A stretch of DNA of 64,000 nucleotides, taken from positions 62,001 through 126,000 of the IMG/VR virus record IMGVR_UViG_3300043411_000942, one strand, 5' to 3'. A program made the position numbers and the translations under genes. The notes beneath the pieces are model-generated. The model saw only the letters and a program-made list of their open reading frames with translations, was not told where the DNA came from and did no database searches. Each line of letters starts with the position of its first letter. Within the stretch, counting starts at the first letter, position 1. Shown piece after piece: positions 1-64,000 of the stretch.

Positions 1-16
1 GGTAAGGGTTGAACCA

Positions 17-277
17 GTGATCTTCGAGCCAGGCTACTACTGGATCAAAGGTCATGGTGTCTGTAAGTACTCCCATGCCACTGGAGGGCTAGCTTACAAC
101 ACTGGGGAGCCTACTCACGTTGTGAACCCCTACCAGTTCGATTCAAACAAATTTGAAGGGAACCTCTACATCGAAACTTCGGACATCACCAGACCAGCGT
201 CTGAAAAAGAAGCCAAGTCGTACAAGGCAGCAGTTCGGAGAAAGCTCACGTCTTCAGGCGTGAAAAGAAAAAACTAG
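17..277 (+). CDS. hypothetical protein
   Basis: 86 aa ORF ending immediately at the first class-1 promoter. Confidence 0.6.
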   Translation: MIFEPGYYWIKGHGVCKYSHATGGLAYNTGEPTHVVNPYQFDSNKFEGNLYIETSDITRPASEKEAKSYKAAVRRKLTSSGVKRKN

Positions 278-305
278 TTAAGGCCGTTACCCCAAAGGAC
301 GTAGG
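277..305 (+). promoter_or_regulatory. class-1 promoter GTTAAG-N17-CGTAGG
   Basis: ATG 313. Other + copies: 1373, 1702, 2020, 3171, 4359, 5196, 6828, 7432, 8996, 10084, 11161, 11834, 12129, 13753, 14059, 15700, 18642, 39895, 45213. Confidence 0.85.
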
Positions 306-312
306 TCTCTAC

Positions 313-426
313 ATGAACTACGATGACTGGAAAGCGACGGACCCCCGAGACACTGACCGCGACTATGACCTCGAAGGAGAGGAAGACCACTTCGAGATCG
401 AAAAAGACTACTCTGGTGAAGACTGA
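313..426 (+). CDS. small acidic protein (37 aa, MNYDDWKATDPRD...), not in ORF track
   Basis: ATG 7 nt after CGTAGG of promoter 277-305; open to TGA 424-426. Confidence 0.6.
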   Translation: MNYDDWKATDPRDTDRDYDLEGEEDHFEIEKDYSGED

Positions 427-530
427 TTCCGTGTGACCGTGTACTCCTGGGATACCCAACAGGTGACGGCTCTGCCTTAGGGAGCGTTAACAACGTCTAT
501 TCAACCAACCCGGCACGGGTGTAGAGTATT

Positions 531-1112
531 GGGTAAGTGCTGACACCTCGGAAAGACGGGGAAATTTCTTAACTCCTACTGGCGAGACACGTTAAGTGTC
601 GGGACACATGTGAACTAGAGTCACAGAACCAACGTAGGAGCTGTAGTCAACCTAGCAAGTCAAAACGTAGACTCCGGAAGGTAGCCAACCCTCTTCGGAC
701 GAGTCAGACCCAAGTAGGATGGCGAAGGGTAAAGCCGAGAGGCGAGCAAAACCCATGCCCCGAATTTGCTGCGGGGCGCTTTTCTTACTTTGAGAGTTGA
801 AATGCACATCCGTGACTGGGTTGCCGTAACCTGAGGGTCTCATCCTTCCTCTAGCCTCGGCAATTCGGAGCACACCCACAGGCCTGATGAACCTGGACGG
901 TTCGGTTCAAACCCGTGTGTAATGGGACACTAGCTCCCACGTCATGTGCTAGGGTTACGGGTGTGCTTTTCAACTTTCCAAGTAACTACAAGCACTTTTC
1001 TTCTTCATAGGTCTGGAAGCCAAGCGGTCTAGTTTGAGGAGACTGATCCTCTCTGTGAACTAGGACGTGGGGTCAACGCACGGGAAAACCTAGCCCTGCT
1101 TCCAGACCTATG
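531..1112 (+). ncRNA. candidate large structured ncRNA (possibly two domains, 534-997 and 1006-1112)
   Basis: No credible ORF. Stems: 535-541/991-997, 573-579/634-640, 712-719/783-790, 795-817/953-975 (23 positions, with G-U), 1006-1020/1098-1112 (15 bp perfect). GAAA/GAGA/UUCG loops. GGTGTA motif at 518-523. Confidence 0.65.
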
Positions 1113-1353
1113 GGGTAGGGGACTTCTTAACTACCGAGGATAAAAATGAGAGATATAGTTGATTGGACCGAAATGACACCAGAAGAGGAGGCGGAGTTGG
1201 CGGACAGAAGAATGAGGACGTGCCAGGCATGCATGGGCTTTGGTGGCCACGGAATCTCCGGCACAGCTCAGTGGTCCGAATGCTCCGCATGTGGCGGTAC
1301 TGGGGCACGACGCTCATCTAAGCACGGGAAAACCTAGCCCTGCTTTCAGACTT
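1078..1353 (+). repeat. 32-nt direct repeat (1078-1109 and 1322-1353, 2 mismatches) flanking a one-gene insert
   Basis: GCACGGGAAAACCTAGCCCTGCTT(C/T)CAGAC(C/T)T read at both positions. Confidence 0.9.
1146..1337 (+). CDS. small DnaJ-type zinc-finger protein
   Basis: CQACMGFGG and CSACGGTG (CxxCxGxG) repeats. Confidence 0.7.
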   Translation: MRDIVDWTEMTPEEEAELADRRMRTCQACMGFGGHGISGTAQWSECSACGGTGARRSSKHGKT

Positions 1354-1372
1354 GGTTCTTTTGTCTATTGTA

Positions 1373-1401
1373 GTTAAAGACACCTCCAAGCCGTACGTAG
1401 G
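1373..1401 (+). promoter_or_regulatory. class-1 promoter
   Basis: GTTAAA-N17-CGTAGG-N7-ATG. Confidence 0.85.
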
Positions 1402-1408
1402 TCTCTAT

Positions 1409-1651
1409 ATGAACGACTCAAGCTACCTCGCTCTCTGGCAAGCTGGAAACAACGAGGGGGACGGCTACATCCCCGACTTCGGAGGCGATGACGTGCATGC
1501 AGCTGCCGCAGCCTATGAGGGTGAGGGGGCCACCGTGATCCACTGGTCTACCACGGACGATGACGTGACGGTTCTGGACTACTACGGTGTAATGATCGCC
1601 ATTGGGGACGCTCACGGTCCTTGGGCTGTCACGATCGACCGGGGTATCTAA
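1409..1651 (+). CDS. hypothetical protein
   Basis: start moved to ATG 1409 behind promoter 1373-1401. Confidence 0.7.
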   Translation: MNDSSYLALWQAGNNEGDGYIPDFGGDDVHAAAAAYEGEGATVIHWSTTDDDVTVLDYYGVMIAIGDAHGPWAVTIDRGI

Positions 1652-1737
1652 CCATGCGCTACATTGGAAAACGACGAAAGCTTCGTCAGTGGGTGGTTTG
1701 AGTTAAACTTCCTAGACAACTCTTCGTAGGTACAGAC

Positions 1738-2001
1738 ATGAACACCTCCTCTAAGATTACGGTTGGCTCCTCGGTGAAGATCCTGAAGGGCTGTAAGGCT
1801 AGGAACGTTTCCGTGGGGTCTGCTACGATCAAGGACGTGACCGAGCTGGGGAAGGATTACGGTTACTCCGTACGGGTCCTCCTCGCCTACAATGGACGGC
1901 TTATCGCTTTCTACGCGAGGCACCCTAACCGGCTGGCTGACCCTCAGGTTAGCCTCAACGATGGGAACCCCCTCCACAACATCAAGATTTGCCTTTCTTA
2001 A
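1738..2001 (+). CDS. hypothetical beta-rich (SH3-like?) protein
   Basis: ATG behind promoter 1702-1730. Confidence 0.7.
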   Translation: MNTSSKITVGSSVKILKGCKARNVSVGSATIKDVTELGKDYGYSVRVLLAYNGRLIAFYARHPNRLADPQVSLNDGNPLHNIKICLS

Positions 2002-2101
2002 CGTAATTGGTAGAGTGAGGTTAACTCGAACCTCACTCATTACGTAGGTCTCTACGGACAACTCAAGTTACGATGAAATTCATTACAAAGGACGAACTAC
2101 G

Positions 2102-2287
2102 ATGAACCCCCCTACGGTTGCAGAGCTTCGCAAAGTGTACTTCGCAGGTTTCTTGGAATCTGCGAGAGATGTAAACTCTAAGGAGGACCCGAGGGATGCA
2201 GGATACCGGGCCTTGTTTGAGTTCGGGCGAGCTTACGGGCGAGATTACAAGGACTCAAGGGACCCAACCACTCAGGCCCCAGAATGA
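2102..2287 (+). CDS. hypothetical protein
   Basis: ORF coupled by ATGA to next gene. Confidence 0.55.
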   Translation: MNPPTVAELRKVYFAGFLESARDVNSKEDPRDAGYRALFEFGRAYGRDYKDSRDPTTQAPE

Positions 2288-2522
2288 AAGTCCCCTGCTT
2301 CCAAATTTACCACACTTACCTGGACAATGGTAAGTACCTCTTCTCATCTCTTTTCGCCCCGAGTTGTCCAACCACGGAGGTGGCTAGGGGTTCCGCAGAC
2401 TCAGTGGTTGCTGCCTACTACGGGCTTCGTAGTTTGTACCTAATCCCTCCACCACTCTGTAGCAACCTCACTAGATTACCGATCCCTCCAACCCCACCAT
2501 TGGTGGGTATCAAGTAGGGCCT

Positions 2523-2834
2523 ATGGGAGTCAAACTAGCCATTACTCCTGGTGCCGCCCGTGTAAATTCGGCGTACATAGCTCACACGGCTCCCAACATT
2601 GTGTGCATCGAGATCGACATGCACTCCAAGTATGCCGTCAGTGAGTCCTCCGAGGATGGAGACCAGGACTTTGCGCCAGCGATCTACATTGAGGCGGACG
2701 AGAGAACCCTCCATAAGCATACCAGATTCAAGAGGGATACTCGGGTAGCCTTCCCGGAGTTCAAGGGCTGGAAGATTTACCTCCAGAGTTGTTGTCGCTA
2801 CACATGCCGTGTAGTTTTGGTTCGAGGAGCGTAG
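2523..2834 (+). CDS. hypothetical protein
   Basis: 103 aa ORF in + block. Confidence 0.6.
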   Translation: MGVKLAITPGAARVNSAYIAHTAPNIVCIEIDMHSKYAVSESSEDGDQDFAPAIYIEADERTLHKHTRFKRDTRVAFPEFKGWKIYLQSCCRYTCRVVLVRGA

Positions 2835-2844
2835 GTTTATTTTT

Positions 2845-3165
2845 ATGCAAGACGTTTTTTGGGTATCCCAGCCGCCGCCAAACATTGGAATTCACCGTAA
2901 CATCACATCTCAACTAATTTCAATTCAAGGTATCCTTTGTGCTCTCGTCGTTCCGACCCGCGTAGCGATCCTACAGGCTATCGCGGAGAGCCCACTCACC
3001 ATGGGCGTCCTCGCCAAGCGGGTGGGGAAATGCCAAGCTACCATTTCAAGTCATGTGAAAATTCTTGAGGCTGCTGGGCTCGTCACGGTGACGTGTAAGG
3101 GGCGAAGGAGCTTTGTCAAGGCCAGATACAAGGACATCAGGCTCGTCTGCGATGTGATGGTGTGA
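2845..3165 (+). CDS. ArsR-like winged-HTH transcriptional regulator
   Basis: PTRVAILQAI...LAKRVGKCQATISSHVKILEAAGLV pattern. Confidence 0.8.
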   Translation: MQDVFWVSQPPPNIGIHRNITSQLISIQGILCALVVPTRVAILQAIAESPLTMGVLAKRVGKCQATISSHVKILEAAGLVTVTCKGRRSFVKARYKDIRLVCDVMV

Positions 3166-3206
3166 AACCAGTTAAGAGCCACTCTCAAGAAAACGTAGGT
3201 CTCAAT

Positions 3207-3431
3207 ATGAGCAATCGTAAAGACTCCCAAGGCTTCGATACGAAGGTGACCTTTCTGGGAAAGGGTTACGGGGTTCGAGTTCTCCGAAACGGCAAAGTCG
3301 TGTCGGAAGCTACGGCACCTACAAAACTTCAAATCGGTTCGACCATCAAAGACATGCTCCGCATGATCGACAAGTGCGGGAACCCAAGCGAGATGGCTAG
3401 CTCCTCTCGCGACCGCAGAAAGACTGCTTGA
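3207..3431 (+). CDS. hypothetical protein
   Basis: start moved to ATG 3207 behind promoter 3171-3199. Confidence 0.7.
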   Translation: MSNRKDSQGFDTKVTFLGKGYGVRVLRNGKVVSEATAPTKLQIGSTIKDMLRMIDKCGNPSEMASSSRDRRKTA

Positions 3432-4132
3432 TGCTCTTTAGAGATATCCCGCCATTCACTAGGTCATCCAGCTACATGGTCAACGTGGGGCTGGATTACC
3501 TGTCTGCTCACTACGCTCGGTACGTCATACATTACGGGCTCGACGTGAATCCAGACTTCCAACGCAACTATGTCTGGACTCCGGAGCAAAAGACTCGATT
3601 CATGGAGTACTTCCTTCGAGGGGGTACGTCAGGGTTGGACATCTACGTGAACTCCCCAACGTTCCACGGTGGGAACTTGGGTCCAGAACACCCTGAGTCC
3701 TGGTGTGTTCTCGTGGACGGCAAGCAACGTCTGGACGCGGCCCTTGGGTTCCTCAACAACGAGGTCCCTGTTTTTGACGGACACTATTTCCGAGACTTCA
3801 CGGACAAGCCAAGGTTCACTCAGTGCAACTTTCGCTGGCATGTCAATGACTTGAAGACTCGCGAGGAGTGTCTTCAGTGGTACCTGGACCTCAACTCTGG
3901 TGGGACGGTCCACCAGCCTGAGGAGCTAGACAAGGTACGAGAGCTTCTGGCTAAGAATGAGCCGTACGCTAAGCCGTCTCACGAAACCATCCTAAGTCAG
4001 TCTCGACTCGACCGTCCATCGGTCCAGGAAGAGGTCCAACTGATTGCTGTAGAGCAGGAGAAGTACCGCCTCACGGCTGAAACGCGAAAGCAGAGCCCAC
4101 CTCCCATCAAAAAGAAAAGTAACAAGAGGTGA
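3428..4132 (+). CDS. DUF262 / ParB-like NTPase domain protein
   Basis: PDFQRNYVWT and VLVDGKQRL motifs. Confidence 0.85.
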   Translation: MMLFRDIPPFTRSSSYMVNVGLDYLSAHYARYVIHYGLDVNPDFQRNYVWTPEQKTRFMEYFLRGGTSGLDIYVNSPTFHGGNLGPEHPESWCVLVDGKQRLDAALGFLNNEVPVFDGHYFRDFTDKPRFTQCNFRWHVNDLKTREECLQWYLDLNSGGTVHQPEELDKVRELLAKNEPYAKPSHETILSQSRLDRPSVQEEVQLIAVEQEKYRLTAETRKQSPPPIKKKSNKR

Positions 4133-4359
4133 ACCAAGTTATGTATAGGAGCCTCAGAGGTCGTCTATGTGAGGCACAGAAAGAAGTTAAAGCGCTGAAG
4201 GCGGAGCTTCTGGCCCTACGGGAGGTAGTATGGGAGGTCGTAAACGACATGGCTCCCTCCGAGGCCTATGTCTACTACACTCCGCAGAGGGAAGCCCTTC
4301 GGGCCGCTCTCGTCAAGGCACCTAAGTCCACTGACCCAGCAAATAATAACGCAGGTTAG
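4129..4359 (+). CDS. hypothetical coiled-coil protein
   Basis: GTGA overlap with upstream gene; EVKALKAE heptad. Confidence 0.55.
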   Translation: MNQVMYRSLRGRLCEAQKEVKALKAELLALREVVWEVVNDMAPSEAYVYYTPQREALRAALVKAPKSTDPANNNAG

Positions 4360-4387
4360 TTAAGTCTCCACTCGCTAGTTACGTAGG
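4359..4387 (+). promoter_or_regulatory. class-1 promoter
   Basis: GTTAAG-N17-CGTAGG-N7-ATG. Confidence 0.85.
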
Positions 4388-4394
4388 GTCTAGC

Positions 4395-4592
4395 ATGAGA
4401 GTTAAAAACCAGATCGTCGAGTGTGAGCTGACAGAGGAAGACATGGCTGTTCTGAGGGACATGGCCTTCGAGTTCAAACGACGAGCTTGGAGGCTTCTCA
4501 AGAACTCAAACCCTGACTTGAGTGGGACGGCTACCGAGTCGGTAGCCACGCACCTATGTAACGACCTGATCAAAGAGGTTCAATTCCGATGA
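4395..4592 (+). CDS. hypothetical protein
   Basis: ATG behind promoter 4359-4387. Confidence 0.7.
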   Translation: MRVKNQIVECELTEEDMAVLRDMAFEFKRRAWRLLKNSNPDLSGTATESVATHLCNDLIKEVQFR

Positions 4593-4876
4593 GCACCTCA
4601 AAGTTTCGAGTCTGCGTTAAGCTACACAAGACTGAAGAGCGAAAGTCTTACTTCGAGGGTCCCTGGAGGAAGTCTCCTGAAGCTGCCCTTGACTCCTTTA
4701 CGAAGGTGCTTGTAAAGCACTCCTTGCAGGAGAAGACCCTCTACGAGCCATTCATTATTGAGTGGGATGGGGTTAAGGCTTCAGTTCGAAGTCGGGGTGT
4801 TGCCTCCGGTCTTACCGATCGTGGGTTGGTTGTAGACTCCCCACTGAGCAGCAACGAAATGAAAACGGTCCCGTGA
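4589..4876 (+). CDS. hypothetical protein
   Basis: ATGA coupling. Confidence 0.6.
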   Translation: MSTSKFRVCVKLHKTEERKSYFEGPWRKSPEAALDSFTKVLVKHSLQEKTLYEPFIIEWDGVKASVRSRGVASGLTDRGLVVDSPLSSNEMKTVP

Positions 4877-5193
4877 AAGTACGTACAGTCAACCACATCC
4901 TAAATGACTTGCTGGCAGCTCTCATTGCTGCTCAATGGTCTGGAGGTGCCTACCCAGGACCAAGGTGTTACTGCCATGGGGATGGTTCACCTTGCTGCCC
5001 CTCCTGTGAGGCACTCGCAACGAGGTGTGCAATCGATCCTAGACGTACCGCAACTGAGCCGAACGAGCACAAGCCAAACTGTGCCTACATGGCCCTCATG
5101 CGGGAAGCTCAAGCCTATCTGGATGTTGAGAACACTCTCGCGAAGGAGAGAGGCGAAGAGCCGATCGAGGAATCTCATCTGAATTGGACTTAG
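4873..5193 (+). CDS. hypothetical Cys/His-rich protein
   Basis: GTGA coupling; CxCH...CCxxC. Confidence 0.55.
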   Translation: MKVRTVNHILNDLLAALIAAQWSGGAYPGPRCYCHGDGSPCCPSCEALATRCAIDPRRTATEPNEHKPNCAYMALMREAQAYLDVENTLAKERGEEPIEESHLNWT

Positions 5194-5231
5194 GGGTTAA
5201 GTCTAACCCTCAGACCTACGTAGGTGTTTAC

Positions 5232-5387
5232 ATGGGCAGCATCAAAACCTTCCGAGTTGAGTTCACTGTTGAGACCCGTAAGGGAAGCACCAAGCGGGTC
5301 GCTCTTGAGGGCAAGCGCCTTGAGCCCCTCCTGAAGAAGATCGCGCAGCGTGACGGATACAACGTCCTGACAAGCTACGAAGTGTAG
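5232..5387 (+). CDS. hypothetical protein
   Basis: ATG 5232 behind promoter 5196-5224. Confidence 0.65.
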   Translation: MGSIKTFRVEFTVETRKGSTKRVALEGKRLEPLLKKIAQRDGYNVLTSYEV

Positions 5388-5402
5388 AAAGAAGAAGACC
5401 AA

Positions 5403-5684
5403 ATGAAAATCGAGATTTCCCAGGCCGAGCTTTCCGAGTTGATTCTCCAGCTGAAGGCCGTCCAGAGTGACAACGTGCCCAGCAACCCAGAAATGGACGG
5501 CTTCCAGCAGAACAGGAAGACCGCTTTTATGCGAGAGTTCTCCTGCTTGGTTAAGGCTATCAGCAGCAAGCATAAGATCTCTGCGATTCGTGCCGTTCGA
5601 GCTATGAGCGGGATGGGACTCAAGGAGGCGAAGGATGTCGTGGAGAGTGTTGACGACACGTTCTGGTATCCGCCTCAGGGCTAA
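5403..5684 (+). CDS. ribosomal protein L7/L12 C-terminal domain protein
   Basis: KISAIRAVRAMSGMGLKEAKDVVE matches the bL12 CTD helix-turn-helix. Confidence 0.85.
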   Translation: MKIEISQAELSELILQLKAVQSDNVPSNPEMDGFQQNRKTAFMREFSCLVKAISSKHKISAIRAVRAMSGMGLKEAKDVVESVDDTFWYPPQG

Positions 5685-5687
5685 GAA

Positions 5688-5903
5688 ATGAGTTTCCCAA
5701 CGTTCGTCGCCTACCACGAGCATGGTCTTGGTCGTGCAGACAAGTACCGAGTTGAAACCAGCAGAGAAGCTGCAATTCAACACGCTACAACTTACGGCCC
5801 TGGTCGTATCGTAGTCCTGGACGAGAGTGGGAGTCTTCAGGTCTGGGTTGTCGAGGCAGTTATTACTTACAAGGCAACCCAGTGTAACCCTAATGTTGAA
5901 TGA
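5688..5903 (+). CDS. hypothetical protein
   Basis: 71 aa ORF in + block. Confidence 0.55.
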   Translation: MSFPTFVAYHEHGLGRADKYRVETSREAAIQHATTYGPGRIVVLDESGSLQVWVVEAVITYKATQCNPNVE

Positions 5904-6108
5904 TCGGATAGACGCCCTCGCTGCCTACCTCTCGCGTATCCAAGAGATTCGCGAGAGGCGGGAAGAGTACAAGAGAACTGCTATCGCTCTCTCCAAAGAG
6001 CACTGCCCGGTGTACTACATGGAGAGGGAATGCTCTGACTGTGCCCTCAACATAAGACTTGCGGTAATGACTCGTGTCCGTAAAGACACTGGGTCTACCT
6101 GCCCCTAA
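5893..6108 (+). CDS. hypothetical protein
   Basis: ATG 5893; Cys motifs CPVY..CSDC. Confidence 0.5.
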   Translation: MLNDRIDALAAYLSRIQEIRERREEYKRTAIALSKEHCPVYYMERECSDCALNIRLAVMTRVRKDTGSTCP

Positions 6109-6124
6109 ATCCACATCAGGATCC

Positions 6125-6832
6125 ATGTTCACCATTGAGAAGACTGAGCCTAGTGTGCGGTACCGATTGCTCTTGGTACCCATCGAACAAATTTCGCCGT
6201 CTATGTACAGAAAGGACCGGCTACATGTTACCACCTCTGTGGCTCAGTATGCTACGCGTGAGGACATAGTTGCGCTGATACCTGAGGACCGAATCAGCCC
6301 AACAAGCCCTCCGTCACCCGAATGGCACGCATGGCATCAGACCCAGATGGCGATCGATTACCACCGTCGAGTTGACGAGCCTGGATCGGATACCGTACGC
6401 CGCCTAGCGAGGGAGCGAGATACAGCTAACGTTGAGGTGAAGGCTCTGAAGGCAGAGGTGAAGGCTCTGAAGGCAGATCTTGAGCGTCAGCAAAGTGATG
6501 CTAAGCTTTGCATCGAAGACCTGGAAAGGTCACTCGATTTCCAGACTAAACGTTGCGAGTGGCAAAGGTCAGAGATGGGGGTCCTAGAGGACCGGGCGGC
6601 AAAGGCCGAGCGGCAATGCGTAGATCGCATTGCCGCTATTCGACAAGAACAATGCCTTTTGACGAAGGCTGTCTCATTGAAGGTGGCCCTAGATATCGCA
6701 CCTTGCTCTGAAAATCCATATTGTTGGAGGATTCTCTACAACAATAAAGGGACGCACGGTATTTCAGCAGGTGACCCCTCCGAGGTCCACAGTAAAGTGG
6801 CTTCAATCCTAGCTAGATTCGAAAACAGTTAA
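6125..6832 (+). CDS. coiled-coil protein with 21-nt tandem duplication (EVKALKA x2)
   Basis: long ORF, start uncertain (6074 or 6125); TAA stop lies inside the next promoter -35. Confidence 0.65.
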   Translation: MFTIEKTEPSVRYRLLLVPIEQISPSMYRKDRLHVTTSVAQYATREDIVALIPEDRISPTSPPSPEWHAWHQTQMAIDYHRRVDEPGSDTVRRLARERDTANVEVKALKAEVKALKADLERQQSDAKLCIEDLERSLDFQTKRCEWQRSEMGVLEDRAAKAERQCVDRIAAIRQEQCLLTKAVSLKVALDIAPCSENPYCWRILYNNKGTHGISAGDPSEVHSKVASILARFENS

Positions 6833-6856
6833 ACCTCCACCACCCAGTTACGTAGG
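6828..6856 (+). promoter_or_regulatory. class-1 promoter whose -35 contains the upstream TAA stop
   Basis: GTTAAA-N17-CGTAGG-N7-ATG. Confidence 0.85.
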
Positions 6857-6863
6857 GTTCTAC

Positions 6864-7127
6864 ATGACAACCCGAGTAAAGTCTGCTGAGGAAATGGCGC
6901 TTGAAACTGAATTCCAGCGTCGACGGAACATGGTGAGCTGCAACGTCCTCTATGAGCAGGGGGGCAAGCGCTCCACGTCCGTTACCCTTACCGTTCTTGG
7001 TGTAGAGATCGGTACCCGTACCGAGTTCACCACTCGCGGTAAGGTGTCCTCGGTCCTCATCACTCTCCCTTCGCTGGACCGCCTTAACGCGCTCCTTTCC
7101 CTTCCTGTCGCTGGCACGGAAGCTTAG
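6864..7127 (+). CDS. hypothetical protein
   Basis: ATG behind promoter 6828-6856. Confidence 0.7.
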   Translation: MTTRVKSAEEMALETEFQRRRNMVSCNVLYEQGGKRSTSVTLTVLGVEIGTRTEFTTRGKVSSVLITLPSLDRLNALLSLPVAGTEA

Positions 7128-7235
7128 CCACTTGGGTAATTACGGGAACCGGGTGTGGGTGTACCACTGAAGTGTGTCCCGGATCTGGGAAGCCCACCAT
7201 TCTCTAGGATTCTTGGAGGGGGAGGTTAAAGACCT

Positions 7236-7436
7236 ATGAGTAAAGTGAGGCAATACGTAACCACGGGAGCCAGTTTATACGATACGGACGATCGAGGGTA
7301 TAGGGTGTACCTAGAGCCAAGGATGGTACCCGACCCCGTTCCTCCTGACTTTACTGACACCTGGGATCTAAAGTCGTCCATTGAGTATGACGGCAACGTT
7401 CTTTGGTTTTGGCAAAGGGATGTGGAGTCCAGTTAA
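7236..7436 (+). CDS. hypothetical protein
   Basis: 66 aa ORF ending in TAA of next promoter. Confidence 0.55.
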   Translation: MSKVRQYVTTGASLYDTDDRGYRVYLEPRMVPDPVPPDFTDTWDLKSSIEYDGNVLWFWQRDVESS

Positions 7437-7467
7437 ACTTCCCCCTCCCATACCCGTAGGTGCTGCT

Positions 7468-7665
7468 ATGTGCGAATGTTATCAAGTTGGAGGTCCGTGG
7501 ATTGCAGAGGACCCAAACTGCCCTACTCATGGAGATGAGGCTCGATCGCGAGCTACCAAAGCTGCCAGTCTTGAGGATGAGGTCGAGCACCTTGAGGCCG
7601 AGGTTGCTCATCTTACGCGAAGACTCGAAGCTTTGGAGCGTGCTGTCTTTGGGAAGACCTTATGA
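7468..7665 (+). CDS. Zn-ribbon plus coiled-coil small protein
   Basis: ATG 7468 behind promoter; CEC...CPTHG. Confidence 0.65.
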   Translation: MCECYQVGGPWIAEDPNCPTHGDEARSRATKAASLEDEVEHLEAEVAHLTRRLEALERAVFGKTL

Positions 7666-7925
7666 AAGCTCGTAACCCGTTGCCATTCGTCACCCCTCCA
7701 TCCAATGGGAGCCGTATCCTCCTGGAGGGTACCAAGGAGGTCCTTGGGTTGTTCTTTGGCTCCTACTCCAGGGACTATCACCTTGCGAGGTATACGCCCT
7801 ACGGTGGAGGCCCTAGAGACACTCTCTGTAGTCAGTACGTTGGCATACTGACCTCCTCGGCTAGTCCCGAAGGCCTCACTTGCAAGATTTGCATCAAGAA
7901 TGCAAGAAAGATTATCAATGCCTGA
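7662..7925 (+). CDS. hypothetical protein
   Basis: ATGA coupling; HLAR...TLCS...TCKIC. Confidence 0.6.
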   Translation: MKARNPLPFVTPPSNGSRILLEGTKEVLGLFFGSYSRDYHLARYTPYGGGPRDTLCSQYVGILTSSASPEGLTCKICIKNARKIINA

Positions 7926-8189
7926 CACGAAGCCTTGGCACCCTATGGATGCCAACCTAGAGCCAGAGAGGGCCGAGAAACTTACCCCTGACATATCTAC
8001 TGAAGTAGGTTGCGAGGAGGGGAGCGCTGATACTCCTGAGGCTGGGGTCGGTTTGGAGACAGTTGCGATCGAGATGCCAGTTGTAATGCTGGAACTGAGC
8101 GAGGGGTACGAACAGTTCCCGTTGCCGTATGATAAGTGGGTTATCTTGGTGACTCGGTTTACTAGGCTCCACAACAAGCTCAAGTAGTC

Positions 8190-8993
8190 ATGTACAAATA
8201 CACAGCACACATACGCCTACTTGATACTTCAAAGATCACGTACCGTCCTGAGCTGCATGGAGAGCTTACGCGAAGCTCTGTGTTAGCCACGCGGCTCAGT
8301 AAAGCCCTTGCCAAGGTGATTTTTGCCTCCAAAGCCCTCCAACTTCTAAAGACTGAGGAAGCTAGAGCCGCACACAATAGGGCGGTTCTAGCTCTACTCA
8401 AAGTGGAGGGAGAGCTGCTCGAAAATGTAGAAAAGTGCGGGAGTCAGAGGCGCTCGGTAACCACAACCCGAACCGCAGTTACTACCACTAATCCAACGTG
8501 GCCTAAGCACAAAGCCCCTGACCCAGTCCGTAAGCATGCGAAACTTCTAGAAGCTGTCTTCCAGCCAGGGGATGGCCCACAGGATCTTGTGGGTAAGCTA
8601 ACGTGTGAGGCTACCCAAGGGAAGCCTCTCGAAGAGCGCTTCTGGAGAGAAATTGTAGGCTTCCGTAGGCTACGGCACGACACTCGTCTCACTGTGGCCA
8701 AGAAATTCCTGGAGAGATCCGTGACATCCCAGATTACTCATGTAGCAATCAAGTTTGGTCTTCGGGTAGAGTGTCTCCCCCGACCCAATCGACACCACCA
8801 TGTGCTGCATGCCATCAACCTCAAGGGTGGTCGCAGAGAAGAGCGTGGGGTGGAGGGGTTTCTCACAAGCGATGGAGACTTTCTCACTCGGGAAGAAGCG
8901 TACACGCTTGCGAAGCGAAATGGGCAGTTTGCACGTCAAATGAGGCCAGGTTGCTATGACGGCCCCAAGCTTTTCTCAGAAGACCTGTGGTAG
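8190..8993 (+). CDS. two-domain hypothetical protein with a common phage C-terminal domain
   Basis: C-terminal RHHHV...EGFLTSDGDFLTREEA...LFSEDLW, recalled from phage proteins. Confidence 0.7.
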   Translation: MYKYTAHIRLLDTSKITYRPELHGELTRSSVLATRLSKALAKVIFASKALQLLKTEEARAAHNRAVLALLKVEGELLENVEKCGSQRRSVTTTRTAVTTTNPTWPKHKAPDPVRKHAKLLEAVFQPGDGPQDLVGKLTCEATQGKPLEERFWREIVGFRRLRHDTRLTVAKKFLERSVTSQITHVAIKFGLRVECLPRPNRHHHVLHAINLKGGRREERGVEGFLTSDGDFLTREEAYTLAKRNGQFARQMRPGCYDGPKLFSEDLW

Positions 8994-9030
8994 TCGTTAA
9001 ACTTCCAGCTTGGGCTACGTAGGAGACTAC

Positions 9031-9252
9031 ATGTACATATACCTATTGAAGCAGACCTCTCAAGCGAGTTTCGACAACAACGAAGCCTTCGTTGTTCGAG
9101 CAAAGAACTTCACGGAAGCTCGCGAAATCGCCTCAAAAGCATGTGGAGATGAGGGGCCTCATCTGTGGTTGGATAAGAATCGGTCTTCCTGTAAGCGCGT
9201 CAACCCAGTGGGTAAGTCGGAACTTATCCTGAATTCCTACAAGAGCGGATAA
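9031..9252 (+). CDS. hypothetical protein
   Basis: ATG 9031 behind promoter 8996-9023. Confidence 0.7.
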   Translation: MYIYLLKQTSQASFDNNEAFVVRAKNFTEAREIASKACGDEGPHLWLDKNRSSCKRVNPVGKSELILNSYKSG

Positions 9253-9258
9253 CCCTAC

Positions 9259-9528
9259 GTGGCTGCCATAGAAGAATCATTCAAGAAGCGTGGATTTAAG
9301 CCTCAGGACATCCTTAAGGTTGCTGAGAAGCACGTACGACTCTACGAGCGTAGAATCGCCCGAGGTGGGTCTTGGGTGCGTATTGACGAGTGTCAAGCAC
9401 TCCTACAGCTTTGGCAAGGCGTTGTCCGAGGGCAAGGAGAAGTTCTCACGCCAACCCAGATGTGCGAGATTTTGGATGCGGATGACGCAGGTGAATTCGA
9501 GGAATTCACCATAGTAATCAAAGAGTAG
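9259..9528 (+). CDS. hypothetical protein
   Basis: 89 aa ORF in + block. Confidence 0.55.
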   Translation: MAAIEESFKKRGFKPQDILKVAEKHVRLYERRIARGGSWVRIDECQALLQLWQGVVRGQGEVLTPTQMCEILDADDAGEFEEFTIVIKE

Positions 9529-9530
9529 CC

Positions 9531-10088
9531 ATGCTCCCCCCTACCGTTTTATACTACTCACGCTTTCTGCGAGAACCCGGCCCGGTCTTTGACGCGCTCC
9601 GGGTTGCTTCGGCTTGGGAGCAGAAGAGCGTCACAATCTATGGGAAGTCGATTCCGCAGCCTCGCTTGATCGCGTGGTACGGGGACCCTGGTACCTCGTA
9701 CACCTACTCGGGGCTCAGAGTAGACCCCAACCCCTGGTTCCCTGCCCTGGCCTCTCTGAAGGCTGAGGTTGAGCGAGCTACGGGAGCCACCTTCAACTCG
9801 GTACTTCTTAACCTGTACCGTAACGGGTCGGATTCCGTAGCCTGGCATGCAGATGATGAGCCAGAACTTGGCTCGAATCCTACGATCGCCTCGGTAAGTC
9901 TTGGAGCTACACGTAAGTTTCAGCTCAAGCACAACCTTACCAAGGAGGTTTTCAGTGTAGACCTAACCTCAGGTAGTCTTCTCGTGATGTCTGGGAGCAC
10001 CCAGGAGACTTACAAACACGCGGTTTTGAAGACGACACGTCCTGTTGGAGAAAGGATCAACCTGACGTTTAGGCGAATTTTCAGTTAA
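9531..10088 (+). CDS. alkB: AlkB-family 2OG-Fe(II) dioxygenase (ALKBH2/3-like)
   Basis: QPRLIAWYG, NSVLLNLYRNG, WHADDE (HxD), YKHAV, RINLTFR. Confidence 0.93.
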   Translation: MLPPTVLYYSRFLREPGPVFDALRVASAWEQKSVTIYGKSIPQPRLIAWYGDPGTSYTYSGLRVDPNPWFPALASLKAEVERATGATFNSVLLNLYRNGSDSVAWHADDEPELGSNPTIASVSLGATRKFQLKHNLTKEVFSVDLTSGSLLVMSGSTQETYKHAVLKTTRPVGERINLTFRRIFS

Positions 10089-10112
10089 GCCTCCCGCAAG
10101 GGGATCCGTAGG
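10084..10112 (+). promoter_or_regulatory. class-1 promoter for the HicA-like gene and tRNA-Lys
   Basis: GTTAAG-N17-CGTAGG. Confidence 0.8.
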
Positions 10113-10132
10113 GACTCTCAGAGGCACTGAAA

Positions 10133-10345
10133 ATGTCGGACTATCGAAAGTGGATCAAGAAGGTGGTTGCGCTTGTGAGTAAGCTCGGCTGGAAGGTCGA
10201 CCAGAAGAACCACTACAAGTTCAAGTCCCCTAATGGCGGCACGACCGTGATCGCGCCTTGTACTCCCAGTAGTTACAACGCCATGTGGACGGTTCGACGA
10301 GATTTTCGTAAGGCTGGGCTCGAATTGGACATGAGCAGCCTCTAG
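10133..10345 (+). CDS. HicA-like dsRBD-fold RNase/toxin homolog
   Basis: LGWKVDQKNHYKFKSPNGG..V..P.TPS...RRDFRKAG resembles HicA; no HicB nearby. Confidence 0.6.
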   Translation: MSDYRKWIKKVVALVSKLGWKVDQKNHYKFKSPNGGTTVIAPCTPSSYNAMWTVRRDFRKAGLELDMSSL

Positions 10346-10352
10346 TGTATTC

Positions 10353-10425
10353 GGGACCTTAGCTCAGTTGGTAGAGCTGCGGACTTTTAATCCGTAGGTC
10401 GTGGGTTCAAGTCCCACAGGTCCCA
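10353..10425 (+). tRNA. trnK: tRNA-Lys(UUU), CCA not encoded
   Basis: GGGACCT/AGGTCCC acceptor; D arm GCTC-AGTTGGTA-GAGC; anticodon arm GCGGA-CTTTTAA-TCCGT; T arm GTGGG-TTCAAGT-CCCAC. Confidence 0.97.
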
Positions 10426-10580
10426 CTAACTGGATACTGTCTTAGCGAAGGTGTGCACCCTGAGCTATGATCGGACTCCAGCGAGGAGCTACCCGTTCCC
10501 ACGTAGATAGAGTGAGTCGCCCATCCCCCACTGGACTTGTTAAGCCCAACCGGATGGTCAACGACCCACTTAAACGGTAG

Positions 10581-10620
10581 AGAGGGGGGCTAGTATGCAG
10601 CTAGCCCCCTCTTGTTTTTT
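10581..10620 (+). terminator. intrinsic terminator
   Basis: AGAGGGGGGCTAG/CTAGCCCCCTCT stem followed by T tract. Confidence 0.75.
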
Positions 10621-10841
10621 CTCTTACGCCTGTGTGAGACTGGAGGTGCAAGTGTCTAACGTAAACGAGGTTACTGGTACTGACCATGACGGGCTGTGTG
10701 AGGAATGCGACACAACCTTGACGCACGAGAATCTCATTGAGAGCAGACTGGGTTTCTACTGTTCCGAGACATGCAAGGCTACGGCAGAGGACTACCCATA
10801 CGCCCCTTACCGCGAGGACTTCCACGCAGATTGAATGCAGC

Positions 10842-11165
10842 ATGTCAAAAAAGAACGTGAGGCAGAAGTTCAGGGACTTGGTCTTCACTCGGGACAAGCA
10901 TGTTTGCCGGGTCTGTAGGGCCTTAGGTGAGCTAGATGCTCACCACATTACAGATCGCAACCTGATGCCGGGTGGGGGCTATGTGCCGGGGAACGGAATT
11001 TCCCTGTGCAAAGATTGTCACTTAAAGGCAGAGCATTTCCACTCAACAGGTGAGAGCTTGCCAGGGTTTTCTCCAGAGGACCTGTACCAACTAATCGGTT
11101 CAAGTTATGCCGAAGCTCTTGAAGCTTCGAGACTCCATGAGAGATTTAAGCACCTCTCTGGTTAA
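10842..11165 (+). CDS. HNH endonuclease
   Basis: RDKHVCRVC, LDAHHI, NGISLCKDCH. Confidence 0.88.
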   Translation: MSKKNVRQKFRDLVFTRDKHVCRVCRALGELDAHHITDRNLMPGGGYVPGNGISLCKDCHLKAEHFHSTGESLPGFSPEDLYQLIGSSYAEALEASRLHERFKHLSG

Positions 11166-11195
11166 GCCGCACTAGCAGAATCCGTAAGGCTTTAC

Positions 11196-11558
11196 ATGAC
11201 CGACTACAACCTATCTAAGATCGATCAACTCTTCGTGTCCGGTTTGGAAGCCCACATCGAGATGATGAAAGCTACTCCTGGTGAGGATGGCGTTACGCGT
11301 CAACTCGAAGCTCAAGCTCTTTTGCAGACGTTCAAGACCTTGGGGGCAACCCTAATCTTGCGGGTTGTACACGATGCACTAGCTGCGTCTACTGGGGAGC
11401 AAGAACAAACCATTGGTCTTGACTCGGCTTCCGTGGATTGGCACTTGAACCAACTCGTCACAAGTCTGGGTCGGGCACGAACAATTACCTCGAACTTGAG
11501 TCGACGCACTGCTAGTGAACTCCAGGGTATTCAGGCAAAATGGTCGAGCATTCTATGA
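11196..11558 (+). CDS. hypothetical helical protein
   Basis: ATG behind promoter 11161-11188. Confidence 0.7.
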   Translation: MTDYNLSKIDQLFVSGLEAHIEMMKATPGEDGVTRQLEAQALLQTFKTLGATLILRVVHDALAASTGEQEQTIGLDSASVDWHLNQLVTSLGRARTITSNLSRRTASELQGIQAKWSSIL

Positions 11559-11600
11559 CAACAGGAGGTTCGCCGAACCTCCTTCAACCCCTCCCAGGAT

Positions 11601-11828
11601 TTGGGTTTCGGTCAACGCCAACACAAGGGGGTCTGTAAGTCGTGCCACCATGTGATGTTGGAGGTGGATGGGACTTTCTACCACAACGCGGTAGCTGGGG
11701 ATGGTAAACCCTACCGGTGTGAGTACGTACGTCAGGGTAGAACCCAATTCAAATTCGGAGACCCTGAGGTCCTACCGTTCCTCCGTAAGCGGGACCGTCG
11801 CTCAAACAAAAGAGCCGAAAAGTTCTAG
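11601..11828 (+). CDS. hypothetical Zn-ribbon protein
   Basis: CKSC...H...C; TTG start uncertain. Confidence 0.5.
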   Translation: MGFGQRQHKGVCKSCHHVMLEVDGTFYHNAVAGDGKPYRCEYVRQGRTQFKFGDPEVLPFLRKRDRRSNKRAEKF

Positions 11829-11929
11829 TTCCAGTTAAGCTCTCACCTTGAAGGTCCGTAGGTACCCATATGGAAGACGAGAGAGTTTGCAACTGGACGA
11901 TTGACTCCGAGTAAGACAAGGAAACTAAC

Positions 11930-12127
11930 ATGGAAAATCGAGCCACCCACCACGTCACCATTGATGGCGTTGAGACGACCCTCACCTTCGACTCGTTCTC
12001 TCAGGGGAGAGGGTACCAGTACCTGACCCCAGGGAACGCTTCTAGTCACGCCTTCAATTGGCCACTGACCCAGCAGCTTGGTCGCAAGTTTTCGACCAAC
12101 GGCCACGTTTACCAGGTTCTTGATTGA
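11930..12127 (+). CDS. hypothetical protein
   Basis: AAGGA SD-like before ATG. Confidence 0.6.
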   Translation: MENRATHHVTIDGVETTLTFDSFSQGRGYQYLTPGNASSHAFNWPLTQQLGRKFSTNGHVYQVLD

Positions 12128-12164
12128 GGTTAAGGACCCCTTCAACCCCTACGTAGAGTGGGAC

Positions 12165-12350
12165 ATGGAATCAGTAGAAATTACCTACAAGGACGATCCT
12201 GTCTTTGAGTTTTGCGAGTACTTGCGCAAACGTGGGGGTTGGGTTTCGTGTGCGGTTATGGCTAGGGGCCTATCAAATTGGGTGTCCGGCTGCTACGCAA
12301 CACCTAACTTTGCGCTCCAGGCGGCTATTCGAGAGACCTACGGAGATTAG
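12165..12350 (+). CDS. hypothetical protein
   Basis: ATG 12165 behind promoter 12129-12157. Confidence 0.65.
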   Translation: MESVEITYKDDPVFEFCEYLRKRGGWVSCAVMARGLSNWVSGCYATPNFALQAAIRETYGD

Positions 12351-12352
12351 AG

Positions 12353-12595
12353 ATGGCGAAGCGATTCCGTGACGGACTAGAAACCGACTTTTACGTTCGT
12401 GTAGATGGAGGTAGTGAGACAGACTACGAGTTATTTCCAAGGGAGACAGCAGCTCAGGCAGCAAAAGAGTTCTTCCTGACGTTCTACTACGGCAACAATA
12501 TCCAAGCACCCCAACGATTTCATGTACGGCATCCAAACGGCACTGTGCAGACTTTCGACGTCAAGGCTGTAATTGAAGTCACTGAGGTAGCTTAG
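12353..12595 (+). CDS. hypothetical protein
   Basis: 80 aa ORF in + block. Confidence 0.6.
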   Translation: MAKRFRDGLETDFYVRVDGGSETDYELFPRETAAQAAKEFFLTFYYGNNIQAPQRFHVRHPNGTVQTFDVKAVIEVTEVA

Positions 12596-12597
12596 CC

Positions 12598-12774
12598 TTG
12601 TGGGAAGTCTACTGGGGAGTTCTTGGGGAGTGGTACCTAGTAGCCTGCAACTCCGAAGAAGAGGCCTTAGAGCTACAGGACGACCTGCTTGGTTACGCTG
12701 GCTACGTGGACATTGAGGTCTACATTAGGCCAGCTCTACCCGTGTACTTAACTCGTTACGCAAAGCTACCATGA
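12598..12774 (+). CDS. small hypothetical protein (58 aa, not in track)
   Basis: TTG start, fills the gap, ATGA coupling to 12771. Confidence 0.45.
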   Translation: MWEVYWGVLGEWYLVACNSEEEALELQDDLLGYAGYVDIEVYIRPALPVYLTRYAKLP

Positions 12775-13088
12775 TCGAAGACTCCCGCCCCCCGTCCAGC
12801 GTTCGATCTGCTACTGCTCAGGAGCTTGCTCCAAAAGCGTACGAGGTTTTTGTCTCTAAGTACCCAACCACAACTCCTATCTTGGGGTGGCCAGACCTAG
12901 CTAAGGCCTATCGACGTTGGTGGGTATTCAAGATTGAAGCTGCTTTACAGCTAATCTCGAAAGAGCAGCTGAGGGGAACTAACGAGGGTCACGTAGCCAG
13001 ACTTACATTGCTACTTTGGGATAGGTGGGAGGACTGTGGCGCCCAAGGACCGTGTTGGATAGCGGTCGCAAGGTCCCTTTTGGGTTAG
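12771..13088 (+). CDS. hypothetical protein
   Basis: 105 aa ORF. Confidence 0.55.
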   Translation: MIEDSRPPSSVRSATAQELAPKAYEVFVSKYPTTTPILGWPDLAKAYRRWWVFKIEAALQLISKEQLRGTNEGHVARLTLLLWDRWEDCGAQGPCWIAVARSLLG

Positions 13089-13096
13089 GAGTTCGT

Positions 13097-13393
13097 ATGC
13101 GATGGTATAAAAACCTATCGAAGTCCCCAACCGGTACACGGATTGTGTACCGGTTGGGAGGGGACGACTACTTCTCTGCGGAGATTAGGGTAATCAGTAG
13201 GGGAGTAAGCGTGAACACCACAAGCATGAACGATGCCTACCTCCGAGAGTTTCGAGACATGCTCCACCTTGCCAAATGCCAGTACCAAAAGCTAAGTCAA
13301 GGCCTCCCGCCTTTGACCATAGTTGAAGAGAGAGACGTCCTAAGTGACATGCTCTCTCCGGTCATACTTGAGCCGGTAAAGGCTCAAGTATGA
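13097..13393 (+). CDS. hypothetical protein
   Basis: AGGAG SD before ATG 13097. Confidence 0.6.
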   Translation: MRWYKNLSKSPTGTRIVYRLGGDDYFSAEIRVISRGVSVNTTSMNDAYLREFRDMLHLAKCQYQKLSQGLPPLTIVEERDVLSDMLSPVILEPVKAQV

Positions 13394-13746
13394 GGGCTCT
13401 TAACTTTGAGGAGCTAGTGCAGGCCTGCAATAACGTTGGAGTTGACCTCCAGTGTGGAGCTTGCGCAGCCATATTTTTCACTGGGGTTGGGCTACCTCAC
13501 GACAATCACACCTGTAAAAAGAGCGATATCATGAACATCTGGGATTCTAGACCGAACATTGGCGATGTGGTTTACCTGGAAGGGAACCCGCATGTGGCCA
13601 TGACTGTTGTGGAGGTAGACATTCCGTTCCCATCGGAGACTACCAACGTAGAAAACAAGGCTACCGTTTTCTGGTTGGACACGCGTAGGGCTCCGTGTAG
13701 GGCCATCTTCCCTCTCGTGTGTCTCGCAAAGTATACGACCCGCTAG
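13390..13746 (+). CDS. Zn-ribbon plus DUF2158-like SH3 fold protein
   Basis: CGAC...HTC, then IGDVVYLEG.P..MTV...VFW. Confidence 0.55.
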   Translation: MRALNFEELVQACNNVGVDLQCGACAAIFFTGVGLPHDNHTCKKSDIMNIWDSRPNIGDVVYLEGNPHVAMTVVEVDIPFPSETTNVENKATVFWLDTRRAPCRAIFPLVCLAKYTTR

Positions 13747-13752
13747 AAACTA

Positions 13753-13781
13753 GTTAAGGCTTACAGGACTAGTTACGTAGG
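13753..13781 (+). promoter_or_regulatory. class-1 promoter
   Basis: GTTAAG-N17-CGTAGG-N7-ATG. Confidence 0.85.
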
Positions 13782-13788
13782 ATTAGAC

Positions 13789-13974
13789 ATGGAAAACCTG
13801 AAAGTTTGGCTGGTGTTCTCATCTTACGGGTACGGCGACGGCACCAAAGTGGAAGCTGTCTACACTTCGGAAGAATCTGCTCGTGCCTTTATGGCGCAAC
13901 GTAACCGCGAGTATGTGGACAATCTCGTGGGTCCTGGCACGTTTTGGGTTGAGCAGAAAGAGGTTCAGTCGTGA
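13789..13974 (+). CDS. hypothetical protein
   Basis: ATG behind promoter 13753-13781. Confidence 0.7.
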   Translation: MENLKVWLVFSSYGYGDGTKVEAVYTSEESARAFMAQRNREYVDNLVGPGTFWVEQKEVQS

Positions 13975-14094
13975 AAGACACTTACAAGGATAGTTGGAAC
14001 ACGTCCTTCCGACTGCTCGTGCAACAAGAAGGCGTTGTACGAGGAGAAGAAGATTTAGGTTAAGACTGAACCCTCCTCCACCGTAGGGGTTCAT

Positions 14095-14331
14095 ATGAAC
14101 AACCTGAAGATCTCCGGAGACCAAGCTGCACTTCACATCATGCTCGGGCCGGGCTCTGCTAAGGCCAAGCAGGCAAAGCTGACGCAGCTTGCTAGCAAGC
14201 TGCGGGAAGTTGTGACCAACACCATGCCGTGCCCCTCGTGTGATCACACGGGACCGCATGAGGATAACGGTTCCACCCGAGAGTTGACTTACCTATGTGT
14301 CCAGTGTGGAGAGCAGTGGGATGCAGAGTAG
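14095..14331 (+). CDS. C-terminal Zn-ribbon protein
   Basis: ATG behind promoter; CPSC...YLCVQCGEQW. Confidence 0.7.
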   Translation: MNNLKISGDQAALHIMLGPGSAKAKQAKLTQLASKLREVVTNTMPCPSCDHTGPHEDNGSTRELTYLCVQCGEQWDAE

Positions 14332-14347
14332 CTCAGATGCAAGCATG

Positions 14348-14377
14348 AAAGGGGCGGAGCTAATTCCGCCCCTTTTT
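14348..14377 (+). terminator. intrinsic terminator
   Basis: GGGGCGGA-GCTAAT-TCCGCCCC-TTTTT. Confidence 0.85.
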
Positions 14378-14413
14378 CGTTCCTAAATCCAACCCGTTGG
14401 TGTAGTAGATTAA

Positions 14414-14812
14414 ATGAAGTTCCAGTGGACGAAGAGTGTGACACGCCCTCAGATTCGAAGGCTTGTGGTGGCAGTGACGTCGCTAGATGACGGTTGCTGT
14501 GAGAACCACGAAGAGCTTACGGAAGAGGACCTAGAGAACCTCAACGTGGAGTCAATGCAAGAGCTACTTGCAGTGGTTCGAGAACGAGACACCTTGAAAG
14601 ATAGGGTAAATCTTCTGGAGCTTACAGCTACGCCTTGGTTGAACAAGCCACTCCCAGAGGACGATGAGATTATAGCTGCCTTCCCAACTCGCTCAAATCG
14701 ACATGACCTCTATCAAGAGGCTGTGCGGCTTGTAGGGGCTAGGTCCTCGAAGGCGTCGCTTGTGGCTCTGGTTACTTGGCTACTACTTCGTATCGAGAAA
14801 GCAAAAGGGTAA
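14414..14812 (+). CDS. hypothetical protein
   Basis: GGTGTA-N9-ATG start. Confidence 0.65.
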   Translation: MKFQWTKSVTRPQIRRLVVAVTSLDDGCCENHEELTEEDLENLNVESMQELLAVVRERDTLKDRVNLLELTATPWLNKPLPEDDEIIAAFPTRSNRHDLYQEAVRLVGARSSKASLVALVTWLLLRIEKAKG

Positions 14813-14817
14813 ATACT

Positions 14818-15693
14818 ATGTGTGTCTCTATACATGCAAGCGAAATGCGTGCGACAAAAATCTACGCTGGTGAGGCGATTCGAGATGGAAAGTACGTACA
14901 CGTACTTTCCTACCAGAACGAAGCCGTGAGCTTAAGCTCAGGTCCAAACGCCATGATCCTACCCATCCCAGCAGTAGGAGAGTTGGGACCTAAGAACGCG
15001 ATCGACACTCGACAGTTCCCCAAGTTCATCGGAGACATAGCCGAGACTACTAAGCTCCCTATGCGTAGCTTTGGGGGAAAGAGCCTACATAGTGAAGCTC
15101 AGGCAGCTCAGGTATTTGACGTAGGGAACTACACGGTTGCTTTGGGCTCAAGCATTTGGAATGCCCTGGAAGCTTGCCTTTCTATCCCTACGGACAAACG
15201 CCCTACTGGAATCAACCCAGAGATAGTCAACAACCTGGCCAAGCTTTACAAGGATTGGTCTTTCGCAATTTGTTGCTGGAAGGGTGACATCAAGCCAGAG
15301 CCCCTGCTTTGGTGGTTTGAGCCCAAGTACCCTCATGTCTTGTTTGCCCCTGGACTTGACGCCCATGACGGCAACCCACCTTTGGCAGGATCTCCAGTAC
15401 CTGTAGATACCATTATCACCTTTGGCTCTACCCTGAAGCCGACAGGGTTTGCCCCCATTCGGTACTCAGGGAAGATTCCCACAGAGGTTGCAAGCCTCCT
15501 ACCGACCTACGCGGTTGGTCAAAAGATCAACTCGCTACTCCTCAACGGTGACTACTCTTACCCTACGGCGAACTTCACCGGGACTGTAGGGTGGGACACT
15601 CTCCCCTCCCCAGCACTTCGAGTTTTCCCCGAGTGGGGAAGTAAGGGGTCTGCCTCCACCCTGAAAGAGCTTACGCTTAACTCCTGGTGCTAG
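14818..15693 (+). CDS. uncharacterised ~290 aa protein
   Basis: MC start; YQNEA, NAMILPIP, APGLDAHDGNPP look like conserved motifs; family not assigned. Confidence 0.7.
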   Translation: MCVSIHASEMRATKIYAGEAIRDGKYVHVLSYQNEAVSLSSGPNAMILPIPAVGELGPKNAIDTRQFPKFIGDIAETTKLPMRSFGGKSLHSEAQAAQVFDVGNYTVALGSSIWNALEACLSIPTDKRPTGINPEIVNNLAKLYKDWSFAICCWKGDIKPEPLLWWFEPKYPHVLFAPGLDAHDGNPPLAGSPVPVDTIITFGSTLKPTGFAPIRYSGKIPTEVASLLPTYAVGQKINSLLLNGDYSYPTANFTGTVGWDTLPSPALRVFPEWGSKGSASTLKELTLNSWC

Positions 15694-15733
15694 AATTTAG
15701 TTAAGCCCGGACCCTCTACCTACGTAGGTCTCT

Positions 15734-16012
15734 ATGAAGGGCAGGTTCCAAATGAGTCTTCAAGGTTATTACGACAACTTCCGCTCGGGTTACTGGGCAG
15801 ACTCTGACCCCTCCAAGTGCGCTTGTCACGGTCACGGTTACGCTCTTTCGGAGGTGGATACTTGGCACGAGTGCCCCATCCACCATGTGAAGGGGCAGCG
15901 TCATCCGGAAGATGATTGCGATGGCACGGAGGAGGGCTGCTACGAGGTTGAGGCTGCTCCAGCCTACAAGCCAGAACCTGTAACGTTCGATGACGATTCT
16001 GTTCCGTTTTGA
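15734..16012 (+). CDS. small Cys/His metal-binding protein with acidic tail
   Basis: ATG behind promoter; CACHGHG..WHECPIH. Confidence 0.7.
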   Translation: MKGRFQMSLQGYYDNFRSGYWADSDPSKCACHGHGYALSEVDTWHECPIHHVKGQRHPEDDCDGTEEGCYEVEAAPAYKPEPVTFDDDSVPF

Positions 16013-16020
16013 AACTTAAG

Positions 16021-16054
16021 AGGGGTGGTAGTTAGTACTACCACCCCTTCTTTC
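16021..16054 (+). terminator. intrinsic terminator
   Basis: AGGGGTGGTAG/CTACCACCCCT stem plus T-rich tail. Confidence 0.75.
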
Positions 16055-16068
16055 ACATAAGGTAATGT

Positions 16069-16332
16069 ATGGCAAGTCTGAGTCCTGACTGGGAACCCTA
16101 TCTTTTTACGAACAGCGTCCTATTTCGTAAGCGTGATGCACGTAGTAGTGCCAAGGCCGGGAAGGACTTCCTCCGGTTGTGGGGGCATGTGCAACCCACT
16201 CCTAGTTGGTTGACCCCACCTCCCCTCCCACCTCTATCGAAAGCTGCTGTAACCAAGCTGACTCAACTTTTTGAGCTAGCCAGCTCCGTGGTAGTTGTAA
16301 GGAGCCCTGTCTCAAAGAAGGAGGGCACATGA
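16069..16332 (+). CDS. hypothetical protein
   Basis: ATGA coupling to next gene. Confidence 0.5.
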   Translation: MASLSPDWEPYLFTNSVLFRKRDARSSAKAGKDFLRLWGHVQPTPSWLTPPPLPPLSKAAVTKLTQLFELASSVVVVRSPVSKKEGT

Positions 16333-16647
16333 AGTACGAAATCAAGAACGAAGTCAAAGACAAAATCAGGGACGTCGTCTCCGATTGGATGGGTCTCAAC
16401 CTAACCGAAGCTCAAGTGGAAGAGATTCTGTGTCCCCTCCCTCCGAGGCGAAATCGAGGAATGGGGTATCAGCGATACCGTGACCCGAGAGAAGATCGGG
16501 GACTTCCTAGCTCGGAAGATCGTAGGTCGTTCCTGGCCTATGAATGGGGAAGACCAGAAAGGCAAAGATGCCTTCTACGCGTCCTTTGATACCCGAGCCA
16601 AGGAGCTTGGGTATCAGCTTCGTAGACAGTCCCAAAGGGCCAAATGA
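16329..16647 (+). pseudogene. gene split by a +1 frameshift at CCCC 16434-16437 (or a sequencing error)
   Basis: The +1 frame reads SLRGEIEEWGISDTVTREKIGDFLARK...RAK*, has no start of its own, and ends in an ATGA overlap with 16644. Confidence 0.65.
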
Positions 16648-16841
16648 GTAAGTACTCAGTTACGGTTCGTCAGTTTGAGGACCAATTGGTGGAAGCAGAA
16701 GCTCGGGTTCGTAGGTTGGAGCTAGAAAACGAGGAGCTAAGGTGCTACATCAAGGACTACAGGATCAACCTGCAACGTGCACTAGACAACCTGCAACGTG
16801 CACTAGACCTTATAAAGGCTCCAGGTGTAGGCTTAAAGTGA
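16644..16841 (+). CDS. small coiled-coil protein with 21-nt tandem duplication (NLQRALD x2)
   Basis: repeat seen at about 16768-16809. Confidence 0.6.
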   Translation: MSKYSVTVRQFEDQLVEAEARVRRLELENEELRCYIKDYRINLQRALDNLQRALDLIKAPGVGLK

Positions 16842-17470
16842 GTACTTCAACTACCATTGACTCTCGTATTGACGGCATTCAAACCAACTCCTATCGTGAC
16901 TTCCATGCTCGCGGACTCGACTACCTCTGTATTCGTCGAGATCTTGAGCTAACACTCAAGGTGTACTTCTTCGATGGGGACGCGTCGAAAATTGGCGAGG
17001 TCGTAAATCCGCATGACCATCGTTATCACTTTGAAAGTCGTGTACTTGCAGGAGAGGTAGAGAACGTTATCTACTCTGAGACGAATGAGCCAGCCGAACA
17101 CTTCGACTTGTTCCACTACACGACTCCGCTCAACGGCTCGACACAGCCAGGGTTCAAGTATCTGAGAACCGCTCAACTCAAGCGAGATCGCACGGACAAC
17201 CACCAAGCTGGAGCTGTCTGGGACAGCAGGTCGGCTGCAATCCACACGCTATCGATCCGTAAACCTGGTACCGTTTTGTTCCTTCGTCAGTACGTTGACG
17301 TGCTTCCGATTGGTACACCAACCCGAACCTTCGTTCCTGCTGACCGTGGGGCTCCATCGTTGCAGGGACTCTATCGACGCTTCACGAGAGACGAGATCGT
17401 AGCCAAGGTAGCAGAGTTGGAGGCACGTACAGGTAAGACTGTTGACGACCTCCTTAGGCATACGGTGTAG
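16838..17470 (+). CDS. cupin-like (double-stranded beta helix) protein
   Basis: PHDHRYHFESRVLAGEVEN ... IHTL pattern; GTGA coupling. Confidence 0.6.
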   Translation: MSTSTTIDSRIDGIQTNSYRDFHARGLDYLCIRRDLELTLKVYFFDGDASKIGEVVNPHDHRYHFESRVLAGEVENVIYSETNEPAEHFDLFHYTTPLNGSTQPGFKYLRTAQLKRDRTDNHQAGAVWDSRSAAIHTLSIRKPGTVLFLRQYVDVLPIGTPTRTFVPADRGAPSLQGLYRRFTRDEIVAKVAELEARTGKTVDDLLRHTV

Positions 17471-17505
17471 TATCGGTATGCCTCAAGACTCAGCTTTCAA
17501 TAGGG

Positions 17506-17823
17506 TTGTACGAGTGGACCATGCGTTGTAAAGATAAGTGGCATGGGGAACTTGTACTGACGTTCCAACGACTTGCAGGTAAACCTCCTAAGGGCTGTCG
17601 ATGGAATCGTGCTTGGAGACGTAGATTACTCTCAAGCTTTGACTACCACACGGATGTTGCTGCGAGAGTTATGGCTGCGGAAATGGAGCGGGTCGAGAAT
17701 GGCCGGATATTGAACGACCTAATCAGCATGACTAAAGCCCATTGGGACGACACTCATGCTGTCCCGTACGACCTAGAAACTGCTGAAGGTTTGTACCTCA
17801 ACTATGACTACCAAATCGACTAA
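17506..17823 (+). CDS. hypothetical protein
   Basis: 105 aa ORF, start uncertain. Confidence 0.45.
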   Translation: MYEWTMRCKDKWHGELVLTFQRLAGKPPKGCRWNRAWRRRLLSSFDYHTDVAARVMAAEMERVENGRILNDLISMTKAHWDDTHAVPYDLETAEGLYLNYDYQID

Positions 17824-18646
17824 ACCAGGCGAAACCATCAAAGTTGCAGTAGCCAACAACGTCCTTCTAGAGGTTCCCATTTGGGAGGCTCACTTTCGAG
17901 GATCCAATTGGATGGCTGTAATTAACGTAGACGGGTCCAGTCCTGGAGGGCTGAGTCGTAGGTTTATGCCAAGGGGTAAAGGGGATTGCTTCTACTTGAT
18001 TGAGCAACTCCAGCTCTTCGACCCGATCGAATTTGGTGCGGACTACACGACCTCGGTTGGAACTAAGAAACGAGACCGTTGGTACGGTGTGGTCACTGCG
18101 GTCACAGACGGGCACCTAAGCATCGAGAGGGCCTCGACAGGGGTAGCGGCCGTCCTGAGAGCCAAAGAGGCTAGAGAGTCCCCTAGAGATAGAGCAATGG
18201 CCCTTCGTGAGACCCTTCAGGCTCACCTAGACCAGGTGGTTGCCATTGAGAGGGAAATTCACGAGCTTGACCGGACCCCCGTGGAGTCTGAAGTGCCAGC
18301 AGATCTACCTACGGTACCGTTTTCCGTAGAAGACTACCAAGCGCCTGCGGTCCCACCTACAGCTGAGCAGCTAGCCGATTTGTTTAGCGAAGTCGAGCGT
18401 ACAAAAGATTGCGTTGTGAGAGTTTGGGTATCCCCAACGAGTGTTCGAGCCTTGAAGTCACTTCCAGGCTTTACCCTGTGCTCTAGCCTCACCCCTGAGG
18501 TCTTTGGAAGTCTCTGGGGAGCAACGTTTTTAGTATCCCCAAAGATCCCACATGGGAGGGTATACCTTACCCCAGGCAAACTTGAGGATGCCGATCTGGT
18601 ACCAGAGTGGACCCCGGTACCAGAAGAATTGCAATCTTGGGGTTAA
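17804..18646 (+). CDS. fusion of a phage hypothetical N-domain with a capsid-protein-like C-terminal segment
   Basis: N: SPGGLSRRF..IEFGADY..RWYGVV. C: LADLFSEVER..VVRVWVS..GSLWGATFLVSPKIPHGRVY. Confidence 0.55.
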   Translation: MTTKSTKPGETIKVAVANNVLLEVPIWEAHFRGSNWMAVINVDGSSPGGLSRRFMPRGKGDCFYLIEQLQLFDPIEFGADYTTSVGTKKRDRWYGVVTAVTDGHLSIERASTGVAAVLRAKEARESPRDRAMALRETLQAHLDQVVAIEREIHELDRTPVESEVPADLPTVPFSVEDYQAPAVPPTAEQLADLFSEVERTKDCVVRVWVSPTSVRALKSLPGFTLCSSLTPEVFGSLWGATFLVSPKIPHGRVYLTPGKLEDADLVPEWTPVPEELQSWG

Positions 18647-18676
18647 AGATTCCTGACCCTCTCCGTAGGGTAGAGT

Positions 18677-18997
18677 ATGAAAACCACCACGAAGTTTACG
18701 GTTGAGCGCGACGGGCGTGAAGTTACCCTCCTGGTGGAGGCGGATTACTACCCTGGTTCTCCAGGAAGGACCTACGGACCTCCTGAGAACTGCTATCCCC
18801 CTGAGGGGTCGGAACTCGTGATCTCCAAGCTGACTCTGAACGGCCAGGTTTGGGATGACGCCCTCACGGATGAGGAAGAGGACGACATCGTTAACACCAT
18901 GTTGATGGAGGCGGACGCCGCTGAGGAGGAAAGTCCGGAGTACGAGGAATACGAGTACGACGATCCCCCCTGCGAGGACTACTGCGACTACGAGTGA
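18677..18997 (+). CDS. acidic hypothetical protein
   Basis: ATG behind promoter; PPENCYPPEG motif; D/E-rich tail. Confidence 0.75.
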   Translation: MKTTTKFTVERDGREVTLLVEADYYPGSPGRTYGPPENCYPPEGSELVISKLTLNGQVWDDALTDEEEDDIVNTMLMEADAAEEESPEYEEYEYDDPPCEDYCDYE

Positions 18998-19006
18998 GCC
19001 TCAAAC

Positions 19007-19043
19007 AAAAGCCGAGTGTGGGAAGTCCCACACTCGGCTTTTT
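19007..19043. terminator. bidirectional terminator between convergent blocks
   Basis: AAAAGCCGAGTGTGGG-AAGT-CCCACACTCGGCTTTT. Confidence 0.9.
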
Positions 19044-19076
19044 ACGTACTGGAAAGAAGTATGAACCCTAGGAACC

Positions 19077-19267
19077 CTAAATCCAAGTCGCCTCTTTCCT
19101 CCTCAGCCGAGGAGGCTCGTGAGGAGCTTCTGCATAGACTTCACACAAAGCGAAGAAGGGGGAGGTTGCTAGAACAGATCTACACTCTCGCTGGGGAGCT
19201 TCTGCATTTCAAGAAGACAGTCCCCAAGAACGACTCGCACGGATTCAGTGGAGGGTTGGTTGGACAT
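19077..19267 (-). pseudogene. remnant of an N6A/N4C DNA methyltransferase N-terminus
   Basis: MSNQPSTESVRVVLGDCLLEMQKLPSESVDLF* (TAG 19169-19171), continuing in a shifted frame as LATSPFF. Confidence 0.7.
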
Positions 19268-19553
19268 TCGCTGCTCGAAGAGCCTCTAGGATTTTCTCGG
19301 CCTGGTACTTCACGAAGCCAGCTTGAATTACATCCTTCGGGGGGAGGTCTAGTCCTTGGGTAAGTAAACAACTTACCGTCTCCTGGATGTAGGACTCTCG
19401 TATACGTTCTGAATCTACCGCCCACACCCCATCAGGGCTCGTAAAGCCTACCCTTGTGCGCGATGGTAAGGTAGGGTGGACTTTGGATGCACCATGAATT
19501 CGGCATTGCTCTGTAAGCTTAGTGAGGAATTCCTCGAAGGTGTAAGTGCTCAC
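19245..19553 (-). CDS. hypothetical protein
   Basis: 102 aa ORF in - block. Confidence 0.55.
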   Translation of the reverse strand: MSTYTFEEFLTKLTEQCRIHGASKVHPTLPSRTRVGFTSPDGVWAVDSERIRESYIQETVSCLLTQGLDLPPKDVIQAGFVKYQAEKILEALRAANVQPTLH

Positions 19554-19897
19554 TTGACCAGCCTTGTATTGGCTACAACCATAGCCTCTTTGTGCGTTAG
19601 ACCTTCAAGATAGCCAGGACTAGCCCCCACAACCAAGAAGTTACCGTACATTGCTCTCCCGCTAGGTACGAAGCGATTGAACGGTAGGCGCTGAATGTCT
19701 CTGTTTGAAAGGACACTGAACACCCCCTCTCGAATAAGCTCTAAGTTTGCACCACCAAGGAGGAAGTGAGCTTCCTGGAAGAGACGACCGTCACGTCGAC
19801 CTAAGTCAACGATTTTAGGCTTATCGCCAACTCGGTATAGTACGGCCTTAGACTTGGGACTAGGAGTTGAGTTTAGGTTCGGGTTGGTTTTATGCAA
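19550..19897 (-). CDS. DUF3846-like hypothetical protein
   Basis: LLGGANLELI...LPFNR...GNFLVVG pattern. Confidence 0.5.
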   Translation of the reverse strand: MHKTNPNLNSTPSPKSKAVLYRVGDKPKIVDLGRRDGRLFQEAHFLLGGANLELIREGVFSVLSNRDIQRLPFNRFVPSGRAMYGNFLVVGASPGYLEGLTHKEAMVVANTRLVK

Positions 19898-19906
19898 GTC
19901 AATGCC

Positions 19907-20131
19907 TCAGTCTCGATCTGGTAGCTTACCGGTCACTGCCAACAACACCCAGGTTGCGAACATGAGAGCAAGATACATGGCCGGAGGAATGAAAACTACG
20001 TACCCTCTTACCATAGGGATAACGCCTACGACAAGGAGAGCTACTAGGAGAAAGTTGGTAAAGTACGCAACAAAGAAGGTTGAGATGACCCACTTAACAA
20101 GCGCATCAGATTCAGCCTTGCTTTGACTCAT
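19907..20131 (-). CDS. small membrane protein
   Basis: two to three hydrophobic segments. Confidence 0.6.
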   Translation of the reverse strand: MSQSKAESDALVKWVISTFFVAYFTNFLLVALLVVGVIPMVRGYVVFIPPAMYLALMFATWVLLAVTGKLPDRD

Positions 20132-20586
20132 GGGTAACGGTTACCTGTCCAGGTATTTGTTGTAAGATCCCACTCCATCGGGGTGTCGATAATGACCTCT
20201 GGGTCCTTCCGCCAGGTAGAGAGCCGAAAGGTTCCTCTGGGGCCTATAATCTGCCTAGTCTTTTGACTATCTCCTGTATCTAGGTTGAAGAGACCAACCC
20301 AAACCCGTTGAGCTACTGGTAAAAACCCTTCTCGTGGGGCAAGCTGTTTGGCTTCCCATTCGAGTAGCTTCTCTATGGTCACGTCAGCAAACCCTGGTAG
20401 TTCTTGGATGTTGCGGTACCGACACTCGAAAAGCTTTGGGCGGAGCTTTAGCGCGTCAATAACCGCCTGCTTGCACTGAGGGCACCAGGTGCTGTCATTC
20501 AATGGAGCGTCACAACCATGCCCACTTCCTTGGTAGCTGTATCGAGTGCCGCAATGAGAGCAGCGCTTGAGCCGATGAGTTGTCAT
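20128..20586 (-). CDS. N-terminal Zn-finger hypothetical protein
   Basis: CSHCG..Y.YQ.SG.GC..WCPQC; GGTGTA-N9-ATG start. Confidence 0.7.
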   Translation of the reverse strand: MTTHRLKRCSHCGTRYSYQGSGHGCDAPLNDSTWCPQCKQAVIDALKLRPKLFECRYRNIQELPGFADVTIEKLLEWEAKQLAPREGFLPVAQRVWVGLFNLDTGDSQKTRQIIGPRGTFRLSTWRKDPEVIIDTPMEWDLTTNTWTGNRYP

Positions 20587-20594
20587 ACACTCCG

Positions 20595-20771
20595 TTACAC
20601 CAACTTTGACTCAAGCTCCACTGGAGTTGGCTGAAAATTAGGTTGAGATGCCGTAAGCACCCAATTCAAGTAGGCGTCATACCCGATCGTACCAAAGGAC
20701 TTCCACGCAAGAGCTTCACGGGAAGGCTTCTCATTCAGGTTCGGCTTCGGGCAGTCGGGTCGAGTAATCAT
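20595..20771 (-). CDS. hypothetical protein
   Basis: ATG 20771 behind promoter 20779-20807. Confidence 0.6.
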   Translation of the reverse strand: MITRPDCPKPNLNEKPSREALAWKSFGTIGYDAYLNWVLTASQPNFQPTPVELESKLV

Positions 20772-20814
20772 ACCAGTAACTACGAACATTGGACTCAGCT
20801 ACTTAACTACTTTA

Positions 20815-21235
20815 TAGGTAATCTACTTAGCACATGCAGAATAGGTGCGGTTCGACACGCCTAGCCACTTTTGCAGTCTAATGTAGAGCTTCACCAAAGG
20901 GGTTGCCCCCCAACGCACGGGTCTAAAGTAGGAGCCGTAGTAAAATTCGTCTAACATCCGGGACTACTTACGCTAACTCCGCTTGGTAGTCAAATGCTAG
21001 CATGCAGAAAGGCCTACCCGTTTTTAGGTAGGCCTTCTTCCAGGCAGGTGAAGAGACTTGTGGTCTCTTCCGAGGAGCCTAACTCTTGATCAGAAAGCTA
21101 GGGTTCCTCTGCAAGCGGACTCCCTCCGCACGATTATATTCATTGAGGTCTCTTTCATCGCTACAAGGTTAACCTCAGGTAGGACCGAGTCCATACTCTA
21201 GAGGTGCTCTGGTTAAGGTGGCCAACCTCTCCAGT
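20815..21235 (-). ncRNA. candidate ~420-nt structured ncRNA with its own class-1 promoter
   Basis: No ORF over ~25 aa on the - strand; bracketed by promoters 21243-21271 and 20779-20807; hairpins 21009-21036, 21050-21070, GGGG-GCAA-CCCC at 20899-20910. Confidence 0.5.
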
Positions 21236-21242
21236 CATGTTA

Positions 21243-21271
21243 CTTACGTTCGTCTCGTCCTACGCTTTAAC
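21243..21271 (-). promoter_or_regulatory. class-1 promoter upstream of the non-coding structured region
   Basis: GTTAAA-N17-CGTAAG. Other - copies: 20779, 21843, 22871, 24048, 26502, 27663, 29100, 29930, 31173, 32617, 35123, 36455, 37531, 44186, 44844, 60480, 62757, 63090. Confidence 0.8.
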
Positions 21272-21638
21272 CAAGATCTTCGATTTTATCACCTGCGGTT
21301 AGCGTCTCGATCGTGTCTAGGATCCAACGTAGATCTCTACTGGGGGAGTTTAGCTCGATGTCAGACCTATCTTCAAGGTTTGAGCCAGACAGTCGAGCAG
21401 TCTCAGAAAGGAAGCAAAGGTCGAACGACCAACTTTTGGTTGACCATTCTGCTTGAACTCCACCCTCTGGCGTTGGGTAGATGTAAACTCTGGCCTCTAG
21501 GATATCTTCCACACGGGGGAGATACTCTCGTGCTGTCTCTACAGCTGCCCTCGAAGGTGCGAACCCCCAGCCATCTAGCCACCCATCTTTGAGCTTGAGC
21601 AACTCAGTTAGCTGAGCGTTGATCGTTTCCAGGCTCAT
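21267..21638 (-). CDS. hypothetical protein
   Basis: LKDGWLDG.G.AP...YIYPTPEGGVQAEW, a motif recalled from phage proteins. Confidence 0.7.
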   Translation of the reverse strand: MSLETINAQLTELLKLKDGWLDGWGFAPSRAAVETAREYLPRVEDILEARVYIYPTPEGGVQAEWSTKSWSFDLCFLSETARLSGSNLEDRSDIELNSPSRDLRWILDTIETLTAGDKIEDLG

Positions 21639-21835
21639 GACTTACCAAGCTTTGCTAAAGCCAAGGAGTAACCTTCATGTCGTTGACGTTCCAACTCCAA
21701 CTGAGACGCAACGTCCCAACCTTCGAGAAGGGCTGACTCAAGTCGAACGATAGCCTCATCCGTGCTCGCGAGAAGCCTGGAGAGCCTTTCCACTGGGGAG
21801 CCGCGTTGAATCAACCTTGAAGTTACAGTGACCAT
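21635..21835 (-). CDS. hypothetical protein
   Basis: ATG behind promoter 21843-21871. Confidence 0.65.
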   Translation of the reverse strand: MVTVTSRLIQRGSPVERLSRLLASTDEAIVRLESALLEGWDVASQLELERQRHEGYSLALAKLGKS

Positions 21836-21843
21836 ACAATCCC

Positions 21844-22104
21844 CTACGGGTTCGAGGTGATCTTGCTTAACTTTTCTTTCAGCTCTTGAGCAGAAATGTC
21901 GAGTTCGATCAAGCTGCTAAAGAGTGCGAGAACTTCGAGTGTCTTAGAGTGACTCAAAGTAACCTCGTCGAAGGCTGTCTTTGTCGTAACCGCTAGGTGC
22001 TTCCACCTCTCGGTCTCGGATCGCCAGTAGCTAACTTGGGCGCTTTTGTACATGTAGGTCAGCCCGATAGTTACAAGCAAACCAGCGAAAATCAAAACTA
22101 CCAC
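21844..22104 (-). CDS. N-terminal TM protein
   Basis: hydrophobic N-terminus. Confidence 0.55.
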   Translation of the reverse strand: MVVLIFAGLLVTIGLTYMYKSAQVSYWRSETERWKHLAVTTKTAFDEVTLSHSKTLEVLALFSSLIELDISAQELKEKLSKITSNP

Positions 22105-22223
22105 TTAGGCTTCTCCTCTAGACTCAGGTATGTACCGTGAAGTTCACCGAGTAAAGACACGTCTGCCGGATCCCGACTTGATGATCGACTTGGGCGATGG
22201 TGACGCGTGTTGCCATCCAGCAG

Positions 22224-22571
22224 CTAAGGCAACAGACTACGATCTGCATCGGAACTAACCTCTGGACTCAAGTATACCTCTGCCGGGTCCTCTAGAATCA
22301 GACTCAGTCTGGACCTACCTCGAATTTGAATAGGCGGGTTAGGTCCTGGACGAGTCCAATCTAGGGTCTGAGTCGCCATTGTAGCTTCGAGGTGGTCAAG
22401 GTCCCACCCAGCAGCTAAGGCCACAACAACGCCGACCCGAATCGCAGACAACTTCAGAGTATCACCTTCGCGGGGGTACCAGCTAACTACTGGACCCCTC
22501 GCATACTCTGGGAAGGCTGCGAGTACAGCGTTAAAAACTTCAGGGGGCAACTTCATTACTGGCGGGCTCAA
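22224..22571 (-). CDS. hypothetical protein
   Basis: ORF in - block. Confidence 0.5.
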   Translation of the reverse strand: MSPPVMKLPPEVFNAVLAAFPEYARGPVVSWYPREGDTLKLSAIRVGVVVALAAGWDLDHLEATMATQTLDWTRPGPNPPIQIRGRSRLSLILEDPAEVYLSPEVSSDADRSLLP

Positions 22572-22863
22572 CTTCCTCGATGTCGTTGATATCTGCCATA
22601 CACCAGTAGCGACCTCGACCTACCCAAACAATTTGAGGGTTTTGTGCGGGGACCGTTTGACCGTGGAGGGGGTAAGCATCACTGCCAGGCATAAGATGAT
22701 GCACGCGCACCTTACGTCGCTTGGTGTTGATCACGGGGTCACCGTAACCCCCTCGACCCATGTCCACAATCAAGATGTCAGCCTTAAGGGTCACAACATC
22801 CCCCTTCTTAAGGGGGAGCTTACGCTCGTCATGGTAGCCAAGGTACTTTTTGGTGGTGCTCAT
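22540..22863 (-). CDS. hypothetical SH3-like protein
   Basis: ATG behind promoter 22871-22899. Confidence 0.7.
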   Translation of the reverse strand: MSTTKKYLGYHDERKLPLKKGDVVTLKADILIVDMGRGGYGDPVINTKRRKVRVHHLMPGSDAYPLHGQTVPAQNPQIVWVGRGRYWCMADINDIEEVEPASNEVAP

Positions 22864-22924
22864 AGAGTGTAGTACGAGATGGAGGGCTAGGCCCTTAACC
22901 TAGATCGACGGAGACAGGAAGGGC

Positions 22925-22953
22925 TTGATTTTTTCAGACAGGTGCTGTAAGCT
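22925..22953 (+). promoter_or_regulatory. sigma70-like promoter TTGATT-N17-TAAGCT
   Basis: upstream of the lone + strand gene 22986. Confidence 0.45.
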
Positions 22954-22985
22954 AACCCTTAGAAACTCTAACTGAAAAGGTATTT

Positions 22986-23738
22986 GTGTACTCAGAAGAC
23001 GCGTATATTTCCGTGGGTCGACCTGGAGCTGGATCTTGCGTAGTGCGGGCTAAAACGTGGCCTGGAGACGAGAAGCTAATAGAGAGGTTCTCCCGGAACT
23101 ATCCACCAGGCACTATTATCGCGCACAAAGGTTTGCGATGGGTGATTCGGTCAGGGGGAGCACTGGAGGCGGTGGCAGCGACCCCAGCCCTACCAACGAC
23201 CGTGACTCCGAGCTACGTACCTCCAAGCCCCCAAGTAACTGGACCTGGACCTGGACCTCAAGTGCAGCAGCTACCCGTCCAAGTTGAAGTTGACGAAGAG
23301 TTCTTGCTTGAACGCACGAAGCTCCACAGACCTTACGCTCCAGTAGATGTAAAGCCTCCAGTTTTCAGTGAGTACCCTACGCTAGAGGGTCTGGTGCGCC
23401 CAGATACTCACTACCCTCAATACCTCAAGGGTAGTGAGTTAGTGCAGCTAACTCAAAGCGAAGCGCTGGCTCGAATCAAAGAGCTTGAAGCTAAGGTTAG
23501 CCTACTTGAGGCGTATATCCAGAGGTTGGACCCTAATACGAGCGTTGAGACTCCGCCCGTAGCAGATGTTGTAAGCGCTCAACCTACAACCATCAACCCT
23601 GGTGAGGTGTGGGTTTCCAAGGACCCTAGAAGGTCGACTCCATTTACCGTGCAGTCTGTAGATGAAGATAACTTCTACACGACCGCTGGCCGATCAATCA
23701 ACCTTAGCCGCCTCCACTGCTACCGTAGGGTCAGCTAA
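22986..23738 (+). CDS. multi-domain protein with C-terminal SH3-like GEVWxSKDxRR domain
   Basis: C-terminal domain also present in 33731-34372. Confidence 0.65.
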   Translation: MYSEDAYISVGRPGAGSCVVRAKTWPGDEKLIERFSRNYPPGTIIAHKGLRWVIRSGGALEAVAATPALPTTVTPSYVPPSPQVTGPGPGPQVQQLPVQVEVDEEFLLERTKLHRPYAPVDVKPPVFSEYPTLEGLVRPDTHYPQYLKGSELVQLTQSEALARIKELEAKVSLLEAYIQRLDPNTSVETPPVADVVSAQPTTINPGEVWVSKDPRRSTPFTVQSVDEDNFYTTAGRSINLSRLHCYRRVS

Positions 23739-24041
23739 GTCTACCCACTCATAGTGGTTCTGAGGGATCAGAGTAGCGTCAAGCTTGCTAAGGTAGGACT
23801 TGACGCTACTGATTTCTTGAGCACTTAGATGGCCATACCACCCAGGACTTCCGAGGTAGACCCAGTCATCCAGGTTAATCTGTTTTGAACCGTACGTACC
23901 GTAAGGTAGTGGGACGTAGTTGTCGTGCGCTCTCTCCAGGTCCGATGGGTTTTGATCTGGTCGCATCCCATAGGGGATCCCCCAGAGCACGAGATCCTTA
24001 CCTCGATAGAGCACTCGAATAGAAGCTAGCTTCTGGTCCAT
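23694..24041 (-). CDS. hypothetical protein
   Basis: ATG behind promoter 24048-24075. Confidence 0.65.
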   Translation of the reverse strand: MDQKLASIRVLYRGKDLVLWGIPYGMRPDQNPSDLERAHDNYVPLPYGTYGSKQINLDDWVYLGSPGWYGHLSAQEISSVKSYLSKLDATLIPQNHYEWVDLADPTVAVEAAKVD

Positions 24042-24070
24042 GCCTACCCTACGTAATGCAAACGCCAGCG

Positions 24071-24280
24071 TTAACTTGTTTTTGTGTACACCCTAGGCTT
24101 GTACACCCAGTACTCGTTCGACACGTAACCTACAATCGCAGTACCTGTAGCTATCTTATCGTAGGCGATTAGCCAGTCTTTGATCTTCCTCTCAGCTAGC
24201 ACCATGGACAACTCAGACAAGCTCTCGGCTTGGAGCGTAACATCTCCCTGTAGGCCTCCACGGTAGTCGGCGAACACCAT
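24071..24280 (-). CDS. hypothetical protein
   Basis: TGATG coupling at 24280. Confidence 0.5.
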   Translation of the reverse strand: MVFADYRGGLQGDVTLQAESLSELSMVLAERKIKDWLIAYDKIATGTAIVGYVSNEYWVYKPRVYTKTS

Positions 24281-24510
24281 CACCGCTCTTCCCGTATTTC
24301 CGACTTGGCGGCTCTCCTGGCGGCCTTCCGTGGTTTCCGCCTCACCCGAGCCCGCTCCGATGCTGACGTGATGAACACACACCCGCCTCGGTCCGCGATG
24401 CGCTCGGGCTTGGACATGTCCGTGTTTGGTTTTGTACCGTAAGCCTTCATGCGGTTCGGCTTTGAGCGTTTACGCTTTACTGGCTCATGCTTTTTCTTGG
24501 TGTCACTCAC
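24280..24510 (-). CDS. small highly basic protein
   Basis: K/R-rich, coupled on both sides. Confidence 0.6.
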   Translation of the reverse strand: MSDTKKKHEPVKRKRSKPNRMKAYGTKPNTDMSKPERIADRGGCVFITSASERARVRRKPRKAARRAAKSEIREER

Positions 24511-25022
24511 GTCCTCACCTCAACCCCCATAGGAGAGTCTGCTAGGCTAGAATTCGTGTACCGAGCATCAAGAGTCACCTCTTCTCCGAGCCACCCTGGA
24601 AACGAGAACGCTTCATACTCACTAGTCAGCTCAATTTCAGCCATAACTAGTCCCGCGTTCGCTCCATGGAACTCGTCAATCTCCCAAATGTGACCCTCTG
24701 GTCGGTGGGGTTGGTGGTGGTAGCGGTACCGAGTCTTAGATACGATCGACCGGGTACAACGAGCTAACAACTCCTTTGCATCCCGTATTGGAATCTCGTA
24801 CTCGAACTCAGCACGCTTGAGCTTTCCTGCTCCCTTGATCGTAAGGTACCCAGTGCCGCCCCACTTACTCCCAACGGTTCGTATTCGCAGAAGGTGACGG
24901 TTATCTTCTAGAAGATAACCCTGCTCGTAGAGCTTTCCAGCCTCTGCAAATGCTCTCCAGGTGTCGTTCACAACGAGGAACTTGCGTTCAATCTCAATTC
25001 CCACGCCCACCTCCAATGTCAA
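24507..25022 (-). CDS. CYTH-domain triphosphatase (adenylate cyclase-like)
   Basis: EIERKFLV, QGYL, LRIR, LTIKG, KTRY, WEIDEF, AEIEL. Confidence 0.92.
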   Translation of the reverse strand: MTLEVGVGIEIERKFLVVNDTWRAFAEAGKLYEQGYLLEDNRHLLRIRTVGSKWGGTGYLTIKGAGKLKRAEFEYEIPIRDAKELLARCTRSIVSKTRYRYHHQPHRPEGHIWEIDEFHGANAGLVMAEIELTSEYEAFSFPGWLGEEVTLDARYTNSSLADSPMGVEVRT

Positions 25023-25281
25023 ACGTCAAAGTGTTACCGTCAACCTTCGTGATGAGGGAGGCTTTACCTCCAAACAGGAGGTAAGACTCAACCAGAGTGG
25101 GGTCTGTAACCCCATAGGCCACGGACTGAGCAGCCTCGTAGAGATCGTGGTCTGGAAACCTAAGCCCTAGTTGCACCTCAGCTACGAACTTCATTGCCGC
25201 AGCAACCAGGAACTGCTCAATCACACCAGCGTTCTCTAGTTCTCTAACTTGTCGCATTTTCCTCTTTGGAGTCAAGCTCAA
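24994..25281 (-). CDS. hypothetical protein
   Basis: 95 aa ORF. Confidence 0.45.
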   Translation of the reverse strand: MSLTPKRKMRQVRELENAGVIEQFLVAAAMKFVAEVQLGLRFPDHDLYEAAQSVAYGVTDPTLVESYLLFGGKASLITKVDGNTLTFDIGGGRGN

Positions 25282-25786
25282 TGTCCGCCTTCAACAGCTC
25301 AACGAATCTTGGCCACACTCGCTCACAGAAGTGAGTGCATCCAACGTGGTCGTGAGTACTGATCTCCTCATACCAACTGGGACGGTAGCTTGGCAAGGCT
25401 GTCTCACCATTTCTCCAGTCACTAATACCAAGCTCCGTAGAAAAGTCAGCTGCTTCTAGCAACCTCGTCTCTTTTTCGTACTCTGCTGTACCCTTCGGCC
25501 AGATACCCGAGATGAGCGTAGTCATGTTACGCTTCGTCTCCCGCTCGTCAATTCGGTCTGGCACTCCAGTAGGCTTCAGCTTCCCGTAGAGGTAAGTACT
25601 ATCGCACTGAGTAAGGAACTCTCGGAACTCACAGCCTGGTTGGCTCCAGACGTAGACGTAGCTGCCATTATCTGACATGGCAGAGAAGAAGCCAATCGAC
25701 GTGTCGATAACAATGATAGCCCAACCGCTTCGAGCGTCTCTCGGCAAGAAGAACCGTTTCAGATTGGGTTTTGCTAGGTCAGCCAT
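25244..25786 (-). CDS. hypothetical protein, paralog of 53770-54291
   Basis: GWAIIVID..GFFSAMSDNGSYVYVW. Confidence 0.7.
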   Translation of the reverse strand: MADLAKPNLKRFFLPRDARSGWAIIVIDTSIGFFSAMSDNGSYVYVWSQPGCEFREFLTQCDSTYLYGKLKPTGVPDRIDERETKRNMTTLISGIWPKGTAEYEKETRLLEAADFSTELGISDWRNGETALPSYRPSWYEEISTHDHVGCTHFCERVWPRFVELLKADIELDSKEENATS

Positions 25787-26076
25787 TAGCGCCTGCCTAC
25801 CTCGGGGTAAGTGTGTTCCGTTTCAGTAAGCAATGAGGTGAAGCTCATGTACTTAGCCTCTGGTCCAAGAATCCTTAGTAGTACCATGAACGCAGGTTGA
25901 CATATCTTTAAGCAGGCGGGGCAAATCCACTTGATATTCAACCCATCGTAGGCAACGAAGATAGACGTAAACCCAGCTGCCTCGGCCTCTACGGTAGGGT
26001 AACTGCTACCACTAAGAGATGTGAAAGACTTCCCACAATGACAAGAGTGGGTCACCATTTTTTCGGAGTGATTCAT
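25786..26076 (-). CDS. Zn-finger hypothetical protein
   Basis: CHCG...WICPAC. Confidence 0.6.
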   Translation of the reverse strand: MNHSEKMVTHSCHCGKSFTSLSGSSYPTVEAEAAGFTSIFVAYDGLNIKWICPACLKICQPAFMVLLRILGPEAKYMSFTSLLTETEHTYPEVGRR

Positions 26077-26247
26077 GTTTTCGCCAGTATCCGATCCGGT
26101 CCTGTAACGTTCAACGCTGTGAGCTGCTGAAGGGCTGAGCTGTAGCTCAGTTCATTCGACTTCCACTGTCGGAGCACCTCCCGTACTGCATCGTTAGCCC
26201 AGCGCATCAGGGTAGCTCTTCTGAGCTTCACGGTAACCTCGTAAGGC

Positions 26248-26280
26248 TAGGCCCTACTATCTCGGATAGTAGGGCCTAGT
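26248..26280 (-). terminator. terminator-like hairpin
   Basis: CTAGGCCCTACTATC-TCG-GATAGTAGGGCCTAG perfect 15 bp stem. Confidence 0.75.
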
Positions 26281-26286
26281 TCTGTT

Positions 26287-26481
26287 TCAGAGTTTGGCGA
26301 TTCCGTCTCGAATGGCCTTCTGAGTGGCGGCATTCCAGCGGTAGGACTTGGCGTCCATTTGAAGGTTCATGAACGCATCGCTCTTGCTCATCCCATCGAG
26401 GGAGCCGAGAAAATTCTGGACCGCGATGGTCTTGACGTCTTTGCGGGTAGAGAGCTTCTGGATGATTTCTGCGGTAAGCAT
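26287..26481 (-). CDS. small helical phage protein
   Basis: IAVQNFL..NLQMDAKSYRWN..T.KAIRDGI; promoter 26502-26530 and AAGGAG SD. Confidence 0.75.
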   Translation of the reverse strand: MLTAEIIQKLSTRKDVKTIAVQNFLGSLDGMSKSDAFMNLQMDAKSYRWNAATQKAIRDGIAKL

Positions 26482-26556
26482 TGTGTGTCTCCTTGCCTGA
26501 TACTACGAAGTGAGACCAGAAAGCTTTAACCGACTTCTACGATTTTCTTCTTCGGC

Positions 26557-26789
26557 TGGTAGGGTTGGTGGGAGTCGAACCCACTTGGTAGCTGCAAAGT
26601 CATGAGGGAAACGCGCTTCCTTCTATGGGCAGGTATCGGCCGTACCCCCAACTGTTACCAGGTGGGGCCATAGTCAGTGCATCCGCAACCTCACTTCAAT
26701 TCTGAAGCTCCTCTCCGAGCTTCCTACTCCAGCTATGGCTTTCGCCCCTCGATCCGTTTTTGAGTGCCTTTCCGTCAGGCTCCAACCCT
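26557..26789 (-). ncRNA. tRNA-like RNA (233 nt) with a ~150-nt structured insert in the variable-arm position
   Basis: Acceptor AGGGTTG/CAACCCT plus A-CCA; D arm GCCT-GACGGAA-AGGC; 17-nt degenerate anticodon arm; T arm GTGGG-TTCGACT-CCCAC; insert closed by TAGCTG/CAGCTA. Confidence 0.8.
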
Positions 26790-27093
26790 AAAGTGCCGGT
26801 CTTTCCCGGCTGTCACTTGACTCACCCAATTCACCGTACGTCAAGAGTAAGGACGAAGGAGACTCAACACAACCACTTCCGTTGGGTGCCCCGATTCCAC
26901 TACCCGCACACCACCACGACACCACACCACTTAATTAGTCCCGCCTACTTTACCGCAAGCTGTACACACTCCATGCTTCATTGCTGAAGCCCCGTCATGG
27001 TACACATGAGTGCAACGCACCTGTAGGTGTTTTAGCTCTTCCTCGAAGTCCTTTATAGCCTTCTGGAGGTGCTCCTTCAAGGCCTTAGCCGAC

Positions 27094-27360
27094 TCAGCCT
27101 TCAACTTGGCCTCGCTCGGTAATGACCCTACTCACCTCTTCTAGTAGGAATCGCAGTACAAGATTGGACGCTGGAGGGATGACAACTCCTCGCCTCCAAC
27201 GACTTACAATAGGCCTACTTGTATCGAAGACTATTGCCGCCTGAGCGTCGTTGAGTCCTAACGCATCGCAACCTCTAGTGAATAAGCTAGTAAACACCTC
27301 ATTTGCGGACGCAGGACTTACAGCTTGTAGATCAGCTCGCAAGGCTTCCAGAGGAGTCAC
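27094..27360 (-). CDS. XRE-like HTH protein
   Basis: LGLNDAQAAIVFDTSRPIVSRWRRGVVIP. Confidence 0.75.
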   Translation of the reverse strand: MTPLEALRADLQAVSPASANEVFTSLFTRGCDALGLNDAQAAIVFDTSRPIVSRWRRGVVIPPASNLVLRFLLEEVSRVITERGQVEG

Positions 27361-27656
27361 AGGCTAATGACCCCCACAATCCAATCCCCATTGATCTCCA
27401 CATGGCCGGTAGGGCAAGTACACCCGTAGGGGTGAACGAGGGGGAGATCTGATGGGTCGTCAGGGTCCACGTAGACCATGACTACCGTTGGGTTGACTGG
27501 GTCGTCAGCACGAAAGTGACGACAAGTGCCAACAACTTGACGCTGAGTCACCCCAAACTTCAGTTGCATTCCAGCAAGGGACGATGGGGGGTCGTTTGCT
27601 TTGAACCACCGGGCTCGAATCTTCGAGCCCTTGGTGATGTAGGGTGCTTTGCTCAT
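27357..27656 (-). CDS. hypothetical protein
   Basis: ATG behind promoter 27663-27691. Confidence 0.7.
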   Translation of the reverse strand: MSKAPYITKGSKIRARWFKANDPPSSLAGMQLKFGVTQRQVVGTCRHFRADDPVNPTVVMVYVDPDDPSDLPLVHPYGCTCPTGHVEINGDWIVGVISL

Positions 27657-27686
27657 ACAGACCTTACGTACCTCGTACTGAGACCT

Positions 27687-28166
27687 TTAAGTGTAGCTGG
27701 CAAAAAGACGATCGGCTGCCTCTTTTACCGAGAGGCCTTCCTCAAAGACAGTAAAGGGTTGCCCCACTGGGACTTTCTTCCGCTTGACTCTCTTATACTC
27801 TACCACGTCCACGCACATAAGTACCTGAGCAAGGTCGTTTGGAGGGTCTTGGGGGGCTCCAAAAATGAACCGGGCGTTTGGGACTGGAGCGAGCATCAAG
27901 CTGTGGTGAGACTCGAACATCTTCTTTATAGCCTGGAACCTAGGTTTCAGGTCTACTTGACTATCCACCTTGAACGTCGACTTTGAGGGCTGACGGTCTT
28001 GCTCAGCCTGTTCGGCTATGAGCTTCAGACAAGTCTTGCACTTCGGTACGAGGTGAGGGGCCACGTACTTAGGGTCAATGTTACGACCACACCACATGGC
28101 GTCCTCGGTTTCAAGTAACGCATGAGCAACGAGGTGCCCCGAGACGATACCTAGAATCCACTTCAT
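27687..28166 (-). CDS. Zn-binding N-domain hypothetical protein
   Basis: VAHAL..WCG..CKTC; ATGA coupling at 28166. Confidence 0.6.
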   Translation of the reverse strand: MKWILGIVSGHLVAHALLETEDAMWCGRNIDPKYVAPHLVPKCKTCLKLIAEQAEQDRQPSKSTFKVDSQVDLKPRFQAIKKMFESHHSLMLAPVPNARFIFGAPQDPPNDLAQVLMCVDVVEYKRVKRKKVPVGQPFTVFEEGLSVKEAADRLFASYT

Positions 28167-28570
28167 TGCGGCACCTTGAGTCCTTCTACGAGGTCTTTCG
28201 CCTCTTTGAGTCCACACCCTGTGAGCGATCGAACAAGGCGAATCTTTTCAAGCTTATTGTTAAAAGTCGCAGATTTTACCCAGAGGGTGAGCAGGTCACG
28301 AAGATCCGAAAGCTTCTCGGTCTCCATTCTCAATAGAACGTCAATGACCTCCTTAGGAGCCATACGTACATACACGCTCGTATCCGTGAAAGAGTTGTCG
28401 GCAAGTCCTTTACCGACCCGCCTCAGGTACTCTTTTCCACCGTCCACTGCGATGTTACCGCAAGTGCAAGTGAGGTAGTGGTGAACACTTACGCTCTCAA
28501 TTTCTGAGAGGCAAATGTGGCACTTGACCGAGTTGCGAGAAATTTTGATACTATCGTGGTCTGTGAGCAT
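28163..28570 (-). CDS. Zn-ribbon domain fused to ribosomal L7/L12 CTD
   Basis: N: NSVKCHICLSEIES..HHYLTCTCGNIAVDGG. C: KLEKIRLVRSLTGCGLKEAKDLVE. Confidence 0.82.
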   Translation of the reverse strand: MLTDHDSIKISRNSVKCHICLSEIESVSVHHYLTCTCGNIAVDGGKEYLRRVGKGLADNSFTDTSVYVRMAPKEVIDVLLRMETEKLSDLRDLLTLWVKSATFNNKLEKIRLVRSLTGCGLKEAKDLVEGLKVPQ

Positions 28571-28579
28571 AGTCTTTCT

Positions 28580-29092
28580 TTAGCCCCAAGTGAGGGCGCC
28601 AGCCCCGAGTTCATCAAGGGGCACTCTATCGAGAATAGGTTGTACGGCTTCGATGGCCTTCGTCATACCCAAGAGCCGGGACAGGTTGTGCGGGTCCTGC
28701 CTGAGGCTTTCGTAGGCCCTTTGGACCCTAAGCCAGGGGAGTGCTCGGGTACCCCCGAGTTCGAGTCCACGGTCTACCTGGGAGAAGTAGAACATCATCC
28801 AATCCGTGACTTGTTGCACATCGCGCAAGTGCTTGGTTGTCCACACCAGAGCTACTGCAAGCCTGTGCTTACAGTGATTACCCCGTTGGGAGTCTTCGCA
28901 GGTGCAGGTAGATCGACTTCCGTGCACATGGACGAGATAGTCTCCCTTGACCCCCTCTACAGCGTAACAGCCCCCCATGTCGTAAACCTCTCCGACAAGA
29001 GCCAGAGCGCGTTGGATACGACCCTGCAACTTTGGGTTCTTCTCCGTCCAAAGTTGAGCTAGCTCGTTCATCTGCTTCGCGGGGTTACTCAT
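28580..29092 (-). CDS. SWIM zinc-finger protein
   Basis: CTCEDSQRGNHCKH; promoter 29100-29128. Confidence 0.8.
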   Translation of the reverse strand: MSNPAKQMNELAQLWTEKNPKLQGRIQRALALVGEVYDMGGCYAVEGVKGDYLVHVHGSRSTCTCEDSQRGNHCKHRLAVALVWTTKHLRDVQQVTDWMMFYFSQVDRGLELGGTRALPWLRVQRAYESLRQDPHNLSRLLGMTKAIEAVQPILDRVPLDELGAGALTWG

Positions 29093-29123
29093 GGCAGGTA
29101 CTACGTAGGTTGACGTGGGGTCT

Positions 29124-29351
29124 TTAAGGCAAAATGCACTCCTCAGCTGGATCTTCCAGCAGCGGCTCTAGCATAAATCCAGTCAAAGGTGTCCCTTTAG
29201 CTGGGTGAAACCTCTTCGCTGCTTTTTTGGCTTCGTGCTTCGTGCGGAACACAGTTGCGTTCTCGACGAACCCAGGTTTACAACCAGAGGAGTGCACCTC
29301 TAAGTAAGAGGCAGTGCCAATGATTCGAACGAGGTACCCTACTTGGGTCAT
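29124..29351 (-). CDS. hypothetical protein
   Basis: ATGA coupling. Confidence 0.5.
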   Translation of the reverse strand: MTQVGYLVRIIGTASYLEVHSSGCKPGFVENATVFRTKHEAKKAAKRFHPAKGTPLTGFMLEPLLEDPAEECILP

Positions 29352-29557
29352 ATCGGACGGACATTCTCAGGGGCGAGTCGAAGGATCCTACCTGAGCGGT
29401 CCATCTTCACATGGACCAAGTTTTTCTTGTCCAGCTTACGAATAGTTCCGAACCGGTCCCCTCGCATCCAAGCATCCGTGCCAGGATGTAACTCAACCCT
29501 CTGAGGGGGGAGAGTCTCTACTACAGGATCACTTGCCATGAATTCGTCCTCATTCAA
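29348..29557 (-). CDS. small SH3-like phage protein
   Basis: RVELHPGTDAWMRGDRFGTI..VHVKMDRSG. Confidence 0.7.
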   Translation of the reverse strand: MNEDEFMASDPVVETLPPQRVELHPGTDAWMRGDRFGTIRKLDKKNLVHVKMDRSGRILRLAPENVRPI

Positions 29558-29922
29558 GGATAGGCTTTACACTGGGATGGGAGCAAGCGTACCTGCTGCT
29601 CACGTCGCACTTGGTTCCCATCATGACTGCGCAAGATGGTCACACACAGGGATGCCCCGAGTTCGATGTACGGGCGCTCACTAAGGGGGACGGCTGAGAG
29701 GGGCATGGTTGCGATAGCTTCCTCCCCCTTAGATGAGACCGTTCGGAGTCGAAGCTCGACACCCTCGATAGCTTCGATGTAACACTCGAAGCACTCCTCA
29801 ACCACCTCAGTGCTTGGGGTCTTAGCTACCGCTTCTCGCAGTTCACTGATGCGCTCACCACCCTTGCGATGACTCCGACCCCGCCAAGCCGTTCGCTCAG
29901 GGTTGTGCTTAGTCCTCTTCAT
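29554..29922 (-). CDS. hypothetical protein
   Basis: ATG behind promoter 29930-29958. Confidence 0.65.
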   Translation of the reverse strand: MKRTKHNPERTAWRGRSHRKGGERISELREAVAKTPSTEVVEECFECYIEAIEGVELRLRTVSSKGEEAIATMPLSAVPLSERPYIELGASLCVTILRSHDGNQVRREQQVRLLPSQCKAYP

Positions 29923-29958
29923 GTGAAGTCCTACGTAGCGGAGTTGTGGGGATTTAAC

Positions 29959-30210
29959 CTACCGTTTCACTAGAGTTCCAGGTCGGACCTGCAACGCATT
30001 GATACAAGCGTCATCTCGCCTTACGTCGGGTCCCCTCACCCACAGAACTTGGTTAAACAAGTCGCAGCGAGTTCTTGCTTCCGAGAGATTTTGAGTATTC
30101 GGGGCTACATTTCGTTGCAAGTGGGCGCACGTTCCACAGTGGGTAGGATCGAAACCCACTTCAATTACCCTCTCTACCCAAATCTTCAAGGTCCTCTGAT
30201 CGTCTCTCAA
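29959..30210 (-). CDS. Cys-rich hypothetical protein
   Basis: CGTCAHL..CDLF..DACI. Confidence 0.55.
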   Translation of the reverse strand: MRDDQRTLKIWVERVIEVGFDPTHCGTCAHLQRNVAPNTQNLSEARTRCDLFNQVLWVRGPDVRRDDACINALQVRPGTLVKR

Positions 30211-30410
30211 CTTCGACCTCTATTTCCACCTAGCGAGTCTCCACAGTCGAGGCAGGTTGCTCCACCATGGAACATTGGTTTCTGGTTCAGGTGCTTACAG
30301 TTTGCGTCTGCCACCAGGGGCAGGTCATCCAGTCGAATTCCTCGTGGCTTCGAAGGCAAGCTGTTGAGGTCACGGACGCCTTGTCGAGTCACTTTGCTTT
30401 TTTTGCTCAT
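30207..30410 (-). CDS. small Zn-ribbon protein
   Basis: CKH..TCLDCG; ATG 30410. Confidence 0.5.
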   Translation of the reverse strand: MSKKSKVTRQGVRDLNSLPSKPRGIRLDDLPLVADANCKHLNQKPMFHGGATCLDCGDSLGGNRGRS

Positions 30411-30418
30411 TGTCTTCT

Positions 30419-30781
30419 CTACGCAGCCATCAGGCTTTTGATTTGCTCCCGAGTGGGGTCCTCTACTACTACACCCCATTCCCAACTGTGAAGGTAATTT
30501 CCGCAGTTGCCAGCGCAAGTAGTGTCGACCGTCGCAGTGGCCTGAGCATCTTCTTCCGTTTCGCCTTCAGCAATGGCCTCCAAGTAGGCCTCCTGTACCT
30601 GGGCATCACACAGGAGACCAGGGGCGTTATCTACAATCCAGTCGACGGCAACGTCCAAAGCCGTGTCCAGACTGTTCCCCCAGACCATAAGCTGAGTGCC
30701 ACCGTAAGCCCCGAACCACAAGATGTATCGGTGCTTTACCCAGGATCGATCCGTACCATTTACAATGTGAATCATGCTCAT
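30419..30781 (-). CDS. hypothetical protein
   Basis: acidic ORF with CAGNCG..SWEW. Confidence 0.65.
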   Translation of the reverse strand: MSMIHIVNGTDRSWVKHRYILWFGAYGGTQLMVWGNSLDTALDVAVDWIVDNAPGLLCDAQVQEAYLEAIAEGETEEDAQATATVDTTCAGNCGNYLHSWEWGVVVEDPTREQIKSLMAA

Positions 30782-30784
30782 GTC

Positions 30785-31009
30785 TCAAGTTGGAATGTGA
30801 AGAGGAGGGGAAATCCGATTGACGTGGTCGTAGAAGGATGGGCCCCTCCGACGTCCCTTCCCCGCAGTAAACGTACGAATCCAAGCCCAAGCTTCTCTGG
30901 TGCAAGGGCCACACACAATGAACGTAGGGCTGTAAACACAGCCTGTTGCGGGATGGGCTGGTCCATCACAGGTGCGGCAACGATGACTTACAAACTCTGA
31001 GTTGTCCAC
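30785..31009 (-). CDS. Zn-finger hypothetical protein
   Basis: CRTCDG..HPATGC..CGPC. Confidence 0.55.
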   Translation of the reverse strand: MDNSEFVSHRCRTCDGPAHPATGCVYSPTFIVCGPCTREAWAWIRTFTAGKGRRRGPSFYDHVNRISPPLHIPT

Positions 31010-31010
31010 T

Positions 31011-31166
31011 TTAGTCTCGGTATCTGGAGTACCACACGGTGAGGTAACCGTTTACGAAATCTCGACAAGACTTTGTAGCCTCAACCATCACAAGAAAGAG
31101 GTCAGCTTCCTCGTCGCTATCGAACACCTTCTTGAAGTCGTAGTGCTCGCCATCGATCTTGTACAT
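31011..31166 (-). CDS. small hypothetical protein (51 aa, not in track)
   Basis: ATG behind promoter 31173-31201. Confidence 0.55.
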   Translation of the reverse strand: MYKIDGEHYDFKKVFDSDEEADLFLVMVEATKSCRDFVNGYLTVWYSRYRD

Positions 31167-31205
31167 AACTAACTTACGGATGGGACACTCAAACCCTTAA
31201 CGAGA

Positions 31206-31238
31206 AAGAGGCGTAGGTTTTTTTCACCTACGCCTCTT
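31206..31238 (-). terminator. terminator-like hairpin
   Basis: AAGAGGCGTAGGT/ACCTACGCCTCTT stem. Confidence 0.75.
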
Positions 31239-31362
31239 AACTTTTCAGGTAGTTACTTGCCTTACCCAACTGGGTCCGGTCTTTCTCCGGATGGCATCAT
31301 ACAGTGCTCCTCGCGTTGTTACCTTTCGGGATACTTTTAGCTTACTTGCGTCTCAGCTCAAG

Positions 31363-31662
31363 TCAAGTGGATTTTGCCTCTTTTGGGGCGATGTTCGCGT
31401 TATTGACTGCCTCTTGTACGATAGCGTCAGCAGCGTCCATGATGCCAATTCCAGTTGACCAGTACATGGGTACAGCACGCTTACCGAGTTGCTTGCAAAT
31501 CCAATACTGAAGCTCAAGACCTTGCGTCTCGTTGAGTTCAGAGGTTGAGTAGGTTCCACGAGGAAGCAACTTCAGGGGTGGGCGTTTGCCTACCATGGTG
31601 GCAATCGCATCCCCACATGGGTCCTTGATGCCCTCGAAGTAGTAATGGGTTCGCACAATCAA
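31363..31662 (-). CDS. hypothetical protein
   Basis: ATGA coupling. Confidence 0.55.
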   Translation of the reverse strand: MIVRTHYYFEGIKDPCGDAIATMVGKRPPLKLLPRGTYSTSELNETQGLELQYWICKQLGKRAVPMYWSTGIGIMDAADAIVQEAVNNANIAPKEAKST

Positions 31663-31892
31663 CCTCCCAGCTTTAGGTGAGTCTTCGCCAGCAACTTTGC
31701 CTGGATTCGAGTCTTCCCGTCACGAGTACTAATCTGAATCCAAGCAGGTTTTCCTGGGATGGCCCAGAACCAGAGGTGAGATAGAAGATTCCACCAAGAC
31801 TTTGCATGCGTAAGCCAAACACCCCCCTTAGCGTCGATCACAATCATGCCATGAAGGGCGTAGGCTTTCGCTCGAATGATTTCGACTGTCAT
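31659..31892 (-). CDS. hypothetical protein
   Basis: ATGA coupling to the ligase. Confidence 0.5.
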   Translation of the reverse strand: MTVEIIRAKAYALHGMIVIDAKGGVWLTHAKSWWNLLSHLWFWAIPGKPAWIQISTRDGKTRIQAKLLAKTHLKLGG

Positions 31893-32593
31893 GACTCCTC
31901 AAGAAACGACCATCGGTCGGCTAACTTGTTCCTGGCAATTTCTTGGTGTGACCAGTGGTCGCTTGTAGATACGTGATCTTTTCGAACCCACTTGGCGACT
32001 GAGGTGGAGAACTCCGAGTCGCCAAAAGAGCCAGCAACCCGAACCACTACTCCCTCACGGACTCCCCCTAAAGCCGAGGGAGCTGTAGTAAACCTATCGG
32101 TAACCTCCTTGAGTTGATTCTCGGTTGTAACTGAGAACCTACCTAGTAGCGGAACCGTAGCTACTTCTAGTTGCTCTGCCCAGTCCTCAACCAACTCCCA
32201 AGGCTCCCAGCTACGGGTAACTCTAGTTGAGTGTAGCCCGTCGACCAAGTCTAAGTGCCGCACCCCAAAAAGTAGTAAGTAGCTTGGTAGTCTTGTGTAC
32301 TCAATGCTATGCTTTGCGTAGCACCACTCTCCAAAGATCTGGATCCCCTCAGGAATACCAGATTTCACTTGAGCGTGCAACGCCTTCAAAGCATCAAAGC
32401 TTGGGTGTTTTGGGGCCTTAGCATGGCTCCGTGCGTACACTGCGTCATGCTCAAGACAGACGTTAGACCCATCCACCTTCTCAGTGATAACGATCTCTCG
32501 GTTGAGTAGCCCATCAAGGGTTACGATCCTCTTGTCGTCGTTAGTCCCGCCAGGAGACCAGGTGAGATGAGGAGTTCTATTGTACTTGTCCAT
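31889..32593 (-). CDS. ATP-dependent RNA ligase (RNA_ligase family)
   Basis: KYNRTPHL, TEKVDGSN (motif I), FGEW, REGVVVR, KWVRKDH. Confidence 0.9.
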   Translation of the reverse strand: MDKYNRTPHLTWSPGGTNDDKRIVTLDGLLNREIVITEKVDGSNVCLEHDAVYARSHAKAPKHPSFDALKALHAQVKSGIPEGIQIFGEWCYAKHSIEYTRLPSYLLLFGVRHLDLVDGLHSTRVTRSWEPWELVEDWAEQLEVATVPLLGRFSVTTENQLKEVTDRFTTAPSALGGVREGVVVRVAGSFGDSEFSTSVAKWVRKDHVSTSDHWSHQEIARNKLADRWSFLEES

Positions 32594-32661
32594 AACACTG
32601 GCCTTTCTTACTAGTACCTACGAAAAGCCAGTGCTTGGACTTAACTACTTTCTACCGATCG

Positions 32662-33279
32662 TTACGGGTACAACGGAAATTGCGCCTTCACCTCAGGAGG
32701 CTCGCTGGGCTGAGTGGGCATAATGGCCTCGACCATCACGTCGCGCTCCGCCGTCAGGTCCTTTTCCGTAAGACGCCACCTACCAACCCCAAAGTTCTGC
32801 AAAACCCCCCTATTGCGTAGAGTGGTGATGAACCCTCGAACCTTAGGTAGGCGAAGGGGGTCAGAGGGTCCGTAAACGATAGATGCAATCTCGCCTACGC
32901 TTGCCCCCGGATTGTCTCTAAAGGCTGTGACAATCGACTTTACGATAGTACCCTTAGGTGTGTATGGCTTGTTGGCCTTCACCTTACGAGCCTTCTTGGT
33001 AGCCTTGGGGGTGGCCTTCTCTTGTGTACTTGGATTAGCGCCCTTCCTCTTGAATACAGCAAGAGCCTCAGCCATAATTGCTGGGACTTTGAGAGCCCCA
33101 CAACCAGCAATTATGGCAAGTACTTCAGCATCCTCTCGGGTCAGAAACGGATGGTAGCGACTCGTAATAGCATTCAGGTCTGCTACCACATGAGCAGGCA
33201 GATTTCTCTTCATTTGATCCTTCTTCATTTTGATCCTTTTTTTTTCCGCTAGGGGACTTGTGTAGGTTACACCAACCAC
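32662..33279 (-). CDS. C-terminal winged-HTH DNA-binding protein
   Basis: AFRDNPGASVGEIA..LRNRGVL..GRWRL; basic linker; start likely ~33228. Confidence 0.6.
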   Translation of the reverse strand: MVGVTYTSPLAEKKRIKMKKDQMKRNLPAHVVADLNAITSRYHPFLTREDAEVLAIIAGCGALKVPAIMAEALAVFKRKGANPSTQEKATPKATKKARKVKANKPYTPKGTIVKSIVTAFRDNPGASVGEIASIVYGPSDPLRLPKVRGFITTLRNRGVLQNFGVGRWRLTEKDLTAERDVMVEAIMPTQPSEPPEVKAQFPLYP

Positions 33280-33594
33280 CTAGCTAGCCCAGAACTTTTC
33301 AGCCATTTTCATGGCCCTTTGAATGTTTGCCAAACCCACCGGGTTTGCCGAGTGCACTCTCCACGTTATTGAGCGTAGGGTCCCAAAGTAAGCTCTCTTC
33401 TCGATAAACTGGGCTACCAGGTATCCTGTACCTGAAGTGCTTCCGAGGTCATGATCAAAGTCGATCTCGGTAACCTCACCTCTTGCCAAAATTCGACAAG
33501 CCTCCATAGCGGAAGAGACTCCCACCCAACCCTGAGGTGGGTGCCGGTCAGGGGTCGACGGGTCCTCAATTTGGTCATCAAGCCACAACTTCAT
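33280..33594 (-). CDS. cyclic-phosphate-processing receiver domain protein
   Basis: LWLDD, P.GW, DFDHDLG, GTGY, VHSANPVG. Confidence 0.85.
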   Translation of the reverse strand: MKLWLDDQIEDPSTPDRHPPQGWVGVSSAMEACRILARGEVTEIDFDHDLGSTSGTGYLVAQFIEKRAYFGTLRSITWRVHSANPVGLANIQRAMKMAEKFWAS

Positions 33595-33730
33595 GTTATC
33601 GACTCATTGGGTCATGAGGGGACGAGAAGTTCCCTACTCGGAGACCATTCTTCAGGGTGACAATGGGGATGCTCATACTCACGCCTACGGATTCTTGCAG
33701 GTTAGGCTTAAGGTAAAACTGACGTGCCGA

Positions 33731-34372
33731 TCACTTCAGCTTACGGTAACGGCTCATACGACTCAGTTTGATCGTCCGGTGGTCGGAGGTGTGGACCTCC
33801 CCATCCTTGAGGTTTACCGAACGTACCGTAAAGTAGTTGGCACGTCTACGATCTTTGGAGATCCAAACCTCCCCGAACTTCGGGATAAGGTTAGAGTCAG
33901 TCTCGTTGATTTCTATCGGAGACACTACCTCGTTGTCCTTAACGGTGGGGTACTCAAGGTCAAGAAGGTCATTGAATTCTTGGAATTCTTGGATGGGCTT
34001 CTGATCGAGCTTGCCACCTACGGTGCCCTCCTCCGCTGGTGCACCTGGGTCGACCGCTGTAGCCGCATCATCATAAACAAGAAACCCCTTGTCAGTGGCG
34101 GCCGTTGGGTCAGTAGCCGTACATACGTCCAAGTCATTACGGAGCCATGACGTGCACCTATTGACCCCAGCGAACTCTCTCACGTCCTCCTTAAGAGGGC
34201 CACCTACGAGCCGCTCTAAGCTGGCTCGTTTATTTACCGTGACGGCCTCATCTGATAAACGAGCGTTCCGCCACTCGGTAGGGTCTTCTCCAGCCAACCA
34301 AGCAGCGTAAGCTCCCGCTGCACAGGCCCACTCCATGAGAGTGAGCCCCTCAGAATTTTTCTTATTGCGCAT
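33731..34372 (-). CDS. multi-domain protein with C-terminal GEVWxSKDxRR domain
   Basis: GGTGTA-N9-ATG start; C-terminal domain shared with 22986-23738. Confidence 0.65.
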   Translation of the reverse strand: MRNKKNSEGLTLMEWACAAGAYAAWLAGEDPTEWRNARLSDEAVTVNKRASLERLVGGPLKEDVREFAGVNRCTSWLRNDLDVCTATDPTAATDKGFLVYDDAATAVDPGAPAEEGTVGGKLDQKPIQEFQEFNDLLDLEYPTVKDNEVVSPIEINETDSNLIPKFGEVWISKDRRRANYFTVRSVNLKDGEVHTSDHRTIKLSRMSRYRKLK

Positions 34373-34386
34373 ACCTAGTACTACAC

Positions 34387-35115
34387 CTACCAGCGACGCC
34401 GCTGCTGCTTTTTGGTTTTCACTACAGGACCTTTACCCTGAATCCAAGCATCAAGATCCGCCACGGTGCAGAGCATCGAGTTGTAAATGTCTTGCTGCAT
34501 AGGATTGAGCCAGAACTGAACAGTACCATCCGTCGCAAGTCTCGGGGACAAGGCAAAGTACTTCAACCCAGCGGCTTTGATGCGATCAGCAATCCCAGTC
34601 TCTTCTGCGGCCTTACGAAGAGCGTTTCGATCTTCGTCCGCCTTTTTCCAAGCTTGCTTGACTTCCGTAGGGAGGTTCGATGCCACTCCGATGCACAACC
34701 CTGCGTTATCGAAGACTCCCCCACCCCCAAGCCAAATGACAGCGTCGTTTGACTTGATTGCCTCGTAGATCACAAGGAGCTGCTTGATGATTTTGGGGTC
34801 TCCACTGAAAATCCCAAAGGAACCCTCATCCCATGCGCCCCAGGTAACCGTCCCCTTCATGGGTGTAGGGGGCTTTTGGTCCCTCCAAGTGGGGAGGAAT
34901 ATACCCTGAAACCCCTCGCCATTGAACCAGGTGAGTGCTGCTGGTACGGTATGCGTAAGCCGGGACGCTACACCGCACTCATCATCCTTGCAGTCAAAGT
35001 ATCGCCTCAGCAGTTTGATGCCCCACTCGTGCTCAGCACACAGGTCTGATCCAAGGTTTACTGCGACAACCTTGGATTTGCGAGCCACTACCTCTGCTTT
35101 TCGTCCGATTCTCAT
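34387..35115 (-). CDS. hypothetical phage protein
   Basis: ATG 35115 behind promoter 35123-35151; AEHEWGI, AWDEGSF, FALSP, FWLNP. Confidence 0.75.
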   Translation of the reverse strand: MRIGRKAEVVARKSKVVAVNLGSDLCAEHEWGIKLLRRYFDCKDDECGVASRLTHTVPAALTWFNGEGFQGIFLPTWRDQKPPTPMKGTVTWGAWDEGSFGIFSGDPKIIKQLLVIYEAIKSNDAVIWLGGGGVFDNAGLCIGVASNLPTEVKQAWKKADEDRNALRKAAEETGIADRIKAAGLKYFALSPRLATDGTVQFWLNPMQQDIYNSMLCTVADLDAWIQGKGPVVKTKKQQRRRW

Positions 35116-35150
35116 GTCTAGCCCTACGGAAGTAGAGAGAGTAAGCTTAA

Positions 35151-36311
35151 CTAAAATCTCGCCTGTTGGGCCAGGTCGATACACAGGCCGTCTATTCTGT
35201 GCAGGTCTGGCTTCTTAGGGAGCTTCGACACCTTAGCCAGCTCGGTTAGCTCCACGTCTTGCTTCGCTGCCCACTCGACAAGCTCGTAATAGTTCCAAGC
35301 CCCTGCTCGAATGCGTAGCAGGTCCTCAGCGTCCGGACGTCGCACAACAACCTTACCTTCAGTGAGGATTTCGCGGCACATTCGTAGGAGTCTCACTAGG
35401 TGCATGGCATGTTTCGTGTCGTACCCAAACTGCTCTTCTAGTTTCGCACGATCTGGATTGCGATTCTTCTTCCAATCTTGAAATTGCTGCCACTCTCGCA
35501 GTTTACTCGTGTAGCGTCGCTCCAAGTCGAGCAACTCAATGAAGTTCGTTGAAAACCCAAGGGAGTTCGCTGCTGCGTTCCAGGTCTTCTCTTCGACGTC
35601 TTTCCAGGACCACTTGGTGATCTCTAGCAGCCTACGGTAGAACTCGTCCTTAATGGATTGCCGGTTGGCTGGACCAAGCTCCTCTAGCTCGTGCCAATTC
35701 CACTCGTCCATGCGCTTATTGATTGTAGCGGAGGCAGCTGCAAGCTGATCTGCCGGGATAAGCGTGTGCTCAGGTAGATTAAACTCTGCTCGTGTTGGAG
35801 GCGCTACAGGAGGAGTCTTAATCCATCTGTAGTGAGTGTTGATTCTCTTGAGTTGTTGAGTCGCATACCCACTGAACGTGTGCTTTGCACGCTGAGAGAG
35901 GAACAGCTCGCGACTCCCCAGGAGGGTTGTCCCCAATGGGGACACGACCAGGTGGTCACTTTCGTCCGTGTAGAGGATCTCAAGAACGTTTGGATTACAC
36001 TCAGCCGCAAGTTTCATGAACTTGCGGAGTTCGAAGATCGTCAAGTCAGGCTCGGACTGAGTGACCTGCTCTACCGTGTTCAAAAACCCTAGGTAGTACT
36101 CACGCGGAGCGATCATGACTCCGCGTAGATCAAGATCGCTTGTAGGGAGGTTCGTCCCATAGGCGTGACTACCGTGACGAGTCAGGTAGATTGTCCGACT
36201 CGGTACCCACGATAAGTTACCTGAATACACGGGCTTCCAATCAAAGAGAAGCGTACTCTTGACTGGGATCAAGTCACTCCTTGGTGTATCCATGGAACCA
36301 CCCTTCTCCAC
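35151..36311 (-). CDS. Pol-beta-superfamily nucleotidyltransferase (Nuc-transf/YcgL-like)
   Basis: HGSHAYGTNLPTSDLDLRGV, NPNVLEIL, YDTKHAMHLVRLL. Confidence 0.9.
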   Translation of the reverse strand: MEKGGSMDTPRSDLIPVKSTLLFDWKPVYSGNLSWVPSRTIYLTRHGSHAYGTNLPTSDLDLRGVMIAPREYYLGFLNTVEQVTQSEPDLTIFELRKFMKLAAECNPNVLEILYTDESDHLVVSPLGTTLLGSRELFLSQRAKHTFSGYATQQLKRINTHYRWIKTPPVAPPTRAEFNLPEHTLIPADQLAAASATINKRMDEWNWHELEELGPANRQSIKDEFYRRLLEITKWSWKDVEEKTWNAAANSLGFSTNFIELLDLERRYTSKLREWQQFQDWKKNRNPDRAKLEEQFGYDTKHAMHLVRLLRMCREILTEGKVVVRRPDAEDLLRIRAGAWNYYELVEWAAKQDVELTELAKVSKLPKKPDLHRIDGLCIDLAQQARF

Positions 36312-36852
36312 GCGTGTCCGGACGCTGGCAGTGGGCCTGAGCCTCAGCTAGACTCAGGCCTCGCTTACCTCGCACAGCCTTGGGTGGGCCATTGAAGGTA
36401 AACTTGACGATCTTGTATGTATCGTTCGAGGTAGGCTTGCTGCTCATAAGCCCACCTACGGAAAGTAGAGCTGGGCTCTTAACTCCTTTCTCCACCTCAA
36501 GTTTTATGTACGCAATACATGCCGCCTGGAGCTTTGAGAGGTACTTTCCACATTCTAAGCCATGGAAATGTAAGTCTTTTTTGGGGGATCCTATGGCTGA
36601 CTCTAGAGTTACAGCCATCTGCATCGCTGCCTCCACAAGCTCTTGCGTAACGGCACGTTTACGGTTCGGAGTTAGTCGGAGGATACGAGCGGCTGGGAAA
36701 TCTTCCTGGGCGACTCGGCAAACATCTTGAGCTTCCTCAAGTTCGTGCGCTCCCCAACGTTTCGGCTTAACCTGCATCCCAAAGTAGGGGCCCCCAGGCT
36801 TCCCCGAGTAGGACAGAACGTAACCTAGTAGTTCTTGAGACTTGCGGCCCAT
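36274..36852 (-). CDS. read-through fusion ORF containing a nested small gene (36274-36447) with its own promoter
   Basis: class-1 promoter at 36455-36483 inside the ORF with in-frame ATG 36447; C-terminal YKIVKF..GLSLAEAQAHC..WFHGY. Confidence 0.65.
   Translation of the reverse strand: MGRKSQELLGYVLSYSGKPGGPYFGMQVKPKRWGAHELEEAQDVCRVAQEDFPAARILRLTPNRKRAVTQELVEAAMQMAVTLESAIGSPKKDLHFHGLECGKYLSKLQAACIAYIKLEVEKGVKSPALLSVGGLMSSKPTSNDTYKIVKFTFNGPPKAVRGKRGLSLAEAQAHCQRPDTRGEGWFHGYTKE
36455..36483 (-). promoter_or_regulatory. class-1 promoter nested inside an ORF
   Basis: GTTAAG-N17-CGTAGG-N7-ATG, in frame. Confidence 0.8.
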
Positions 36853-37259
36853 AGTTGATCCGTTAGCGTGGGAGCCCAAGGGGACTCTAGTAAAAATCTA
36901 AAGAGGTTGAGATTGTACTCTCGAAAAGAGCAAGCCTCCCCCAAGAGCCGTTTGGGATGAACCCAAGAGACAAACACCCCTGGCTCCAGTGTAGCAGGGT
37001 CCCCTTGCCACTGAGTAATCATGTAGGTCCAAACCAAGCATTTACTTACGGAGTCTACCCGAGTAAGTACATGCTCAGCCCTGAGGACCTTTACTCCAGT
37101 CTCCTCCTGGACCTCTCTCACTAGAGCGTCAAATGGCGTCTCGTCGATTTCTAGCTTACCTCCAGGTAACCCTAGATCGTACTGGTTACCTCTTCTGGAA
37201 ACAGCTAGAAGAGCCTCCTCGTGGAGGAGTAGCCCAACTACAGCGATAGGTTTTTGCAT
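36825..37259 (-). CDS. NUDIX hydrolase
   Basis: GLPGGKLEIDETPFDALVREVQEETGV Nudix box. Confidence 0.92.
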   Translation of the reverse strand: MQKPIAVVGLLLHEEALLAVSRRGNQYDLGLPGGKLEIDETPFDALVREVQEETGVKVLRAEHVLTRVDSVSKCLVWTYMITQWQGDPATLEPGVFVSWVHPKRLLGEACSFREYNLNLFRFLLESPWAPTLTDQLWAASLKNY

Positions 37260-37490
37260 TACCGCAGCCTTGTTGGGTTGTCGGAGTTGACTGCGTCTAC
37301 AAGGTCATCGTAGAACCGTAGCTCGTCGAATCTCCCTGGAATAGCCACGGCGTCCCGACTTTGACCTAGACTGTCTGCGTACGCTAGAGCTGCTTCCTCG
37401 GAGTAGAAAACTCTTCGAGTAGCTAGAGTGTAACGACCCAGACTATTGTCCTCCTTGCGGTCTTCTCTTGCAATTACGATAAACTTCATT
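37259..37490 (-). CDS. hypothetical protein
   Basis: ATG (MKFIV); downstream of promoter 37531-37559. Confidence 0.55.
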
Positions 37491-37588
37491 TGACTAGACA
37501 CTGACAATCCTCGCACCAACCCATACGACCCCTACGATTTTCCCACTTAGAGGTTTAACCTCGCAATGTTAGGATCGTAGTTACTAGT

Positions 37589-37885
37589 ATGAAGCGAGCT
37601 AGTACAAAAGCGTCTCGTGCGGTCGACGCTATGATGGTAAAGAAGGTGGACGTCCACAAGCTCTACCTTGTCGAACATCCGAACATATACGAGAAGTTGG
37701 TGCTGGAACTATCTACGGAGATTGAAAAGCAGCGCAGCGGTCCTAATTACACCTGTGTGTCATGGACTGCTCAGATGGAGGCAGCGAACTACTTTAACGA
37801 GCACGGGTTTTCTGACACGTTGACGCACATGCTCAAGCTGCGAGAATCTTCCGTCCCAGTAAGCACTGAGACGGAAGAAACCTAA
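37589..37885 (+). CDS. hypothetical protein
   Basis: divergent variant promoter GTTTAA-N17-CGTAGT at 37553-37581. Confidence 0.6.
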   Translation: MKRASTKASRAVDAMMVKKVDVHKLYLVEHPNIYEKLVLELSTEIEKQRSGPNYTCVSWTAQMEAANYFNEHGFSDTLTHMLKLRESSVPVSTETEET

Positions 37886-37888
37886 CTC

Positions 37889-38200
37889 TCAGTACTCGTC
37901 TCGCTCGTTGTTCCTGCGACCCTTCGTCGATCGGGGCTTCTTCCCCTCTCCTCCCACAAACTCTACATACTTGGACGTAGCTGGGGTTGGAGGGGCAGAT
38001 GTCGAGTAGCTCCCAAAGGCTGGAGCTTGAGGCGTCTCACCAGCTCTCCGCGCTTTGTTGGCAGCCACACAGGACTTACAACGCTTCGGAGGGGTGTACC
38101 CCTTCGAGGCAAAGAACTCTTGGTCCCTTACCGAGTGGATGAATTGCGCACGACAGTTGGGTTCAATGCAAGTGAGAGTGAGATCAGACGGAGCGTTCAT
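37889..38200 (-). CDS. zinc-ribbon (zf-trcl-like) protein
   Basis: LTCIEPNCRAQF..QEFF..KGYTPPKRCKSC. Confidence 0.8.
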   Translation of the reverse strand: MNAPSDLTLTCIEPNCRAQFIHSVRDQEFFASKGYTPPKRCKSCVAANKARRAGETPQAPAFGSYSTSAPPTPATSKYVEFVGGEGKKPRSTKGRRNNERDEY

Positions 38201-38215
38201 GAACGTAGCGGTTCC

Positions 38216-38494
38216 TTATTTGTGGAGAGTTTCGAGAAGTTGCGTAACAAAGGCGTCTCGTTCGCTTTCAATTCGAACGAGGTCCTCACTGAGTCGACAA
38301 GCCCTGCTTAACATAGCCTCAATTTCCTTAGCTTGCAACTCTACGTCGAGAGATGTAGAATCTGCTAGTCGTTGTCGAGCTTCGTCCAACTCTCGGCCCT
38401 TCTCCTCTATTCGAGTCGAGTACAGACCTAAGGTGGACATTGCTTGGCTATCGACCTTACCGAAGAAGTAAGAGTCAAGGTGCGTAGGACCCAT
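38216..38494 (-). CDS. coiled-coil hypothetical protein
   Basis: heptad pattern. Confidence 0.45.
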   Translation of the reverse strand: MGPTHLDSYFFGKVDSQAMSTLGLYSTRIEEKGRELDEARQRLADSTSLDVELQAKEIEAMLSRACRLSEDLVRIESERDAFVTQLLETLHK

Positions 38495-38572
38495 CCTTCC
38501 CCATATACACTAGACACTAGCGCTCGTCTAGGTTTTTCGCACTTGTTGGGCCTAGACGGTGTAAGAGTACCC

Positions 38573-38983
38573 ATGCCACTCGACTTTGACTTCAAGTATG
38601 ATGAGCGCACTGACGCAATCCAAAGGCTTGGGCACTACTCGTCTGCCAGTAATCGTGAGGCAACCCGCGAAGAAGCTTTGATGTGGGATCGTATTCAGGA
38701 GCTAGAGAAGCTTCTAGAGAAGGATTGGCCAAAGCCGTTCCGGTCTCTCTTCGACCAGATTCTTACGGTAACCACTCCTTGCGTTGAGCTAAGCGCTGCT
38801 GATATAGGGAGGCTCCTAAGGTACGCAGCTCATTACACCCAGACTGTAACTGACCTTAACTTAACTCGTAAGCAGATTATATGCTCCATTCGACTCATGG
38901 TGGACGGACACCCCACAGTGATTTGGATTAAGCCGAGCACGGAGGTCCCAAGTGGTACGATTCGTGAGGCACCTGGTTGGTAA
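38573..38983 (+). CDS. hypothetical protein
   Basis: start moved to GGTGTA-N9-ATG at 38573. Confidence 0.6.
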   Translation: MPLDFDFKYDERTDAIQRLGHYSSASNREATREEALMWDRIQELEKLLEKDWPKPFRSLFDQILTVTTPCVELSAADIGRLLRYAAHYTQTVTDLNLTRKQIICSIRLMVDGHPTVIWIKPSTEVPSGTIREAPGW

Positions 38984-39177
38984 TGTCAACTCCTAAGTTC
39001 CAAATACGTACCGTCATTGTTCGAGGTAACACTTACCTACGAGTCGAGGACGTAGCTGAGTATATTCGGGAGTGTGGGTATGGAGAGGAGACTGATGTAC
39101 GTAACCGATTGAAGAAAGCTGCCGATACCCTTACCGACCAGACCTGGTACTTAGATGGATCTCAAACTCCTACTTGA
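38977..39177 (+). CDS. hypothetical protein
   Basis: coupled ORF. Confidence 0.55.
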   Translation: MVMSTPKFQIRTVIVRGNTYLRVEDVAEYIRECGYGEETDVRNRLKKAADTLTDQTWYLDGSQTPT

Positions 39178-39559
39178 GATGGGTATTACAGTGGAGAGTC
39201 TACGGGAGGTAGATCAAGCTCCATCTCTAGCTGTAGCCAGCTCTAAGCTAGAGGCCCTTAAGCTTCGATTCAAGAGGGAGTTCAATCGGCTTGCCCTAAG
39301 CCTTCACCCCGACCAGACCGGAGGGGATCCCAAAAAGACGGAGAAGTTTAAGCGCCTCTGTCAACTGAAGGTGGAATTTGAAACACTTCAGGCGAAGGAG
39401 CCTACCGTAGCTCCTACGGAGGATGACCTAACCCCTCCTCCTATTCGTATTCGATACTACCCAGTCGCTCGGAAAGTTGATCCAGTGAGTCCAGACCAAA
39501 AAGCCTACCGAACGGCGAACATGACTCCCTCTGACGTAAGGCCTAAACGTGACAGATGA
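39155..39559 (+). CDS. J-domain (DnaJ-like) protein
   Basis: KREFNRLALSLHPDQTGGD..KFKRL (HPD motif). Confidence 0.85.
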   Translation: MDLKLLLEMGITVESLREVDQAPSLAVASSKLEALKLRFKREFNRLALSLHPDQTGGDPKKTEKFKRLCQLKVEFETLQAKEPTVAPTEDDLTPPPIRIRYYPVARKVDPVSPDQKAYRTANMTPSDVRPKRDR

Positions 39560-39899
39560 GCTAAGTACCCCAATCGACCTACCAGACTTTACACATCTGT
39601 CCGTGCCGGAGCTAACGTCCCTCCGGAATCACATTGCGATGCAGACAAAGGAGGCCAGAAAGAAGGCCAACGTAGCCATAGCTAAAACAGGCTCACCTAC
39701 CCTCAAGTCTCTTTGGATGAACTACGTTAGCCTACGTTCGGATACGAGTGCTGAGGATCGTCGAGCCACTAGTAAGCCTTTCTACAATGAGCTTTTGCGG
39801 CACCCGATAGCCTTCCTTGCTTACTCCTACGTGAACTCTCTCCTGATCCTGGATCAAGCGATCGTTCAGGACATGCTACGTAGGTCAAAAGTAGGTTAA
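39549..39899 (+). CDS. hypothetical protein
   Basis: TAA stop inside next promoter -35. Confidence 0.55.
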   Translation: MTDELSTPIDLPDFTHLSVPELTSLRNHIAMQTKEARKKANVAIAKTGSPTLKSLWMNYVSLRSDTSAEDRRATSKPFYNELLRHPIAFLAYSYVNSLLILDQAIVQDMLRRSKVG

Positions 39900-39932
39900 A
39901 CCTTCCACCAAAGATTACGTAGGGGTTAGCAT

Positions 39933-40676
39933 ATGCGAATTCGAGTAGTGTCTGACCTGCATTGTGAGATGCACAGGGACCGAGGTTGGACCTTGGCCGT
40001 AGAGATTTGCCAAGACCTTGCATTTGACGTCCTAGTTCTTGCTGGGGACATTGCAACGGATGCGACACTAGATCCAGTACTCACAATGTTCTGCGAGCTG
40101 GTTGCACCTAAGCCCGTTCTATTCGTACTAGGAAACCACGAGTACTACGGCGGTTCCGTAGCTGGTACCGAGACAAAAGCTAGAGCGGTAGCGGAAGTGT
40201 TCCCCAACCTTCACGTCTTGGAGGGGGATATCGTAGAACTCCAGGGCCAAAGGTTCCTGGGGTGTACCCTTTGGTACGAGCACCCTAACTGGCTTCCCTC
40301 AGACGCAGACTTCGGGGACTTCAATCACATTGAAGGGTTTGCTGACTTTGTCCACCAGCAAGCAATGGACTCAGCAGACTTCCTTCGGTCCTCGATTCAA
40401 CCTGGTGACGTAGTAATCACACACTTTCTACCTCACCAGGATAGTATCGCACCTAAGTACAGGTTCTCGTCCTCGAATGGGTACTTCCTGCACAACGTGT
40501 CAGACATCGTAAGGTGTGGGGAGGCCAAGCTCTGGATCCACGGTCACACGCATAGCAGCGTAGATTACACGATTAACCAGACTAGGGTAATCTGCAACCC
40601 ATTCGGGTACGCTACAAAACCATACCCAGGAGAGCCAAATCCTGAGTTCAAGTCTCTACTTACAGTGAGGGTTTAG
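39933..40676 (+). CDS. calcineurin-like metallophosphoesterase
   Basis: SDLH, AGDI, GNHEYY, ITHFLP, WIHGHTH. Confidence 0.93.
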   Translation: MRIRVVSDLHCEMHRDRGWTLAVEICQDLAFDVLVLAGDIATDATLDPVLTMFCELVAPKPVLFVLGNHEYYGGSVAGTETKARAVAEVFPNLHVLEGDIVELQGQRFLGCTLWYEHPNWLPSDADFGDFNHIEGFADFVHQQAMDSADFLRSSIQPGDVVITHFLPHQDSIAPKYRFSSSNGYFLHNVSDIVRCGEAKLWIHGHTHSSVDYTINQTRVICNPFGYATKPYPGEPNPEFKSLLTVRV

Positions 40677-40678
40677 CG

Positions 40679-40864
40679 ATGGGTATTTTTTGGGAAGCTG
40701 CTTTCAATGCTGCATTGTCAGCGTTAGTCAGCAAGGAGTACCATGACTCCCCTTCAAGCAGGGAGGCGCTGGTCCGGAGGGCTGGTGAGATTGCTACCGC
40801 AGCAGAAGCCGAGAGGGACCGACTAACGAGGCTCTTACTAGAGGACACGCCTTATCGAGGGTGA
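40679..40864 (+). CDS. hypothetical protein
   Basis: 61 aa ORF. Confidence 0.5.
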   Translation: MGIFWEAAFNAALSALVSKEYHDSPSSREALVRRAGEIATAAEAERDRLTRLLLEDTPYRG

Positions 40865-41119
40865 AGTCACTTACAGTAACGGTGTAAGTTAGCACCAAAG
40901 GGGAACTCCACGTCCTCGGTGCTCGGGATTGGCCCGTGGACGAAAAGCTCCATAGCCTCTGGATTCCCACACCTACCTGAATTTAAGCGATGGGGGTAAT
41001 GGTAGGCACCACACCTGCAAATTACCCCTTTCTCTTTACGCCTCCACCTACAAAGCGGTCGACCCAAGCGACACTTCGCAGAGTGTCGCTTGGGTCCATG
41101 GCATTTTGTTGGCTTGGGG

Positions 41120-41581
41120 TTACTTCCCAATACGATCAAACCTAGTGGTGTACTTAGCGGTAGGCTTGTCAGACTTGTTGCGTTTAGCTCGTTTGCGTCG
41201 AGGTACCTCAGCGGCACCTTCCGCAGTTTCAGTCCCCTCAGCCACCTCCGCGAGTCTAATCTGTTCCTCGTAACCTACACGAGCGTCTGCTAATCGCCTC
41301 GCCTCCTCCTGAGCCTGCCGTTCCCGCCTCTCGTAGCTTTTCTTGGCTTTTTCGTAGTTTTCTCTAGGGATCGGGTCATACTTTGGAGTTAACCCCAGTA
41401 AGACTAGGGTTGTCCAACAACCCCAAATGACCGTAACCACAAAGACAAAGTTGGATGTTACAGGTGTGACCTCGAACCACCAATGGGGGCAAAGTCTGGA
41501 CTTGAGTAGCCACAGCACGATGGCAGTTAGAGTAACCCACAAGTAGGTTTGTAGGTACTCCACCAAGTGAGTCTTCAACAT
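41120..41581 (-). CDS. membrane protein (2 TM) with coiled-coil, basic tail
   Basis: hydrophobic N-half; ends TTRFDRIGK. Confidence 0.65.
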   Translation of the reverse strand: MLKTHLVEYLQTYLWVTLTAIVLWLLKSRLCPHWWFEVTPVTSNFVFVVTVIWGCWTTLVLLGLTPKYDPIPRENYEKAKKSYERRERQAQEEARRLADARVGYEEQIRLAEVAEGTETAEGAAEVPRRKRAKRNKSDKPTAKYTTRFDRIGK

Positions 41582-42078
41582 GTCAGCTCCATGGGGATTA
41601 CGTAGATTGGCTTACCTGACTTTGACGCCATTTGCAAGGTTTGATAGGTGCCAGATTTGTAATCCTCAGCCCGCCAGAACCCGACTAGGAATGCGCAGTT
41701 GTCAACTAAGTATTGGTTCCTAGTCCTGTAACTCGACTTCAAGTGAAGTGGGTTCTGCAACTCTACGATGCGATCTGCCTTCCTTGACCACTCCTGAGTA
41801 GCTCTGGGTTGGTTCTCAAGGACGTCTGGGACGACAACGACAAGAGAAGGAGTTGCCTTCCCTGAAAGGGCTCTAATCTCTAATGCAGCTTTGAGGGCCT
41901 CCGTGTCCGCACCTAAGGCACCTCCAAAGTAGATGGCGTCTACGTTCGTATTGCCGACAAGACCTCGCATTGCGTTGAATATCCTGAGGGTATCCTTGTA
42001 GGTTACCTGTCGATGTCCCGTGATTGCAGCGACTCTAGGCACAGCTACCTCGCAAGAGCCAGTTACTCTGTATGGCAA
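41575..42078 (-). CDS. SLOG-superfamily (DprA/YspA-like) protein
   Basis: ITGHR, GGALGAD, RNQYLVDNC, GTYQT..GKP. Confidence 0.85.
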   Translation of the reverse strand: MPYRVTGSCEVAVPRVAAITGHRQVTYKDTLRIFNAMRGLVGNTNVDAIYFGGALGADTEALKAALEIRALSGKATPSLVVVVPDVLENQPRATQEWSRKADRIVELQNPLHLKSSYRTRNQYLVDNCAFLVGFWRAEDYKSGTYQTLQMASKSGKPIYVIPMELTC

Positions 42079-42112
42079 AGCGCCTAACCTCTAGGGGGTC
42101 TATGGGGAGTAC

Positions 42113-42149
42113 TAGGTTGGACTTGGAGTGTAACTCAAGGTCCAACCTA
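42113..42149. terminator. intergenic hairpin
   Basis: TAGGTTGGAC...GTCCAACCTA. Confidence 0.55.
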
Positions 42150-42191
42150 TGTGGAAAGCAAGCATGTTTTTCCGTGAGGAGGGTCCAGAAG

Positions 42192-42503
42192 TTACATCGG
42201 GGACACTTTGTCATCGCTTTTCAAATCAGCTTGCAGCTTGAGCAGGGCTGCAACAACCTCGTCAAGGTGTTTGAGAGCAAATCCGCTTCCCTGGTCACAC
42301 CAAGAACCTCGCTCAGTTTCTCCTGGTTGAAGGTAATCATGGCGGAAGTGAACTCCATGAGGGGTAGTCTCTATTACGAACCAATCTCGCCACTGCTCCT
42401 CGGGTGGGAGATCGTCATGTACTGTCGTTGTTTCAATGTCCGCAAGAATCGTCACTTGAGTTCTCCTCCTTAGGCTCTTCTTCGTCGGGTAGTAAGAACA
42501 CAC
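42192..42503 (-). CDS. hypothetical protein
   Basis: ORF in - block. Confidence 0.45.
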   Translation of the reverse strand: MCSYYPTKKSLRRRTQVTILADIETTTVHDDLPPEEQWRDWFVIETTPHGVHFRHDYLQPGETERGSWCDQGSGFALKHLDEVVAALLKLQADLKSDDKVSPM

Positions 42504-42647
42504 TCTTACGCATAGAGCCTAACTGGAGGCTGGCTATTAGCTCAAGGTGAGCTTTGGCAAGCTCTTGTACACCAGTAAGGCACTCTGTAAGTACCTTACT
42601 GGTGGCTTCGAGGTAAGCTTTCGCTACTTTGTTACTCTTCTGGTTAC

Positions 42648-43880
42648 TCACGAGATGCCCAAGTATCGCATAGCTACTCGCGTCGTTAGGGGTTCGGAGA
42701 ACTTACTCCCAAGTTCCACCTCAACCTGAGCTTCAAGGGCTTGGGGGTTCAAGGTAGGGTTTGCGAGTAGTTGTTGGCGTGCCACCTGGAGTACTACGTT
42801 TCTCTCTTTCGGGGGAATCGAGTACTTGGCGAACAGCCTCTGTTGGTCAACAGGAGGCTTCTTGAGAGCCTCTACAAGAGCTACACCGTCTGAGGGGGGT
42901 AGCGCAAGAAGAAGCACCCTCAGTCGCTGCTGAGCAGCTCTATCGAGGAATGATAGAGGGGTTCGGATAACCCAACCAAGGTCAAGCAAGTCCAGCAACA
43001 GCTCAGCTTGCTTGTCATTCACATTCCTGCCAAGGGCCGCAGCAAAACCTGGCTCTGCCTCCAACATCTCCTTGATAGCGTCCGACAACCCCAACTGCAC
43101 TAGCAGCTCAACGCTCTTCCTTGGGGCAGGTCCCCCCAGGATATCCCCTACGAGGATTGAGCGCACAGCATCCCACGGCATTTTCTTGAGGCTTGGAGCA
43201 TTCTTTCGAATGCTGGCTACCATGTCCGGAGGAATCTTGAATCCGTACTTCGCTACGAACTTGATTGCACGTAGCATTCGGGTGGGGTCGTCTGAGAAGG
43301 TCTTGTCTGGATTCACCGGGGTCTTGAGCAACCTCTCTTCGAGGTGCTGCTTCCCTAGTCCCGTGAGGTCCAAAACCTCAGCTCGATCTGGACCGTGCTC
43401 AAGATCCAGTAAGCGCCACAACAGCGTGTTGAAGGTGAACTCACGCCGCTTGAGGTCCTCTTCGATGGTCGCAGGTTCCACCATGTGGGGCTTGTAGCCC
43501 TTACCACCCTCTCCGCCATAACTCTCCTTACGAGCGTTGGCAATCTCGATTACCTCGCCCTTTAGGTCATGACCGTCAAGGATCCAAGATTCCGAGATAG
43601 AGAGGATTGCGACCCCGTACTGATTGGTCGTCAGGTTGCATCGAGCGGGAATGAACTCCGAAACCTTCTTGGCAAACCAATCCGAGTCTCGGCCCTTCCC
43701 AGCAGCAACGCTGTCAAATACAACGTCGATGTCCTTGATGGGCTCCTTGAGGATCCAGTTTCGGACTGCCCCGCCTACAACGTAGACGTTCTCTGCAACA
43801 CCCAAGGATCGTGCCACCTTGGACAGGAACTTCATCAGGGCGACAGATCGATCGTGTAGGGAAGATGCGGTAATCATCAT
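42648..43880 (-). CDS. cca: class II tRNA nucleotidyltransferase (CCA-adding / poly(A) polymerase family)
   Basis: YVVGGAVRN, KDIDVV, EDLKRREFTFN, FSDDPTRMLRAIKF; no HD domain; C-terminal RVAMRY. Confidence 0.88.
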   Translation of the reverse strand: MMITASSLHDRSVALMKFLSKVARSLGVAENVYVVGGAVRNWILKEPIKDIDVVFDSVAAGKGRDSDWFAKKVSEFIPARCNLTTNQYGVAILSISESWILDGHDLKGEVIEIANARKESYGGEGGKGYKPHMVEPATIEEDLKRREFTFNTLLWRLLDLEHGPDRAEVLDLTGLGKQHLEERLLKTPVNPDKTFSDDPTRMLRAIKFVAKYGFKIPPDMVASIRKNAPSLKKMPWDAVRSILVGDILGGPAPRKSVELLVQLGLSDAIKEMLEAEPGFAAALGRNVNDKQAELLLDLLDLGWVIRTPLSFLDRAAQQRLRVLLLALPPSDGVALVEALKKPPVDQQRLFAKYSIPPKERNVVLQVARQQLLANPTLNPQALEAQVEVELGSKFSEPLTTRVAMRYLGIS

Positions 43881-43912
43881 CGTAGTTCCAAGCTTGTGAG
43901 TTAGAGCAGAGG

Positions 43913-44176
43913 CTACCGAAACTGGTAGGAGAAAACCTCTCCCTCCTCCTCTAAGAGTCTCTTATAGTACTTAATTTGCTTTTCGACCCCTTGTACAGGG
44001 CACCCCTTGAAGTGCTTACCTGCTACACTCAAGGCTGGGTCGGTAATCCCACACTGCTTACATTTCCAGTAGGGGTTACCCTTACCGCTTCGAACGTGGT
44101 TCACATCCAAAAAGTATTGAAGGTCTGTTATACGAGACCTCAACCGAACACTTCTGGGGATGTGGTTCTGTCTCAT
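43913..44176 (-). CDS. Zn-finger hypothetical protein
   Basis: ATG behind promoter 44186-44213; CKQCG..HFKGC. Confidence 0.65.
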   Translation of the reverse strand: MRQNHIPRSVRLRSRITDLQYFLDVNHVRSGKGNPYWKCKQCGITDPALSVAGKHFKGCPVQGVEKQIKYYKRLLEEEGEVFSYQFR

Positions 44177-44215
44177 ATGGTACACCCTACGAAAGGTAAC
44201 GGTGTAACTTAACCG

Positions 44216-44542
44216 ATGGCTCTAAGAATTCCACCAGTAACTCAACTAATTCGAGAGTTCCTAGCTGAAAACCCAGGCTCTACCGCCACTCAAGTTGCTA
44301 ACGGTATTGGACTAAAGTCCGCCAGCATCTCGTCTAAACTTACAGCTCAAGTTAACGAGGGGAAGCTGATCCGTGTAGCTGGAGAAGGGGTACGTGGAGG
44401 GTATGGGTACTATCTACCCCCCCCACGTATCCGCCTTCTAGTCCCCCGTACCCTACTAGGTGGGACAGACTTTTCAGCGCTGACTTTGAACAAAGTCCCA
44501 GTCACTCTGAGCATCCGCCATCGTCATCCCAACGATAGCTGA
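44216..44542 (+). CDS. winged-HTH protein (C8 tract, C-terminus uncertain)
   Basis: IREFLAENPGSTATQVA..ISSKL..GKLIR; GGTGTA-N9-ATG. Confidence 0.7.
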   Translation: MALRIPPVTQLIREFLAENPGSTATQVANGIGLKSASISSKLTAQVNEGKLIRVAGEGVRGGYGYYLPPPRIRLLVPRTLLGGTDFSALTLNKVPVTLSIRHRHPNDS

Positions 44543-44822
44543 CTCGAAGAAGTGCTCGTTCTTGCGCTCAGCCTCCATCTCAGCGCTCTCGGGCTTCGTC
44601 TCCGGGTGGAAGATCTCCCGGTAGTACTGCTTCGTGGCCTCTCGCTGGCTCTCAAGCGTCCCAGGGGGGCACTTCGTCACGGAGGCGCTCACCACCCCAT
44701 CAACCTCCTGGACCTTGCCGTTCTTGACGGAACGGCAGTAGGACTTCGCAAGAGTCTCCGTGGGGAAGGTTGCGGAACCGGTGGAGCCATTCTTCTGAGT
44801 GAACGTAACGCGGAAGGCCATG
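44474..44822 (-). CDS. hypothetical protein
   Basis: ATG 44822 (MAFRVTF); promoter 44844-44872. Confidence 0.65.
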
Positions 44823-44871
44823 TGGACACCTCTTTCAAGTCTCCCTACGTAAGTCACGGCTGACGAGTTAA

Positions 44872-45195
44872 CTACTTTTTAGAACCCAGATCAAAACCAA
44901 GCCTCAGTAGATGCAACACGAGCCACTCTGCATCCGCCCATTGGACCTTGGTCTCGATAGCTGTAAGTTGAGGTGCGAGACCAACGCGAAGATCTCCTAC
45001 CTGTAAGTAGTTGTAGCTTCGATCCTCAGAGCGACGGACCACTGCTGAGGCTACGTCCCGCAGGGGAAATGGTTCGTTTGGGGTTAGAAACGACTGGAGG
45101 CTCTTTAGAGCCTGGTCTCGTTCGGGGGAGGGCTCAGACCCTGGGGATCCCTCGGCAGTAAGGGTGGAGATGAGGATTTCTAGTTCTTTACGCAT
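44872..45195 (-). CDS. hypothetical protein
   Basis: GGTGTA-N10-ATG. Confidence 0.55.
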   Translation of the reverse strand: MRKELEILISTLTAEGSPGSEPSPERDQALKSLQSFLTPNEPFPLRDVASAVVRRSEDRSYNYLQVGDLRVGLAPQLTAIETKVQWADAEWLVLHLLRLGFDLGSKK

Positions 45196-45248
45196 CCTAA
45201 CCTTATACACCGGTTAAGTTTGCAGCGAGGCCTTACGTAAGGGTACAC

Positions 45249-45548
45249 ATGACCCCCCAAGACGAGCCTGAGTACGCTTCGGTTGAAGCTTTGGCAGAAT
45301 TTCTTATGGACGACAATCGAGACAGTTTCTCGGTTGAGGATGTCATCAAGCTCGCGGAACGTACCCAAGGCTCCAACCTCAAGATCATTCACGAGTTGAA
45401 GGCCTACGGTCTGAAAATGGTAGCAAGGCAGCCAGTGAGGGTCGTTCGAGGCTTCAAGTCGAACTCCCATGATCGTTGGACTGCCTACCCATCTCATGGC
45501 GGATCAGGTTGGGAACAAATTACCGGGTGTGCGGGTAAGCCTGGGTGA
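45249..45548 (+). CDS. hypothetical protein
   Basis: ATG behind promoter 45213-45241. Confidence 0.72.
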   Translation: MTPQDEPEYASVEALAEFLMDDNRDSFSVEDVIKLAERTQGSNLKIIHELKAYGLKMVARQPVRVVRGFKSNSHDRWTAYPSHGGSGWEQITGCAGKPG

Positions 45549-45602
45549 TTAGATTTCATCCTTTTACTATTGACCGCTACACCTAAGGAGGTACAATGGT
45601 GG

Positions 45603-46286
45603 ATGCCTCTCAAAGACCCAGTCAAGCGCAAAAAGTACCTTCAAGAGTATAGAGCAAAAAGGCAGGCGGACGCCCCCATTATCCTATGTGGTTGTGGGTG
45701 CGGTACCTCGATCTACTCAGCCGATGGGAACGGAGTGCAAAGAGGGTTTGCATTTGGTCATAAAACTCCTCTCCCGGCTGATCACATCGCGAAACGAATT
45801 GCCAATGCAACTCTAATTCAGTGCGGGTGCGGGTGCGGAGAAACACTTCGCGACCGTAACAAACACGGAAACAAGCAATTGTATATCTATGGTCACGTTG
45901 CAAACAAGCAGTATGTGACGATTGCCCCACCGATTTCGTTACTGGCTCGCTCTGGAGGGGCTAAGCAGGTAAACCTTCGAGGCTTAAAGTGGGCTCGTAA
46001 GATTACGATACTAACCTACTACAGCGGAGGTCAGCCAACGTGCTCTTGTTGTGGGGAGACAGACCCTATTTTCCTAGCTTTAGATCACCTAGACGGTGGC
46101 GGCAACATGCACCGTAAGGCCACTAACACGAAGGGTGGGAGTGGTACTTACAATTGGATAGTAAAAGCGGGGTTCCCGCCTGGATTTAGAGTTCTTTGTC
46201 ACAACTGTAACATGGCATTTGGTGCTTACGGTTACTGCCCGCACTCTCCTCCGATACTAGATGGAGTCGAACAGGCAAACGGCTAG
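45603..46286 (+). CDS. HNH-type endonuclease with CGCGCG Zn repeats
   Basis: two CGCGCG modules; CSCCGE..LALDH..VLCHNCN. Confidence 0.78.
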   Translation: MPLKDPVKRKKYLQEYRAKRQADAPIILCGCGCGTSIYSADGNGVQRGFAFGHKTPLPADHIAKRIANATLIQCGCGCGETLRDRNKHGNKQLYIYGHVANKQYVTIAPPISLLARSGGAKQVNLRGLKWARKITILTYYSGGQPTCSCCGETDPIFLALDHLDGGGNMHRKATNTKGGSGTYNWIVKAGFPPGFRVLCHNCNMAFGAYGYCPHSPPILDGVEQANG

Positions 46287-46288
46287 CA

Positions 46289-46480
46289 TCACTTAGAGGT
46301 AGGAGTCTTCAAGATTTCCGAGTACAACTCCTGAAGACGCTCTCTCCTACCAACACGCTCTGGGTGCTTGGCTAGCTCCTCAGGGTCCGTTTGAAGGAAG
46401 TTGTAGATCTGCTCCCAGTACCGGTCCTCTATTTGATTGAGAAGTTGCTTGGATGGGGTCTGTGGGGTCTGCCAGGTCAT
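46289..46480 (-). CDS. hypothetical protein
   Basis: 63 aa ORF. Confidence 0.45.
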   Translation of the reverse strand: MTWQTPQTPSKQLLNQIEDRYWEQIYNFLQTDPEELAKHPERVGRRERLQELYSEILKTPTSK

Positions 46481-46533
46481 CCTTAGTTTTCTCGTAGGTC
46501 TCCAAGTAAAGACGGATGAATTCTGGTGGTACT

Positions 46534-46551
46534 GGTGTAGCCATAGAGATG
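46534..46551 (+). promoter_or_regulatory. class-2 motif GGTGTA-N9-ATG
   Basis: same geometry at starts 14414(+), 20586(-), 34372(-), 38573(+), 44216(+); N10 at 45195(-); also 518-523 before the ncRNA. Confidence 0.6.
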
Positions 46552-47505
46552 CTCCATCCTAACCCTAAGATGCTGTTACGCATAGCCCAAGGTGACGCCT
46601 TTGGTATGGCGTGTGAATTTCGAACCGACAACCTGAAGGCAGCGTTGGAGTTCGATCGGTATATCCGTCATCCTGAGTGGGGTCCGGAAGCAGGTCATTA
46701 CACCGATGACACTCAGATGTCTATCGCAGTAGCCGAGAGCCTTATCCACCCACAAGGCCGTCGTCCTCCGAAATACGCACGCCCTGAAGACCTAACAAAA
46801 GAGGCTTTTGCTGAGGCCTTCGTCCAAGCATACAAGAGAGACCCACGACCTGGGTATGCGGTAAAGTTCCAGGCCTTCCTAGACTCAGTAAGCTCTGGTG
46901 CCGAATTCCTCTTGAAGATAAACCCGGAGTCAGATAAGAACGGTGCCGCAATGCGCTCCGTTCCGCTTGGCGTTATCTTACACGAACCCAATCTACTAGA
47001 GGTAGCTGCAACGCAAGCGAGCCTGACTCACAACACAGAGGGAGGTATTACCTCTTCTCAGATGGTAGCCCTTGCATCTAGGTTCGCCTTGTACGAGAGT
47101 GCTCCACTCACGGAGATTTTCGATTACATTGGAGACTGGCTACACCTGAGCAACCTACGGTGGGAGGGCGGTCCTGTAGTAGGACCTAACCTGGGGATGC
47201 TCACTGCAAGGGCAGCTATTACCCTAGTAATTGGTGAACCTAACTTACTGAGTATTGCAAAGAAGGCTCTTATCTGGGGTGGAGACACTGACTCTGTGCT
47301 AGCTATCGCCTGGGGTATTGCTAGTGCTCGAAAGGACGGAGCGGAGCTTCCCGACTTCTTCCATAGAGACCTAGAGAACGGACCTTACGGTCGAGACTAC
47401 CTAGCAGGGTTAGGTAGAGCCTTGATGGGTTACTTTGCTCCACCTGGGTTTGCTGCTGAGTTTGTTGTAAGCAAGAACGCGGTCTTGCCCCTCAAGAAGG
47501 ACTGA
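46549..47505 (+). CDS. ADP-ribosylglycohydrolase (ARH/DraG family)
   Basis: GDAFG, YTDDTQMS, NGAAMRSVP, GGDTDS; GGTGTA-N9-ATG. Confidence 0.92.
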   Translation: MLHPNPKMLLRIAQGDAFGMACEFRTDNLKAALEFDRYIRHPEWGPEAGHYTDDTQMSIAVAESLIHPQGRRPPKYARPEDLTKEAFAEAFVQAYKRDPRPGYAVKFQAFLDSVSSGAEFLLKINPESDKNGAAMRSVPLGVILHEPNLLEVAATQASLTHNTEGGITSSQMVALASRFALYESAPLTEIFDYIGDWLHLSNLRWEGGPVVGPNLGMLTARAAITLVIGEPNLLSIAKKALIWGGDTDSVLAIAWGIASARKDGAELPDFFHRDLENGPYGRDYLAGLGRALMGYFAPPGFAAEFVVSKNAVLPLKKD

Positions 47506-47506
47506 G

Positions 47507-48112
47507 ATGAGTATACTTACCGGTAGCAAGATCAAGAGTGAAGTTGAGGCTGGTAACATCCGTATTACCCCATACTCAGAGGACCAACTCAACCCAGCTA
47601 GCTATGACCTTACCCTTGGGGATGAGCTTAGGGTCTACAAGGATTGGGTAGGGTACAATGAGCACGCTAGCCCCCCAAGGGCTGGTCAGGACATGTTCCC
47701 TTGCGCCAAGGTGTGTGATGTCAAGCAAGAGCTTGAAACGGTAAGTTTCCAGATCCCACCTACGGGATGGGTACTAAGACCAGGTATCGGCTACCTCTTA
47801 CACACAGTAGAGCAAGTGTGGACACGGAATTACGTGCCAATTGTAGATGGGAAGTCTTCGATTGGTAGGCTATTTGTCCTCATCCACTTCACGGCTGGAT
47901 TCGGGGACCCAAACTTTGACGGCCAGTACACTCTAGAGGTGTCTGCTCTCCACCCAGTACGAATCTACCCAGGTATGCGTATAGGTCAGATTCGATTCCA
48001 TACGGTTGAGGGGGAGTTGGACCGACCGTATGAAGGTAACTACAAGGAGGGTACCGCGAGGGGAGCTGTAGCCTCAAGGTCGTGGAATCAATTCCCTAAG
48101 AAAGATGACTAA
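47507..48112 (+). CDS. dcd: dCTP deaminase
   Basis: QLNPASYDLTLG, GKSSIGR, AGFGDPNFDGQYTLE, PGMRIGQI. Confidence 0.93.
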   Translation: MSILTGSKIKSEVEAGNIRITPYSEDQLNPASYDLTLGDELRVYKDWVGYNEHASPPRAGQDMFPCAKVCDVKQELETVSFQIPPTGWVLRPGIGYLLHTVEQVWTRNYVPIVDGKSSIGRLFVLIHFTAGFGDPNFDGQYTLEVSALHPVRIYPGMRIGQIRFHTVEGELDRPYEGNYKEGTARGAVASRSWNQFPKKDD

Positions 48113-48635
48113 CATGCTCATGCCCAAGCGCTTGCCTATCCGATACTACCCAGATGCCATCCTCCACCAGAAGTGTGCACCCGTAACCGAGGTTACGGAG
48201 AGCGTGAAGCAGCTAGCTTCCGACATGCTTCTTACGATGATGCAGTGTCGAGGGCTGGGGTTGGCTGCACCTCAAGTTGGGGTGCCTATTCGACTTTTCG
48301 TTGTTGACGTAGAGTGGCCAGATGGCGTAGAGAACTCCACCTCCTACATATTCATCAACCCTACTTTGAGGTTGCTTGAACCCACTGTAAAGTCTGTCGA
48401 GGGCTGCATCTCGTTCCCAGGAGAACGATTTGAGCTGACTCGTGCAAGTCGCATCGAGGTTGACGCGCTAGACCTCGATGGTAAGCCCTTCACTCTCGAA
48501 GCAGAAGGGCTCCTTGCTGTAGCTATCCAACACGAGTACGACCACCTAGAGGGAAAGACTGGAGCGGAAAGTCTTTCCTGGCTAAAGCGGAACCTACTAC
48601 GTAAGAAGGTCGAGAAGCTTACGAAGCGTGGCTAA
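48105..48635 (+). CDS. def: peptide deformylase
   Basis: GLGLAAPQVG, EGCIS, QHEYDHLEG. Confidence 0.96.
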   Translation: MTNMLMPKRLPIRYYPDAILHQKCAPVTEVTESVKQLASDMLLTMMQCRGLGLAAPQVGVPIRLFVVDVEWPDGVENSTSYIFINPTLRLLEPTVKSVEGCISFPGERFELTRASRIEVDALDLDGKPFTLEAEGLLAVAIQHEYDHLEGKTGAESLSWLKRNLLRKKVEKLTKRG

Positions 48636-49312
48636 TCCAGCATCACGCAGCGAGTACTGCCGTTGTGCCCGTGAATCTTCATGAGAGTCTCTAAGTTAGC
48701 GTAGTTCCCAGTGCTTGCGTGCTCGGTCAACCAAGACAGTACGCAAGCACCTGTGGAGAACTGAACGCCCTCTGCGATCACGCCTACCCCACTGATCCCG
48801 CTATGGTCGTGGTCTCTAAGTAGGTAGAACCGCTTAGACTTTGCTTCGGGTAGTGGTGAGATTGTCTGCGGGTAACTGTACCTTTGAACTTGAATTGGAG
48901 CAGAGCCTTCTTCAGGCTTGAACCGCTGGACTACCAGCGTGTTGGCAGACCGCACACCTAAGGACTCGTATATGATACGTTGAGCCAAGTCGGCATCGAA
49001 GTCCTTACAGGAGAATGCATCCAAGGCGAAGTACTTCTGAAGGGGCCAGGCGTGCAAGCTCAAGTGAGAGGTGGAAATCACCTGAACGGTAGAAATCCCC
49101 CCCTCATCCTCGAAGTTACCCGTGAGCTTCACTCTAGCAAGTATCGCAGGGTCTACGGGTACTTCGTAGACCTGAATCTTATCCAGAGCTTGCATACCTA
49201 AGGCTTCGACTATGCTTGCGAATAGTCGAGTTAGGTGTTCCTTCGTGAACACAGCTGAGTCTTCCACTCTAGCGTCCATGATCAAGTGGAGCCCAGCCGA
49301 ATCATTTCCCAT
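48632..49312 (-). CDS. speD: S-adenosylmethionine decarboxylase proenzyme fused to a small phage domain
   Basis: GLHLIMD, ISTSHLSLHAWP, DAFSCKDFD; C-terminal RDHDHSGISGVGVIAEGVQF..HGHNG. Confidence 0.85.
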   Translation of the reverse strand: MGNDSAGLHLIMDARVEDSAVFTKEHLTRLFASIVEALGMQALDKIQVYEVPVDPAILARVKLTGNFEDEGGISTVQVISTSHLSLHAWPLQKYFALDAFSCKDFDADLAQRIIYESLGVRSANTLVVQRFKPEEGSAPIQVQRYSYPQTISPLPEAKSKRFYLLRDHDHSGISGVGVIAEGVQFSTGACVLSWLTEHASTGNYANLETLMKIHGHNGSTRCVMLD

Positions 49313-49362
49313 TGCCTACCTCACCTCGTTAGCAATGGACCTGAGATAAAACCATTATGGTT

Positions 49363-50202
49363 TCAGAACTCTGTACCGAGAGTTGGAACCCAAAGGTCAG
49401 AGGTGTTTTCCCACGTAATGTAATCTGGAGTCAGTAGTGCGAACCCACCATCCCTCCAGTGCTTACCCCATGAATTTTTCACGAGGAAATTGCCGTCTAC
49501 GTACCCTACGATCATCATAGCGTGCCCACCTGCGGTAGCTCCCTTCGGGGGGTCTACGATCGAGGGTCCAAGGCGCTGCAAAAAGGGGTGGTCGACAAGG
49601 GTGCCGAAAACAACGGGGTGCTTTGCTTGCAGTGCCGACTTGATTGCCTCAAGTCGGTCATCTCCAGTCTCCCTGATTCGGTAGTAGGAGTGGATGCGAT
49701 GACCTACCGCCTGACGCATAGCCTTGATGCTAGGGGCCGTGTAGACCTTAGACTCGTCGTAGGCCCAAATGTTCTCGTCGCAGACTCCAAAGCGACTGAG
49801 CACCTCAAAGCAATTTCGGATGTAGGTCCCCTCATCCTTGTCAATGTCACCCTGGCCATCCCCGTCATCGTCCATCATCCCACGAGCTAGAGCGTAGATG
49901 AATAGACGAGAGACCTGAATCGTAGGGCGAGGGCTTCGCTTCTCAGAGACAGCTAGAGTAGCCTCTCGGATAGCGTTAAGTAACTCAATGCTATCTGCTG
50001 TAGCGTTTCCCGCACAGGAGGACAGCCCGAACTGATTGGTCTCAGTGGTGAAGCTAGATAGGTCCACGTCCCCATCCGCCATCACTAGACTTGGCTTGAG
50101 GTTGGTGGTGAAGTCCAGGTCCTTAGCGAGCCAATCGAACTCGTTCCCATTCTCATCAATACCTACAGTAGGGTCTGGCTTATATCCGAATAGAGTGGTC
50201 AT
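49363..50202 (-). CDS. papain-like C1 cysteine peptidase
   Basis: NQFGLSSCAGNA, GGHAMMIVGY, VKNSWG. Confidence 0.9.
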   Translation of the reverse strand: MTTLFGYKPDPTVGIDENGNEFDWLAKDLDFTTNLKPSLVMADGDVDLSSFTTETNQFGLSSCAGNATADSIELLNAIREATLAVSEKRSPRPTIQVSRLFIYALARGMMDDDGDGQGDIDKDEGTYIRNCFEVLSRFGVCDENIWAYDESKVYTAPSIKAMRQAVGHRIHSYYRIRETGDDRLEAIKSALQAKHPVVFGTLVDHPFLQRLGPSIVDPPKGATAGGHAMMIVGYVDGNFLVKNSWGKHWRDGGFALLTPDYITWENTSDLWVPTLGTEF

Positions 50203-50204
50203 GC

Positions 50205-50624
50205 CTAAGTACCTCTGATAGAAGAGTTAGCGGTCTCAGTAGACACTACCGTAAGTTCCAGTGTTTTCGGCGGGGCTGGGGCAACTGAGCCGGGGACCTC
50301 GATTGAGTGGTCCGTTACTAGCTGTATGCGACCCTCAGTGGTGCGTAGAGCGTCATAAATAGTCCTAGCGATACCCTCAGGGATCTTTGTACTCAGGGCA
50401 AAGTGTTTGACTCTAGTTAGCTTGATACCCCAAGATGGGGGTTCGGATTCGCAGATTCCGTCATAGTCTGGATTGAGACATTGAGTGCAAGTACAGTCCT
50501 CCTTTGCCCCCCATGCAAGGATCAGTTGCTGGGGTTGGTCTGCAAGCTCAACCTTACCTCCAGCTTTCGTGTAAGCTCTAACGTCACGTAACAACTCAAG
50601 AATATCCGTGTACATTGTCAACAT
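50205..50624 (-). CDS. hypothetical protein
   Basis: sigma70-like TTGTGT-N17-TATACT at 50631-50659 (-). Confidence 0.55.
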   Translation of the reverse strand: MLTMYTDILELLRDVRAYTKAGGKVELADQPQQLILAWGAKEDCTCTQCLNPDYDGICESEPPSWGIKLTRVKHFALSTKIPEGIARTIYDALRTTEGRIQLVTDHSIEVPGSVAPAPPKTLELTVVSTETANSSIRGT

Positions 50625-50683
50625 GTGGTTAGTATACTCTATGTTAGCTCAATACACAATCCTTTCATACCCTATCCAGGGTT

Positions 50684-51028
50684 ATGAGAACCCTACTAGC
50701 AGTGGCCACCGCCCTAACTCTACTTGGCTGTCCCGGTCGAGAGGCGCCTGGTCCAAATCCCGTCACACCTCCGGATACGGATCTTTGCGGAAAGATGTGT
50801 AAACACCTTGGACCAAAGGTTGACGGGGGGCTGGGATGCGAAGAAGGCATGCCAGTGTATGACTCCGACCGTCCAGGCCCCAAGGATGTCCCCAACATGA
50901 GTTGCGAGACCTTTTGCCGTACAGCTCAGGATCGTGGAGCCTTCCTTAACCCTCGATGCCTGACTCTCGTGAAGAGCTGTGAGGAAATCGAAATCGCAAG
51001 GAAGCGCAAACCTGAAACTTGTAATTAA
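50684..51028 (+). CDS. Cys-rich lipoprotein
   Basis: signal peptide with lipobox LLGC; several further cysteines. Confidence 0.75.
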   Translation: MRTLLAVATALTLLGCPGREAPGPNPVTPPDTDLCGKMCKHLGPKVDGGLGCEEGMPVYDSDRPGPKDVPNMSCETFCRTAQDRGAFLNPRCLTLVKSCEEIEIARKRKPETCN

Positions 51029-51110
51029 GTCGCACACTTAGCTCTAACTTAAGCTAGGTGTGGGTAAAGACTACCCATTTCAAAACTTCTACTTATACCC
51101 TACAAGGAGT

Positions 51111-51656
51111 ATGGCCTTCGACCATCTATTTGAAGGTATTGTTACGGCTCTGGTGTCAGGGGGTGGTACAGCTTCGTCCACAATCCTATTTTTCCGCGAC
51201 TTGAAGTCTCGCGTGGAGGTTCTTGAGAAGCTTGTAGGGACAGCCGACCATAAGACTGGACTCAGTCACACCGTACACGAACTCTCTCAGAAACACGATA
51301 AGAGTGAAGATCAACACGACTCTATGGGTGGGCGAGTTGAACGTCTTGAGGCTCTATGCAGTAGAGTTGATCGTCTTGAAGGGGAGTCTTCCGCCAATAG
51401 GCGGAAGTCTTTCCCAGGGGGGGAGTCTCTGGAAGAGGCTCAAATTAGAGAGCTTAATCGTCGACTGAAGGACGCAGAAGAGACGATTACTCGACTTGAA
51501 GCTCGACAGAAACGATATGTACTTGCGGATGATCTTGATGCGTCTGATCGTCAACGAGCTGACGAAATTGGACATCTCAAGAACACTCTCGCCCAAATGC
51601 ATGGTTTGCTTCAGGGGCTGCAAACCGCACTTGGGTACCATCACTTGAAACGTTAA
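51111..51656 (+). CDS. N-terminal hydrophobic, coiled-coil protein
   Basis: AAGGAG SD; long heptad region. Confidence 0.7.
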   Translation: MAFDHLFEGIVTALVSGGGTASSTILFFRDLKSRVEVLEKLVGTADHKTGLSHTVHELSQKHDKSEDQHDSMGGRVERLEALCSRVDRLEGESSANRRKSFPGGESLEEAQIRELNRRLKDAEETITRLEARQKRYVLADDLDASDRQRADEIGHLKNTLAQMHGLLQGLQTALGYHHLKR

Positions 51657-51675
51657 CCAACACTGGAGATTAAGA

Positions 51676-51849
51676 ATGTCAAGCCCGGAGCCCAAGCTAT
51701 TTAAGCGTCAATCTCAACAGATGCGTGCAGTAAGAACAGAAGCCACGCATCTCGTAGAGGAGCTGACAGCGTTCCTTGAGCGAGCTAAGACTGAACCCCC
51801 TCCAGTTTACGTAGACAACGAGTATCAAGAGTACGGTAAGTCAGCCTAG
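51676..51849 (+). CDS. small hypothetical protein (57 aa, not in track)
   Basis: GGAG SD, open to TAG 51847-51849. Confidence 0.5.
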   Translation: MSSPEPKLFKRQSQQMRAVRTEATHLVEELTAFLERAKTEPPPVYVDNEYQEYGKSA

Positions 51850-52023
51850 GCACTGGCAACTCACTCTCAGTCATTGCATTGCGCCTACGGTGAAACGCGG
51901 ACCATTTTGACGATGGGCCCCCGCACTCATCACACTTGCAATACTTCCAGTAGTTACGCCCCTGGTCTGACCTGCGGACCCAGTGATTCGTTCGCTTGGG
52001 TCGTCGTGCCGAGCGGCTCACCG

Positions 52024-53757
52024 CTATGTCGCTTTCCAATACAAGACCGGTAGTGGAGTCTCCACGTCTTCAGGGGTACTTACAGCTGCGAGTACTGATC
52101 GGAAACTCTCCACCTGATCTCGACTCATGTCCACTTCAAGTACATAGTGGGCAAACACCTCAGCGAACGCCTCATCAATGTTACTAGCTCCGTAGGTGGA
52201 GACGGGTGCCACTGGAGCGGGGTTGTTCTCGTAGCTCTCAAGCCAAGCTTTTGTAGCAGGGTCGTTCTTTGCTTTTTGATGTGCTTGCTCGTTGTGGGCT
52301 ACCACAGCTGAGTCTAGGTAGATGAGAGCCTCGGTCACCAGGGTACGCACCAAGACTAAGGCCTCTGCTGTCCATGTGGCCTTCGTTTCGTCCGTAACCC
52401 CGTAGAAGTCATCTACGTGCTCGTGGAGCTTCGCACGAGTACGGTAAACCTCGTCTTTAGCCTTGTCTACTTCTGGGGTCGTATCGAACTCTGGAGTGGT
52501 TATAGCGTCAACAATCTCGTTACTGAATTGCCGACTCAGGTCCGTAAGTTTACTCTCATCCCCTAGTTCGCTGTACTTCATTACCGCGCTCTCTAGGTTA
52601 CTACCCCAGGTGTCGACAGCTTTACGGTAAGGTTGGATCGTACTCTCACGTACCAGCTTAACCTCAACTGGTTTCGAGGGTCTTGATACCGTGTGCGTCT
52701 TTACTAGAGACTCGAACTTTGCTCGCTGCGAAGTTCGCATTTGTTTGAACCAGTACCTGTGTCCAAGCTCATGTACGACAAGCTCAACGATAAAGGAAGA
52801 TGGTCGACTGAAAATTGAGACAGTGTCCTCCCCAATAACGTAGTGACCGCCAACCCCCCCTCCGTTATTGGAGTTCACCCCTCCGCACTCACTGCACTGG
52901 ATGAACACGGTACCGTACCAAGCCTTTGCGAACCCCTTAGCCTTCAACTTGTTGAAGGCTGCGTCCAAATGGCGTACGTACTTCTTGATGTCGTCTGGGA
53001 GTAGGGTAGTGTCGTCTACGACAACTTTCATTCCGTACAGGTCGAACTCCCTGAATCCAGCAGGGGAGTTCTCGATAGCCTTCTGAGAGTAGTTCGCCTC
53101 CAACATTACAAGTATACGGTCGACCCAGTCGGTGAAGTCCAACTCAAGCTTGGTTCGACTTAGAGCCTTCAATGCTGACGCCTCAAAGTTGATGGACTCT
53201 AGGAACGCGTACTTACGATGGTATTGACCCTCATCAGTAAGGGCCTCCATTTGACCTGGAGTTGCAGCCTTCAAGGTCCTAGCTACAAGCCGATCAACCA
53301 TCTTCTCGTCGATATACCAAGAGTACCTGAACAAGTACCCTATGGTCTTGGCTGACGCTTTGATCTTGCCGAAGATAGCGTTTATCGCGTACCATCGAAG
53401 GTAATCTACAGGGTCGTTGAAGTTGACGTAACTATGGTCTTTGGGTAGCTTCTGGGCCACTGCTTCAATGTAGCGTCTGATGGACGCTACTCGGTCTTTG
53501 ATGGACTCCAACGCCTGAGCGGCTATGGGCCCAGAGCCAACCTGCTTCCGAAAGTCATTTAGGAAGTCGTCGAAGAAGAAGATGAGCTTCTCGTCGATGA
53601 TGTTCGGCCAGTCGTTGACGTCGCTCGACAGAGACTTTTGGAGACGTTGCTTAAGGTCTTTGCTACGCTCCTTGAACCAGGATTGAGGTAGCGTAGCCGC
53701 TACCTTGACGTAGTACCTAGTGGCAACTCGAAGGGCAATACTCACACCTGGGATCAT
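52024..53757 (-). CDS. large zincin metallopeptidase-domain protein with N-terminal RVATRY motif
   Basis: VHELGHRYW ... STYGASNIDEAFAE (lethal-factor-like zincin). Confidence 0.8.
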   Translation of the reverse strand: MIPGVSIALRVATRYYVKVAATLPQSWFKERSKDLKQRLQKSLSSDVNDWPNIIDEKLIFFFDDFLNDFRKQVGSGPIAAQALESIKDRVASIRRYIEAVAQKLPKDHSYVNFNDPVDYLRWYAINAIFGKIKASAKTIGYLFRYSWYIDEKMVDRLVARTLKAATPGQMEALTDEGQYHRKYAFLESINFEASALKALSRTKLELDFTDWVDRILVMLEANYSQKAIENSPAGFREFDLYGMKVVVDDTTLLPDDIKKYVRHLDAAFNKLKAKGFAKAWYGTVFIQCSECGGVNSNNGGGVGGHYVIGEDTVSIFSRPSSFIVELVVHELGHRYWFKQMRTSQRAKFESLVKTHTVSRPSKPVEVKLVRESTIQPYRKAVDTWGSNLESAVMKYSELGDESKLTDLSRQFSNEIVDAITTPEFDTTPEVDKAKDEVYRTRAKLHEHVDDFYGVTDETKATWTAEALVLVRTLVTEALIYLDSAVVAHNEQAHQKAKNDPATKAWLESYENNPAPVAPVSTYGASNIDEAFAEVFAHYVLEVDMSRDQVESFRSVLAAVSTPEDVETPLPVLYWKAT

Positions 53758-53769
53758 TCAACAAGAAGG

Positions 53770-54291
53770 TTAACCCTTCGAGATTAACCCCTCAGCTGCC
53801 AACTCTTCTTGGAGTAGTAACCTAAGCCTAGGTAGAACCTTCTCGACAAAGGACCAAGATTGACCTTCGCGTTTGCATACTAGAATGTCAACCCAATCCT
53901 GGTAGTCCAGGTCTGAGTCACTAGACCAACTTTCTAGACTAGACCAGTCTTCTACCGTGGAGAGTAGATCACGAGCCCCCTCCATAATCTCTATGTCTAT
54001 CTTCCCTGCCACTAGCATGCCATCAAGCTTTAACTGCATGGCTTTTTGGGTAGCGTCTACGTCCCAAACCCAAGCCTCACGACCTTGCGTAATTTTTCCC
54101 CAGAAGGAGTCAGGAGCCGTACTACATAGGAACTGCCTAAAGTCCAACCCCTCCCCGATGTTGGGCCACATGTACGAGTAGTTCCCCCAGTCGCTCACGG
54201 TGGAGAAGTACCCGTCCTTCAGATCCAATACAACGACAGCCCAACCCTCGCCATTGATCGAGGGGATGTTGTAGCGACGAAAAGAGGTCAT
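53770..54291 (-). CDS. hypothetical protein, paralog of 25244-25786
   Basis: GWAVVVLD..GYFSTVSDWGNYSYMW. Confidence 0.7.
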   Translation of the reverse strand: MTSFRRYNIPSINGEGWAVVVLDLKDGYFSTVSDWGNYSYMWPNIGEGLDFRQFLCSTAPDSFWGKITQGREAWVWDVDATQKAMQLKLDGMLVAGKIDIEIMEGARDLLSTVEDWSSLESWSSDSDLDYQDWVDILVCKREGQSWSFVEKVLPRLRLLLQEELAAEGLISKG

Positions 54292-54309
54292 CCTAGGTAG
54301 GACACCAAT

Positions 54310-55581
54310 TCAGTGACTGTCTGCCAAGAATCTACCCAAAACTCGCGCCTCAATCTGACTTGAGGCCACCTTTACAGCTCCAGGCATAGCCGTGTCGAGC
54401 CACCAGCGTACCTTCTCGTGGACCGCCCTAGGGCCGTAGGCTACGAGTAACCCAATCGCCTCGCAGAAGGCTTCCTCTGGATTCTTGTCGGCATAACCAG
54501 TGATAGGAGTCTTCGGAACTCGGATCTTACGCTCCCCCCTATCGTAGAGCTTTTGGAAGTCCTCCTTGGTGTTGAGGTGATCATCCTTTATCGACTCGAC
54601 TTGGAGCGCTAAGATAGGGTCAGAGTCTCCTAGGTACTTCGTGAAATCGAAGGACCAAGCGCCTTCAGGCCACTTATCCAATAACTCCTTGAGGTCAAGG
54701 TCCCCGTAGTCCCCTTTGATCGTCTGGTACCAAAAGTCCTGAGCCTCTTTGGCGAGGTAGGACTTCCAAATGTGGTGCCCCATCTCGTGTGCCATTACAT
54801 GAGCTACCCAAGAGGGTCCTTTGGATACCGAGGACATGTACAGGTTAATGTACCCCGCAGAGTTGTACTCGCCTCCCTTGTCTAAGGTAGACTTGAACTC
54901 ACACACTACCGGAAGTTGCTTCCTGAGGAGGATTGGAGCTACCATCCCTGCCCGCTTACGGTACAGACTCAAACCAGCCTTAAGAGTTTCAAGGTCTTGC
55001 TGGTTGTGCTCATCGTCTGGCTTAAAGCCATTCATGACAAGCTTGAAGCCCTCTATGGTGGCATTCTCTACAGTAGGAAGGTCGGTCTCCAAGTCACCGT
55101 GGACCCGCTGAAGGTACTCAATAACATCCTTCATCGCCTTCCAGAAGACTTGGGCTTTACGTTGCACCCTAACCTTCCATTGAGGGTACTCTCGCTCAAA
55201 GTTGACGAACCTAGCCCCCTCCGTGTAGTACTCGTCCTGATGCCCAACGGGGAGTCTCAGATCTGATGAGAATTCCCAAGCAACTGATCTCAACTTATCG
55301 TTGATATAGGAGGCGTGATTAGCTAGCTTGGGGTCCTCTTTCAGACTCTTGTTCAGGAACGCCTCGAAGAAGACCGCATCAAACCTATTCCGGTAGATTT
55401 GGAACGCCTGCTTGACGGTGTGGGCCGTCTTGTAGTCTTTTATCTTGGGGAGGTTCTTCAGGAGCGTGAGGAAGTCCTTTCGAAGGCCCTCTACCCAAGC
55501 CAAGTCCAACTTATGCGTAGCTGCAAACCGTACAACCACGTTTGAGGTAAGCGTATCCATCGTAGTGGAACTAAGCATCAA
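54310..55581 (-). CDS. zincin metallopeptidase-domain protein with terminal VVRF and RVLGRF motifs
   Basis: AHEMGHHIW ... TGYADKNPEEAFCE. Confidence 0.8.
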   Translation of the reverse strand: MMLSSTTMDTLTSNVVVRFAATHKLDLAWVEGLRKDFLTLLKNLPKIKDYKTAHTVKQAFQIYRNRFDAVFFEAFLNKSLKEDPKLANHASYINDKLRSVAWEFSSDLRLPVGHQDEYYTEGARFVNFEREYPQWKVRVQRKAQVFWKAMKDVIEYLQRVHGDLETDLPTVENATIEGFKLVMNGFKPDDEHNQQDLETLKAGLSLYRKRAGMVAPILLRKQLPVVCEFKSTLDKGGEYNSAGYINLYMSSVSKGPSWVAHVMAHEMGHHIWKSYLAKEAQDFWYQTIKGDYGDLDLKELLDKWPEGAWSFDFTKYLGDSDPILALQVESIKDDHLNTKEDFQKLYDRGERKIRVPKTPITGYADKNPEEAFCEAIGLLVAYGPRAVHEKVRWWLDTAMPGAVKVASSQIEARVLGRFLADSH

Positions 55582-55584
55582 AAG

Positions 55585-55803
55585 TTAATCTCCTGCTAGG
55601 AGGGCCTTACGAGCTTCCACTATCCCAACCTCAGTTACAAAGCAATAGGCTAGGTCGAAGGCATCTCCACCCCTAAGGAGGATCTCCCCGTTCCTTACGT
55701 GCCGCCAATCAATGACGAACCCACCTCCGCAAGTAACGTCGGCTGCCTGGAGGGTGCGTCCTCCAAGCAGAGCTACTGCACAATCAAAGGTGACTGCGTA
55801 CAC
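55585..55803 (-). CDS. hypothetical protein
   Basis: 72 aa ORF in - block. Confidence 0.45.
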   Translation of the reverse strand: MYAVTFDCAVALLGGRTLQAADVTCGGGFVIDWRHVRNGEILLRGGDAFDLAYCFVTEVGIVEARKALLAGD

Positions 55804-56028
55804 TTACCAAGTAACCCCAGACCGGTCAATGTGTTGACCCTCGTGGCCCATTAGGTATTGACAGATATCGAAACAACCCCGTACAAAGAAGTGGGACTCG
55901 TGAGCCTTAACTACATGAACTGCATTGCAAATCTTGAAGTGTCTAGAGCACTGGGGACAGAACCCTGTACGAGGGTGATCCTTAGGCTCCACTAGAGTTA
56001 AGGTATGCAAACACTGAGGACAATTCAC
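55804..56028 (-). CDS. Zn-ribbon protein
   Basis: CPQC..FCPQC..C..GHEGQH. Confidence 0.55.
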   Translation of the reverse strand: MNCPQCLHTLTLVEPKDHPRTGFCPQCSRHFKICNAVHVVKAHESHFFVRGCFDICQYLMGHEGQHIDRSGVTW

Positions 56029-56039
56029 ACAAAACCTCG

Positions 56040-57122
56040 TTAACGTAGGAACATGGGAGGTGGTTTGGGGGCCTCACCCACCTGAGGTAGTTCCTGCTTT
56101 TCCCAACTATCAATCAGACCGTCGAGTAGTTTGATGTCCTTCTTCAAATCCGAGATAAGACCCGTGGTAGTTTGAATTCGATCCTTGACTCGGTCATCCC
56201 ACTCTCGCTGACCTAGGTCCTCAAGCGTTAGCTTTCTCCCCTGCGTTGTGTACAACACAAGTACCCTGCCAGCTTGGAGGTCACGTAGAGAAGACTCGGA
56301 GTCCCGCACGGAGTCATGCAAGACTTTCACAAGGTGCTGCGTGCCCTTAGGGCTCAGCTCAAACGGCTGGTAGCCAACACCAAGACACCTACCCTGCACT
56401 TGCCCCCAACCTGGACGCTCGTACCCGTGTAGGACGACCATGTAGTCATCCCCTTGACGTTTGAGCTTGATGTTCCGAAAGCAGCAAGGACACGTACCCG
56501 TGTTCTCACGAGTGCGAGGCTTTGACTCCTCACGCTCCCGCTCATACGTGCTCACTCCAAGTGCATTGGACACCTGAGTTAGGAAACTCGTACTCTCTCG
56601 CAACCACTTGCGAATCTCGTAGTATGGTATCTTCTTAGGATCCGAATACTGAACGTAGTAACTCCTACTTGGTAGTAGCTCAAAGACAGCGCCTTCAGGT
56701 GATGTAAATCGAAGCCCGTTTGCACCTACCCACTCAAGGAAGGAGTAGCCGGTTAGGTCGAAGTTAAAGCCCTCGGAGGTAGGAGCAGTTACATCCATCG
56801 TGTAATGCTTCATCGCTTGCGGGCTGGACGGTAGAGACCTTACCTCTAAGTCCTTAGTTAGCTCCCATCTTGCTTGAACCGTTAACGGATTAGAGTCGGT
56901 TTCCAGATTTGGAGCATTAGGATCTTGCGGGTACCCGTGTAGTTGAACCAAGCCGACGAAAGGCTCTACAGTCCAGCCTCCAAGGTACTGAAGAACTTCA
57001 AGTAGTTGCTTCATCGTAATGCTGGAGTCAGCTCCCTTACGGAGCTTGACAAGAAGCGCCTTTACCTTCTCCTCGCTAAGAGCGGCAGCGTAGCGGGAGA
57101 CTACATTTTCTATTAGAGCCAT
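56040..57122 (-). CDS. hypothetical protein with N-terminal NVVSRY motif and Zn-binding C-domain
   Basis: GTCPCCFR..HGYERPGWG..C.G. Confidence 0.75.
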   Translation of the reverse strand: MALIENVVSRYAAALSEEKVKALLVKLRKGADSSITMKQLLEVLQYLGGWTVEPFVGLVQLHGYPQDPNAPNLETDSNPLTVQARWELTKDLEVRSLPSSPQAMKHYTMDVTAPTSEGFNFDLTGYSFLEWVGANGLRFTSPEGAVFELLPSRSYYVQYSDPKKIPYYEIRKWLRESTSFLTQVSNALGVSTYEREREESKPRTRENTGTCPCCFRNIKLKRQGDDYMVVLHGYERPGWGQVQGRCLGVGYQPFELSPKGTQHLVKVLHDSVRDSESSLRDLQAGRVLVLYTTQGRKLTLEDLGQREWDDRVKDRIQTTTGLISDLKKDIKLLDGLIDSWEKQELPQVGEAPKPPPMFLR

Positions 57123-57193
57123 ACACTTAAGGGTTAGGTATCAAATGACTAGGAGACCACACTACGAGTAGGTAACACACTTATACCCGTAGT

Positions 57194-57859
57194 GTGGGTA
57201 TGGGTAAACTAAACGACTTGACCGGTCAAGTATTTGACAGACTGACTGTCCTACAGAAGGTGCCAGCTCCTCCCACTAAGCCAGGACGTAGGCAAAGAAC
57301 AGAGGCATTTTGGGAGTGTGGTTGTTCTTGCGGCAATTCGAAAGTCGTAGCAGGTCCCAATCTTCGCTCTGGTAATACTCGTTCTTGTGGTTGTGCCCAC
57401 AAAGAGCAGTTAGCTGAGCGAAATCGAATTCTACTTACTCTAGACCCATGGGAGTCCGACATGCGACTATACATTCGGAGACTGGGCTACCGTAAGTTAC
57501 GAGCTAAGTTGGGTTCCAACCAATTCCAAGTGTTAGCCAAAACCCCACAACAGGAAGTACACCCTGGGAATGCAGAATCTTGGGCCCTCACTCTAAGTAG
57601 CTACAAACGATTAGTTTTAGGTGTTTGCTACTACTGTGGTAGGGCTCCAGCTCAACCTGTGCATGGAGCTGCTAGTGCTCTTCTACTTAAGAATGGGATC
57701 GATCGCGTAGACAACACTAAGGGGTACGAGGAATCAAATTGCGTGTCTTGTTGTAAATCATGCAACAAGGAGAAGCGGGCTCAATCGTTAACTGTTTTCG
57801 TTGAAAACACTCGTAGGCGTTACCAATGGCTCAAGTCTAAGGGGTTAATCACCAGTTGA
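57194..57859 (+). CDS. freestanding HNH homing endonuclease
   Basis: DLTGQVFDRLTV, CGCSCGN, SCGC; CYYCG..NGIDRVDN.KGY..NCVSCCKSCN. Confidence 0.85.
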   Translation: MGMGKLNDLTGQVFDRLTVLQKVPAPPTKPGRRQRTEAFWECGCSCGNSKVVAGPNLRSGNTRSCGCAHKEQLAERNRILLTLDPWESDMRLYIRRLGYRKLRAKLGSNQFQVLAKTPQQEVHPGNAESWALTLSSYKRLVLGVCYYCGRAPAQPVHGAASALLLKNGIDRVDNTKGYEESNCVSCCKSCNKEKRAQSLTVFVENTRRRYQWLKSKGLITS

Positions 57860-58454
57860 AGTCACCCTCTGCCTTCTTGTTTCTAAGACGAGCAAGCGTT
57901 AACGGCCCGTATGCCATCATAGCATATACACCACCAGCCCAACGTTTTTTGTCATAGTCGCTACCAGTAGTAAAGGCCCGTTCACGGCGCATCTTAATGT
58001 TGAAGGCCGCTGCATCAATCATTTTCTGGCGATAGGGCTCGTAGATAGGGGCGTGAGCTAACACCCATGTTGCATAATCGACTTCCCCCTCATCATAAAA
58101 TGGCTCGACGGACGGAAACTGGCTCAGTGAGCCATGAACCATCTCGTGAGTCAACTTCTCCAAGGTCTGTCCTGGATTACCCTCTACAGAGGAGCACAGA
58201 CTAATCTGCCCACTCACCATGTCGAAGCTCGCTGTAGCTCCACTCATGTGCATCCCATCTGGGAGCTTAAGTATTCTAGGTTGAGGTTCCGTCCCGAAGG
58301 GACCTAGAGCCTCAACCAGAAAACTGTAAATGCGTGGAGCCCAGTCGACCACAAACTGGTCCCAATCCGAGTTGAACACTTGGCATTGAAATGCCTTGCT
58401 CGACGTCTTCATGGAGGCCGACTTGAGGTACCTCTGAGCTTCAGGAGGGAGCAT
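57849..58454 (-). CDS. HEXXH metallopeptidase-like protein
   Basis: LTHEMVH followed by DEG. Confidence 0.7.
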   Translation of the reverse strand: MLPPEAQRYLKSASMKTSSKAFQCQVFNSDWDQFVVDWAPRIYSFLVEALGPFGTEPQPRILKLPDGMHMSGATASFDMVSGQISLCSSVEGNPGQTLEKLTHEMVHGSLSQFPSVEPFYDEGEVDYATWVLAHAPIYEPYRQKMIDAAAFNIKMRRERAFTTGSDYDKKRWAGGVYAMMAYGPLTLARLRNKKAEGDFNW

Positions 58455-58457
58455 CCC

Positions 58458-59282
58458 TTAGACTTCAGCTCTCTCGTTCTTGACGTCGAAGTGCTTGCGT
58501 AGTACCGACTTGATTTGGTCCTTGTACTTCAACCAAGCTGGGTGCGACATCGGGTTGTTCTTTAGGAACGGGATCATTTGGTCTCGAACAATCTCGGCGT
58601 CCGTATACCCCTGTAGGAGCAAGTCAAAGTAAAGGTCCAGGTCTGGAGTGACCCTGGGGTTTACCTTCCTAGCCAATTCATCTCGGATGTTGTCCAAGTC
58701 ACTCTCTAGAAGGTACTTGTCGAGGTGGTCCCAAGCCCCTGGGTCCTCAATGACCCTCTCAACGCCTTCCAGGTCCGTCATGGAATCCGTGATACTCTTG
58801 TCTTCATCCCCTCTGGTGTCATGCCTAAACTGGTCGATAGCTAGCATGTTGAGGGCCGTAAGGATATAGCTTTCTGCTCTCTTTAGAGGTTGACCTGATA
58901 GGTTCCGTAGGGAGTCAGGCTTAGCTAGAAACTTGAGCATTAGCTCCGTCATCAGGTCTTCTGCTCGGTTCGGATCGCGATGCTTCATGAGTAGCATCTT
59001 GTAAGCCTTCGAGCCAAAGTTGGCGCCGTAACCACTAGGGATCTTACGGTCCATCTCTCGTGCGTTCTGAGGCTTGAAGTTCTCAGCAGGTTGATCCTTG
59101 ATGGGTGGAAGTCCCTCCACCCCGTTCATCAAGAATAACCCGTAGATAACTCTCCCGAACCCAGCAGCGGGCCCAGCTGCTAGCTTCACTAGAAGGTTAG
59201 CCAGCCTATATCCCCATGGAAGGCTGGCATATACCTTACGACCTAACTCACTAGCGACTCTTACTAAGGCGTGTGTATCCAT
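58458..59282 (-). CDS. ECF-like RNA polymerase sigma factor with N-terminal RVAS motif
   Basis: AEDLMTELMLKF..SYILTALNMLAIDQFR (sigma2-like); LLLQGYTDAEI (sigma4-like). Confidence 0.65.
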   Translation of the reverse strand: MDTHALVRVASELGRKVYASLPWGYRLANLLVKLAAGPAAGFGRVIYGLFLMNGVEGLPPIKDQPAENFKPQNAREMDRKIPSGYGANFGSKAYKMLLMKHRDPNRAEDLMTELMLKFLAKPDSLRNLSGQPLKRAESYILTALNMLAIDQFRHDTRGDEDKSITDSMTDLEGVERVIEDPGAWDHLDKYLLESDLDNIRDELARKVNPRVTPDLDLYFDLLLQGYTDAEIVRDQMIPFLKNNPMSHPAWLKYKDQIKSVLRKHFDVKNERAEV

Positions 59283-59308
59283 TACGGATAGTCTACGATA
59301 AAAGGATT

Positions 59309-60472
59309 CTACATCCCCCGAGAGACCATCCGCTGAGTGCCCTTTACGGACAACCCAATGGTGGTTGCAATCTCATTGAGATTGCAACCTTCGCTGAGAA
59401 GCTTAAGGATCTCAGCCTCACGCTCCTGGTTCCCCTCCGCAGACCAGCCCAGAGCCTTGCGGCTAGACTTACCAGAGGCAATCAGCTTCACAGTTTGAGT
59501 AAGGTCCACAATGACCTCTTGCTGGCATCCATGAGGGTCGACGATAGCACTCTCCCATGAGACCTCTTCGCTACCCTCTCTTGGGGTGACAACAATCTCC
59601 TTGTGCCTACGAGACTTGGTTCGCAACCAGTTCACATAGATATTGAAGACAGCTCGGTACAAGTACTGCTTGAAGGTACCACGAGTCCTAGGAAGGTGAG
59701 GAGACCCAGAGGTATCGTAATCAACGACCTTCCGACCTTTGATTCGGAACTCCTCCCGAATCGCCTCGTACTTCTCAATGTCTGCCTTAGAGTAAGTAGC
59801 CTCAGAGGACATGCAATCCCCACTAATAGGAGATGGCGCCCACTGACCCTTTAACCTAGGGCAACAAAAGAGGCACAAGGTGTGCACTTCCGAGAGGGTA
59901 GGTTCAAGACTACTCACTTCCGCATTACCCGTACGGTACAAGTAGAAGTTTTGGAAACGAGAAACCACCCAAAAGACTTGACGGGTCTTAGGGATCCCGA
60001 ACTCCCGCTGAAGGTTCTCTCGTTCCTCCTCTTGAAGGTCCTTGGACATCAACCTAAGCTTGCTAGCATAGGAATTCATGTCGGTACCACAAGAAGAGCA
60101 TACTCCGTGGTCCCTACTCTCCACTTCCTCTAGAAGAGCCTTAGAGGGACGCTCTACCTTCAATCCCTTAGGAAAGACTCCCAAGACGTATCGGTATACC
60201 GCCATCTTGAAAGCACTTTCTTGCATCTTCAGGTAAGCAGCAGCTGAGGAAGCTGTCACAACCTCAGGCAACCTTACCGAGTAGGAGTTGTCATACTTCC
60301 TTAGGAAGTCGGCTTCAAACAACTTGAGCCAGACATGCTGGATGATATCCGCCGAGTTATCAGCTACCTTGTTAGCCTTTCGGATCGCACTACTCACAAA
60401 GGTGGAGTAATGCTTTACGAAGTCGTTGTTGTTCTTAGGTACGTAGTCTTCATCAGTCTTTTTAACAAGCAT
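59309..60472 (-). CDS. ECF-like sigma factor with a large insertion inside sigma2
   Basis: DIIQHVWLKLF ... FKQYLYRAVFNIYVNWLRT ... EILKLLSEGCNLNEIATTIGLS; own class-1 promoter 60480-60508. Confidence 0.72.
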   Translation of the reverse strand: MLVKKTDEDYVPKNNNDFVKHYSTFVSSAIRKANKVADNSADIIQHVWLKLFEADFLRKYDNSYSVRLPEVVTASSAAAYLKMQESAFKMAVYRYVLGVFPKGLKVERPSKALLEEVESRDHGVCSSCGTDMNSYASKLRLMSKDLQEEERENLQREFGIPKTRQVFWVVSRFQNFYLYRTGNAEVSSLEPTLSEVHTLCLFCCPRLKGQWAPSPISGDCMSSEATYSKADIEKYEAIREEFRIKGRKVVDYDTSGSPHLPRTRGTFKQYLYRAVFNIYVNWLRTKSRRHKEIVVTPREGSEEVSWESAIVDPHGCQQEVIVDLTQTVKLIASGKSSRKALGWSAEGNQEREAEILKLLSEGCNLNEIATTIGLSVKGTQRMVSRGM

Positions 60473-60479
60473 CGTCTTC

Positions 60480-60508
60480 CTTACGGAAGTTGGAGGTGAA
60501 CACTTAAC
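60480..60508 (-). promoter_or_regulatory. class-1 promoter of the sigma-factor gene
   Basis: GTTAAG-N17-CGTAAG-N7-ATG. Confidence 0.85.
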
Positions 60509-60522
60509 CGAAAACTTGATCC

Positions 60523-60540
60523 CACACACACACACACACA
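60523..60540. repeat. (CA)9 dinucleotide tract
   Basis: read directly. Confidence 0.9.
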
Positions 60541-61109
60541 TGACTACTAGGTAGGATTGAGGTACTGAGGAGGGCTGCTCTATCTAGGGGGGTAGGGTTA
60601 GGATGACTGGTTAGGTTGAAAGGGATGTTCGTATCAGGATGATTGGTTTTTGAGTTAGTTTCGCTACACTATACCAAAAAGAATAAGATCTGATCGGTAT
60701 AGGAGGGGTTAAGGATGGTGGTCCTAGGTAGTAACCCCTATCTGAGTCTACTGAGTCCTTGAGGGACTCTTTGGTCGGAGTGAGTTATGAAGTACCTACC
60801 TCAATGCTCACTTACTTACGGGATCTGCCTAACTTTCCACAACTTCATGTTAGACTGGAGCGACTCATCTTTCAGAGCCTCCTCTCCAAGGAGAGGACCT
60901 TAAGAGACCTTCTAGAGGAAAGAAGCTGACCCCTCTAGACTAACCCACACAGGCTTTTCAAGTACTGATCAGGAAGTGCTGTCACTACTTGTCCTACTTT
61001 CTAGTAGGTATGGAACCCTATAACCCATCCCTCGGTCACTGAGGTTGACCCCTCTCGTATAGACCTGAGAAACCCCTAGCGCAAGTCATTTTGTTCTGGT
61101 ACCCTCTCA

Positions 61110-61451
61110 TTGAGGTATTTCATGTACTTAGCTAGTGTTGTCGAGCTATCCGATGTGAAAGATAGCCCAAAACTACGGGTCAACTTACCTAGCCCTCTAC
61201 TTATCGGCTCCAAGGTGACTTTGAGCTGTAAAGTGCAGCGTAGGAGGGGACCTAGGACAGAGGAGCTTTCGATCCAAGGTGAGTTCAGGGTGGTCTCTTG
61301 TGTCTTCGATGTCGCCAAACAGCGTCAGTTAGTTTCTATCGAGACTACCCAGGTAGCTCCAGTGTGGAGGTCCATTCGAAATCCTCCTCAGAGGGGGTTA
61401 GCTCCTACTCACTCTCACTCCATAGTTGACGGTAAGTTATGTCCGACCTGA
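61110..61451 (+). CDS. hypothetical protein
   Basis: GAGG SD; 113 aa. Confidence 0.6.
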   Translation: MRYFMYLASVVELSDVKDSPKLRVNLPSPLLIGSKVTLSCKVQRRRGPRTEELSIQGEFRVVSCVFDVAKQRQLVSIETTQVAPVWRSIRNPPQRGLAPTHSHSIVDGKLCPT

Positions 61452-61729
61452 GTATAGGTAAGCTCACTGATGCGCTACCTCTTGCGATCTGGTTACCTCG
61501 TAGTAGCTACGATGTTTACCGGGGGAGCCCATCGGAGATCATCCAAGAACTTACTGGGAACAAGTCTACTTCCATGCGGCAAGCCATCAAGAAGGTCACG
61601 AAAAGTCTTGAGGTGACTCGTCGAGTGAAGCTGGAACTTCCCTGGGGTGAGTCCGATGACGTCCTTGCTACTCTTTTGGTTCACGCTATGCTTCAGTTGA
61701 AAATCAGTCAACCCGTACCATCCGCCTAA
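61439..61729 (+). CDS. hypothetical protein
   Basis: coupled ORF. Confidence 0.55.
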   Translation: MSDLSIGKLTDALPLAIWLPRSSYDVYRGSPSEIIQELTGNKSTSMRQAIKKVTKSLEVTRRVKLELPWGESDDVLATLLVHAMLQLKISQPVPSA

Positions 61730-61737
61730 GAGGCTTC

Positions 61738-61923
61738 ATGAAACTAGTCAATGCGATTGCTCTCTCCGTTGTTTTTCTTGCCTTGGTAGGTTCCTGCGTC
61801 GCAGGCGTCTACCTCAAGGTCCAGGGTAAACTTACTTGGGCTCCCTTTGGGATCTGGATGCTAACCGCAGGGTGCCTGCTTGCCATGGTTGGTTACATGA
61901 TTCGAGGGTTGAACCAAAAGTGA
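61738..61923 (+). CDS. small 2-TM membrane protein
   Basis: two hydrophobic helices. Confidence 0.65.
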   Translation: MKLVNAIALSVVFLALVGSCVAGVYLKVQGKLTWAPFGIWMLTAGCLLAMVGYMIRGLNQK

Positions 61924-61927
61924 TTGT

Positions 61928-61966
61928 TCGGTTGCCTCTACCTCCTAACTTGGTAGAGGCAACCGA
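61928..61966. terminator. hairpin terminator between convergent genes
   Basis: TCGGTTGCCTCTACC/GGTAGAGGCAACCGA. Confidence 0.8.
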
Positions 61967-61972
61967 CAGAGC

Positions 61973-62749
61973 TTAGGTTCGGTTGACGGCAGCTTCGATG
62001 CTAGCTTTGAGTGCTGCAAGGAGGTCTGTCATAGGAGCCTGAGCCTTCACTGGGGTGTCGATAGCAAGACCTTCCTGCTTCTTGGCTACAGCCTCCTTCA
62101 CCCGTTTGGCGTAGTTGTCCTCGTACTTCTGAGGCTCGAAGGTCTTGGTAGCCAGAGCTTCCACGAGCATGCAAGCAACCTTCTCTTCTGCTTCCATCAC
62201 TTGAGCTTTGGCAGCAGGGACCTCCCCGAAGTCTCGCACTTCGTTGGCGTAGAACATTTGGTGCATCACCAGACCACCCTCGTAGGGGCGGACAAGCACC
62301 AAGTGCTCTCGCCCTCGGTTGGACCACTGAGCCACAGCGATCTTGCCTTGCTTCTTCATGACCTGACTAAGCAGGTAGTAAGACTTGTCACCACCCTTGT
62401 TGGGACCCAGGTAGTAGGACTTCTCGACCTGGAAGACGTTGAAGGCTTCTGCGGGGATAAACTCCTTTATCTCCATGCTGTTTGCGTTCTCGCTATCGAG
62501 AACAGACAGCTCTTCCTTGCTGAAGCGAACAAGGGTTCCGCCCTTCTCGACTTCGTAACCTCGCCCACATTCGGAGTACTCCACAGGGGCTCCCGTGATG
62601 GAGTCGGTATACTTCTGCTTCACCTTGTTGCCAGCAGGAGTGACCATGCACAGGCTTACGGTCTCTGCACTTGCAGAGAGGTAGATTTTGACCGGAACGG
62701 AAACCAGCCCGAAGGACAGGGTTGCACTAGCGATGGATCGAATGCTCAT
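61973..62749 (-). CDS. ku: Ku DNA end-binding protein
   Basis: ATLSFGLVSVPVKIY, RGYEVEKG, EKSYYLGP, KSYYLL, HLVLVRP, DLLAALKAS. Confidence 0.95.
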   Translation of the reverse strand: MSIRSIASATLSFGLVSVPVKIYLSASAETVSLCMVTPAGNKVKQKYTDSITGAPVEYSECGRGYEVEKGGTLVRFSKEELSVLDSENANSMEIKEFIPAEAFNVFQVEKSYYLGPNKGGDKSYYLLSQVMKKQGKIAVAQWSNRGREHLVLVRPYEGGLVMHQMFYANEVRDFGEVPAAKAQVMEAEEKVACMLVEALATKTFEPQKYEDNYAKRVKEAVAKKQEGLAIDTPVKAQAPMTDLLAALKASIEAAVNRT

Positions 62750-62756
62750 ATTATCT

Positions 62757-62785
62757 CTTACGGAAAGGTTTAGGTTCGACTTAAC
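62757..62785 (-). promoter_or_regulatory. class-1 promoter of ku
   Basis: GTTAAG-N17-CGTAAG-N7-ATG. Confidence 0.85.
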
Positions 62786-62806
62786 GTGAATCTGCGGAAC
62801 CCAGGG

Positions 62807-63082
62807 TCACAGGTCTTCACGGATACTTTTGCGATCCCAGTTGTACTTGACAGCAAGTACAACCGCCTCTTGTAGAAGCTCGGAGTTCTTGAGAGTGTTG
62901 TCCAACCCCAGAACCTGAGGTGGGCTAGAGACAAAGCAAAATGCCTCAATAGCCCTTTCGTAGGACTCCCATCGGTAACTCAGGCAGAGACAGTTGATGA
63001 TTTGAACAAGAAGCTTTCGACGCTCCTTGTTCCCACCCTCCGCGTTAACCCAGGCTACCCAAACGCCTTCCAAGTGACTCAT
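62807..63082 (-). CDS. hypothetical protein
   Basis: ATG behind promoter 63090-63118. Confidence 0.65.
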   Translation of the reverse strand: MSHLEGVWVAWVNAEGGNKERRKLLVQIINCLCLSYRWESYERAIEAFCFVSSPPQVLGLDNTLKNSELLQEAVVLAVKYNWDRKSIREDL

Positions 63083-63233
63083 AGAGTACTATACGGAAAG
63101 ACCTAGGTTCGCCTTAACCCTTACCGACCGTACTCATACACAAAAACAGGGATGTCCCGAAGCTGCTCCTGAATGATTGGTTCAATTACACTCCAATCTA
63201 TCCTCCAATCGAGTTATAGGTAAGTGATTGGCA

Positions 63234-63998
63234 TCAATCAGGACTTTCTGAGTTGAAGTAGCCTCGGAGGACGTTGAAAGAGGATCGAAGGTTGCGGTAA
63301 ACCTGAGCCCAGATTTCTTGGACCTTGTTAATATGCTCAAACTCACCATCCTCCCCATTACGATGAGCTACCTCATGGATAAGGGTAAGCAGGACTTCGT
63401 CTTGTTCGAAGCATCTGTGAGAGATGAGGACCTTACCGTTATTGTACTGACCCAGAAGGTCCGACCTGAATTCGACGATACTGACGTCCGAGAGAGTTAC
63501 AGGCTCAACTTCATTGACGACTTTAATTACGTCCAGGAGCTTAGCTTGCTCATCTGTGCTCAAATCTCCCCAAGAGAACGTACGAGTGACTTCCTTCTCC
63601 AGGGACTTCAGGATCTCTTCCTTGGTTCCAAAAGTCTGAGCCAGAACCGCCCCCAGAGGCTTGGAGACAACGATTCCCCGCTTACCCAAGTGTTCTACGC
63701 TCTTGCTTTCTTCCAAGTTGGAGACTGGGATCGCATTTGAACCATAGCGCTCCTGGAAGTTTCCTTGTACATCGTTTGCAATGGACTTGGAAACACCGTA
63801 GTTTGCCGTAACTTCGTCCAGCCCCTCAGTCTCCAAGGTTGGCAGGTCCAACATCTGGATAAACTTAGGGAAAAGGAGGGATGGCTCCTTATTTACCGAA
63901 CTCAGGAAGATGTTACGGCAGTGGTACTTCAGGTTCCACGATTCGACCATCCTACGGTCACGGTCAAGCTCCACATCCTTCAGGTCATACCCAAAGTT
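63234..63998 (-). CDS. C-terminal part of a protein with a zincin HEXXH motif (runs off the window)
   Basis: frame open to window end; LIHEVAH. Confidence 0.65.
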   Translation of the reverse strand, partial: NFGYDLKDVELDRDRRMVESWNLKYHCRNIFLSSVNKEPSLLFPKFIQMLDLPTLETEGLDEVTANYGVSKSIANDVQGNFQERYGSNAIPVSNLEESKSVEHLGKRGIVVSKPLGAVLAQTFGTKEEILKSLEKEVTRTFSWGDLSTDEQAKLLDVIKVVNEVEPVTLSDVSIVEFRSDLLGQYNNGKVLISHRCFEQDEVLLTLIHEVAHRNGEDGEFEHINKVQEIWAQVYRNLRSSFNVLRGYFNSESPD

Positions 63999-64000
63999 GG

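What the first reader, a model, noticed from the sequence alone, without database searches (positions are those of the whole stretch)
59309..60472. Sigma factor whose sigma2 domain is split by a ~230-aa HTH plus HNH-like insertion
Seen: region 2.1-2.2 (..DIIQHVWLKLF..) at the N-terminus, then an excisionase-like HTH (VVTASSAAAYLKMQESAFKMAV), a degenerate HNH/Zn segment (EVESRDHGVCSSCG...TLCLFCC), then region 2.3-2.4 (FKQYLYRAVFNIYVNWLR) and region 4. There are no intein N- or C-terminal residues. Inference: either a domesticated nuclease/HTH giving the sigma extra DNA-binding or activator function, or an unrecognised mobile insertion. It is the best candidate for the class-1 promoter reader.
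Basis: partly seen in the sequence, partly recalled or inferred. Interest (0 to 1): 0.65.

Follow-up and report, generated by a model that had tools for sequence, protein, structure and literature searches.

The report
Phage sigma factor with nested insertion
A huge freshwater phage encodes an RNA-polymerase sigma factor whose promoter-melting domain is split by a DNA-binding winged helix, which in turn holds a catalytically dead, zinc-binding HNH nuclease fold; this layout has not been described for sigma factors, and it sits in the loop that normally sets -10 promoter specificity.

Summary
ORF 59309..60472 (-) encodes 387 aa. It is a divergent ECF-like sigma factor, and its sigma2 domain is built from two pieces, about aa 12-66 and 263-295, with sigma4 at about aa 341-387.

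About 197 aa lie between the two sigma2 pieces, and they form two nested domains:
- A MerR/excisionase-type winged HTH (aa ~67-103 plus ~210-262).
- Inside it, a ZRANB3-type HNH fold (aa ~104-209). It keeps its four zinc cysteines but has lost all three catalytic positions.

An exhaustive search found 153 relatives, all from metagenomes and many on contigs of 114-512 kb. The winged HTH is present family-wide. The dead HNH is confined to one clade, which points to a single gain. The insert is under purifying selection (dN/dS 0.15), so it is a domesticated part of the protein, not an intein or a live mobile element.

The gene has its own GTTAAG-N17-CGTAAG promoter ending 7 nt before the ATG. This is the geometry of the class-1 promoters (70 loose matches on the contig; 44 have the 7-nt gap). 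The CGT-type -10 fits an ECF-like reader. However, a second sigma-like gene lies directly downstream and is conserved with it, so which protein reads class-1 promoters remains open. What the insert does is inferred, not shown; extra DNA contacts near the -10 element is my leading guess.

The parts
60480..60508 (-). Class-1-type promoter of the sigma gene: GTTAAG, 17-nt spacer, CGTAAG, then 7 nt to the ATG at 60472. This geometry implies a leaderless mRNA.
   Evidence: consensus and spacing statistics
59309..60472 (-). Whole gene: 387-aa split sigma factor (P0001) plus stop codon
60275..60439 (-). sigma2 N-terminal half (aa ~12-66; regions 2.1-2.2, the helix expected to bind the beta' clamp helices)
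   Evidence: TIGR02937 profile 4-53; Sigma70_r2 profile 2-37; pLDDT 95-98; fold match
60164..60274 (-). Winged HTH, N-terminal half (aa ~67-103; strand plus two HTH helices)
   Evidence: Conserved in the proteins without the HNH insert; MerR/excisionase fold matches over model 70..250; weak profile hit to phage excisionase 4j2n, E 0.48
59846..60163 (-). ZRANB3-type HNH fold with the catalytic residues lost (aa ~104-209). Zinc ligands are Cys125, Cys128, Cys200 and Cys203.
   Evidence: Profile against PDB 5mkw, E 1.3e-8, with residue alignment; Z 7.5; Foldseek prob 0.98; Atlas HNH clusters; alignment A3
59687..59845 (-). Winged HTH, C-terminal half (aa ~210-262; wing with conserved P215 and G218, then a helix, then a linker back to sigma2)
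59588..59686 (-). sigma2 C-terminal half (aa ~263-295; regions 2.3-2.4, with invariant N281 and R284 and near-invariant F267, Y270, L271, R288)
59312..59587 (-). Linker (aa ~296-340) and sigma4 HTH domain (aa ~341-387)
   Evidence: TIGR02937 profile up to position 157-158; weak GerE and HTH_38 hits; model helices 348-386
58458..59282 (-). Downstream partner gene (P0153, 274 aa). It starts 26 nt after the sigma stop codon. It is sigma-like but very divergent, and sits in the same position in all five other related contigs examined. Its role is open: a second sigma or a regulator.
   Evidence: phrog_1740 5e-5; NF058625 3.5e-4; synteny; alignment A4; hhalign against A1 E 1.6e-4, probability 50%

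Best explanation
The gene encodes a phage sigma factor of the sigma70 family with an ECF-like two-domain plan (sigma2 plus sigma4).

Shown:
- The two sigma2 halves (aa ~12-66 and ~263-295) fold together into a normal sigma2 domain.
- A ~197-aa module leaves and re-enters sigma2 between region 2.2 and region 2.3.
- The module is a MerR/excisionase-type winged HTH. In this clade it was itself split by a ZRANB3-type HNH domain.
- That HNH domain keeps its zinc site but has lost the His, Asn and His needed for cleavage, so it cannot be a conventional HNH nuclease.
- The module is old, was gained once, and is kept by selection.

Inferred:
- The protein binds the host RNA polymerase core, because no phage beta or beta' gene is found on the contig.
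- It directs the polymerase to ECF-like promoters of the class GTTAAG-N17-CGTAGG. These sit 7 nt before the start codons, so they would give leaderless mRNAs, including the sigma gene's own mRNA (positive feedback).
- The insertion point corresponds to loop L3, which in ECF sigmas forms the pocket for the flipped -10 nucleotide and sets -10 specificity. The winged HTH and dead HNH are therefore placed beside the -10 element and the upstream fork of the transcription bubble.
- My leading guess is that they add duplex-DNA or fork-DNA contacts there. That would partly stand in for the sigma3 domain that ECF sigmas lack, and would fit the unusually long conserved -10 element, T(A/C)CGTAGG.
For: Architecture:
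- Split TIGR02937 match.
- 71 of 131 relatives hit Sigma70_r2.
- Model pLDDT 83.5.
- Three separate sets of fold matches, to sigma2, HNH and MerR-type wHTH, with nested residue ranges 12..291, 105..208 and 70..250. Foldseek and Atlas agree.

Dead HNH:
- The residue alignment to ZRANB3 puts FW-x-x-E-R/K where ZRANB3 has FW-Q-V-D-H.
- The Asn and the final His positions are variable, and the four Cys are conserved.

Age and selection:
- 153 relatives were found.
- Relatives without the HNH insert match aa 10-98 and 206-380 with about 10 aa between.
- Wing residues P215 and G218 are at least 90% conserved.
- HNH-bearing proteins form one clade nested among those without it.
- dN/dS is 0.147 for the insert and 0.059 for the sigma parts, measured against the 91%-identical relative P0002 (L023).

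Promoters:
- 14 exact matches against 0.04 expected in the window.
- 70 loose matches on the contig against 3-10 in shuffles, 44 of them with exactly 7 nt to the start codon.
- The promoter logo shows T(A/C) just upstream of CGTAGG and A(C/T) just before ATG.
- GTT..CGT motifs lie upstream of the sigma genes in L009, L010 and L012.
- No RNAP beta or beta' family is matched on the contig.

Literature:
- Loop L3 and the CGT -10 hallmark of ECF sigmas are described in PMC4598750, PMC8103513 and bioRxiv 10.1101/381020.
Against: - No curated sigma model reaches its cut-off (TIGR02937 32.2 against 42.9 bits; Sigma70_r2 14 against 24 bits).
- All VIA Z-scores are below 8, a range the tool warns can reflect common helical arrangements.
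- The excisionase assignment is weak at sequence level: HTH_17 is matched by only 4 of 97 insert segments at E up to 0.1, and excisionase 4j2n at E 0.48.
- The relative orientation of the domains is uncertain (pTM 0.60; no PAE or coordinates available), so the claim that the insert faces DNA is not modelled.
- Placing the insertion in loop L3 rests on profile boundaries plus my recollection of the E. coli sigmaE sequence.
- The -35 hexamer GTTAAG lacks the classic ECF AAC.
- Several relatives' sigma genes carry other motifs upstream, for example TATAAT-like in L019, so self-regulation is not universal.
- The contig is estimated at only 49% complete, so a phage RNA polymerase or further sigma genes could lie on the missing part.
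- The conserved sigma-like neighbour is an equally plausible reader of class-1 promoters.
Confidence: 0.6

Rival explanations
1. The insert is a protein-docking or regulatory module, not a DNA reader. It would bind the conserved downstream sigma-like protein (acting as anti-sigma, mimic or co-factor), another phage or host regulator, or a surface of RNA polymerase. Its job would be to gate or time sigma activity.
For: - ECF sigmas are typically co-transcribed with a cognate regulator (PMC8103513).
- The partner gene sits directly downstream in the window and in all five other contigs examined, next to sigmas both with and without the HNH insert.
- Dead nuclease folds and zinc modules are often reused as interaction surfaces (general knowledge).
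Against: - The winged HTH fold class is overwhelmingly DNA-binding.
- The partner accompanies sigmas with and without the HNH insert alike, so it cannot explain the HNH gain.
- The one complex prediction gave no verdict, which is evidence in neither direction.
Confidence: 0.25
2. The protein is a real sigma factor but does not read class-1 promoters. These are read by the neighbouring sigma-like protein P0153, by the two-HTH protein near 183 kb of the contig, or by a host sigma. P0001 would then serve another promoter class.
For: - At least three sigma-related proteins are encoded.
- Class-1 sites are confined to roughly 30-130 kb of the contig, so other promoter classes must exist. A second motif, GGTGTAGTA shortly before an ATG, is seen.
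- If P0001 is made only from a class-1 promoter, something else must start the circuit.
Against: - The -10 CGT core and the two-box layout with a 17-nt spacer are ECF-like, and P0001 is the protein with the best ECF-profile match.
- GTT..CGT motifs lie upstream of this family's genes in four phages examined: the window, L009, L010 and L012.
- A TAGTGTAG-type motif about 190 nt upstream could supply the first transcripts.
Confidence: 0.35
3. The insert is a selfish element caught in the gene, either an intein or an in-frame homing-endonuclease insertion. It would be removed by splicing or merely tolerated.
For: - HNH domains are typical of homing endonucleases.
- Free-standing HNH genes lie near this operon in several phages, and one of them is polymorphic here.
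- The HNH piece most likely did originate as such an insertion.
Against: - No Hint or intein family is matched.
- There is no Cys or Ser at the N-junction and no His-Asn plus Cys/Ser/Thr at the C-junction.
- The catalytic residues are lost in every member.
- The insert is retained down to about 30% identity within one clade, and its dN/dS is 0.13-0.15.
- The contig from an RNA library is collinear with the DNA.
- The neighbouring HNH gene is unrelated to the insert.
Confidence: 0.03
4. The protein does not act as a sigma at all. It would be a sigma-like fold reused as a DNA-binding regulator or as a sigma mimic, as in PhyR.
For: - All curated sigma models score below their cut-offs.
- A PhyR sigma-like domain is among the fold matches (3t0y).
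Against: - Both sigma2 and sigma4 are present in the right order, with a linker of about 45 aa.
- The conserved region 2.3-2.4 residues are kept family-wide.
- There is no receiver or other output domain.
- An abundant ECF-like promoter class exists in the same genome.
Confidence: 0.07

Closest known systems
Group 4 (ECF) sigma factors, e.g. E. coli sigmaE and M. tuberculosis sigmaH and sigmaL (PDB 2mao, 1or7, 5zx2, 6dv9), and phage ECF-like sigmas
   Same: - Two-domain plan of sigma2 plus sigma4 with no sigma1.1 or sigma3, and a linker of about 45 aa.
- Conserved region 2.2 and 2.3-2.4 motifs.
- A two-box promoter with CGT in the -10 element.
- A promoter of its own class in front of its own gene.
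- A co-transcribed downstream partner gene.
   Different: - About 197 aa are inserted within sigma2 at the position of specificity loop L3. Known ECF elaborations are N- or C-terminal extensions or lie in the sigma2-sigma4 linker (my knowledge; no counter-example found).
- Sequence is very remote, below curated cut-offs.
- The -35 element is GTTAAG, not the AAC type.
- Its promoters sit 7 nt from the start codon, implying leaderless mRNAs.
The non-conserved region (NCR) of sigma70 and other lineage-specific insertions in primary sigmas
   Same: A large, lineage-specific domain inserted in or beside sigma2 that leaves the sigma2 fold intact.
   Different: - The NCR lies between regions 1.2 and 2.1, on the opposite side from the -10 pocket loop (established knowledge; PMC4598750 mentions the NCR).
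- Here the insert lies between regions 2.2 and 2.3 and consists of recognisable DNA-binding folds.
HNH domain of human ZRANB3 (PDB 5mkw) and related SNF2-linked, bacterial and giant-virus HNH domains (Pfam PF01844)
   Same: - The same HNH subtype: a CxxC knuckle, a helical excursion, an FW-containing strand, then a second CxxC.
- Profile E 1.3e-8; Z 7.5; 89 residues aligned at 2.8 A.
   Different: - The catalytic Asp-His, the Asn and the last His are all replaced.
- The domain is nested inside another domain of a sigma factor instead of being attached to a helicase or free-standing.
MerR-family and excisionase (HTH_17) winged helix DNA-binding domains, e.g. BmrR, TipAL, SoxR, mycobacteriophage Pukovnik Xis gp37 (PDB 4j2n)
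   Same: - HTH followed by a beta wing and a helix.
- A motif of the type T-x-x-E-A-x-x-x-L-G, with a conserved wing Pro and Gly.
   Different: - It is not an autonomous regulator and has no dimerisation helix or effector domain.
- It is embedded in sigma2, and in this clade it is interrupted between the HTH and the wing by about 105 aa.

Membership tests
sigma70 family, group 4 (ECF-like) sigma factor | sigma2 domain (regions 2.1-2.4) with the canonical fold | tested here: met
   Model residues 12..291 align to many solved sigma2 domains, with 76-92 residues aligned, rmsd 2.6-3.2 A and Z 6-7.8. pLDDT is 95-98 on both halves. The TIGR02937 profile matches in two pieces.
sigma70 family, group 4 (ECF-like) sigma factor | sigma4 HTH domain C-terminal to sigma2, linker under about 50 aa, no sigma1.1 or sigma3 | tested here: met
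   The TIGR02937 match runs to profile position 157 of 165. Model helices span 348-386. There are weak GerE and HTH_38 hits. No sigma3 family is matched.
sigma70 family, group 4 (ECF-like) sigma factor | Score above the curated family cut-off | tested here: not met
   TIGR02937 scores 32.2 bits against a cut-off of 42.9 (E 7.6e-8). Pfam Sigma70_r2 scores 14 bits against 24. The split domain halves the attainable score, and 71 of 131 relatives do hit Sigma70_r2 at E <= 0.01.
sigma70 family, group 4 (ECF-like) sigma factor | Binds RNAP core and confers promoter-specific initiation | not testable with these tools
The only support is indirect: an abundant CGT-type promoter class and no phage RNAP genes on the contig.
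HNH (beta-beta-alpha-Me) endonuclease, ZRANB3 subtype | HNH fold with a structural zinc site (CxxC...CxxC) | tested here: met
   The insert profile hits 5mkw at E 1.3e-8 and Z 7.5. Cys125, Cys128, Cys200 and Cys203 are conserved; C200 and C203 are invariant.
HNH (beta-beta-alpha-Me) endonuclease, ZRANB3 subtype | Catalytic His (general base), Asn, and the metal-binding His or Asn | tested here: not met
   In the residue alignment, D-H of ZRANB3 faces E-R/K in the family (S-R in P0001). The Asn position and the final His position are variable in all 19 rows. The domain has the fold but is not an active nuclease of this family.
MerR/excisionase-type winged HTH (Pfam HTH_17 and relatives) | HTH plus wing fold | tested here: met
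   Model residues 70..250 align to MerR-family DNA-binding domains (3hh0, 5xql, 2vz4, 3d6y, 2zhh) at Z 5.4-6.2, and to 7lxs_A over 54 of 55 residues at 1.9 A. These Z values are moderate.
MerR/excisionase-type winged HTH (Pfam HTH_17 and relatives) | Significant sequence match to the family model | tested here: inconclusive
   HTH_17 is matched by 4 of 131 whole proteins (best 5e-5) and by 4 of 97 excised inserts (best 0.015). The profile against phage excisionase 4j2n gives E 0.48.
Intein / Hint-domain protein-splicing element | Hint fold blocks; Cys or Ser at the intein N-terminus; His-Asn plus Cys/Ser/Thr at the C-junction | tested here: not met
   No Hint or intein family is matched in P0001, in 131 relatives or in the excised inserts. 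The junction sequences are ..YSV/RLP.. and ..HLP/RTRG... Fold matches are to wHTH and HNH only.

The most novel reading that the evidence does not exclude
A family of huge-phage sigma factors has turned the ECF -10 specificity loop into a docking site for a whole DNA-binding module: a winged HTH, joined in one clade by a dead structure-specific nuclease fold. The holoenzyme would then recognise an extended -10 element partly as duplex or fork DNA, not only through one flipped base. That would be a new mode of promoter recognition. It would drive leaderless transcription of a block of about 100 kb in a megaphage found widely in fresh water.
Probability: 0.25. Interest if true: 0.8.

Novelty: new variant of a known kind. 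Interest (0 to 1): 0.62.

Why it matters
Sigma factors are among the best-studied DNA-reading proteins. Their known elaborations sit at the termini, in the sigma2-sigma4 linker, or between regions 1.2 and 2.1.

Here, two recognisable nucleic-acid-binding folds are nested inside the loop that sets -10 specificity in ECF sigmas. This arrangement is conserved across a family of at least 150 sequence clusters from uncultured phages with genomes up to about 0.5 Mb. The family has no member in GenBank phage records.

Several questions become testable:
- How a sigma2 domain tolerates and uses such an insert.
- Whether promoter melting can be assisted by a fork-binding dead nuclease.
- How megaphages run their transcription programmes with the host polymerase.

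The family also offers natural, compact, probably orthogonal sigma-promoter pairs with leaderless output.

Tried and rejected
- Single-sequence AlphaFold2 failed (pLDDT 36). It was replaced by a run on a 131-sequence alignment.
- The word-index protein search found only one relative, so the exhaustive search was needed.
- phmmer of P0001 and of the uninterrupted relative P0142 against PDB gave nothing useful. The family profile A1 against PDB gave only weak sigma hits.
- tblastn of P0001, P0027 and P0021 against 50,697 GenBank phage records found no match. megablast of the region found no match.
- The search by language-model features with the insert gave only sub-threshold unnamed clusters.
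It was redone with the alignment of HNH-bearing proteins.
- Complex prediction of P0001 with the downstream partner P0153 gave no verdict (score 0.00 against a mark of 0.32). This is evidence neither for nor against binding.
- hhalign of the insert against the neighbouring free-standing HNH endonuclease showed no relation.
- Rfam and folding of the intergenic region upstream of the gene gave no family, with z-scores of -1.9 and -1.1.
- Seven literature searches found no description of a sigma factor split in sigma2 by wHTH or HNH domains. The library lacks most subscription journals, so this is weak evidence of absence.
- The exact GTTAAG/CGTAGG motif does not occur in the relatives' loci L009 and L010. 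Related GTT..CGT motifs do.
Full report
**Setting.** The window is bases 62001-126000 of a 232,937-bp IMG/VR viral contig that CheckV rates 49% complete. It therefore belongs to a phage of several hundred kb. A 99%-identical copy of the gene lies on a 379,936-bp IMG/VR contig. Near-identical DNA occurs in freshwater, groundwater, wastewater, runoff and riverine metagenomes. Twelve runs other than the two possible source samples hold three quarters or more of the sampled words, and they come from nine studies. No RNA-polymerase beta or beta' family is matched on the contig, with the caveat that about half of the genome is missing.

**The gene.** ORF 59309..60472 (-) encodes 387 aa (P0001). The list of ORFs offers an earlier ATG at 60541, but three results favour 60472:
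- Relatives start at the equivalent position, with the motif ..DYVP.. about 10 residues in.
- GTTAAG-N17-CGTAAG ends exactly 7 nt before the 60472 ATG.
- The extra 23 codons start in a (TG)n run that carries 2-nt indels in other runs.

**Is it a sigma factor?**
- Curated models see it only weakly. Pfam Sigma70_r2 scores 14 bits and GerE 13.5 bits. NCBIfam TIGR02937 (sigma70-ECF) gives E 7.6e-8 and 32.2 bits against a cut-off of 42.9, in two stretches.
- A six-frame search of the genome shows the split exactly: profile positions 4-53 match aa ~16-67, and positions 50-158 match aa 265-387.
- An exhaustive phmmer search of 1.84 billion cluster representatives found 153 relatives at E <= 0.001, 69 of them at <= 1e-10. 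Of 131 aligned relatives, 71 match Sigma70_r2 (best 1e-8). A few match Sigma70_r4, Sigma70_r4_2 or Sigma70_ECF.
- AlphaFold2 on this alignment gives mean pLDDT 83.5, with 95-98 on aa 11-60 and 271-290.
- VIA-align against 48,161 PDB representatives puts sigma2 domains in 19 of the top 20 rows; the exception is the ZRANB3 HNH domain at rank 5. Examples are M. tuberculosis SigE, SigH, SigC and SigK, E. coli sigmaE region 2, S. aureus sigmaB and T4 gp55. Each aligns 73-92 residues spread over model residues ~2-297, at rmsd 2.6-3.9 A and Z 6.3-7.8.
- These Z values are in the range the tool flags as not decisive alone. However, the consistency of the hits, the sequence profile and the family-level Pfam hits all agree. 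I take the sigma identity as established at the level of fold and family. Function is untested.

**The insertion is two nested domains.**
- phmmer mapping shows that relatives of 250-320 aa match aa 10-98 and aa 206-380 of P0001, with only about 10 residues between. So aa ~100-205 is an extra piece found only in the nearest relatives, while aa 64-98 and 206-262 are family-wide.
- In the 131-sequence alignment, all but one member carry at least 74 residues between the sigma2 halves. Wing residues P215 and G218 are at least 90% conserved.
- One 191-aa relative (P0142, E about 1e-4) matches aa 11-63 and 265-364 with 10 residues between. It represents the uninterrupted form.
- Fold matches give the same picture with nested ranges. 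MerR-family and related winged HTH domains align to model 70..250 (Z 5.4-6.2; 7lxs_A 54 of 55 residues at 1.9 A). The human ZRANB3 HNH domain aligns to model 105..208 (Z 7.5, 89 residues, 2.8 A).
- Foldseek (prob 0.98 for 5mkw), BFVD (an HNH protein, prob 1.00) and the ESM Atlas (HNH clusters, a ZRANB3-like cluster, ECF sigma clusters) agree.
- No library entry matches the whole nested arrangement.

**The HNH piece is catalytically dead.**
- A profile of the insert hits ZRANB3 HNH at E 1.3e-8 across nearly the whole domain. The profile was built from 19 rows covering 17 proteins.
- In that alignment the conserved FW of the family matches FW of ZRANB3. The following Asp-His, which carries the catalytic base, faces Glu-Arg/Lys in the family and Ser-Arg in P0001.
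- The Asn before the second zinc knuckle and the His after it are not conserved in any row.
- The four zinc ligands (Cys125, Cys128, Cys200, Cys203) are kept. One member has His in place of the second Cys.
- One member (P0006) carries the module twice in tandem.
- Sequence evidence for the excisionase/HTH_17 assignment of the outer domain is weak. That label rests mainly on the fold and on a motif pattern.

**Domesticated, not mobile.**
- In a tree built on the shared columns, HNH-bearing proteins form one clade nested among those without the insert. The only exceptions are two fragments. This fits a single insertion followed by retention down to about 28-37% identity.
- Against the 91%-identical relative P0002 (L023), dN/dS is 0.13 for the HNH piece, 0 and 0.26 for the two wHTH halves, 0.147 for the whole insert, and 0.059 for the sigma parts. 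This is one pairwise comparison with small counts.
- No intein or Hint family is matched, and the junction residues do not fit an intein.
- A 2,457-nt contig from a wastewater metatranscriptome library (about 93% identical) runs collinearly across both sigma-like genes, and no joints were reported in any run. RNA libraries can contain DNA, so this is supporting evidence only.
- The nearby free-standing HNH endonuclease gene is unrelated to the insert.

**Where the insert sits.** The break falls at TIGR02937 profile position ~50-53 and Sigma70_r2 position ~37 of 71. That is between the region 2.2 helix and the R-G-x-F..Y-L motif that opens region 2.3. In E. coli sigmaE this is loop L3 (residues 63-72). 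Loop L3 forms the pocket for the flipped -10 nucleotide, and swapping it switches -10 specificity (PMC4598750, PMC8103513, bioRxiv 10.1101/381020). The residue-level correspondence uses my recollection of the sigmaE sequence, so it is an inference.

**Promoters.**
- GTTAAG-N15-19-CGTAGG occurs 14 times in the window against 0.04 expected.
- Allowing one mismatch per hexamer and requiring a start codon 5-9 nt downstream gives 70 sites on the contig, against 3-10 in shuffled sequence. Of these, 44 have exactly 7 nt between hexamer and start codon, and 58 use ATG. Sixty-three of the 70 lie between 30 and 130 kb of the contig.
- The logo shows an A-rich stretch upstream of the -35 element, then T(A/C) just before CGTAGG, and A then C/T just before the ATG.
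- This geometry implies that transcription starts at or next to the A of the ATG, giving leaderless mRNAs.
- The sigma gene has such a promoter.
- In relatives, the sigma gene is preceded by related motifs:

| Locus | HNH insert | -35-like motif | -10-like motif |
|---|---|---|---|
| L010 | absent | GTTGATC | CGTAGTAGG |
| L009 | present | GGTTGATAC | CGTGGG |
| L012 | present | GTTGAAG | CGTTTAGGG |

- Other relatives show different motifs, for example TATAAT-like in L019.
- CGT in the -10 element and self-regulation are ECF hallmarks. The -35 element here is not of the AAC type.

**The neighbour.**
- P0153 (58458..59282, 274 aa) starts 26 nt after the sigma stop codon.
- Its homologue occupies the same position in all five other contexts examined, next to sigmas with and without the HNH insert.
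- It has weak sigma matches: phrog_1740 at 5e-5, NF058625 at 3.5e-4 and Sigma70_r2 at 0.003-0.04. hhalign aligns it to regions 2.3 through sigma4 of the family at E 1.6e-4 and probability 50%.
- It may be a second sigma or a regulator.
- A further protein with two sigma4-like HTHs lies near 183 kb of the contig.

**Mechanism, with status.**
- Shown: the nested architecture, the loss of the catalytic residues, family-wide conservation of the wHTH, the single-clade distribution of the HNH piece, purifying selection, and the existence and geometry of the promoter class.
- Inferred: binding to host core polymerase; reading of class-1 promoters; positive feedback; placement of the insert next to the -10 element and upstream fork; extra DNA contacts as its function.
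- The alternative that the insert is a protein-docking surface cannot be excluded. The single complex prediction returned no verdict.

**Novelty.** I found no description of a sigma factor interrupted within sigma2 by wHTH or HNH domains. The family is absent from 50,697 GenBank phage records at the sensitivity of tblastn. Twelve IMG/VR loci carry the HNH-bearing protein, nine of them on contigs of 114-512 kb. I rate it a new variant of a known kind.

**Compliance with the operators' notes.** No genetic code other than table 11 was used. 

Noticed in passing
whole window and contig; e.g. window 277-305, 3171-3199, 35123-35151 (-): Class-1 promoters (A-rich stretch, GTTAAG, N17, CGTAGG) end exactly 7 nt before start codons, which implies leaderless mRNAs. 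There are 70 loose matches on the contig, 44 of them with the 7-nt gap. Sixty-three of the 70 lie between 30 and 130 kb of the contig.
   Followed up: partly
window 57105-58046, containing ORF 57194..57859 (+): A free-standing HNH endonuclease gene (phrog_374, 1.4e-20) is present here and in the 93%-identical contig L023. In the 98-99%-identical contig L002 it is absent, and 943 nt are replaced by 222 nt. This looks like a homing-endonuclease presence/absence polymorphism.
   Followed up: partly
window 60578-61035: The ~550-nt non-coding stretch upstream of the sigma gene is covered by contigs in two RNA libraries, at higher contig depth than the gene itself. In both it ends near 61031-61035. 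There is no Rfam match and no exceptional folding energy. It could be an ncRNA or a long 5' region, and the strand is unknown.
   Followed up: partly
window 60521-60541: A (TG)n microsatellite lies just upstream of the promoter and shows 2-nt indel differences between public runs. It creates a spurious upstream ATG for the ORF.
   Followed up: yes
window 14399, 17464 (+), 34387 (-), and ~60660-60672 (-): A second promoter-like motif, GGTGTAGTA or TAGTGTAG, lies shortly before some start codons and about 190 nt upstream of the sigma gene. Similar GGTGTAGA-type motifs precede genes in L009 and L010, and TAGTGTAGA precedes the sigma gene in L020. It may be a different promoter class that supplies the first sigma transcripts.
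   Followed up: partly
window 61973..62749 (-): A 258-aa ORF with a class-1-like promoter (62757-62785). Its positional counterparts in L009 and L023 carry Pfam Ku. dCTP deaminase, peptide deformylase, AdoMet decarboxylase, a C1 peptidase and N6/N4 methyltransferase genes also recur near the sigma operon in relatives.
   Followed up: no
L004 1375..1992 (G000 about 182.4-183.1 kb, outside the window): A 205-aa protein with two sigma4-like HTH segments and no sigma2 (TIGR02937 positions 109-162, E 1.9e-9). It is another candidate transcription factor of this phage.
   Followed up: no
protein P0006 (relative, 467 aa): This relative carries two tandem copies of the dead-HNH module inside the winged HTH, so the module has been duplicated at least once.
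   Followed up: no
window 58400-61400: Near-identical DNA is found in freshwater, groundwater, wastewater, runoff, aquatic and riverine metagenomes from several studies, so the phage is geographically widespread. The host is unknown.
   Followed up: no
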